DNA from: Chiloscyllium plagiosum
Taxonomy: Eukaryota
Length of the DNA stretch: 39,804 bases
Reading direction: 5' to 3'
NCBI RefSeq assembly: GCF_004010195.1
Contig: NC_057753.1
Location: 9,564,932-9,604,735, forward strand
The notes beneath the pieces are model-generated. The model saw only the letters and a program-made list of their open reading frames with translations. It was not told the DNA's origin and did not search any database. Positions 1-39,804 of this stretch are shown here, one piece after another. A program made the translations under genes and the position numbers. The number at the start of each line of letters is the position of its first letter. Position 1 is the first letter of the stretch.

Positions 1-291
1 GCCCCTCAGGGGAGGAATCCCGCACGAATACAGGTTTTATTACATCTGATGCTAACACATTCCGAGCATGTAAGAGACTTAAATATACACCCTGGTTAGT
101 TGTAGGTTAGATTAGTAGATGGTTGAGTTTTGTTTGTTTTTTTTCCGTTTTTTTTTTTGTTTGTTTTTTGTTAAATTTTGGCTATTGTATATTTGAGCTA
201 ATTGTATATCAATGTTTATATCTGAGAGTTTTGTTTATTTTTGTAAACTTGTAAAAATGTTAAATTTCTAATAAAAATATCTATTAAAAAA
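1..291 (+). mobile_element. 3' UTR and poly(A) end of an L1-clade LINE (continues upstream of window)
   Basis: Colinear with the 3' UTR at 4545-4847 (GGAATCCC.CA.GAATAC.GGTTTTATT, TAGATTAGTAG, TTGTAAAAATGTTAAATTT). AATAAA at 270-275 and A-run at 286-291. Confidence 0.85.
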
Positions 292-1538
292 TAGAACACT
301 TGAAATTACAACAGGGTGGATTTGATCAGGCCTTCTTTTCATCTTTCAATTCAAAAAGTAGGCGAGTAGTTATTCTTATTCGGAAGAATCTCCCTTTCAA
401 AATCCTAAGTCAGATAAAAGATTAATCTGGACGGTACATATTGATTAAAGCCCTTATAAATGGAGAAGAATATGGGATTTTGAATCTGTATTGTCCCCCG
501 ATGCATCCTTTCAAATTTATAATGGAAGCTTTCTCCAAACTGATGGCTCTTGGGGCTCATTTTACAATTATAGGGGGAGGTTTTAAGCACATTATGGACC
601 CGGAGATAGACAGGATACCCAAGAATACTACGGGTGTATCCCCCAGATCCAGGCAATTGGTGGATTTGAATAAAGAGTTAGGATTAGTAGATGTGTGGAG
701 GTGCATCCACCTGCAAGCAGAGATTTCTCTTTTTATTCTAATCCATATAGGTGTCACACTAGAATTGATATGTTGTTTGCCCCCTCGACCTTTTTGAATT
801 CCATATTATCCTGCAAAATAGGTAATATAATAATTTCTGATCACATTGCAGTGACTATCGAAATCAAGACTAGGAACAATGAGATGGCCCCCCAACATTG
901 GCGTATGGATTCTTTCTTAATGAAGGATAGTAATTTGTAAAATATTTCTCTCAAGAATTCAAAACCGTTTTGGAAATTAATTCAGGTACGGCTAGTAACC
1001 CGTCGATGATGTGGGAGACCATTAAGGCTTATGCGCGGGGTCTGATCATTTCATACTTGGCGACCCAGAAAAAATAAAAGGGAGATTAACAGCGTCTACT
1101 TGAGACTCGCTGAAAGGCAGCTGAAACAGCGTATGTTGATAGGCCCTCTGTTGCTAAATTACAAAGGATTACAGCCCTTAGGACAGCCCTGAATACCGTG
1201 ATTACCCAAACGGCAAAGAGGGAAATATTATTTGCAAAGCAAAGATTATATGAATTTGGCGATGAGCCTGGTAGATATCTAACGTTTCTCGCAAGGCAAA
1301 AAAAGGCCCCACAAGCTATCACATCCATTAGGGAAAGTGCTGGTACTCTGACTCACGATCATAAAAGGATCAACACAATCTTCAGAAACGTTTACTCTGA
1401 TTTGTATAAATCGCAGGATTGTGAAGATAGAGCCAGGAAGATGCAGTCATGTTTTTTTAAAAGCCTGGTCTTTCCGGACCTAACCCCGGAACAGGTGTCA
1501 GTCCTGAATGCTCCCCTAACAACCCAGGAAATACTTGA

Positions 1539-1737
1539 GGAGAAAGTGAGGTCTGCAGATGCTGGAGATCAGAGTTGAAAATGTGTTGCTGGAAAAGCGC
1601 AGCAGGTCAGGCAGCATCGAGGGAACAGGAGAATCAACATTTCTTCCTGAAGAAGGGCTTATGCCCGAAACGTCGATTCTCCTGTTCCCTGGATGCTGCC
1701 TGACCTGCTGTGCTTTTCCAGCAACACATTTTCAGCT
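1539..1737. mobile_element. Short fold-back Penelope-derived non-autonomous element inserted in L1
   Basis: Inverted arms AAAATGTGTTGCTGGAAAAGCGCAGCAGGTCAGGCAGCATC / GATGCTGCCTGACCTGCTGTGCTTTTCCAGCAACACATTTT. TSD CAGGAAATACTTGA at 1525-1538 and 1738-1751. Confidence 0.85.
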
Positions 1738-3395
1738 CAGGAAATACTTGATGCAATCAGGCAGCTCCAGAGTGGTAAGGCACCTGGTCCAGATGGATTT
1801 CAGGTTATATGGATTAGAATAAAACAAAGAGTTTATAGGAGTATAAACTGGTCCACTTATGGACATGTACAACTATTCATATAGTCAGGGCTGCCTTCTG
1901 CCTTCGTTGAAAGAGACGAATATCTCCCTCATTCTCAAAAAAGGAAAGGACCCAGAAGATTTTGCATCATACAGACCAATATCCTTGCTAAATGTAGATT
2001 TTAAAATTCTTTCTTAAACATTAGCCAAAAGAGGACCAGACAGGGTTTATTGAGGGCTGTAGATCATCTAATAATATTAGAAGGGTTTTGAATGTGATCC
2101 AAGTCTGTCATCAGGAAAGAATACCGGGAATAGTAGTCTCGTTGGACGCAGAGAAGGCATTTGACAGGGTTGAATGGTCAAACCTGTTCTATACATTGGA
2201 AAGGTATTTGCTAAATGGGTCTCAACATTGTATAATGACCCCAAAGCAGTTGTGATCACCAATGGCTTAGGCTCGGATAGCTTCAATGTGGGTAAGGGCT
2301 GCCGTCAGGGATGTCCCCTCTCACCGTTGCTATTCACGCTAATAATTGAGCCACTAGTGGAAGCGATACGGGCGGACTCTAATATAATGGCCCCGAGGGT
2401 TGGCACGGGTAAACATAAAATTACCCTTTATGCAGGTGATGTTCTCCTTTTTCTTAGTAATCCTTTGATGTTTGTGCCCCGCCTGATCCAAGTTATTAAT
2501 TTATTTAATGCATTCTCAGGCTACAAAATTAATTTCTCAAAATCAGAGGCTATGCCGATGGGTGGCCTTGCTAGTATGTCCCACTTATTGGACGGATCTC
2601 ACTTTCCCTTTCAGTGGTCTCTGGGTTTTTTTTTATATTTAGGTATTTTTATCACCCCAGTATTTGGCCAGCTGTAAAAGGCCAATTTTGTGCATCTATT
2701 GGAAAGGATAAGGCAGGACCTTCATGCTGGGGAGACCTTCCAATTTCCTGACTAGGTAGAATAACTCTAATTAAAATGAATGTCTTGCCCCGTCTCTTAT
2801 ACCCTATGAGAATGCTCCCAATGATACTGCTGAGGCCAGCACTGCGCAAATTGTATGGTTGACTTGGTTCTTTCATCTAGAGTCATAGACGGCCCCTCAT
2901 TAAGTTAAGGAAGCTACAGCTTCCACAGGCAAGGGGAGGGCTGGATTTTCCAGACTTTAGGAAGTATCAGCTGAGTTCCCTTTTAAGCTACATAGCCGAT
3001 TGGGAGCGTCTGACCCACAATCAATCTGGCTGGACATCGAGGCTTCTCAAGTAAAGTGCCCTCTCATTTACCTCATCTTTAGATAAGATGAAAGTCATTA
3101 TGGACCATTGTAAAAACCCTGTAGTATTAAACACAATTAAAGCCTGGAAGATAATACAGCAAAACGAGGATAATTCACATAAAACCTCCCCTTATACTCC
3201 TATAATAGGGACATGAGGCTCACAGATGCCACATTTAAATCCTGGAGGTCCAGGGGTATCTCCTGTTTAGGGGATCTGTTTGATGAGGGGGTCTGCACCA
3301 GAACAGCTGCACCAGAAATTTGGACTACTTAATGGAGACCTCTTTTGATACTTCCAGATTCGAGATTACATACAGAAGACTACATTATTAGATAG

Positions 3396-3558
3396 GAGAA
3401 AGTGAGGTCTGCAGATGCTGGAGATCAGAGCTGAAAATGTGTTGCTGGAAAAGCGCAGCAGGTCAGGCAGCATCCAGGCAGCATGCCCGAAACGTCGATT
3501 CTCCTGTTCCCTGGATGCTGCCTGACCTGCTGCGCTTTTCCAGCAATACATTTTCAGC
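3396..3558. mobile_element. Second fold-back Penelope-derived element in L1
   Basis: Same inverted arms with a different junction. TSD ACTACATTATTAGATAG at 3379-3395 and 3559-3575. Confidence 0.85.
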
Positions 3559-4187
3559 ACTACATTATTAGATAGCCTTTATAAATCAGGTAGAGAACGT
3601 AGAGTGTTGTGGCCAATGGATTTACCCTCAATCAGCACTCTCTATCATTTATTACATAACTAAGTGTCAGAAGACATGGTACATTAGAACATGGGATCAG
3701 GAATTGGGGTTGGAAATATCCACAGAAATGTAGGATGACATCTGGGAAAATGCCAGAAAAATCTCCATCTGTAATAGAACCCAGGCCATTCAGTTAAAAA
3801 TACTCTATAGGACTCATATAGCACCAGGATGATTGGCAAAATTTAGGGCAGGAGCATCTCCAATTTGTCCCAAATGTAAAATAGAGGTGGGCACTCTCAC
3901 ACACTGCTTATGGACATGTCATAAGATCCGTAAATACTGGGTCAGAGTAGCAAATGCTTTGACAGAAATCTTGGGAACGGAAATTAGAGTAGATCCAGTG
4001 TTTTTTTCTTCTGGGCTTTTCGAGCTTGCCTTCCCTGGATGTGCACGGGATGAAATTATTTTCCATTCTCTCCTTTTGTGCAAGGAAAAATATCTTAGTA
4101 AACTCGGTAGCTGAGGACCCTCCAGGACTTCCGAATTGGCACAGGTTAATCATGGAATATATTCCCCTTGACTTCCTTACAAATATG

Positions 4188-4404
4188 GAAATGTGTTGCT
4201 GGAAAAGCACAGCAGGTCAGGCAGCATCCAGGGAACAGGAGAATCGACGTTTCGGGCATAAGCCCTTCTTCAGGAAGCCCTTCCTGAAGAAGGGCTTATG
4301 CCCGAAACGTCGATTCTCCTGTTCCCTGGATGCTGCCTGACCTGCTGCGCTTTTCCAGCAACACATTTCCAGCTCTGATCTCCAGCATCTTCAGACCTCA
4401 CTTT
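4188..4404. mobile_element. Third fold-back Penelope-derived element in L1 (opposite orientation)
   Basis: Same arms. TSD TTCCTTACAAATATG at 4173-4187 and 4405-4419. Confidence 0.85.
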
Positions 4405-5699
4405 TTCCTTACAAATATGTGCACTAAAAAACTGAATTATTCTATAAAATATAACAGCCCTTTCTGAATTACATAGATATAGATATTTCAGCCATTTTGT
4501 CAAGGGCTTTCATCTAGTTGGGGTAGCGGTTCTGGCTGGTCCGGGGCCCCTTGGGACAGGAATCCCACATGAATACGGGTTTTATTATGACTTGATGTTA
4601 ATTCGTTCTGAGCATGTACTTCACTATTTAATTACTATGTTATCCTTTTTTTCCCTTGAGTAACGTAAGATATTTTATTATACGCTCTGGTTAGTTATAA
4701 GTTAGATTAGTAGTTAGTTAAGTTTTGTCTTTTTCTTTTCTTTGACAGGTTTTGGTTATTATTTATTTAATTGTATATTAGTGTTTTTTTTATTTTGGAA
4801 GTTTGTAAAAATGTTAAATTTTCAATAAAAATATGTATTTTAAAAAACATTGACATTCCACTAACATTTATAAAAAATATTTAATGTAGTTAACGATGTG
4901 ATACTGATACGATAATTTATTTTTGTGATTTTGATTGAGGAATAAATATTGGTCTGGACACCCAGAAAAAAAAGATTTTTCATGTTCTGTACAAATCTTC
5001 TGGGATGCCCAGTAATCTCCCCATACAAGCTGTTATTTTCATCAAATAATGTGACAGTTATTGACTTCCATCAACCTCTTCTGTCCTGGGAAATTTCCTT
5101 TCTCTGCAAAGTTTGGTTCACATTGGCAAGTTCAATCCTCCTCCATTTCTCCGGAACACACTTTATAATGTGTAACATTCTCAGTGTCCGCGTAACGTTC
5201 AGTGGGGAAAATATTTTCAGTCTCGCAGTTATACACAATTCCTCAGAAATGTTTTTGATAAATGCACTGCTCCCATGAAAGCTGGTGGTTCCACAGTTAA
5301 AATGCTTTCAACAGCCCTTTTTCTTATTTACGCACCTTCCCAGGATACAGGATTTCTCCCACCAGAAACTGTTTGCCCTGAAAAAAAATCCAGCAGGAAG
5401 ATCATTATGCAGCTATCAGTAAAAATGTCTCATTTGGTTCACCAATGATAGAAATGTAAGAACCTGTTTGCTTGGCTGCTCTTTGCTGTTTCCCCTGTAA
5501 CTGTTCAAAATGTTTAGTTTTATACCCCAAAATGTCAGATCATTTCATTGGTTTGGTGTCATTCCAAACAGTAAAATTAAAATTCAATAGGATTTTGGTA
5601 TCAGTGGCATAATTTAAACTGATTGGTCCAATTGGAATTTGTTTTTGTTCCATGGCAATGCAACTCCAGCTATTTGTTTCAACCAAATGTTACATCTTA

Positions 5700-6330
5700 A
5701 AATTCTTCACCACACTCTGTGCTTTCAGTCAGTCCTTGCTCACTTCATCTTTCTCTCAAAGATACAGTGCATACCTACACTTTCATAACACCATCCAAAT
5801 GTCTTTTAAATATTGTAACTTGTACCTGCCTCTACCACTTTCTCTGGAACTTCATTCACTCACAAACCACTCTGTGGAAAAAGCTTATCTCAGGTTCTTT
5901 TTAAATCTCTCTCCTCTCACCTTAAAAAACGTCTCCTAGTTTTTAATTCTCCTTCACTAAGGAACAGACATTTGCTATTCACCTTACCTACAACCCTCAT
6001 GATTTTATAAGTCTCTATAATGTCACCCCTCAACTCCTACACTCCAGTGAAAAAAGTCCGAGCCTCTCCTTATAACTTAAACCTTTCAGTCCTGGCAACA
6101 TCCTGGTAAATCTTTTCCAAACCCTCTTGAATAGTATTCTTTCTATAACAGGGCTACCAGAACTGTACTCAGTACTCTAAGTGGCCTCAGCAAAATCCTG
6201 TACAACTCAACATGACGTCCCAACTCCCACACTCAGTGTTCTGAATAATGAAGGCAAGTTCGCTAAACACCACCTTAACCACCCTGTCTAGTGGTGATGC
6301 AACTTTCAAAGATCTATGTACCTGAAACCC
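5700..6330 (-). mobile_element. CR1/HER1-like LINE 3' fragment
   Basis: Reverse complement resembles the CR1 RT C-terminus and 3' UTR seen at 33850-34100 and 35842-36398 (GAGTGTGGGAGTTGGGACGTCATGTTG, GAGTACAGTTCTGGT). Boundaries approximate. Confidence 0.7.
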
Positions 6331-6789
6331 CGTCCCCCAGATGCAATATCTGCAGAGGTGAAAAACGTAACAGTTTCTGACAATACTAACTATAGATTCA
6401 CTGTTGCTTCTGACACACAACATTGGAAACTTAGTGCAGGAGGCTGAAAGAAATGGGCAGCTTGAAAACAAAAACCTGTTGGATCTCATATTTCAATGTC
6501 TGAATCCTATGGTAAGTCAGGTAACCTTAATTATGCCCCAACTTTAGATCTCCCTAGCAAAACAGTGTATGAAAAGTAGCTTATTTCATTTTAAAATGGA
6601 TTAAGGTCAAACAGCACACACACCCCACCCTCCACTTTCTTTACTATTGGTCAGCACAGAGTTGTCCCTTTGTAATTGGATCCTTGGTCCAACCTTAACC
6701 CACAGGAATTGCCTCACTCAGCAATTTCAACCCACGCACTGTATCCAAGTAAATTTCTCCCCACTCATTCCCCATGCATGACGGAAGGT

Positions 6790-7075
6790 AGTCAAGAGTC
6801 AACCACACTGCTATGTGTCTGGGGTCACGTGTAGGCCAGATCAGATAAAGGATGCAGCTGGGACAACTGAGTGGCAGTTCCCGCAATGGCAGTTTCCCTC
6901 CCTAAAGTGAATCAGACAGGGATTTTGGATTTTGCCCTGAAAATGGTTTCATCGTTAGACTCTGAACTCCAGATTTCTGACTGAGTTCCAATTCCGCCAT
7001 TTGCCATGAAGGGATTCAAACCTGGGAGTCCCCGGAACTGGGATGATAGTCCAGTTGATAATGGCACTCGGCCAT
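6790..7075 (-). mobile_element. Old tRNA-derived SINE in the 3' UTR of the left ZNF pseudogene
   Basis: B-box-like GGTTTGAATCCC. Body colinear with 38148-38450 (AGAAATCTG.AGTTCAGA.TCTAAC, TTTAGGGA.GGAAACTGCCATTG). Confidence 0.55.
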
Positions 7076-7082
7076 CGTTCCT

Positions 7083-7551
7083 TCAATCCCCCTGCGATGG
7101 CACATGATCTCGCCAGTGTGGCAGATCATGTGCCATCGCAGGTAGGAGGAGTTGGTGAAGCCGGAGGAGCTGGTGAAGCCCTTCCCGCACTGACAACAGG
7201 TGAGCAGGTTGTCTCCAGTGTGGACCCACTGGTGGGTCAGCAGCCCAGAAGAATCGATGAACCCCTTCCCACCCTCTGAGCAGGTGAATGGCCTCTCTCC
7301 GTGTGGACCCGCTCGTGCGTCTGCAGGTTGCCCATCCGACTGAATCCCTGCCTGCACATGGATCAGGTGAATGGCCTCTCCCCTGTGTGAACTCACTGGT
7401 GTGCCAGCAGATTGCACAGCCAACTGTATCCCTTCCCACAGTCGGTGTAGGAGAATGGCCTCTCCCTAGTGCAAACGCGTCTGTGAGTTTCTAGCATCGA
7501 GGGGGAAAGGAACCCTTTCCCACAATCCTCACATTTCCATGGTTTCCCCAT
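7083..7551 (-). pseudogene. C2H2 (Kruppel-type) zinc-finger pseudogene, about 5 fingers
   Basis: [29 protein letters not shown]-type linkers, ends HVPSQGD*. In-frame stop at 7393-7395, frameshifts and lost Cys/His ligands. Confidence 0.9.
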
Positions 7552-8147
7552 GGGGACGAGCTTTCCTTGTGTCACTCTGGATTTGAAATTAAAACAGAAC
7601 AGGTACACAGAACCTGTCCCCAACATGACAGGTGAGATTGATCCCCCAAGCTGAGTAAATGGTTTGAAGCACTTTTCAGTCAGGGCACTGTATCTTCCTC
7701 ACTCGGGTGTCTCAGTATTCTTCCTGCCACACTCGAGTCCAAAATCTCTCAAGCTAACAAAAGCAAACGTTTCTTCTGTATTGGAGGTGGCTGATATTCA
7801 AGTCCCAATGAATCAAGTAGCTCTGCCAGAAGTCGATGTATTAATTGTTTCCAGATTTCTTTCCGCCTGTTTTCCTGCAAAAGAAATTCACAAAATAAGT
7901 GATTCTTGTCAGTACAGTTAAATGAATGTAAAATAGGTGGCAAATCCTGTAGATTCCCAGATGCCTGCTGATCTCATATTATCTAGGACATTGAAACCTG
8001 AAAACCCTCATGCAGCCAGATAGCCTTAAGTGTGTATGGAGGAAAACTTCATTTCGGTGACAATGACCTGGAACAAGCTGCCTACGAAGGTGCTGAAAAT
8101 GGAGCTGAGTCAAGGACATAATAATGAAATGTCAAGGCTGCTTGAGA

Positions 8148-8447
8148 AAGGAAAGCCAGTAAAGTTGCTAAATGATTTCCTGCTGTCCTAGTAAATAAAA
8201 AGATGACAAGAAATACAGTATGTGACTCCATTACTACATTAGACAAAGAATAATTGCCACGAAGCTTTTACAACAGCGGCACGGTGGCACAGTGGTTAGC
8301 ACTGCTGCCTCACAGCGCCAGAGACCCGGGTTCAAGGAAAGCCAGTAAAGTTGCTAAATGATTTCCTGCTGTCCTAGTAAATAAAAAGATGACAAGAAAT
8401 ACAGTATGTGACTCCATTACTACATTAGACAAAGCTTTTACAACAGC
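8148..8447 (+). repeat. About 115-130 bp direct repeat flanking an isolated HE1 SINE 5' head (about 8277-8335)
   Basis: AAGGAAAGCCAGTAAAGTTGC...CTTTTACAACAGC occurs twice (second copy lacks about 16 bp). Between them is GGCACGGTGGCACAGTGGTTAGCACTGCTGCCTCACAGCGCCAGAGACCCGGGTTCA. Confidence 0.85.
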
Positions 8448-8635
8448 CAATAATATCAGATCTACACCATATGAAGTAACATATGTCTACATTTGAAATC
8501 AAAGTGCCAATCCCTTAAATGCTGCTCAGTTCCATGAAAACTACCCTTTTAATTGTGAACATGAGGAAAGAAGTAATCCTCTTCTAAGGTGCAAACTGTA
8601 TACGTGCCAAACGGAGGGAATACACAATGAAATAC

Positions 8636-8870
8636 CTTTAGGAGGGACAGAGAATCTGAGCACCTTTGCAAAGTCTGCTCCCTCCCTGGATTGACTCCAA
8701 ATAAACAGCGTCTCTCTCTCTCTCCCTCTCCCCCTTCTCCTCGCCCCCCCCCCCCCCATTGAGGAATGGAAAGGGGAAGACATTGCTTTGCTCCCAGATG
8801 TTGCCTAAAGGGAGGGAGTTTCACTCTGAAACTGACAGACCTGCTTCCACGTTGTGACATCCACAAAGGC
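8636..8870 (-). promoter_or_regulatory. Putative promoter / non-coding first exon of left ZNF (predicted intron 7875-8635)
   Basis: Minus strand GGATGTCACAACGTGGAAGCAGGTCTGTCAGTTTCAGAGTGAAACTCCCTCC matches 35381-35430. GGAGT.AATCCAGGGAGGGAGCAG is shared. Donor AAG|GTATTT at 8636/8635, acceptor TTCTTTTGCAG|G at 7875/7874. Confidence 0.6.
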
Positions 8871-8907
8871 TGGGGTGGGGGTGGGGGGGTGCAGACAGTG
8901 GGCTGGC

Positions 8908-8966
8908 AGTGAATGTAGTGGTGTGAGTCTTCTACTCAGTATTTTACTATTTGGTGGAGTTCCTTG
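8908..8966 (-). repeat. Inverted 59-bp copy of Penelope RT segment 9315-9373
   Basis: Reverse complement CAAGGAACTCCACCAAATAGTAAAATACTGAGTAGAAGACTCACACCACTACATTCACT matches 9315-9373 with about 5 mismatches. Confidence 0.85.
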
Positions 8967-9232
8967 CACTTGCCCTGCAGTTGAGGCACGTGGGGAGGGG
9001 TGGATACTTTGCAAACTCCCTTCGCTCTCCTCCAAGTCAACGCAGTTTGAGTTCAAGCAAAGCACGGGGTTTCATTTTAGCTTCACACTCAGAAAACCGC
9101 CTCCTCTGTGAATCCAACATTTTACATCCCCCTCCACTCCATGGAAATAGTAATTTGTGAGTTGCTAATATCCTGTTGTAGGGGCTTGGTAGAAAATGAT
9201 TTTATCACGCTCTGTGAGTTCATTATTGTTCA

Positions 9233-10735
9233 GTGGATTACTCAACATACACAAATCAGGAGTCCCCCTCAGACCCATAGTCTCACTACCTGGGACACCA
9301 TTGTACAGACTAGCCAAGGAACTCCACCGAATAGTAAAACACTGAGTAGAAGATTCATACCACTCCATTCACTCCACCCAAGAATTCCTGAACACCAAAG
9401 ACCCCAAGATAGAAGAGGATGGCCTGCATTGACGTAACAGCCATGTACACATCCATTAACATTAACCTGGCCAAAGAAACACTGAATACATTACTAGAAG
9501 AACCAAAGGCACAAATACCAAACAGCGCCAACTTACTTCATCAGCAAAAATAACACTGTCAAGCTATTGGACATGTGCCTTACCACTCATTTCACATTCA
9601 ATAACAAGCCCTACAAACAAATCAATGGAACACCCATGAAACCACCAGTATCAGGGTTCCTAGCAGAAGCAGTAATGCAGAGACTCAAACAAACAGCCCT
9701 CCCAACTATCCAACCCAAACTTTGAGTCGGCTGCGTGGATGACACCCTTTGTCATCACAAAATGAAACAAATTAGAAGAAACATACAATACCATCAACAA
9801 TATCCTTACTGGCAGAAAATACACAAAAGAGAACAACAAACATTTCTAGATGTCACAGTAGAGCGAACAGTCAATGGGGAACTTCGAACCAGTGTCAACA
9901 GGAAAACAACCGACACGAACCAAATACAGGAGCAATCATCTCAACACCCACAAACGAAGCTGCATCAGGACATTATTTCAACAAGCCATCATACACTGCA
10001 GCACAGAGAAACTACGAACAGTAGAAGAGAAATACCTACACAACATATTCGAGAAGAAGAACAAGTACACAATCAACCCAGTCCACTCATTTCTCAACAA
10101 CAAACCCAAACAACCAAACACGACGTGCCCAGAAACCCTGGCCACATTACCTATCAAAGGCATCTCTGAAATGACTTCCAGATTACTCCAACCTCTTGGC
10201 ATCATGGTAGCCCACAAACCTACTAACGCACTTAACAGTGGCGAATGAACCTAAAAGAAACCATACAAACAACCACCAAAACGAATATCATTTATGAAAT
10301 ATCATGCAAGGAACATAACAAAGATTACATCAGTAAAACAGGCAGAAAACTAGCCACCAGGATACTTGAACATCAACTCGCCACAAAAAAACATGACCAA
10401 CTATCACTAGTATCCTTACATACAGTTGAAGGAGGATACTACTTTGACTGGGACATGACACCAATCCTAGGACAAACCAAACACACACGAGGATTGCTCA
10501 AAGCATGACATTCCAATCAGAACTCCATCAATACATATATTGATCATGGACCCCATCTACCATCCTCTGAGAAAAAGAATCGGAAATGATATCACCCTAA
10601 GAAGCCAAAACACACGAAAGCATGCAGGACATAACACCAGCGCTTCACCAGAGGCTCACTGATGATGTTACCCAGTAAGGGTACGAAATATCTGAAAATG
10701 AACCTTCCAGCTGAGCGAGCAAACTTATATCCTGA
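9233..10735 (+). mobile_element. Penelope-like element (RT + GIY-YIG endonuclease), degenerate, 5'-truncated
   Basis: IHKSGVPLRPIVSLPGTP, YKQINGTPM, (Y)VDDT, FLDVTV, HKPTN, NIIYEISCKEHNKDYISKTGRKLATRILEH (GIY-YIG). Multiple frameshifts. Confidence 0.9.
10653..10704 (+). ncRNA. Minimal type-I hammerhead ribozyme motif at Penelope 3' end
   Basis: TCA-CTGATGA-T-GTTACCC-AGTAA-GGGTAC-GAAA-T-ATC-TGA: core CUGAUGA (10659-10665), stem II, GAAA (10685-10688), NUH=AUC, stem I UCA/UGA. Hammerheads are established in Penelope-like element termini. Activity untested. Confidence 0.65.
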
Positions 10736-10799
10736 ATGAGAAAATTCCAGTTGACACAAAGGCTGCCACGAGTTTGGAATTCTCTCCCGGAAATTAGGT

Positions 10800-11400
10800 A
10801 ATGGTGCCCTCACCAAGATGGCCGCCCCCGCTCCAAGACAACATGCGCCTTATCCTCACAAAAGATGGCGGCCGTTTGCCCGGGCAACCCGAAGGGGCCT
10901 TCCTCAGTGAAGTAGACACTGGGCCTGTGGGGCTTTTATTCGGGGCCTCCCCCTCGGAGTTTATAAACTCCCCAGTCTCCCTCCTCCCGCGGTTCCCAAT
11001 CCTACCCTGTCTCACTGTCTCCTCTCCCCGGGGGCAGGAGCCAGGTCTTGGCGCTCGGGGCCTGGCGACCTCCCCGGGATGTTCCTGAAACCTGGTCCTG
11101 TTCTGAAGGAGGATCCCCGGACCCGAAACACCTCCTCACATTCCTCCCGACACGAGCTGCCGGACCTGCTCAGCTTTTCCAGCGGCTCCTGTTCTTGTTC
11201 CTTAAGCCACCGGCGCCATTCCTCTCCCACACTCAGCAACACTGCCTTTGTCCCGCTAGAGGACCTACACTGCACATGCGCCAACACACAGGGCGGGGTC
11301 CCGGTGTATGACGTCAGACGACCAAAGGGGCGTTTGGAGGAGTCCTCCAAACAATCGGAGACGCCGGGGGCGGGGCTATCGTTTTACCAGCCACCAGAAA
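10800..11400 (-). promoter_or_regulatory. GC/CpG-rich promoter-like island
   Basis: YY1-like AAGATGGCCGCC (10815-10826) and AAGATGGCGGC (10862-10872), NRF1-like TGCACATGCGC (11271-11281), GC boxes 11291-11298 and 11367-11376, CRE TGACGTCA 11309-11316. Strand inferred from motif order. Confidence 0.55.
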
Positions 11401-13105
11401 GGTGTGTTTTTAAAACAAGGTTAAACGTAGTCTTTTAAAATTTTTCAGCCTGTTCAGAAATGTTATTCCAGACCTCTGGAAGGCTGAAACATTAGGAAAC
11501 TTTCAAACATAAACGAAAGGATACTAAAAAAGGAATAAAAGTAAATTACTAAAAGAAACTAGCACAAAATATCAAAAAGAATAGCAAAAGCTTCTGTTGG
11601 TATGCTGAAGGGGACACAGTCGCTAAGGTAAATGTCGGTCACTGATAAATGAAAACGGTGAGTTAATGGGGAACACTGAAATGGCACAAATGCTAAATCA
11701 ATACCTTTCCTCAGTTTTCACATTGGAGCACAATACTACAATTCCTATTGGAACGGGCAAGGCAGAGGCTATAGAAAGGGTAGAACTTAAACAATCAGCG
11801 TTGACAGGGAAAAGGTACACAGCAAACTATTAAGATTGAGGGCAGACAAGTCCCCTGGGCCTGATGGCCTACATGCTAGGGTACTAAAGAAAGTGACAGT
11901 GGAGAAAGTGGATTCATTAGTTATAATATTCCAAAATTCCCTGGACATGGGAAAGATTCATCCAGTTCAAGACTGAGATAGATAGTTTTTGATTGTCAAG
12001 AGGATCAAAGGCTATCGGAAGAAAGTGAGAGAATTAATTTGAGAAACTTATCAACAATATTGTATGGTTGGCTCAATGGGCTGAATGGCATAATTTCTGC
12101 TCCTATGTCTTATGATCCTACTGTTCCAGTGGATTGGAAAAACGCTAATGTAATGCCTGCTTTCAAAAAGTGAAGGAGGCAATATGTGGTAAAATGCAGA
12201 TCAGTTAGTTTAACATCTGTTGTTGGGAAGGTGTTAGAATCAATTCTCGAGGAAGCAATATCAGGATATTTGGCAAGTCAAGACTCTATCCATCAGAGTC
12301 TGCATCGTTTAATGAAGGGCAAATCATATTTGACTAATTTATTAGAGTTCCTCAACGATGTAACAAGCGAAGTGGATAATGGGGATCTTGCAATTTACAG
12401 AAGCATTTGCCAGTGTGCCACACAAAAGGTTAATTCAGAAGGGAATGGGGTGATATATCAGCTTGGATAGGTGACTATCTGATGGGCAGAAAACGGACAG
12501 TCCAAATCGATGGCTTTTTTTCTGGATAGCAAGATGCAACTAGCGAGATGCCACAGGGATTGGTCCTTGGATCCCAGCTACTTACAATCTACATTAGCAA
12601 CTTGCATCAAGGAATAAAAGGCTCCATAGCGGATGACAAAAAATAGGTGGGATGGTAAATTGTAATTTAGAACCTTAGGAGAATGGGCCAAAATGTGGTA
12701 GATGGAGTTTAACGTGGATAAGTTAATAACGTGGATAACATAGTCATGCATTTTGGTTGAAAAAAAAACAGGAAGGCGATCTATTACCTAATTGGGGAGA
12801 CAGTTTGGGGTGCTCTGGTGTAGAGGGATCTGGGTATCCTAGTTTAGTCACAGAACACCAGCATGCAGGTTCAGCAGATAATAAAGAAAGTGAATTGAGC
12901 GTTGGTTTTCATAACTAAAGGAATAGAATATAAAGGTAAGGAAGTGTTGCTGCAACTATACATGGCACTGCTGAAGGATTGTGCACCGTTTGAATCCTCT
13001 TATTTTAGCAAAGATGTAGTGACATTGGAGGCAGTTCACAGGAAGTTCACTGATGGTTCCCAGAGATGAGGGATTTGTCGTATGAAGAGAGATTGAACAG
13101 ATTAG

Positions 13106-13415
13106 TGGGCGGCACGTTGGCACAGTGGTTAGCACTGCTGCCTCACAGCGCCGGAGACCCGGGTTCAATTCCCACCTCAGGCGACTGACTGTGTGGAGTT
13201 TGCACGTTCTCCCCGTGTCTGCGTGGGTTTCCTCCGGGTGCTCCGGTTTCCTCCCACAGTCCAAAGATGTGCAGGTCAGGTGAATTGGCCATGCTAAATT
13301 GCCCGTAGGTAAGGGGTAAATGTAGCGGTATAGGTGAGTTGCGCTTCGGCGGGTCGGTGTGGACTTGTTGGGCCGAAGGGCCTGTTTCCACACTGTAATC
13401 TAATCTAATCTAATC
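13106..13415 (+). mobile_element. HE1-type V-SINE, full length
   Basis: tRNA head with A box TGGCACAGTGG and B box GGTTCAATTCC, central CTGTGTGGAGTTTGCACGTTCTCCCCGTGTCTGCGTGGGTTTCCTCCGGGTGCTCCGGTTTCCTCCCAC, CR1-like tail and (AATCT)n end. Confidence 0.92.
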
Positions 13416-13510
13416 GAGATTCTCTAGGATTTAGAAGAATGAGAAGGGCCTGTTTCCACACTGTAATCTAATCTAATCTAATCTAGATTCTCTAGGATTT
13501 AGAAGAATGA
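13375..13510 (+). repeat. 68-bp tandem duplication spanning SINE tail and host CR1
   Basis: GAAGGGCCTGTTTCCACACTGTAATCTAATC...GGATTTAGAAGAATGA at 13375-13442 and 13443-13510. Confidence 0.9.
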
Positions 13511-13980
13511 GGGCAGATCAAATTGAGGTGTTGCAGTTAATAAAAGATATGGATAAAGTAGACGTGGAGTAGATGTTTCCTCTTGTGGAGCATTATGGGA
13601 TGAAAGGTCATAGATTTGGAATAAGGGGTAGCAAATTTAAAACAGAGTTGAGGGGAAACTACTATTCCCAAAGGGTTGTGAATCTGTGGAGTTCACTTCC
13701 CCAAAATGGTACATGCTGGGACAGTGAGTAAATTTAAAGAGGAGTTAGACAGATTTTCAACTGGTGATGGGTTGAAGGGTTATGGGAGAAGGCAGGAAAA
13801 TGGGGGTGATGAGCATATCAACCATAATCGAATGGCTCAGCAGACTTGATGGGCCAAATGGCCTCATTCTGCTTCTATATCTTATGAACTTATGAAATCT
13901 GGAACAGGCAAACATTGAACCCGATCCAGGGTTAGAGTCACTACCTCTGTGTTACAAAACTTCCGTAAAAATATCAAATC

Positions 13981-14053
13981 CTCCCCAGCAGTGAATTGCA
14001 TCCCCAGTTTCCTGAGCCACAGGTGGGGTCACTAACTACTACACTACCGAGGA
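13981..14053 (-). pseudogene. tRNA-Asp-derived pseudogene
   Basis: TCCTCGGTAGTGTAGTAGTTAGTGACCCCACCTGTGGCTCAGGAAACTGGGGATGCAATTCACTGCTGGGGAG aligns end-to-end to vertebrate tRNA-Asp(GTC). Anticodon now GTG, T-loop decayed. Confidence 0.75.
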
Positions 14054-14519
14054 TGCTGGACAGTTGCAAGATGATGGAGATAGGAGTGGAGAATGGGTGG
14101 GTGTTTCAGGAACTATTACAGACATGATAGTCTGAATGGTCACTTAATATACTGTAACATTCTAAAACATTCTAAACCAACCAATGATCTGACCTGTGCC
14201 GCACAAGCGCAGTCCCCCTAGAGAGTCACCAGAGTAATGTACGGGCTGTAGGAAAAGACGGAATTCTCTGTTTGACATGGAATGTAATCCCAACACGCAC
14301 ACCAGGAAGCAGTGATCCACTTGTTCCATAATCACTTGGAACTTCGATCCTAAATACATCAGCGACTTCCTATTGGATTATTTAGTGCTTTAGTTATTCA
14401 ATGGGTCATAATTTTTGCTCACAGGATCTCAGTCAGTTATGAACATCAGACTGACATCTGCTATTTTGTATGGTCAGTCAGGGAGGATCAGTCAGACCGA
14501 TGTTTTATAATGATCCATG

Positions 14520-14805
14520 ATTGGGGAACTGCAGGGATTGGGATTAGGACCCCAGGTATTCACAGTATAAATCAATGATGTAGATGAGAGAATTAATTGG
14601 AATATTTCACAAATTGCAGATGACACAAAGCTGGGTGAAAGGGTGAGCTGTGAGGAGGATGCAATGTTATTTGGACAGGCTGAGTGAGTGGGCAAATGTA
14701 TGGCGGGTGCAGTTTAGTGTGGATCAATGTGAGGTTATCCACTTTGGTGACACTGGTAGAAAGGCAGATTATTTGAATAACTGTAACCTGGGAGATGAGA
14801 ATGTT
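14520..14805 (+). mobile_element. CR1 RT fragment
   Basis: GELQGLGLGPQVF...IND...IADDTKLG motif. Confidence 0.75.
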
Positions 14806-14814
14806 CACTAAGAA

Positions 14815-15762
14815 TTAATCCAAGATGGAAGACGGGAAAACTATGTGATTGTAAGAACTGCTCCTTTTTTGAGATGTTTTAGGTGTTGGAGCTGATTTAT
14901 TTCAAATTCCAGGAGCACAATTACTGTTTTTTTATGCTGTTGCAGTGTTTTGGAACTTTGGAGTAAACAAGTGAAACCAATAGCACTTTTAAAAGGGAGA
15001 AAATCAGCCAAAGGCAGCGAGCACATAGTCTGTATGGAAGAGGGAAATAAACCTACACTGCTAACTGACACAGCAGTGAATCTGTGCAGTTACTGCCTTT
15101 GTTGTTTGAATTCATATATCTCTGGACATCGGAGTGCATCTAGGAAAAATGAACAAACTTCAAAGTTCACAGCTGATCTTGGAGCAACCTGTGTAGGAGA
15201 GCTGACAGCAGGGTAACAGATAAGTGCATAGTTTTAATGAGTAACCTTAAAGTACAGTAGTGAACAGAGTGGGTTATTTCTTGATTATATGTTTTATTGA
15301 AATCTGCCTCTCAATTACATTTTAAAAATACAAACCATAAGTACTAAGTTAGCCTGGAGTACTGTCTTTTAGAGCAAAGCCGGTGGGTGCTATTTTCTGG
15401 GTCTGTATATTTGTGAAGGAGCAAAGAACGCCTTCAGTGGAGTGATATGCTCTTCTTGCCCGAGGTGGGAATTTAACATAGAACATAGAACAATACAGCA
15501 CAGAACAGGCCCTTCAGCCCACGATGTTGTGCCGAACATTTAGGGAGAGTTTACGTGTTATTGAGGGTCATGTCCGTAGAAAGTGGCTTTGGCTGTGAAT
15601 CCTATCATTGAATGGATCAGTTAGCGCGACAGTTAGAGGCAGTGAGGAATTTACAAGAGCTATGGGGGTGTGACTGATGGCCGTTCAAGGAAGGGAGAAA
15701 AGTCGCAGATACAGTCAGATAGATGGAAGACTCCAGGAAAGGTAGGAAGGATAGGCAGGTAG
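14815..15762 (+). mobile_element. CR1 5' UTR and ORF1 N-terminus fragment (with inverted CR1 tail at about 15476-15537)
   Basis: Colinear with 30019-30850 (AATCCAAGATGGA.GACGGGAAAA, CAGTTACTGCCTTTG, CTGGACATCGGAGTGCATCT). The insert begins with (AACATAG)n. Confidence 0.8.
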
Positions 15763-16239
15763 TGACCCAGAAAAAGCGATCTCACAGAGACCAGGGAGCG
15801 ACTTCCCCATCCAACCGCCATCCTGATGTAAAGCAGCTCTTTAACTAATCTGCCCGTGGTTCCAGACTGGGTTCAGGGATTCCAGCTCACTGACCTTCGG
15901 TCTTCAATAAGCAACCGCTTCAAGGTGTTCCTCACCTCGAGCTGCTTGTCTCCAGCTGCAAGCAATTCTGAATCGGGCTCTGGGAGCCGCTGAGACTCGG
16001 TGTCACTGAGGCTGCGTGATGCTTCCAGAAGCAGCACAGCGCATATGCCGCAGGGACAGTCGATCTCCATATTGCGATTGCGCAGTGCCGCCCCTTAGCG
16101 GAGACAGACCGTATTCCGCTCGATAGAGGATTCTGGGTGCTATCTGCACCATTCCACTCAGTAAATTATGCATGTAAAGGTAACCTATGGAATCTGTAGC
16201 AGTTCGTCTGTAGACAAACATTTCACCGGAGTTTTGGAG

Positions 16240-16610
16240 AATTAGAGGGATCTCAGAATAACGTCAATAACTCTGACAGGTTAAACAGGGCGTCGAAGGA
16301 ATGTGTTCCAGGTGACTGGGGTGTCCAGAACCAGACGTCGCAGTCTCATGCATGTAAATGGCTATGAAAGATTGCGAGCCGAAGAATTTTTTTCAGCCAG
16401 AGATTGGGGAATTTTCTCACGCAATAAACAGTTGAAGCTATTATATTGTATGTTTTCAAATGATTTCCATGTAGTTGTTAAGGCGAAAGGGTCAAAAGGC
16501 ATGGAAAATCGGGAATAAGGCCCTGAATTCACAGAACAGGCGTGGTAATATTAATTGGTGGAGCAGGCTTGAAATGCCTGAATTACCCTATTCCAGCTCC
16601 ATTCCCTCTC
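16240..16610 (+). mobile_element. Old CR1-like 3' fragment
   Basis: TTAGAGGGATCTC..., GTCCAGAACCAG, GAGCAGGCTTGAAATGCCTGAATTACCCTATTCCAGCTCC tail motif. Confidence 0.55.
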
Positions 16611-16835
16611 AACCTCAAGGCAGGAACAAACTACCCTGAAGCTAGAAAATAGAAATAAAGACAGAAGATGCTGGAAATACTCAGTACAGCAGCAATTATG
16701 GAGAAAAACAGAGTTAATTGTTAAGATCAGCATCGTTTCATCGGAACTGATAAATTTTTTTGGCAAATAACCTAGGAAGTGGATTGAAAAGGTTACAAAA
16801 GTTCTATGACCACTCCACTGCCTGTTGAGGATTCT

Positions 16836-17139
16836 AGATTAGATTATTCTAGATTAGATTACATTACAAATATTCAAATATTCTAGATTAGATTACATTA
16901 CAGCGCCCATACATTTACCCCTTTTAACGTAACACTACGGGCAATTTTAGCATGGCCAATTCACCTAACCCACACATCTTTGTGACTGTGGGAGGAAACC
17001 GGAGCACCCGGAGGAAACCCACGCAGACACGGGGAGAACGTGCAAACTCCACACAGTCAGTCGCCTGAGTCGGGAATTGAAACCGGGTCTCTGGCGCTGT
17101 GAGGCAGCAGTGCTAACCACTGTGCCACCGTGCCGCCCA
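16836..17139 (-). mobile_element. HE1-type SINE (internal deletion, expanded tail)
   Basis: Reverse complement matches 13106-13415. (AGATT)n tail is repeated. Confidence 0.9.
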
Positions 17140-17673
17140 TATTCATCGCTATATTACTCTGCTCTTGTACATCGTTCAGGGGAGCACCTTTTATTTTGTA
17201 CTGTCTCATCCGTAGGAAGCCCTGCAGTAATCTCGTACACTGTTTCAAATAACAATGTCCTCCGGGGGACATGAAAAGTCATGAATGATAAGATCGTCAG
17301 TCGTAATTTCCTGCACAGAACTGATTTTGCCCGTTCTGCTCCTTCCCTATTCCAATGTCTGAGAGAGATTTGCAGAGCGTATCCCATCCCCCAGCACAGC
17401 CTGCAGTAGAGGAAGATAGTTTAATCCATCTGTCAACGGAAACAACCCAATCACGGGGAAATGGGACAAATTACACCGTCCCTGAATGGAAATAAGCTGT
17501 TCATTGCTGCTTTCATTGCCCTAAGCAATGGGCTTTAATTTCTAATCAATCTGTTCAGAGATGTTATTAACCACCACTGGGATAGATGGAACCTGAACAC
17601 GGGTCTCCCATATCCGAGGTAGGGACACTACCACTGTGTGTGTGTGTCACCTGGTTTAGTGGTAAGTGGCTCT

Positions 17674-17747
17674 CCCTGGTTGGTCTGGCGGGATGATTCT
17701 TGCTTCGGGTGAATGGAGAGAATGCAAGAGGTTGCGGTTCAAGCACC
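17674..17747 (+). pseudogene. tRNA-Pro(CGG)-derived pseudogene with 13-nt insertion at intron position (17710-17722)
   Basis: GTTGGTCTGGCGGGATGATTCTTGCTTCGGG[TGAATGGAGAGAA]TGCAAGAGG vs tRNA-Pro GTTGGTCTAGGGGTATGATTCTCGCTTCGGG|TGCGAGAGG. Stem CTTGC/GCAAG pairs. Acceptor and T arms decayed. Confidence 0.75.
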
Positions 17748-18749
17748 TTGTTTGTTTGATTAGGTTCGTTTATTCGTCTTTTAAATCAAATATTTGACAG
17801 TGCGTTAAGGTGGCTTTTTTTAAAATGTGTTGTTCAACTCGTTTAATTCTGGAATCCGAGCTAGAAATGACCAGAGGTTACTCGCTGAATGTGTTCAGAG
17901 TATAGATTCGAAGTGACCATGACTCAAAGTCTGGAGTGGCTCATGAAACAGCGCAGTGACTGTGAGTAAAATGATGGAAAATTGCGGTCGAAAAGGAGGC
18001 GATCCTGAAGCAGAAACATGAGGACAAAAGTGTTTCATTTGCTGTGAAAGGCACTGCTTCACAAAGTGGGGACTATTGAAGGAAAGCAGTGACGGTGATT
18101 ACCTTTCTGGTTGTTCACTTTGTGAAAGATCCCATTGCTGCGCATGTAACGTCACAACTCTGCAGCATGTCAGCCCTAACTGTGCATGCGGCCAGTGGTG
18201 CACACATCAGGAGATTGTAAGGTTAATTCCTACTGCACTCGAGTGCAAGTCACGACTTCGTTTTATATCCAAACACATCTTTCTCATTGTCCTGAAGCCG
18301 AGGTGTGGTTTGAATTCCTGATGGGCTGGAATGAATGAGAATCCTTTAACTGTCTCACATCAATAAATGTGCCCGAGAGCATCAGTCAATCTCACAGCGC
18401 TGTCAGAGGAGGGGAAACTGAAATAGTCCTACAGACTGCTCATGGGCACCATTCCATTTCCCAAACTCACCAACCCAACCACTGCAGTCCTGGGATTGGA
18501 AACGAAACAGAACAGCAAACCTTCTCATCAGATTTGTGAAACTTCCGAAATACTTTGGGAATTGGAATCAGATGGGAATGAAAGATGAGCTGTCCGGCTG
18601 AGCAGAGACCGACAAGGCAGCTCTCCTTCCTTTTAGAGGCTGCAACATTGACTCTCAAGTGGTTGGGGACATTAACTGATCCGAGACGTTGAAAGGATTC
18701 CTGTCGGAGCTGTTTTGCTATTGTTACCATCAGGAACAATAAACTCAGA

Positions 18750-18821
18750 TTCCCTGACTGGGAGTCGAACCCGGACCGCGGTGGTGAAAGCAGCAGATCC
18801 TAATCATTACACCACCAGGGA
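18750..18821 (-). tRNA. tRNA-Glu(TTC), degenerate, probable pseudogene
   Basis: TCCCTGGTGGTGTAATGATTAGGATCTGCTGCTTTCACCACCGCGGTCCGGGTTCGACTCCCAGTCAGGGAA. Acceptor stem intact, C-C mismatch in anticodon stem, D-loop GG lost. Confidence 0.85.
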
Positions 18822-19486
18822 TAAAAGCACCAGGGCTAAAAGCAGCAGGGCCCGCATCATTTCTTAATGACACAGTTTTTGACCTGGGTTGATCGGAGAT
18901 AAGTTTCTCCTTCGAAATGCTTGAGGCATCGAGTTTTTACCACACAGCAAGAGGCCCAACATCCCAGTTTGCCAGCATTTGTCCTGTAGTCTTGTGTGCT
19001 CTGACGTTTCAAGTGTTCATCTCAATGAACATTCCCCTGTATTGTTTTAGTCTCAAATAACACAACGATTGGGACTGAGGTTTGAGATGGGTTCACACAC
19101 CCTTGGGAATTGAACTTCATTTTCAGCCACAAGATGAAACACACTGACACATGCCCCGGAGAGTGACAGCGGCCTCTGGAAAGAGCAACCCTCAACGAAG
19201 TAGGCTTATATTGCTCAATTTCAGACTTCAAAACCAGAGTGTAGTTACAGCAAAGAAAGGGAGCATTCGGTCATTACCCTGTCCATGTTCTTCCCCTATC
19301 TAATCACTGAGCTACTGAGGCAGTACTGTGTGTTTTGAGAGAGGGGTTCTCATGCACTACCAACAGCAATGTAGTAGATGATTGGACAGCTTGTATATTT
19401 AAAACAAGTCACAACAAAAAGAGTCAAGGGGATCATGTACAGAAGGATGGGAGAATGCAATGCCGAATCAGACAGTATCCAGAGTG

Positions 19487-19678
19487 ATAGAACATAGAAG
19501 AATACAGCGCAGTACAGGCCCTTTGGCCCTCGATGTTGCGCCGATCCAAGCCCACCTAACCTACACTAGCCCACTATCCTCCATATGCCTATCCAATGCC
19601 CGCTTAAATGCCCATAAAGAGGGAGAGTCCACCACTGCTACTGGCAGAGCATTCCATGAACTCACGACTCGCTGAGTA
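19487..19678 (-). mobile_element. CR1 3' tail fragment
   Basis: ATAGAACATAGAAGAATACAGCGCAGTACAGGCCCTTTGGCCCTCGATGTTG is the reverse complement of a CR1 terminus. Confidence 0.75.
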
Positions 19679-20023
19679 AACACAGCGAGTTCTGGTTTGT
19701 TTCACCATATTTCCCACACTACCATGACTTCACCTTATTCACTATTGCTTTGGAATTTCCTGGGATCATGAAAGGTTTTACATAAATGCAATTTTTTTTT
19801 TATTGGGCACAATACAGCATGCATGTGTTAGCAATGGACTCATCTCACCTCCACAGCCAGGGTGTTTCGGCAGCATCATTCCAAGCCTGTAAATCACAAG
19901 ATATCAATGTTTATTCTCAGTCAGGTTTGAACTTGAAGGAGAAAATCTGTTAGTTTATGGAGTCTTGACAACTTGGAAAGTTTATGGCTTCCAGACCAAA
20001 ATGTAGATATTTTAAGCCAGTGT

Positions 20024-20307
20024 GATTAGATTAGATTCCCTACAGTGTGGAAACAGGCCCTTCAGCCCAACAAGTCCACACCAAATTTTCCAACCCACCC
20101 AGACCCATTCCCCTACTCCCTACGAATGCATCTATCACTATGGGCAATTTAGCATGGCCATTCACCTGACCTTTGGACTGTGGGAGGAAACCCATGCAGA
20201 CACAGGGAGAATGTGCAAACTCCACACAGACGGTCACCTGAAGCTGGAATCGAACCCGGGTCCCTGGCGCTGCGAGGCAGCAGTGGTAATCACTGAGCCA
20301 CCGTGCC
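20024..20307 (-). mobile_element. HE1-type SINE
   Basis: Reverse complement colinear with 13106-13415. Confidence 0.9.
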
Positions 20308-20402
20308 ATAATAATAGCTCAATCCAATGTCGATTTTATTTTGGTGACTGAGAATCCTTCGATCACAGTGGTTTACAGTTTGATTGGCTGCTTATGAAAC
20401 CG

Positions 20403-20675
20403 AGGAGAAAGTGAGGGCTGCAGATGCTGGAGATCAGAGCTGAAAATGTATTGCTGGAAAAGCGCAGCAGGTCAGGCAGCATCCAAGGAACAGGAGAATC
20501 GACGTTTCAGGCATAAGCCCTTCTTCAGGAATGAGGAAAGTGTGTCCAGCAGGCTAAGATAAAAGGTAGGGAGGAGGGACTTGGGGGAGGGGCGTTGGAA
20601 ATGCGATAGGTGGAAGACAGGCCGCCTACTTGCGGAATGTTTCAGAGAACACCTCTGGGACACCCGGACCAACCA
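20403..20675. mobile_element. Penelope-derived element, running into gap
   Basis: Same arm as 1539 ff., joined to a GIY-YIG coding piece KTGRLLAECFREHLWDTRTN. Confidence 0.85.
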
Positions 20676-20811
20676 NNNNNNNNNNNNNNNNNNNNNNNNN
20701 NNNNNNNNNNNNNNNNNNNNNNNNNNNNNNNNNNNNNNNNNNNNNNNNNNNNNNNNNNNNNNNNNNNNNNNNNNNNNNNNNNNNNNNNNNNNNNNNNNNN
20801 NNNNNNNNNNN
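20676..20811. other. Assembly gap
   Basis: Run of N. Confidence 1.
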
Positions 20812-21053
20812 TCACATTGACAACAATGTCCTGTTTCTGATTGAATACTGATGAAAAGTATTCATTCAGTGTCTCCCCAATATCTTCAGCCTCCACACGT
20901 GACTTCCCACTACTATCCTTGACTGGTCCTATTCCTACCCTAGTCATTCTTTTATTCCTGACATACCTATAGAAAGCCTTAGGGTTTTCCCTAATCCTAC
21001 CAACTAAGGACCTTCCATGTCCCCTCCTTGCTGCTCTTAGCTCTCTCTTCAGG
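20812..21053 (-). mobile_element. CR1 ORF2 fragment
   Basis: TRVGIGPVKDSSGKSRVEAEDIGETLNEYFSSVF. Confidence 0.85.
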
Positions 21054-22199
21054 TTAAACAGAGATCATCCTGGGTGATCTAGGCTTTTAGATTCAGTCCT
21101 TTTACTGCCATGGCCTGTAATTGGATAACATTGATAGTAATAATATGAAATACTTTCTGATTTTTAAAAGCAGTATTATGTTGTATACGCACATACGTTG
21201 TCAAAATTGAGAGAAATTAATCTGATCCTTTTTGGATCCAATACTTGGGCTGAAACAGGACCATGTAAACTCTTGGATTATCATTAAAATCCGATATTAA
21301 ACAGAGTCACTGTTTTCACAAAACTACAAATGGAGAGGCAGAGCTGGGAGATACAGGACTGAAAGAAGCAACTGCTCCTGCGTTTTCCCCACACCTTTTG
21401 ATCCCTTCTGTTCTAAGAACCAGTGCAGACGCAAAGGCAGAAGTCAATTGTAAAAAAAAAACGGAAAATGCTGGGAAGTCCTATCAGGTCTGGCGGCTTC
21501 TGAAAGTGTGATAGAGGTCAACACTAACACAACCTGATTGTCTTTACTTTGCATCCACGATATCTAATATCCTATTCACAATTCATTCTGGCACATCACG
21601 TTGCCTTTACATCTCCATTACAACATTCTTTTATTGTGCCATGTGGAAACTTTGTGTCAATTAATTGGGCACTGACGGGACAGTTATTTAAACGTGGGTA
21701 CTATGAAACATGTTAGAAAAAGTCATACTGGATAAAATGAGGAGCCACTTCAAGAAATTTTGGGTTCATTCCGGAAAGGAAATGTAGAATTGTTCACAGA
21801 AAATTGTGATGAAAAGTCTCTCGAGTTTTTTTTTTCATGAGAAGTGTTAATGATGCTAATCCAATCGACAGGATGAACATAGATTGGTAAAAGTATTTGG
21901 TAACAGTTGAGCGAAACCGAGATCTGAAGGAATGAAGGGGACAATCAGAGACAGCATTTCAGAACTCCGTTTTCTCCCACTGGTACTGCCAAACCTGCTG
22001 AGTTTCTCCAGCAGTTTCTCTTTTTGTCTGGTATTCTCAGCATCGGCAGTCTTTTCCGTTAGATATTAAATCAATTCAGAGACCCCTTTGTGCTTCCTCA
22101 GTGATTAAGATTTCCGTTTGGGGAACGTCTTCCGGAGCCGATTAAAAACCCAGACCTTCATAGCCAAGAAAGCGTTTGGAGTGAGAACAAAGAGCACTA

Positions 22200-22273
22200 C
22201 GTCCGTGGGTGGCTTCGAACCACCAACCGTTCGGTTAACTGCCGAACGCGCTGACCAATTACACCACAGAGAC
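22200..22273 (-). tRNA. tRNA-Asn(GTT), degenerate, probable pseudogene
   Basis: GTCTCTGTGGTGTAATTGGTCAGCGCGTTCGGCAGTTAACCGAACGGTTGGTGGTTCGAAGCCACCCACGGACG. Invariant U33 changed to A, one acceptor mismatch. Confidence 0.88.
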
Positions 22274-23308
22274 CGCCACCGATGCAGCATTCAGAATCTC
22301 TTCGGGGAGGCTATTAGTGAATTCATAATTCAGCCTGCCCCGCCTAGAATTACAATTGTTCTCTATCAGTGTTACTTTTCCATAATAAAACCTGGGACAT
22401 TCAAAGTGGAGACATGGGGACAGTCTGATCCAACCATCTGCAGACACATCCATGTCACGAAGAACTAGCTCTCCTCCACCGGGGCCATCACCCTTCGAGC
22501 CTTTCAGTGTTTTGCCTGTTCCCGAGTTCTCTCATTGGCTCGGAGGCGAGAAGGGGTTTGAATTCCTGATGTGCAGGAACGACAATTCTTTCAATGTCTC
22601 AGATCAATTCATGTCCCGAGAACATCAGAGTTAATCTCCCGGCCTCTTCAACAAGGGGACGGTGTCTGGACTGTCTCTACTCAGTCGGACAGTTCATCTT
22701 TCATTCTCCTCTAAATACGCTTCCCAAAGAGTTTCTAAAGGTTCACAAAGCTGGAGACTGGGATTTCTGTTTTGCTTCATGAACATTTTTCCATTTCCTA
22801 ACTGACAATATTTTACCAAAATCTCTTCACAATTGTACGTCTTGCATCATGTCCAGGAATGAGGAATTTCCATTTTGTGGAGACATTCCCAAGGTTGGGA
22901 ATGTTCGCTTTCGAGCAAAGAAGGTTAACTGGAGATTTCCTGGGGCTGTTGGGAATGATGGGAGAAGAAGCGGTGGGAATGGGCAGATTAATGATCAGAA
23001 GAATCAATTGCCACTGACCAGAGTCAGTTACCAGAGGACAGGGATTGAAGTTCTTGAATGAAAAGCAGCACTTGTGCCGAATAAACACAGAGAATACTGC
23101 AGAAAGCCAAGAGGTCGAGCAGCGTCTGGTGAAAGGTAAACAGAGCTGACGTTGTGAGGCTGGTACGTTGTTTGTTCAGAACCCGAGTTTCCTGCATGGC
23201 AATTAATTCCCAGACATGAGAAAACGGGACTTTATTGAGACGGGTTTTGTGAAGTTTGAGCGATAATGTAACCAACAGGAAGTCATTTAAAATCGCCAGC
23301 GAAGAAAG

Positions 23309-23390
23309 CATAGTCAGCACGTTACCACCCTGGGCGGGGGAGCCCCAAAGGATCTCTACGCCAACACCTTAAATGTTCGGCCACAGATAC
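23309..23390 (-). pseudogene. tRNA-Ser(AGA) pseudogene
   Basis: 82 nt, GTATCTGTGGCCGAACATTTAAGGTGTTGGCGTAGAGATCCTTTGGGG...GCCCAGGGTGGTAACGTGCTGACTATG aligns to GTAGTCGTGGCCGAGTGGTTAAGGCGATGGACTAGAAATCC..., including the long variable arm. B box destroyed. Confidence 0.75.
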
Positions 23391-24061
23391 ACGCCCAAAG
23401 TTGTGGTGTAAAATTTCTCATGGAATGGTTCTAACAGGAAAGGTGAGTATTGGGCTTGTTCTGTCCGCGCCATAGCCCCAACGTATCCAGTTGCCCTGGA
23501 TTTTATCAGGACAGAGGAGGCTGATGGGAGATCGAACTGATCTACACACATTGATGAGTGATAGAGCGGGTGGAAAGGATCCATTCCCATGCGTAGAGAG
23601 ATTCATAATCAGGGCCGAAAATAAGGAGCCACTTCAAGAAATTTGGGGTTCATTCAGCAAAGCTAATGTAGAACTGTTCACAGAAAATTGTGATGAAAGT
23701 CCCTCGAGTTATTTTGATGAGAAGTGTTGATGATGCTAATACAATCGATAGGATGAACGTAGATTGGTAAATGTATTTGGTGACAGTTCTGTTCTAGCCC
23801 TGTGAGCGAAACCTGGATCTGAAGGAATAAAAGGGATATTAACAACATCGATCTGAAATTGGATACGTGACAAGAAACAGAGCCATCATTAACAGGTGGC
23901 TTTTGAACAGGAGAAGGGTTCTCGTGAAATTAGTTTGAGGCTTGAGGTAAAATTTAGGTAATTTAGGTAAAACACGGAAACGCTATCCTCATTAGCAGAC
24001 AATGAAAGGATTACAAGACGCAAATTTTCTACAAGTGATCCAGGGGACTGGGAAGATAAGT

Positions 24062-24374
24062 ATTATAAACTGTGAACAACAAAGTTGTTGAGCACAACAC
24101 TTACATTCAAAGACCGAAAACATCCGGTCCTGATTAATCAGATTGCATTGTGGTGCTTTTCTGCAAAACATCCACTTGAAATGTCCTACAAAAGAGTGAC
24201 AAAACCCATCCCTGTCAATTATAAACTGTGAACAACAAAGTTCTGGAGCACAACACTTACATTCAAAGACCGAAAACATCCAGGTCCTGATTAATCAGAT
24301 TGCATTGTGGTGCTTTTCTGCAAAACATCCACTTGCAATGTCCTACAAAAGAGTGACAAAACTCATCCCTGTCA
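24062..24374 (+). repeat. Tandem duplication of 156/157 bp
   Basis: ATTATAAACTGTGAACAACAAAGTT...CATCCCTGTCA at 24062-24217 and 24218-24374 with few differences. Confidence 0.95.
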
Positions 24375-25498
24375 GCCCAGGATAGAAAATCCGAAGGGAT
24401 GAACGTTTTCTTATTTTTTGAACATTCACAAAGCTAAGACTGGGTTTTGGTGATTGTTTCTTTTCCACTCCCAGGAGCCGCAGTGGTTGAGGCGGTGAGT
24501 TGGGGAAAGTAAAATGCGCCCGTGGGGCTATTTCAGCTTCCCCTCATCTGACAGCGCTGTGACTTGACTCCGATGTTCTCAGGGACATTGACTGACGCGA
24601 AACAGTGAAAAGATTCTCATTTTTGTGCATAAATGCCCGATCAATTTTCTCAAAGAGCCGCTTCGTTAAATAATATCGGATTGCCGGAAGTGGGGATGGG
24701 GCAGAGCTACCAGAACACGGCGAAGGGAAACATTTGTTCAAAGTGAAAACAAGTGTTGCAGATGGTTCGCCCGCGCAGTCCGACTCTGAATGAATCCTCC
24801 AGCTGCATTACTGCTTAATTCTGAGTGTGATACTTCAGGAAACGGAGAAGTGAAGTGATTGCAGACAGAGCTGAACAGGTTGAACGTGTATGAGGAATGT
24901 CAGCAATGAAGGTAGATTGGAAAGTTGGGACATTTCTCTTTGGTGAACAGAAGGTTGGAAGTTGGCCTGATTGACGTTTTTCAAGTCATAAGGGGTCGAG
25001 ACAGAAGAAATAATGGAGTGAGAATGCTCCCACGCCTGAAAGGATCGAGAATGATTAGGCAGATTCATTAGGAAATGAAGTAAAAGTGACATTAGGAAGA
25101 ACGTTTTCGTACAGGGAGTGGTTAGGGTCAGTAAATCCCTGTTGACATTGACAAAGAGGCAGATTCAATGGACACAAAAAGGAATTCGGTGGTCATGTTC
25201 AATGTAACATTGTGTAGATTTACAGGGAGAAGGCAAGAGAATGATAAGAACAGGAGAACTCATTGACTTATTGTGCAGAGGCAGCAGAAACTGTGCTGCG
25301 ACACATTGTGTGATTATGAGTGAAGTCACGCTTCAACCAACAGAATGTGGGAATTTGAACAAAGTTTATATTTACACAGCCTCGACACGTCAATGCAACA
25401 AAATGACACAGCAGCAGTGGAAGAGATCTTTGACGTCATTCTCGAACATGCTTGCTGCACTCCAGATGAAAAGCTGATATTGTCTTTGCAAAGCCTGC

Positions 25499-25570
25499 TG
25501 TGCACTGGTGCAATGGGAGTGTGATGGGCCCCAAACCCAGTGGGCGATAGATTGAAGCCATCTCCTACTA
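25499..25570 (+). pseudogene. Initiator tRNA-Met pseudogene
   Basis: TGGTGCAATGGGAGTGTGATGGGCCCCAAACCCAGTGGGCGATAGATTGAAGCCATCTCCTACTA aligns without gaps to iMet TGGCGCAGCGGAAGCGTGCTGGGCCCATAACCCAGAGGTCGATGGATCGAAACCATCCTCTGCTA. Anticodon CAT lost. Confidence 0.75.
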
Positions 25571-26368
25571 CCCAGTCAAGGTCGCTTTTTGCAACTTTCC
25601 CGTGCTCTGTTCTGCCCCTTACCTTTTCATCTGCTTCCCAAAGCTTCGCGTATCTGAACTAAATAGTCAGATTGATACACGAGTCAAATTTACACAGTTG
25701 AGGTGGCACCCTTGTGGAGCTCTGAGTGGTCTTGTCCAGTTCTCTGTCGGTGTGTTCTGATCTCAAGTGTGAAACCTCTTCTCTGAGATGGCAATGAACC
25801 GGTGAAGTTGAAACACATGACTTGCTGTTTTTGTCCATTTCCTGCAGTAAAGAAACCGACGCCCATGTTACAAAAGACTTTCTGCAGGATTGTTGTGTCA
25901 AGACAAATACTGAATACCAAACAGGCTGCACAAAAATGCACTCATATCAATTTACCTGAGGGAAGAGTCTCCGGTGTCCATTTCTCTCTGTCCCGACAGC
26001 ACAGCATCTTTCTATCTCTCCGTTAACAGGACCTTTGGAACAAGTTCAAAGTTGCCCATTTCCTATGCATGACTGTAACTGACGTCTCCTACGCCAAGTA
26101 ATAGTGAGAGAGAGCAGAAGAGCGAATGGGCTCTGCCTTCCCCTAGCACAACTTGCAAGTAGAAACAAAATGGTTCAATTTTTCACCAGTGGAGAGAGCC
26201 CGGTCCCTGGGGACGGGACAAACAGCAGCGTCCTGGGAGCAGGAGACAGATTGAGAAGCAGATGTTCTTGAATCTCTTTGCTGCTGGAAATTCTGGGAGC
26301 AATGTACAATGTATTTCGTACTGAGCAAGTCTCAGCTGCTTTAGGAGCTGGTTGTACCCACGGCAGGT

Positions 26369-26460
26369 GGTTCGTTGGTCTCATGGTGTGATTCCAGCTT
26401 TGGGTCTTCCAGCATATGCAGATGTGGGAGAGATCCCGGGATCCAATCCCAAACGAGCCC
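26369..26460 (+). pseudogene. tRNA-Pro(TGG) pseudogene with 20-nt intron-position insertion (26405-26424)
   Basis: GGTTCGTTGGTCTCATGGTGTGATTCCAGCTTTGGG[TCTTCCAGCATATGCAGATG]TGGGAGAGATCCCGGGATCCAATCCCAAACGAGCCC. Removing the insert leaves exactly 72 nt colinear with tRNA-Pro. Confidence 0.85.
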
Positions 26461-27398
26461 TCGTTTCTTTAACTGACTTCAGCATAAATGCGCGATCACT
26501 TTTCTCAAAAACCCGCTTCATTAAATAAGATCGGACTGCCTGAATTAGGGATGGGGCAGAGCTACCATTTCGGTGAACACGGCGAAGGGAAACATTGTTA
26601 AAAGTGAACAGAGGGATTGCAGATTCTTTGCCCGCGCAATCCGAGTCTGAGTGAATCCTGCAGCTGCATTACTGCTGAGTGTGATACTTCAGGAAGCGGG
26701 GAAGTGAAGTGATTGCAGACAGAGCTGAACAGGTTGAAGTGAACGAGGAATGTCAGCAATGAAGGTAGATTGGAAAGTTGGGGCAGTTCTCCTTGGAGAA
26801 CAGAAGGCTGAAAGTTGGCCTGATTGAAGTTTCCCACGTCATGGGGGGGGGGGGGGGGCGGGGGGGTCTAGACAGAGGAAATAATGTAATGAAAAAATTC
26901 CCACGCCTGAAAGGATCGAGAACGATTCGGTAGAGATTTAAAGTCATCAGGAAAAGAAGTAAAAGTGACATTAGGAAGACCGTTTTCGCACAGGGAAACC
27001 CCTGTCTGACAGTGACAAAGAGGCAGATTCAAAAGACACAAAAGGGAATTCGATGGGCATGTTAGAAATAACAATGTGCAGATTTACAGGAAGAAGGCGA
27101 CAGAATGATACAAATAGAGACACCTATTTACATATTGTGTTGAGCCAGCAGAGCTAAGGTGGGCCGTGTAGCCTCAGTCTGCGCTGTCACACATTTCGTG
27201 ATTCTGAGTGAAATCGGAGTTGGACCAACAGAACGTAGGAAATTTGACAACGGGTATATTCTGCCCATCAGGATACTCCATCACAGCAATGAAGTTGTTT
27301 TGACATCATTCTCGAGGGTACATGACACAATGCAGATTCAAAACCGAGTATTCCTTTGAATCACGGAGTAATTTGTTTACAGTTATTCAGTTGAGGTG

Positions 27399-27455
27399 AG
27401 CGGAGTTGCGCATTGGGAGCCACTCCAGTTGATAGGTCGAAGCCGTTTTCTCCTG
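27399..27455 (+). pseudogene. Second iMet tRNA remnant, anticodon arm deleted
   Basis: AGCGGAGTTGCGCATTGGGAGC...AGTTGATAGGTCGAAGCCGTTTTCTCCTG, at the position paralogous to 25499-25570. Confidence 0.55.
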
Positions 27456-28822
27456 TGTGATAGTCCCACCAGCACTCCAATTTGCTGTGCTTCCAGTCAG
27501 TAGATGCAGCTCACTATCCCATACTGATACACGGGCCACGATGACCCAGCTGTGGTGACAAGCTTGTGAAGGGCTGAGTGCTCTTCTCCTGTTTTCTGTC
27601 GGCCTGCTATGATCCGATTCATCAAACCTCTCTTCTCCGAGATAGGAATAAACTGGTGAAGGTGAAACACATCAATTACGGTGTGTTCCATGTGCAGGAG
27701 GTCCTACAGTAATTCCCCACGCTGTTTCACACAGCAGCATCCTCTCGGTGAATTACGCTTGGCAAAAAGTGGCTTGAACCTAATAAATATCCCCCATTGG
27801 ATTGGACTGACAGTTTATAAACTTCAGGCTAACCGCTAACGTGGAGAGGGGCCGTCAGACTGTGGTTTCCGCTCCTGCTGTTGAATAAATATCACTTTAA
27901 CTGTGTTCAGTGAGAGGAAAGGATTTGCTGTTGGTGGGAAACATTTCTATCTGAACTCGCTGTCACTCTGCTATAACAGGAGGAGCTGGGACCTCCGGAT
28001 ATAGTGAAACATAAAGCTGGGAATTTCTAGATTATGTTGTAAAAAATATCGGTGTAATGTTATTCACACCGCGCTATAACCAAGCGGCTGCGTTTAAATC
28101 CCGTGATGAACAGTTTGTGTTTTATTTCTCACATTGGGGGAGCTGCCCAAAACAATGGGCACACCACCTCCCTGACACAGTGTTCACAAATCAAACTGAC
28201 AGCACAGCTTCACGTGTGATCGAAAGTTTCCGTAAAGACTTGACTCAACAAATAAGTTGAAACTTTATTGCTGGAACAGCACAACAGGTCAGGCAGCATC
28301 CAGGGAACAGGAGATTCGACGTTTCGGGCACAGGCCCTTCTTCAGGTTCCTGAAGAACTTCTATTTATGGTTAAGGGAAGTGATCGCACTGCAATGATAT
28401 TATGTTCTTCGTAACAAAGGAGATCAACAGTTCATGTCTGTTCTGTCTCTCGAAACAATTTCCAACTCTCTCTCAATAAAAATCTGAAAGAACTGCGGAT
28501 GTTGTATATCAGAAACAAAAAACAGGAGTTGCCGGTGACCCTTCCACAGAACTGATGGTGATTGGGAAAATGTCGGTTTATATGCAGGAGATATTGTGGG
28601 AGGAAGGCGGAGATCAGGACAGAGCCCAAAGTGAAGGAAGAACTGTTGGACAGAAAAAGGAGTAGATAACCATCTGCGTTTGAGGGTGAATAACTGTTCA
28701 TGGAAACTGTTCGGAGCTAACAATAGATTAGATTAGATTACTTACAGTGTGGAAACAAGCCCTTCGGCCCAACAAGTCCACACCGACCCGCCGAAGCGCA
28801 ACCCACCCATTCCCCGACATTT

Positions 28823-28862
28823 AGGTTCCTGAAGAAGGGCCTGTGCCCGAAACGTCGAATCT
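28823..28862 (+). ncRNA. Minimal hammerhead ribozyme motif (best copy of fold-back family)
   Basis: AGGTTC-CTGAAGA-A-GGGC-CTGT-GCCC-GAAA-C-GTC-GAATCT: 6-bp stem I, CUGANGA, 4-bp stem II, GAAA, GUC triplet. Confidence 0.6.
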
Positions 28863-29023
28863 CCTGTTCCCTGGATGCTGCCTGACGACACAGTGTTCAC
28901 AAATCAAACTGACAGCACAGCTTCACGTGTGATCGAAAGTTTCCGTAAAGAAGACTTGACTCAACAAATAACCCGAGTGAACGTACTCCTTTCATGATTT
29001 GAAATGCAAGAAGTTGACGTCAG

Positions 29024-29095
29024 TGAGCCTGATGTGATTTGAACACACAACCTTCTAAACTGGAGTCAGACGCGCTACCGTTGCGCCACAAGCTC
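29024..29095 (-). tRNA. tRNA-Trp(CCA), diverged but cloverleaf fully pairable
   Basis: GAGCTTGTGGCGCAACGGTAGCGCGTCTGACTCCAGTTTAGAAGGTTGTGTGTTCAAATCACATCAGGCTCA. A and B boxes intact. Confidence 0.9.
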
Positions 29096-29475
29096 ACAGA
29101 AAGCTATTCACTTCTATTTATGGTTAAGGGAAGTGATCGCACTGCAATGATATTATGCTCTTCGTAACAAAGGAGATCAACAGTTCATGTCTGTTCTGTC
29201 TCTCGAAACAATTTCCAACTCTCTCTCAATAAAAATCTGAAAGACCTGCGGATGCTGTATATCAGAAACAAAAAACAGGAGTTGCCGGTGACCCTTCCAC
29301 AGAACTGATGGTGATTGGGAAAATGTCGGTTTATATGCAGGAGATATTGTGGGAGGAAGGCGGAGATCAGGACAGAGCCCAAAGCGAAGAAAGAACTGTT
29401 GGACAGAAAAAGGAGTAGATAACCATCTGCGTTTGAGGGTGAATAACTGTTAATGGAAACTGTTCGGAGCTAACA

Positions 29476-29694
29476 ATAGATTAGGTTAGATTACTTACAG
29501 TGTGGAAACAAGCCCTTCGGCCCAACAAGTCCACACCGACCCGCCGAACCGCAACCCACCCATTCCCCGACATTTACCCCTAACCTAACACTACGGGAAA
29601 TTTAGCATGGCCAATTCACCTGACCTGCACATCTTTGGACTGTGGGAGGAAACCGGAGCACCCGGAGGAAACCCACGCAGACACAGGGAGAATG
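29476..29694 (-). mobile_element. HE1-type SINE, 5'-truncated
   Basis: Reverse complement matches the 3' two-thirds of 13106-13415. Confidence 0.88.
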
Positions 29695-29988
29695 TGGGGT
29701 GGGGAGGGAAATATATCCCTGGCGGTGGGGTCCTCCAAACAGACCCCACCACCAGGGATATATTTTCTTCCCCACCCCTTTCCGCCTTCCGCAAAGACCG
29801 TTCCCTCCGTGACTACCTGGTCAGGTCCACGCCCCCCTCTCCTCCCTGACCTATCACCTTCATCCCCTCCCCCACTCACCCATTGTACTCTATGCTACTT
29901 TCTCCCCACCCTCACCCTCCTCCACCTTATCTCTCCACGCTCCAGACTCACTGCCTTTATTCCTGATGAAGGGCTCTTGCCCGAAACC
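29695..29988 (+). mobile_element. Penelope fragment with small fold-back and truncated hammerhead core
   Basis: LQTDPTTRDIFSSPPLSAFRKDRSLRDYLVRS (PLE linker region). About 37-bp inverted repeat at 29696-29779. CTGATGAAGGGCTCTTGCCCGAAAC at 29963-29987. Confidence 0.75.
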
Positions 29989-30858
29989 TAGGTTGTGGGA
30001 AGTCAAAGGATTCTGGGTAATCCAAGATGGAGGACGGGAAAAATTTCTGACTGTCAGAGCTGCTCCTTTTTTGAGGTATTTTAGGTGTTGGAGGTAATTT
30101 CCTCCAATTCCAGGAGCAGCAATTACTGTTATATATGCTGTTGCATTGTTTTGGAACTTTGGGAAAAAAAGTCAAAACAGCAGCAGTTTTAAAAGGGAGA
30201 AGAGCGGACATAGGAAGCACATAGTGAGGACTGTGCAGGAGAGAGAGAGAACGAATCTTCACAGTTACTGCCTTTGCTGTTTTAGAATTAATGTGTCGCT
30301 GGACATCGGAGTGCATCTGGGAAAATTAACAAACAGTGAATTTCACAACTAATCTTGGAGGATTCGGTTTGGGCGAAGTTCACAGCACAGAATCAGATAA
30401 GTTAATTGTTGTTTTAAGTCTGTCCAAGAGAAAGGCTGTATTAGTGAGTACAGTGGGTTCTTTCTTGATTATATGTGTTTGGAGATAAGTCTCTTGATTA
30501 AACTTAAAATATAAGCCATAGCTCTTAATTTAACCTGGGGCCGGGTTTTGTAGAGGAATAAGACGGTGTTATTTTCTGGGTTTGTAGATTGTGAAAGAGC
30601 AAAAATGGCCTTTGCAATGATATGTACTTCTTGTCAAATGTGGGAGTTCAAAGAGTGTTTAAGGGTTACTGTGGATTATATCTGCTATAAATGCTGTTGG
30701 ATGTGAATCTTATCAGATCGAGTGGATCGGTTAGAGAGACAGATGGAAGTGATGAGGAATTTGCAACAGCAACAGTATGAGATGGATAGCAATTATAGGA
30801 AGGTGGGAAACTCTCAAATAAAGTCACATAGATGGGTTAACTCCAGGAAGTCTAAGTG

Positions 30859-31168
30859 TGGGCAGCACGGTGGCACACTGCTGCCTCACAGCACCAGAGA
30901 CCCGGGTTCAATTCCCGCCTGAGGCGACGGTGTGGAGTTTGCACATTCTCCCCGTGTCTGCGTGGGTTTCCTCTGGGTGCTCTGGTTTCCTCCCACAATT
31001 CAAAGATGTGCAGGTCAGGTGAATTGGTAATGCTAAATTGCCCATAGTGTTAGGTGAAGGGGTAAATATAGGGGAATGGGTCTAGGTGGGTTGTGCTTTG
31101 GCAGGTCAGTGTGGACTTCTTGGGCTGAAGGGCCTGTTTCCACACTGTAAGTAATTTAATCTAATCTA
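30859..31168 (+). mobile_element. HE1-type SINE inserted in CR1 ORF1
   Basis: Colinear with 13106-13415, ends (AATCT)n. Confidence 0.9.
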
Positions 31169-31745
31169 AGGCCGGCACCCAGGGCAGAAGTATTTTGTGG
31201 ATATACCCATTTCAAACATGTATGCTGTTTTGGAAAATGTAGGGGATGATGAATTCTCAGGGGAACGTAGCACGAACAACCAGGTTTCTAGTATTGAGAC
31301 TGGCTCTAATGCAACAAGGGGAACGTCAGCTTCCAAGAGATCAATTGTATTAGGGGATTCTGTAGTCAGAGGTACACAAAGACGTTTCTGTGGCCAGCAG
31401 AGAAAAAGCAGAATGGTGTGTTGTTTCCCTGGTGCCAGGATCAAGGATGTCTCAGAGAGGGTGCAGAATGTTCTCACGGGGGAGAGGGGCCAGCAAGAGG
31501 TCATTGTCCACATTGGAACCAACGATATAGGAAGGGAAAAGGTTGAGATTCTGAAGGGAGATTACAGAGAGTTAGGCAGAAATTTAAAAAGGAGGTCCTC
31601 AAGGGTAGTAATATCTGGATTACTCCCAGTGCTACAAGCTAGTGAGAGCAGGAATAGGAGAATAGAGCAGATGAATGCATGGCTGAGGAGCTCGTATATG
31701 GGAGAAGGATTCACATTTTTGGATCATTGGAATCTCTTTTGGAGT

Positions 31746-32543
31746 NNNNNNNNNNNNNNNNNNNNNNNNNNNNNNNNNNNNNNNNNNNNNNNNNNNNNNN
31801 NNNNNNNNNNNNNNNNNNNNNNNNNNNNNNNNNNNNNNNNNNNNNNNNNNNNNNNNNNNNNNNNNNNNNNNNNNNNNNNNNNNNNNNNNNNNNNNNNNNN
31901 NNNNNNNNNNNNNNNNNNNNNNNNNNNNNNNNNNNNNNNNNNNNNNNNNNNNNNNNNNNNNNNNNNNNNNNNNNNNNNNNNNNNNNNNNNNNNNNNNNNN
32001 NNNNNNNNNNNNNNNNNNNNNNNNNNNNNNNNNNNNNNNNNNNNNNNNNNNNNNNNNNNNNNNNNNNNNNNNNNNNNNNNNNNNNNNNNNNNNNNNNNNN
32101 NNNNNNNNNNNNNNNNNNNNNNNNNNNNNNNNNNNNNNNNNNNNNNNNNNNNNNNNNNNNNNNNNNNNNNNNNNNNNNNNNNNNNNNNNNNNNNNNNNNN
32201 NNNNNNNNNNNNNNNNNNNNNNNNNNNNNNNNNNNNNNNNNNNNNNNNNNNNNNNNNNNNNNNNNNNNNNNNNNNNNNNNNNNNNNNNNNNNNNNNNNNN
32301 NNNNNNNNNNNNNNNNNNNNNNNNNNNNNNNNNNNNNNNNNNNNNNNNNNNNNNNNNNNNNNNNNNNNNNNNNNNNNNNNNNNNNNNNNNNNNNNNNNNN
32401 NNNNNNNNNNNNNNNNNNNNNNNNNNNNNNNNNNNNNNNNNNNNNNNNNNNNNNNNNNNNNNNNNNNNNNNNNNNNNNNNNNNNNNNNNNNNNNNNNNNN
32501 NNNNNNNNNNNNNNNNNNNNNNNNNNNNNNNNNNNNNNNNNNN
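31746..32543. other. Assembly gap
   Basis: Run of N. Confidence 1.
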
Positions 32544-35334
32544 GTCTAAATTGGAGAAAGGCCAATTTTGACGGTATTAGGCAAGACCTTTCGAAAGCTG
32601 ATTGGAGGCAGATGTTCACAGGTAAAGGGACGACTGGAAAATGAGATAACAAGAATCCAGAGAAGGTATATTCCTGTCAGGGTGAAAGGGAAAGCTGGTA
32701 GGTATAGGGAATGCTTGATGACTAAAGAAATTGAGGGTTTGGTTAAGAAAAAGAAGGAAGTATATGTCAGGTATAGACAGGATAGATCGAGTGAATCCTT
32801 AGAAGATTATAAAGGAAGTAGGAGTATACTTAAGAGGGAAATCAGGAGGGAAAAAAGGGGACATGAGGTAGCGTTGGCAAATAGAATTAAGGAGAATCCA
32901 GAGAGTTTTTACAAATATATTAAGGACAAAAGGGTAACTAGGGAGAGAATAGGGCCCCTCAAAGAACAGCAAGGCAGCCACAGAAAATGGGGGAGATACT
33001 AAATTAGTATTTTGCAACGGTATTTACTGTGGAAAAGGATATGGAAGATATAGACAGTAGGAAAGTAGATGGTGACATCTTGCAAAATGTCCAGATTACA
33101 GAGGAGGAAGTGCTGGATGTCATGAAACGGTTAAAGGTTAAAGATTAAAGGACCTGATCAGGTGTACCCGAGAACTCTGTGGGAAGCTAGAGAAGTGATT
33201 GCTGGGCCTCTTGCTGAGATATTTGTATCGTCGATAGTCACAGGTGAGGTGCCGGAAGACTGGAGGTTGGCAAACGTGGTGCCACTGTTTAAGAAGGGCA
33301 GTAAAAACAAGCCAGGGAACTATAGACCATGAGCCTGACCTCGATGGTGGGCAAGTTGTTGGAGGGAATCCTAGGGACAGGATGTACATGTATTTGGAAA
33401 GGGAGGGACTGATTCGGGATAGTCAACATGGCTTTGCGCATGGGAAATAATGTCTCACAAACTTGATTGAGTTTTTTGAAGATTGATGAGGGCAGAGCAG
33501 TAGATGTGATCTATATGGACTTCAGTAAATCATTTGACAAGGTTCCCCATGGGAGACTGATTAGCAAGGTTAGATGTCATGGAATAAAGGGAGAACTAGC
33601 CCATTTGGATACAGAACTGGCTCATAGGTAGAAGACAGAGGTGGTGGTGGAGGGTTGTTTTTCAGACTGGAGGCCTGTGACCAGTGGAGTGCCACAAGGA
33701 TCGGTGCTGGGTCCCCTACTTTTTATGTCATTTACATAAATGATTTGGATGTGAGCATAAGAGGTACAGTTAGTAAGTTTGCAGATGACACCAAAATTGG
33801 AGGTGTAGTGGACAGTGAAGAAGGTTACCTCAGATTACATTGGTATGCTTTCCTTTATTGGTCAGAGTATTGAGTACAGGAGCTGGGAGGTCATGTTGCG
33901 GTTGTAGAGGACATTGGTTAGGCCACTGTTAGAATATTGTGTGAAATTCTGGTCTCCTTCCTATCGGAAATATGTTATGAAACTTGGAAGGGTTCAGAAA
34001 AGATTTACAAGGATGTTGCCAGGGTTGGAGGATTTAAGCTATACAGAGAGGCTGATCAGGCTGGGGCTGTTTTCCCTGGAGCGTTGGAGGCTGAGGAGGG
34101 AGTTGAGCCTCAAATCCTGGCTGTGTCACATAGTTGCTTAACCAAGTGTGCAAACTCTAAATATCTCTCAGCCATTCCATTTGCAAATCGAACAATATTT
34201 TCAAGGCAAGTTGTTGATATCTCGGCATTAGTCCACAAGCCAGGGGAAATACAAGAGTATTTAATAGTTGCCTAATGTGTCCCATATGCCAGATTAATTC
34301 AAATCTGGACATCCTGAAACAAACAATTATACTTACTGCAGATTTGTACTTGCCAATTAAAACTAATGTTGGGCACTCGAATTGATTGGAGGCATCTTGA
34401 AGCATGCCACAGACCTCAGTGTGGGTCCAGGGCTTATCAAGTGGGGTTTCACCTGTCATAACCCTGGGGCAAGCAAATTCTTTATTCCTAATTTCATAAA
34501 GTATACGTCCGGACACTAGGACCTTGTTGAATACACTCACTGGTGTCTTGTGGCCCAGTAGCGGGAATTGTATTAGCACTTCTATCCCTGGCCAGCTTTC
34601 CTTTATTTTCGGGCGTGACAAAAGCAGCAACCATCCTCTATATTTCATCTCTCAAACAGTATCGGCCGGAGACCTAGCAGGACCAGGGTCTCTCCTGCCT
34701 GGTTCGCCAACTGTTGAGGATGGAAATAAAGTCCTATGCAAGGAAAGAATTTGTTTATCAGGGAGCAGTACAGCTGCAAGGCCAACCGTCTCCGCTGAGC
34801 CTGGGAAACATAAACTTTAGCAAGTAGGCACTAAGATGAGATTCAAAATGGTTTCCAGGCTTTTAATATGTGACCAAATGGCTGATCCAAACCTAACAAT
34901 TTTCCCACATCATTGCAGGGAATAAACAAGAAAAATGAAACAAGACTAGATAAAAACTATGTGCTCGTGCTGAATGTTGTTCATTCAGAAGTAAACCAGA
35001 AAGAGGGGTTTCCCAGGTTTCTTCTCGTGCCCTACTTAAGGAATTCTTTCTCCCTTATATCTAACTGTTAGTACCCAGCTAAGATTTTGAGGAATATTTA
35101 CTTCAATAGAAATAAAGCATCTGTTATCAAATACACATAGAGATATACAGCATGGAAAGAGACATTTTCTCCCTCTCCTGCAGGCAGACACACAAGTCCG
35201 TGAGAGTGGATGTGCATTTGCAGAGTTATATTTGTATATACATTGTATTTTGCTCAAAAAAATGCACAATCTGCAGGCAGTCAATACATGTAAACTTTTG
35301 TAAAGTGTGTTCTCCCCTCCTTCTGCTGCAGGGC

Positions 35335-35526
35335 GGAGGGGTGCCCACTGTTGGCCTCGCGTCACCTCTCGCTCCTTTAATGACGTCACAACGCGGAAGT
35401 GGACCTGTTAGTTTCAGAGGAAAACTCCCTCCTCCTGGCAGCTCTTCGTCTTGGGAGGGGAAATTCTGTTTACCTGTACTTGTTGCAATTGGAGTGAATC
35501 CAGGGAGGGAGCAGGTGCAATCTTAG
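35335..35526 (+). promoter_or_regulatory. Putative promoter / non-coding exon 1 of right ZNF (predicted intron 35527-36871)
   Basis: CRE TGACGTCA at 35381-35388 and ETS-like GCGGAAGTG at 35393-35401. Donor TAG|GTATGT, acceptor TTTCTTTTCCCAG|A. Paralogous to 8636-8870. Confidence 0.65.
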
Positions 35527-35841
35527 GTATGTATCTTAATTACCCGGTGAGGAGGGACAGAAGGATAGAGGTTGAGAAGGGGGAGGGGTAGATAGCTTTC
35601 CTGTTTTTATTTTTAAAATGCACCCGATTCCCACAAGTAACTGCAACATTCTTCATTGCAGCTACAAGCCGGCTTTGCGTCTTCTGTTCTTCCTCCGCCT
35701 TGGCTCCAGCACATTCAGCTTCCTTCCCTCATCCCCATCCCCCCGCCCTGAGGTCCAAGCTGACCCTCAAAAGTTCGGCTTGTTCCTCCATTCTTTCCAA
35801 GTTGTATTTTGTGGGTTTTGAAAACTTTGTCAATCCTCTAA

Positions 35842-36398
35842 TTGAGTACGAGTTGGGAGGTTCTGTTGTAGCTGTTCCGGACATTGGTTAGGCCACTTTT
35901 GGAATATTGCGTGCAGTTCTGGTCTGTCTGTTATTGGAAGGTGTTGTGAAACTTGAAAGGGCTCAGAAAAGATTGACAAGGATGTTGAACTCAATAGGGA
36001 GTGGCTATTTTCCCTTGAGCACCTGAAACTGAGGGGTGACCCTACAGACCTTTACAAAATCATGAGGAGCATGAATAGGATAAATAGGTCTTTTCCCTGG
36101 GTTGGGAAGTCCAGAACGAGAGGGTAATAGGTCTAGGGTGAGCATGGGGGTTGGTTTAAAAGGTACATAAGGGGCAACTCCTACATTTAGAGAGCAACCG
36201 ATGTACGGAATGAGGAAGCGGTGGAGGCTGGTACAATACCCATCCAAATGCCTTTTAAATGTTGTATGTGAATAGGAAGGGTGAGAGGGATATTGGCCAA
36301 GTGCTGGCAAATGGGAGTAGATTGACTTCGGATATCTGGTCAGCACGGACAAGTTGTACTGAAGGGACTGTTTTTGTGCTTTACATTTCTGTGATTCT
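35842..36398 (+). mobile_element. CR1 3' fragment in predicted ZNF intron
   Basis: GGACATTGGTTAGGCCACT.TT.GAATATTG matches 33909 ff. and continues into the CR1 3' UTR. Confidence 0.8.
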
Positions 36399-36909
36399 GG
36401 CTTGCCATTAACGTTTGCCACGTCTGTATGTTCAGTATCTCTCCGGTGTCGGTGTTCATACTTTGTCTCATTTTGCTCCCCACATCCTTGGGGACATTAA
36501 CTATTTTGTGTCTGATTGTTACTCAAGAAGCTGCACGGCAGTTTCATCCTGAATTGACACTTTTTCTTGCTTTCCAAAATCAGACCTGCTCACTCTCAGC
36601 AGGTTTTGTGAAAGATATTAACTTTCAGGTGGAGTTGTCCAAAATTCAGAGAAATGTCAGTCTTGATGGTTTTTGCTTTTTTGCCCCTGTAAGATCCTGA
36701 ACCACCACTTTCAGGAGAATTGGAGCGGAGTGAGAATAGAGGGAGAGAGGGAGTGTGTGATGGTTCTTTCAATTTTGTGGAACAATAAAAGAAAATAATG
36801 TTCCCCCAAAAGTAGAATTGCTTGATCTGAAATGTTACCTTAGACTGACAGTGATGACTTTCTTTTCCCAGAATATCTGAAGATCTGAAGGCAGAAGTTT
36901 TAAAATCAA

Positions 36910-37030
36910 CAGATAAAGGGTTTATGCCCAAAACATCGACTCTCCTGCTCCTCAGATGCTGCCTGACCTGCTGTGCTTTTCCAGTCCTGCAAGTTTTGAC
37001 TCTGACTGTACAGCGTCTGCAATCCTCATT
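36910..37030 (+). mobile_element. Older Penelope-derived tail fragment
   Basis: GCCCAAAACATCGACTCTCCTGCTCCTCAGATGCTGCCTGACCTGCTGTGCTTTTCCAG. Confidence 0.75.
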
Positions 37031-37275
37031 TTGACGTCAATATCTGACAGTGACTCAATCCAGCGGGACCCCTGCAATTTTCAACTATGATTTTTAGAAG
37101 GAGAAAAGCTTTTTGGTTCCTGTTTGAATATGTTTTCAGTATCTGTGGGACTGCATGAGAGACCCTATTGTTGCAGCGCACTGAGTGTGGAGCCTGAAAC
37201 AGTTATACAACCTGGAAAGAGAAATTCACCCCGGAGAGGGCCTCTACATGTGTGTGTGCGGCTGAAGCTTTGGCC

Positions 37276-38141
37276 ATGGAGAAACCTGAGGATCCCACCC
37301 TGTGGAGTCGCGACTGGAAGTGTGGCGACTGCGGGAAAGACTTCCATGTTTCATCTGTCCTGGAGACTCATCGATGCAGTCACACCAGAGAGAGGCCATT
37401 TCCTGCCTCGAGTGCGGATAGGCTTTCAGCAATTCCTCCAAAATGCTAAAGCGCCAGTGGGTCCACGCCAGGTGGACCTAGTGCCTTTCAGTTGCCTAGT
37501 GTGCAGGAAGGCCTTTACCCAGGCCTCTGCTCTGCTAATCCACCAACGGCTCCACACAGGGGAGAAGCCCTTCAGCTACCCCAAGTGCGGGAAGGCCTTC
37601 AGCAATCCTTCTGACCTCCAGGCCCACCATTGGGTCCACATGGGGGACAGGCCATTCCCCTGCAGAGCACGGGAAGGCCTTCAGCCGTTCCTCCACTCTG
37701 CTGAGGCACCAGTGGGTCCACACGGAAGAGAGGCTCTTCAACTGCCCAGAGTTCAGGAAGAGCTTCATCCAGGCTTCCACCCTGCTGACGCACCGGCCCT
37801 TCAGCTGTCCCGAGTGCAGGAAGGGATTCATTCAGGTGGGCAACTTGCGGATGCACCAGCAGGTCCACACCAGAGAGAGGCCCTTCAGCTGCCCCAAGTG
37901 TGGAAAAGGCTTTACCTGTTCCTTCCATCTGCTGACCCACTGGCGGGTCCATACGGGGGAGCGGCCCTTCAGCAGCCCCAAGTGCGGGAAGGCCTTCACC
38001 CAGGCCTCCACCCTGCTGACCCACCAATGGGTCCACACTGGGGAGAGGCCATTCACCTGCTCTCGGTGCGGGAAGGCCTTTACCTGCTCCTTCCACTTAC
38101 AGAGACACCAGCAGGTTCATGTGCCATCGCAGGGGGATTGA
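37276..38141 (+). pseudogene. C2H2 zinc-finger pseudogene, about 10 fingers
   Basis: [22 protein letters not shown] and HTGERPFT linkers; ends HVPSQGD*. At least three frame breaks or deletions and lost Cys (SYPKC, SSPKC). Confidence 0.92.
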
Positions 38142-38147
38142 AGAAGC

Positions 38148-38450
38148 AACGGCTGAGTGCCATTATTGACTGGACTCTCAACCCAGTTCTGGGGATTCCA
38201 AGATTCAAATACCACTGCGGCCAATGGCAGAATTGGAGTTCGGTCAGAAATCTGCAGTTCAGAATCTAACATAAAACTATTTTCACTGGAGTGGAGGGGA
38301 AAAAAACCCCATCCGATTCACTCACTTGCTTTTTAGGGAAGGAAACTGCCATTGTGGGAAAGGATTCACTCAATCGTCCCAGGTGTATCCTTTTCCTGTT
38401 CTGGCCGACATGTGACTTCAGACTCACAGCAGTGGGAAGAAAATTAATTG
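38148..38450 (+). mobile_element. Old tRNA-derived SINE directly after ZNF stop
   Basis: B-box-like GATTCAAATACC. Paralogous to 6790-7075. Confidence 0.55.
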
Positions 38451-39049
38451 GATACAGGGAACGTGTTGAAATTGCTGAGTGAGACAATACTTCCTCCGGG
38501 TTAAGGATGTCCCGAGGATCCAATTACAAAGCTGACCAATAGTAAAGAACGGGGGGAGAATGTGCGCGCTTTGACCTTGAGATTGGAGTACTGTACAAGT
38601 CCTGCCTTTCCTTGTTTTAGCAAAATGCAAGCCCTCGCTTTCGTTCATACCTCTCTCATACACATGCTCTTTCTCAGACACACACCCCACAGCACTCTCA
38701 CTGGCTTATACTAAATCACACTCTCACTTTACCAAGCATGCACACACTTTTATGTGCACTTTCTCACACAGACAACTCTATGGGGTGAATTTGTATTGGC
38801 AGATACATTAAATTTTGCTTAAAAAGCGCACAATCTGCAGGCAATCGATCCATGTAACCCGTGCCCTCTCCTTCACTGTTTGATCACGCAGCATTGCCCT
38901 TTGATGTGAAGGGCACTGCTTGTCGCTGGCCACTTGGGTGTTTCCTTTCTTCCTGGTGGTGAAAACTGAATAAAGATCCGTGTGTCTTTCACTGTGTCTC
39001 ACACAAACAATAAAAAACAAAAATGAAGATTGTCAGACATCCTGTCACT

Positions 39050-39642
39050 CTGAAAATGTGTTGCTGGAAAAGCGCAGCAGGTCAGGCAGCATCCAGGGAA
39101 CAGGAGAATCGACGTTTTGGGCATAAGCCCTTCTTCAGGAATGAGGAAAGTTTGTCCAGCAGGCTAAGATAAAAGGTAGGGAGGAGGGACTTGGGGGAGG
39201 GGCGTCGGAAATGTGATAGGTGGAAAGAGGTCAAGGTGAGGGTGATAGGTCAGACGGGAGTGGGGGCGGAGAGGTCGGGAAGAAGATTGCAGGTTAGGAA
39301 GGCGGTGCTGAATTCGATGGATTTGACTGAGACAAGGTGGGGGGAGGGGAAATACCTTGTCTCAGTCAAATCCATCGAACTCAGCACCGCCTTCCTAACC
39401 TGCAATCTTCTTCCCCACCTCTCTGCCCCCACCCCAGTCTGGCCTATCACCCTCACCTTGACCTCTTTCCACCGATCACATTTCCGACGCCCCTCCCCCA
39501 AGTCCCTCCTCCCTACCTTTTATCTTAGCCTGCTGGACAAACTGTCCTCATTCCTGAAGAAGGGCTAATACCCAAAACGTCGATTCTCCTGTTCCCTGGA
39601 TGCTGCCTGACCTGCTGCGCTTTTCCAGCAACACATTTCCAG
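39050..39642. mobile_element. Long fold-back Penelope-derived element, 289-bp inverted arms with 15-nt spacer
   Basis: 39050-39338 is the reverse complement of 39354-39642 with about 11 mismatches. Same family as 1539 and 20403. Confidence 0.92.
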
Positions 39643-39804
39643 CAATAATACATAGACAAAGAAAAGGCAAAGTGGAACTAATGTACAGTTTAGGAGAGAC
39701 TAACAAAAATAAAATCTTGGTATGGAAGAAAATATCTCGTGATTAATCATTGGAACATGAAGGCAAGACATTGTGAAGAAAAATAATGGATCTTCAACCA
39801 GGAC

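Follow-up and report, generated by a model that had tools for sequence, protein, structure and literature searches.

In human, 28 intron-containing tRNA genes fall into four families (PMC8479045, PMC12168002), and the same four have been reported for mouse (PMC8488643). These reports agree with an earlier note on this DNA, which had named the vertebrate families as Tyr-GTA, Leu-CAA, Ile-TAT and Arg-TCT. A survey of GtRNAdb singles out Tyr, Ile, Leu, Arg and Met as rich in introns; its section 12 is silent on Pro (PMC12168002). In eukaryotic pre-tRNAs, intron and anticodon form a helix together with an anticodon-intron pair and a 3-nt bulge on the 3′ side (PMC10275265), and this pair is needed by human TSEN for the 3′ cut (PMC8479045). 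The proline tRNA genes that we describe here from a shark, Chiloscyllium plagiosum, resemble the four families in their short intron between positions 37 and 38, in the pair between a pyrimidine at 32 and a purine at intron base -3 (the third-last) and in the anticodon helix; they also recall human Arg-TCT and Leu-CAA, for which intron-bearing and intronless genes coexist (PMC10275265, PMC8479045, PMC8488643). They differ from all four in isotype and in having the intron in all three anticodons.

Outside the vertebrates, tRNA-Pro genes of this kind are familiar. Saccharomyces cerevisiae has 10 intron-bearing Pro-UGG genes (PMC4090602), and the Pro-CGG tRNA of Schizosaccharomyces pombe is methylated at C34 (PMC11408192). 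For sharks, the Squalomix preprint describes tRNA loci in large number, including many with introns, and their clustering on chromosomes (10.1101/2025.06.08.657570); the words "proline", "tRNA-Pro" and "isotype" do not occur in its text, and its Fig. 3A and supplements may list isotypes. In zebrafish, tRNA arrays on chromosome 4 have been described as maternal-type clusters, set against solitary somatic-type genes (10.1101/869651, PMC11574265). The shark Pro genes are similar in that large clusters of variant copies stand beside a few solitary genes, whereas Pro introns go unmentioned in the portions of the zebrafish reports used here, and an oocyte-type role for the shark arrays is putative.

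The window, that is, the whole stretch of 39,804 nt that was analyzed, carries on its plus strand a decayed tRNA-Pro(TGG) gene with a 20-nt insert (26369-26460). The 5′ exon (26369..26404; positions 1-37, 36 nt) includes T32 at 26399, the anticodon TGG at 26401..26403 and G37 at 26404. It is followed by the intron (26405..26424), which is 2 nt longer than the 18 nt usual for the family, and by a 3′ exon of 36 nt (26425..26460), so that the exons sum to 72 nt. The insert starts with T and ends with G, and in this copy alone its boundary could shift by one base either way. However, 14 of 64 relatives with inserts of 18-20 nt have neither the T start nor the G end and allow only the 37/38 site, with which the other 50 are compatible; the insertion site is therefore fixed at 37/38. 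The window sequence and these 14 relatives thus bear out the earlier description of a 20-nt insert at 37/38 within exons of 72 nt. T32 can also pair, as had been proposed, with the antepenultimate base of the insert (A26422, intron base -3), and this base together with 26419-26421 can pair to U32-G35.

Compared with an intronless Pro-TGG gene of the same genome (L059), the window copy has 13 substitutions in its 72 exon nucleotides, and 5 of 20 stem pairs are broken, three in the anticodon stem and two in the T stem. The A box is hit at A14 and G15 and the B box at T54, with A14 and T54 lost. The earlier note had listed damage to the anticodon stem and the B box; both are indeed damaged, but the list was too short, as the T stem and the A box have suffered too. 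Neither ARAGORN at default settings nor Rfam, at the gathering threshold or at E<=1, called the copy. When the ARAGORN threshold was lowered the copy was miscalled as Ile, amid 43 calls across the window, and this output was not used. The first T4 run downstream, a putative Pol III terminator, lies 40 nt away (26500..26503, plus strand). The copy thus has neither the intact stems nor the promoter boxes of a functional gene and is almost certainly a dead pseudogene.

We searched the genome, an assembly of 101,977 contigs totaling 3.56 Gb. From a DNA search came 102 candidates, of which 40 were scored. An exact exon-gap-exon pattern retrieved 27 genes with the TGG anticodon, all with a gap of 18 nt, and 32 with the other anticodons (13 AGG and 19 CGG), the gap being 18 nt in 31 and 11 nt in one. 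A longer gapped pattern with one mismatch allowed gave 72 matches in all three Pro anticodons, 71 of them with 18 nt. Reversed control patterns had no match in any of the gapped searches; set against the 27 TGG and 32 AGG/CGG matches, this argues that the insert pattern is not due to chance. An exact intronless pattern matched seven genes (3 TGG, 3 AGG and 1 CGG), and an eighth intronless gene, a variant TGG, was found in one of the same loci. A TGG gene with A46 was absent from the 19 intronless matches obtained with two mismatches allowed, and an intronless Pro-TGG gene at L058:2546-2617 has a swapped anticodon-stem pair and C20. The pattern counts are lower bounds. The assembly is fragmented and some stretches are N, so intron-bearing and intronless genes can be compared in number only roughly. 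The suggestion that this lineage has a spliced tRNA-Pro family is upheld at the DNA level, in so far as intron-bearing genes with intact members exist; it was understated, since AGG and CGG genes bear the intron as well. Six of the intron-bearing copies (L026, L031, L033, L034, L093 and L094) are dispersed on large contigs with unrelated 5′ flanks, and directly after each comes the head of what we take to be a SINE-like element. They are possibly retroposed unspliced read-through transcripts, or else cases in which a SINE inserted just behind a tRNA gene.

Pairing between intron and anticodon was examined among 74 distinct Pro genes, which cover part of the pattern matches. Left out of the pairing and cloverleaf counts were L081 (identical to L073), L083, L092 and L094 (a truncation or an indel in the 5′ exon) and twenty copies with 20-nt introns (L002-L020 and L025), which were handled separately. 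Of the 62 genes with 18 nt, 59 allow U32 to pair with intron base -3 (43 by U:A and 16 by U.G), as does the window copy. In the register that sets U32-G35 against intron bases -3 to -6, 226 of 248 cells were paired, compared with 73-154 in eight other registers, and this expected register leaves a 3-nt bulge at the 3′ splice junction. Six intact genes were folded without constraint: L038, L040 and L074 gave the anticodon-intron helix with the 3-nt 3′ bulge, and in L050, L075 and L093 a clean register was not obtained. Base 34 matches intron base -5 in 43 of the 62 genes (A for TGG, G for CGG), a level reached by 0 of 10,000 shuffles (32 at most). This covariation was not counted as independent proof: it tracks three lineages, and within the AGG lineage four anticodon switches went uncompensated. 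Taken as a family, the genes show the marks of canonical intron-containing tRNA genes, namely the 37/38 site, the pair of pyrimidine 32 with purine -3, the helix with its bulge and, in some members, an intact cloverleaf. They stand apart from Tyr-GTA, Ile-TAT, Leu-CAA and Arg-TCT in that their exons match the intronless Pro genes of the same genome.

We also asked which parts of the genes have been kept, limiting the test to exon positions 1-20 and 56-72 to avoid bias from the search patterns. Between anticodon classes the exons differ by 0.10-0.13, no more than they do within a class (0.14 for TGG, 0.12 for CGG), whereas the introns differ by 0.54-0.58 and the 20-nt flanks by 0.53-0.65. Likewise, copies lie closer to their class consensus in the free exon positions (0.03-0.08) than in their introns (0.19-0.25). 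Exons have thus been kept while introns and flanks drifted, the pattern expected of working spliced genes. In our own pair-and-invariant test of the cloverleaf, which is not a tRNAscan-SE score, 12 of 66 intron-bearing genes (2 AGG, 4 CGG and 6 TGG) retained every one of the 20 pairs and 11 invariant bases tested; the possibility raised earlier, that the insert is unique to the window copy and has no intact intron-bearing paralogues, is thereby countered. The other 54 failed, the 66 including L085, which was misparsed owing to an internal duplication. A T4 run within 36 nt is missing in 8 of the 12 intact genes. The exons of three distinct intron-bearing TGG genes are identical to those of an intronless gene. 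All eight intronless genes passed the same test, and as they cover the three anticodons, decoding does not depend on the spliced genes.

The members that look most like working genes are two AGG genes, L074 and L075, which lie 3.1 kb apart in divergent orientation, outside the arrays, on a 58-Mb contig (L113; G000:C23:37323900-37328400). Their exons are near-perfect and share C20, and T runs follow 3 nt downstream. Their 18-nt introns are very dissimilar, and in the tree they form a deep branch of their own (support 100/98) with individual branches of 0.39 and 0.33. The array-type AGG lineage (L073, L076-L080, L082, L087 and L088) carries C throughout at position 18, where G is invariant, and nonetheless keeps good T-run terminators and low exon divergence.

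The window copy itself lies within a repeated multi-kb unit (25363..29479, no strand assigned), delimited by blastn of the 10-kb loci L063-L070 against the window. The unit is about 80-85% alike to copies found on unplaced contigs and at other places of its own 15-Mb contig, and in these copies a Met gene and a Pro gene recur together with a Trp gene on the opposite strand. The window holds the Met gene as a decayed relic (25506..25570, plus strand; 78% to an array Met gene, E 5e-11) and the Trp(CCA) gene at 29024..29095 on the minus strand (called by ARAGORN and by Rfam, 62.7 bits). A direct duplication of 467 bp, 98% alike, flanks the Trp gene (28357-28823 and 29110-29576). In four related loci (L050-L052 and L054, near 2333-2424) the neighbor gene at the matching offset receives the call Met, Lys, Thr or Val depending on the unit; a single Met gene whose anticodon is decaying probably lies behind these calls. 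The twenty examined relatives with 20-nt introns are all damaged, 19 by the loss of 1 nt in the 5′ exon and one by the absence of its 5′ part, and three damaging substitutions of the window copy are common to them. In a tree of 69 rows, which took in six of the 20-nt relatives and was midpoint-rooted for drawing only, the window copy is sister to these six with support of 100/99. This position and the common damaging changes indicate that the 20-nt lineage was damaged before it multiplied. On sequence grounds the window copy branches early within the 20-nt TGG lineage, which was apparently copied along with the multi-kb unit; its grouping with damaged copies, together with the altered exon bases and broken pairs given above, agrees with the earlier view of it as a decayed family member.

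We consider it likely, with a probability of roughly 0.8, that there is a true family of tRNA-Pro genes with introns of the TSEN type, of which the window copy is a pseudogene. Following the known pathway, Pol III would transcribe the intact members from their internal A and B boxes, and the 18-nt intron after base 37 would fold back on the anticodon loop of the precursor, with U32 paired to intron base -3, U33-G35 paired to bases -4 to -6 and three nucleotides bulging at the 3′ splice site. TSEN would place its cuts by measuring from the tRNA body and by reference to the anticodon-intron pair; ligation by RTCB would then yield a normal 72-nt tRNA-Pro, which would presumably be charged. The family comprises several old lineages: one is the AGG pair that stands alone on a large contig, and the others, of TGG, CGG and AGG genes, were amplified in multi-tRNA arrays, where most copies are decaying. 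By analogy with the described families, the mechanism is presumably ordinary TSEN splicing. That the family evolved as working spliced genes is, from the exon and intron comparison, very probable, and that at least one Pro locus is spliced today appears probable, if a little less so.

It could instead be that the intron-bearing genes once worked and have all since fallen silent in heterochromatic arrays, with the eight intronless genes supplying tRNA-Pro. The many cloverleaf failures (54 of 66) and the death of the whole 20-nt lineage would fit such a history, as would the report that most predicted zebrafish tRNA genes lie in inaccessible chromatin (PMC11574265). However, the exons of L074 and L075 have been kept while their introns and flanks moved far apart, and the copies as a whole remain nearer their consensus in free exon positions than in introns; we therefore hold silence of the whole family to be unlikely. 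Much less likely again is that the insert arose by chance in a repeat derived from a tRNA (a SINE head or a satellite unit), which was then duplicated and had its exons kept alike through gene conversion by working genes, without ever being spliced. The copies do sit in a repeated multi-kb unit, and several dispersed ones with unrelated 5′ flanks run into a SINE-like tail, but such an origin sits poorly with a fixed position and length, a conserved -3 purine and anticodon pairing maintained in introns that are 54-58% different, and with the solitary AGG pair outside the arrays. We give least credence of all to the idea that what the arrays chiefly yield is precursors that stay unspliced, free introns or small RNAs and not tRNA for translation, or that they chiefly act as boundary sites for TFIIIC. 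Many copies with damaged stems have kept the anticodon-intron helix, and a similar speculation appears in the shark preprint (10.1101/2025.06.08.657570); yet the introns are the least conserved part of these genes, and in the window copy both promoter boxes have been lost.

Within the same genome, gapped patterns also matched 10 Tyr genes and 28 Arg-TCT genes (19-20 nt between anchors), 25 of the latter on small contigs, and Arg-TCT is, to judge from these matches, a second putatively spliced family amplified in arrays. For the one other tRNA group searched in this way there was no match, a result that concerns this single group and is not an isotype survey. By eye, and without a statistic, the Pro introns are unlike the Tyr or Arg introns of the genome. 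The non-vertebrate Pro genes, including S. cerevisiae Pro-UGG, S. pombe Pro-CGG and those in metagenomes, share isotype, site and size with the shark genes. The metagenomes held at least 89 distinct gapped Pro genes, at least 78 of them AGG and mostly with 18-20 nt, from at least 121 loci. Among the matches listed, the metagenome exons differ from the intronless shark gene at 5-11 positions, none at fewer than 5, and the best ungapped intron match was 10 of 18. Five of six tested shark introns were no closer to the metagenome introns than shuffles were; that of L075 was closer on mean score (1 of 300 shuffles) and not on best score (27 of 300), again among the matches listed. Common descent of the shark and non-vertebrate introns was not adopted, as the similarity is at shuffle level in five of six. 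When sequencing runs were searched with L038:400-620, 24 runs were listed, and those of one organism, from three studies, held 0.33-0.67 of the words; one of these studies may be the source of the assembly. Runs of other organisms held fewer than 5 words each in this search, and so gave no evidence of spread to other species.

Nothing on vertebrate Pro introns was found in the portions of PMC10485636 and PMC8450103 covered here. Pro introns are common in other eukaryotes; the papers used here do not list them for vertebrates, and in this genome they are present in all three anticodons. A full-text literature search, with most subscription journals and GtRNAdb outside its scope, found no paper on vertebrate tRNA-Pro introns. 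An older human annotation contains one low-scoring prediction of an intron-bearing Pro-AGG gene, and automated shark genome annotations probably already contain genes of this kind. The vertebrate set has been given as four families from human and mouse, and a Pro family in a shark would mean that the set can vary and would provide a case among vertebrates in which the gain or loss of tRNA introns can be dated. Only tentatively, and with more doubt than confidence, do we extend this to cartilaginous fishes at large, which may have a fifth spliced family covering all three Pro anticodons. Such a family would fall into two classes, one constitutive and represented by the solitary AGG pair, the other made up of oocyte-type arrays; its intron would predate the split of the anticodon lineages, may be ancestral and lost toward mammals, and may direct modification of base 34. 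Intron-directed modification of base 34 is known for other intron-bearing tRNAs. In this genome intron-bearing and intronless genes for the same anticodon stand side by side, some with single-base marks (C20 in AGG genes, A46 in TGG or CGG genes) that would survive splicing, so that one can ask what the intron adds, be it tissue or oocyte expression or base modification. The window copy itself is only a fossil of the family.

The window as a whole shows a tRNA cluster set among zinc-finger genes. A variant tRNA-Glu(TTC) (18750-18821, minus strand) and a variant tRNA-Asn(GTT) (22200-22273, minus strand), both below the Rfam gathering score, belong to the same decayed cluster. A C2H2 zinc-finger frame lies at 37091-38269 on the plus strand (Pfam PF00096, PF13465), with a second 84-bp repeat at 7258-7466, on the other side of the cluster. 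Long hairpins at 1574-1737, 4236-4321, 29695-29779 and 39250-39443 match miRNA models below threshold; we did not accept them as miRNAs on these scores, and they are likely to be inverted-repeat elements. Finally, ARAGORN misplaces the intron in L022, L028, L029, L040, L045, L050 and L055, so that these Pro genes are called Val, Glu or Leu, an annotation trap that could hide the Pro family.

What the first reader, a model, noticed from the sequence alone, without database searches (positions are those of the whole stretch)
28823..28862. Minimal hammerhead ribozyme with extra core A in a high-copy fold-back element family
Seen: CUGANGA-A-GGGC-N4-GCCC-GAAAC-GUC at 1647-1674, 4284-4311, 4246-4273(-), 28829-28856 and, truncated, 29963-29987. 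The stem GGGC/GCCC is constant while the loop varies (TTAT, CTGT, TCTT) and N7 varies (A/T), a structure-like conservation pattern. Helix III is only the palindrome ACGU. Established: Penelope-like elements carry minimal type-I hammerheads thought to act as dimers, and an extra A between A9 and G10.1 is tolerated in the CChMVd viroid hammerhead. Inference: a retrozyme-like non-autonomous family spreads ribozyme cores through this genome.
Basis: partly seen in the sequence, partly recalled or inferred. Interest (0 to 1): 0.72.

Follow-up and report, generated by a model that had tools for sequence, protein, structure and literature searches.

The report
Penelope retrotransposon hammerhead in shark DNA
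The motif is real but of a known kind: it is the tiny hammerhead (predicted self-cutting RNA) motif that Penelope-type jumping genes carry in their end repeats, its 'extra A' is the published norm for that class, and the short mirror-image copies here are likely DNA copies of the uncut front end of the element's RNA rather than a separate mobile family.

Summary
The motif is present at all five stated places; 6 complete cores occur in the window against 0.025 expected. It fits the published minimal hammerhead of Penelope-like elements (PLEs). The nucleotide between A9 and G10.1, the G10.1-C11.1 pair and the palindromic 15.2-16.2 are defining traits of that class (PMC4209133), so the extra A is not unusual. 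The carrier is the pseudo-LTR of a Neptune-type PLE in shark-like DNA: family copies abut endonuclease and linker coding pieces. The insertions show known PLE anatomy: inverted head-to-head arms, a one-sided ~35-nt tail and 14-17 bp target duplications. The retrozyme reading fails: no tandem array, and each of the fold-back junctions differs. Across related genomes the core decays at CpG sites, the catalytic G12 included, so most copies are probably inert. One useful residue: copy 5' ends pile up 1-4 nt before C3 at an initiator-like site, and none starts at the cut site, which suggests copying from uncut RNA. The scan noted this system many times before, in this genome and at least 24 genomes. 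Cleavage was not testable.

The parts
28829..28856 (+). Minimal hammerhead core: C3-A9 28829-28835, extra A 28836, stem II 28837-28840 with 28845-28848, loop CTGT, GAAA 28849-28852, palindromic C15.2-G16.2, U16.1, C17 at 28856 (predicted cut after it)
   Evidence: consensus in PMC4209133 Fig. S3
28823..28862 (+). Core plus 6-bp helix I (28823-28828 with 28857-28862); the outer 5' bases come from the junction
28820..28886 (+). Forward pLTR arm of the insertion; starts 3 nt before C3 and is cut short at +57
28255..28357 (-). Inverted pLTR arm of the same insertion, with core at 28318-28345; ends at +90 without the tail; followed by the start of the forward arm
28357..28823 (+). 467-nt copy (98.3%, 8 differences) of local DNA 29110-29576, lying between the two arms
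28174..28255 (+). Left copy of the 82-85 nt flank duplication; the right copy is 28887-28971
28887..28971 (+). Right copy of the flank duplication
1537..1738 (.). Fold-back insertion: minus arm +20 to +126 (with tail), plus arm -3 to +91 with core 1647-1674; 14-bp target duplication
3394..3561 (.). Fold-back insertion: arms +43 to +125 and +14 to +92, no complete core; 17-bp target duplication
4186..4409 (.). Fold-back insertion: both arms start at -3, cores 4246-4273(-) and 4284-4311(+), tail on the plus arm only; 15-bp target duplication
20403..20615 (-). Longer pLTR copy with tail, core 20501-20528 (C11.1 is T), an initiator-like CTCATTC around -4 and a TTTTAT about 30 nt upstream
20614..20673 (+). 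GIY-YIG endonuclease coding piece joined head-to-head to that pLTR; runs into an assembly gap
   Evidence: tblastn with P0001, 80% over 20 aa, E 4.5e-4
29696..29987 (+). Sister-subfamily piece: short fold-back 29696-29778, RT-EN linker coding piece 29733-29825, 3' UTR, and truncated core 29963-29987
   Evidence: 90% over 31 aa to P0001, E 4.7e-12
39050..39643 (.). Fold-back insertion with 289-nt arms; both cores (39111-39138 minus, 39554-39581 plus) carry G12A
36910..37032 (+). Older, decayed pLTR copy of a related subfamily

Best explanation
The motif is the minimal type-I hammerhead in the pseudo-LTR of a Penelope-like retrotransposon, likely of the Neptune clade, in shark-like DNA, and the short mirror-image copies are likely dead-end insertions that the element's own protein made from uncut RNA. 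Shown: the motif, its place in a repeat joined to PLE coding pieces, head-to-head arms, two preferred 3' ends about 35 nt apart, target duplications, and a pile-up of 5' ends just before C3. Inferred: RNA starts at the pLTR initiator about 4 nt before C3. The PLE protein nicks the target and primes reverse transcription at one of two internal sites (+87-92 or +120-126). It copies straight through the uncut hammerhead and often runs off the RNA's 5' end. Two such cDNAs join head-to-head. On the master RNA the hammerhead would cut after GUC only as a dimer (ACGU pairing with ACGU) or with the PLE protein as chaperone, as shown in vitro for an anole PLE. The genomic stubs, the 28829 copy included, likely do not cut: they decay at CpG sites and would be sequestered by their inverted partner.
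For: Core matches the published consensus, and the Acropora Neptune and Nematostella(2) rows of Fig. S3 are near-identical in layout. The window peptide at 29733-29825 is 87-90% identical to Chiloscyllium punctatum proteins P0001/P0002. These have RVT_1 and GIY-YIG hits and a C-x4-C-x2-C linker, the Neptune-type motif (PMC8557442). The endonuclease piece 20614-20673 abuts an inverted pLTR. Of 14 blast hits to the pLTR, 6 end at +87 to +92 and 4 at +120 to +126. The tail is on one arm only in 3 of 3 short fold-backs, which have 14, 17 and 15 bp target duplications. This is the anatomy described in PMC8557442 and PMC3846280. 5 of 14 hits start at -3 to -1 and 0 of 14 at +28. In three runs of related animals depth falls about four-fold across helix I, and loose ends peak at -3/-4. 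In 121 metagenome loci with the same core, 18 have a P0001-like endonuclease end 29-226 nt upstream on the same strand. Pairs the search did not require hold in 27, 27, 23 and 23 of 32 families (shuffle means 11.6-14.1), with several pair types. Anole PLE: cleavage needs the protein and is not needed for insertion (PMC11167929).
Against: No cleavage, RNA 5' end or transposition was measured. No full-length element with this exact pLTR was seen: no genome is held, and the ORF link rests on two short pieces, one of 20 aa at E 4.5e-4. Pfam hits of P0001 lie below the curated cut-offs, and no tree was built. The double-hammerhead dimer is not the lowest-energy fold in any of 9 copies (28829: -21.9 against -27.1 kcal/mol). 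Helix I of the main subfamily is only 2 bp plus 1. The depth step at -3/-4 can also come from sister subfamilies that share only ATTC upstream. A cap-derived extra G at -4 is seen in at most 1 of 4 junctions and is ambiguous there. Earlier scan notes report copies or U6 fusions starting at the cut site (not tested here), so some RNA may be cut.
Confidence: 0.85

Rival explanations
1. A retrozyme-like, non-autonomous family: short units carrying the ribozyme are transcribed, cut, circularised and re-inserted as a unit by PLE proteins.
For: Very many short non-coding copies (73,335 contigs laid on 177 nt in run X1). Animal retrozymes are proposed to derive from PLE pLTRs and were reported in one chondrichthyan genome (bioRxiv 10.64898/2026.07.22.740005). 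Many copies share a 5' start near -3.
Against: No hammerhead-bearing tandem array among the 11 TRF rows. Partners are head-to-head, not head-to-tail. Copies contain the intact cut site, and none of 14 starts at it. Junctions differ between insertions. Published retrozymes carry canonical hammerheads in tandem (PMC7229834). Only 39.8 kb was examined, so arrays elsewhere in the genome are not excluded.
Confidence: 0.06
2. Same PLE identity, but the short copies are ordinary random 5' truncations, and the pile-up at -3/-4 comes from microhomology or snap-back at the self-complementary TTC-CT-GAA start and from sister-family divergence, not from an RNA start.
For: The 4277-4283 junction carries a templated GCCCTTC with TTC microhomology. 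Other arms start at +6, +14, +20, +43, -64, -87 and -200. Self-priming at palindromes was proposed for rotifer PLEs (PMC3846280). In the metagenome loci the two opposed C3 positions are 25-449 nt apart.
Against: Three independent insertions have an arm starting at -3. The site coincides with an initiator-like CTCATTC, with a TTAT motif about 30 nt upstream in two subfamilies.
Confidence: 0.3
3. The motif is a vestige or a protein-binding fold at the pLTR promoter and does not cleave at all in this family.
For: Weak helix I and unfavourable dimer energies. G12A in both arms of one insertion. G12 decays like other CpGs. No RNA end pile-up in run X21. PMC4209133 reports low in vitro activity and does not rule out other functions. 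8 of 9 Xenopus dimers did not cleave.
Against: Core, NUH and helix I pairing are kept across very distant families. Within the shark family the non-CpG differences inside the core fall only on N7 and loop II. The anole PLE hammerhead cuts with protein help.
Confidence: 0.2

Closest known systems
Minimal hammerheads (min-HHR) in pLTRs of metazoan PLEs (Cervera and De la Pena 2014, PMC4209133; read: parts 1-2 of 4 of the text and parts 1-2 of 3 of the supplementary PDF)
   Same: Core, extra nucleotide after A9, G10.1-C11.1, palindromic 15.2-16.2 without loop 3, NUH, short helix I, dispersed single copies and opposite-strand pairs.
   Different: No shark is among the rows of Fig. S3 that I read. 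Stem II is 4 bp (as in the Acropora and Nematostella rows, shorter than in Schistosoma). Helix I of the main subfamily is interrupted by U.U.
EN+ PLE insertions with inverted 5'-truncated pLTR, tail and target duplication (PMC8557442, PMC3846280; passages read)
   Same: Head-to-head arms, 30-40 nt tail on one side, short target duplication, capture of host DNA between pLTRs, TATA/Inr-like motifs in the pLTR.
   Different: Here most insertions consist of the pLTR end alone (165-225 nt), and many arms start 3 nt before C3.
Anolis Poseidon element PAc (Frangieh et al. 2024, PMC11167929; passages and second half of the main text read)
   Same: Two internal priming sites giving the tail; insertion from unprocessed RNA; hammerhead upstream of the priming sites.
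   Different: Different clade; protein-assisted cleavage was shown there and is untested here.
Animal non-LTR retrozymes (PMC7229834, passages; bioRxiv 10.64898/2026.07.22.740005, parts 1-3 of 5)
   Same: Type-I hammerhead in a short non-coding repeat related to PLE pLTRs.
   Different: Retrozymes are head-to-tail arrays with a ribozyme in each unit and give circular RNA; no such array is in this window.
CChMVd plus-strand hammerhead with extra A10 (PMC3705267, passages)
   Same: One A between A9 and G10.1.
   Different: A viroid ribozyme with full helices; an analogy only.

Membership tests
PLE minimal hammerhead | Core CUGANGA and GAAA with NUH at the cut site | tested here: met
   6 complete copies, GUC triplet
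PLE minimal hammerhead | [quoted passage not shown] | tested here: met
   A in all 7 descriptor hits; listed as conserved in PMC4209133
PLE minimal hammerhead | G10.1-C11.1 pair closing stem II | tested here: met
   8 of 9 copies G-C, 1 G-U
PLE minimal hammerhead | Palindromic 15.2-16.2, no loop 3 | tested here: met
   C-G in 8 of 9 copies; the ninth is truncated there
PLE minimal hammerhead | Short helix I | tested here: met
   C2.1-G1.1 in 9 of 9 and U2.2-A1.2 or U-G in 8 of 9; contiguous length 1-6 bp, mostly 2
PLE minimal hammerhead | Located in a pLTR downstream of a PLE ORF | tested here: met
   Linker piece, then UTR, then core at 29733-29987; endonuclease piece joined at 20614
PLE minimal hammerhead | Self-cleavage as dimer or with protein help | not testable with these tools
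   Folding only; the dimer is not the minimum-energy fold
EN+ PLE, Neptune clade | Single ORF with RT and C-terminal GIY-YIG endonuclease | tested here: inconclusive
   Only fragments in the window; the matching proteins P0001/P0002 have both domains, GIY-YIG just under the cut-off
EN+ PLE, Neptune clade | Zn-finger-like CX2-5CxxC linker between RT and EN | tested here: inconclusive
   Present in P0001 (residues 317-325), not in the window fragments themselves
EN+ PLE, Neptune clade | Inverted 5'-truncated copy adjacent head-to-head | tested here: met
   Five fold-back insertions plus 20403-20673
EN+ PLE, Neptune clade | 30-40 bp tail on one end | tested here: met
   3' ends at +87-92 (6 of 14) or +120-126 (4 of 14); one-sided in 3 of 3 short fold-backs
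EN+ PLE, Neptune clade | Target-site duplication | tested here: met
   14, 17 and 15 bp in 3 of 6 insertions examined; none clear in 2; an 82-85 nt duplication in the sixth
EN+ PLE, Neptune clade | RT phylogeny within Neptune | not tested
   No tree built
Animal non-LTR retrozyme | Head-to-tail tandem units, each with a hammerhead | tested here: not met
   No such array in the window; rest of genome not available
Animal non-LTR retrozyme | Canonical type-I hammerhead (6-bp helix I with loop contacts, capped helix III) | tested here: not met
   Minimal form without loop 3; definition. The 2026 preprint also admits minimal motifs
Animal non-LTR retrozyme | Expression as circular RNA | not testable with these tools
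   PolyA reads only
Fold-back (MITE-like) element moving as a unit | Shared fixed structure and centre across copies | tested here: not met
   Arm starts +20/-3, +43/+14, -3/-3, -1/-3 and -200/-200 differ between insertions

The most novel reading that the evidence does not exclude
The shark genome is a natural mass record of PLE reverse transcription. The transcription start lies inside the 5' strand of helix I, so the hammerhead is the first structure of the mRNA. Most short insertions are run-off cDNAs of that uncut 5' leader, primed at two internal sites from both cut target ends and joined head-to-head. RNA with a dead ribozyme (G12A in both arms at 39050-39643) still inserts, so cleavage is dispensable for insertion in vivo and would serve to regulate the RNA. 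The 467-nt host segment between the arms at 28357-28823 would be a template jump by the same enzyme onto DNA next to the target.
Probability: 0.4. Interest if true: 0.5.

Novelty: new member of a known kind. Interest (0 to 1): 0.2.

Why it matters
As a ribozyme it adds little: the class, the extra nucleotide and the opposite-strand pairs were described in 2014. I found no paper on this motif in sharks, so it extends a known class to a new, very high-copy family. The open question is what PLE hammerheads do in vivo and how the inverted arms form. The copy ends here bear on that: two priming sites, starts just before C3 and none at the cut. With a whole genome and capped-RNA data this could be tested at scale. 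The scan has already raised the same point from many other windows.

Tried and rejected
Rfam scan at E up to 10: no hammerhead model matched; only a tRNA passed its threshold, and the miRNA-family hits are hairpin artefacts of the fold-backs. No whole genome is held, so copy number, full-length elements and genome-wide junction counts could not be obtained. Their shuffle control ignores relatedness; collapsing to 32 or 22 families kept the helix I 2.1-1.1 and 2.2-1.2 signal (0 of 5000 shuffles), while at 22 families the third pair and stem II pair 4 were reached by 23 and 19 of 5000; 8 of 127 matches without full flanks were left out of that count. No RNA holder was listed for the stretch. Raw RNA run X21 (about 2 in 100 read) showed no place where many molecules begin or end; this library type may not show 5'-OH ends, so it is no evidence on cleavage. 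Run X22 gave no reads. No listed contig spans the 28823/28826 junction, so the 467-nt capture could not be confirmed or shown to be an assembly artefact. Matching the C-terminal end of P0001 to the 3' UTR gave only noise. Within-family conservation as a test of selection was inconclusive: no non-CpG core position reaches 6%, but long flank stretches do not either. A sequence look-up in earlier findings returned nothing. Rejected: a novel core variant, a MITE-like unit and chance.

Full report
Observation. A descriptor for the minimal hammerhead finds 6 complete copies (1647+, 4284+, 4246-, 20501-, 28318-, 28829+) and the truncated 29963 copy. The mean in 200 Markov simulations is 0.025. Two more copies at 39.1 and 39.6 kb carry G12A, and older relatives lie at 36910 and 11103. 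Rfam has no model that matches it.

The extra A. [quoted passage not shown] Their consensus is CUGANGAH G...C GAAAN...NUH. Their Acropora (Neptune) and Nematostella rows have the same 4-bp stem II and CGUC layout as this motif. They also describe dispersed single copies and opposite-strand pairs. The CChMVd analogy is correct (PMC3705267, passages) but unnecessary. No shark is among the Fig. S3 rows I read. Three searches gave no paper on the motif in sharks. A 2026 preprint (parts 1-3 of 5 read) includes one chondrichthyan genome; its supplements are closed and may list this family.

The carrier. The frame at 29733-29825 is 87-90% identical to two Chiloscyllium punctatum proteins. These have reverse-transcriptase and GIY-YIG hits (only P0002's RT passes the curated cut-off) and a C-x4-C-x2-C linker, the mark of Neptune-type PLEs (PMC8557442, passages). 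In the window this piece runs into a pyrimidine-rich UTR and the 29963 core; the endonuclease part is missing. At 20614-20673 an endonuclease piece (80% over 20 aa) is joined head-to-head to the pLTR copy 20403-20615. The 28829 copy is 92-95% identical to that main subfamily. An unrelated decayed PLE at about 9400-10740 has its own hammerhead of the same design at 10659-10692, with a different extra base, stem II and helix I.

Anatomy of the insertions. Relative to C3, 14 blast hits end at +87 to +92 (6), at +120 to +126 (4), or elsewhere (4, one of them the reference itself). The three short fold-backs at 1537, 3394 and 4186 have the ~35-nt tail on one arm only, and target duplications of 14, 17 and 15 bp. 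This is the arrangement described for endonuclease-bearing PLEs, and the two ends match the two internal priming sites found for the anole element (PMC11167929). Arm starts differ between insertions, so each fold-back was made at insertion and did not spread as a unit. No tandem array holds the motif. The retrozyme definition (PMC7229834, passages) is therefore not met in this window.

The 28829 locus. It is the forward arm (-3 to +57) of an insertion whose inverted arm is 28255-28346. Between them lies a 467-nt copy of 29110-29576 (8 differences), and the whole is flanked by an 82-85 nt duplication. Short microhomologies at the joints suggest template jumps, either by the element's RT or during repair of the palindrome. 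No listed contig in related runs spans the joint, so an assembly artefact is not excluded. Its 6-bp helix I is partly a product of the junction. In a short transcript stem II has probability 0.66 and helix I 0.44; in a transcript that includes the inverted arm both are 0.0. The double-hammerhead dimer is not the lowest-energy fold in any of 9 copies; these energies ignore tertiary contacts and proteins.

Conservation. Contigs of related animals were laid on two stretches. Tens of thousands align (73,335 in X1), so the family is high-copy; depths are not copy numbers. On 20436-20612, the differences listed at 6% or more (in at least one run) inside the 28-nt core are at two loop II positions and at the core's CpG sites: C11.1 (where the reference itself carries the transition), G12 (6-9%), C15.2 and G16.2 (9-14%), and C17 (5-7%); G1.1 just outside shows 4-7%. 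On 28380-28960 the listed differences in the motif are N7, two loop bases and N1.3; 37 rows were not shown. So subfamily changes avoid the catalytic positions, while individual copies decay neutrally. This is consistent with selection on master elements but is not significant on its own. Across families the signal is clear. In 121 metagenome loci found with a pattern that fixed only the core and three stem pairs, position 17 is C or U in 30 of 32 families. Pairs 2.1-1.1, 2.2-1.2, 2.3-1.3 and stem II pair 4 hold in 27, 27, 23 and 23 of 32 (shuffle means 13.6, 14.1, 11.6, 12.5), with several pair types. 18 of 121 loci have a P0001-like endonuclease end 29-226 nt upstream, and L003 holds a 595-aa RT-EN frame. 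These loci are not shark DNA, and the families are related, so this supports the class rather than this family.

Mechanism. Five of 14 hits start at -3 to -1, in three independent insertions, and none at +28, where a cut RNA would begin. In three runs depth falls about four-fold across helix I, with loose ends at -3/-4 among the best supported. The site is an initiator-like CTCATTC with TTAT about 30 nt upstream in two subfamilies (the Inr and TATA consensus are recalled). I saw the pile-up before consulting earlier notes; the reading as run-off copies of capped RNA comes from those notes, and I could test it only in part. Sister-family divergence and microhomology remain as alternatives. Both arms at 39050-39643 share G12A though they differ at 11 of 289 positions. 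That fits a template with a dead ribozyme, as allowed by the anole data, but arm homogenisation or two independent CpG hits could also explain it. Other notes report copies or U6 fusions starting at the cut site; I did not test these.

Verdict. A new member of a known kind. The identity is secure; catalytic activity is untested and probably absent from most genomic copies. The retrozyme inference is not supported. The scan has recorded this system before: 246 findings in at least 24 genomes, many in this one. Interest 0.2.

Noticed in passing
window 9400-10740 (+): Decayed PLE of another family (RT, thumb and GIY-YIG pieces; no CxxC linker seen, so likely Poseidon-type) with its own minimal hammerhead at 10659-10692: extra base U, longer stem II, 3-bp helix I, and both bases of the helix III CpG changed.
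   Followed up: partly
window 28174-29576: 467-nt copy of local DNA between the two arms of a PLE insertion, with an 82-85 nt flank duplication; template jumps or an assembly artefact.
   Followed up: partly
window 39050-39643: 289-nt fold-back whose two arms share the G12A change but differ at 11 other positions; neither arm has the tail and no target duplication is clear.
   Followed up: partly
window 11095-11200 (+): Old pLTR-like piece with a hammerhead-like core (stem II ends GGAT/ACCC) inside a GC-rich, promoter-like stretch 10800-11400 upstream of zinc-finger remnants; possible exaptation, untested.
   Followed up: no
window 18750-18821, 22200-22273, 29023-29095 (all -): tRNA-Glu(TTC), tRNA-Asn(GTT) and tRNA-Trp(CCA) genes or pseudogenes; the Trp gene lies between the duplicated segments next to the finding.
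   Followed up: no
window 426-4200 (+): Decayed LINE-type ORF2 (type recalled as L1/Tx1-like, not from a call) that received three PLE fold-back insertions, each with a clear target duplication.
   Followed up: partly
window 7016-7490 (-) and 37359-38144 (+): C2H2 zinc-finger repeat remnants with an 84-nt period.
   Followed up: no
window 28724-28823, 13106-13415, 16984-17139, 29479-29696, 30852-31168: High-copy shark SINE pieces (name HE1 recalled, not from a call). In RNA run X21 several hundred reads carry poly(T) just before the GATTA repeat at 28724, so this SINE family gives polyadenylated RNA on the minus strand.
   Followed up: no
window 24062-24374: 157-bp tandem duplication, 96% identical.
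   Followed up: no
L037 1616-1643 (-): The only GC-rich locus (64%) among the 121; it holds the core pattern without helix I pairing, so it is a chance match or an unrelated motif.
   Followed up: no
L002/L003 (one contig), L011, L015, L093, L110: Non-shark loci show the same layout: an opposed hammerhead pair 25-112 nt apart, or an inverted copy in front of a full RT-EN frame followed by a forward hammerhead.
   Followed up: partly
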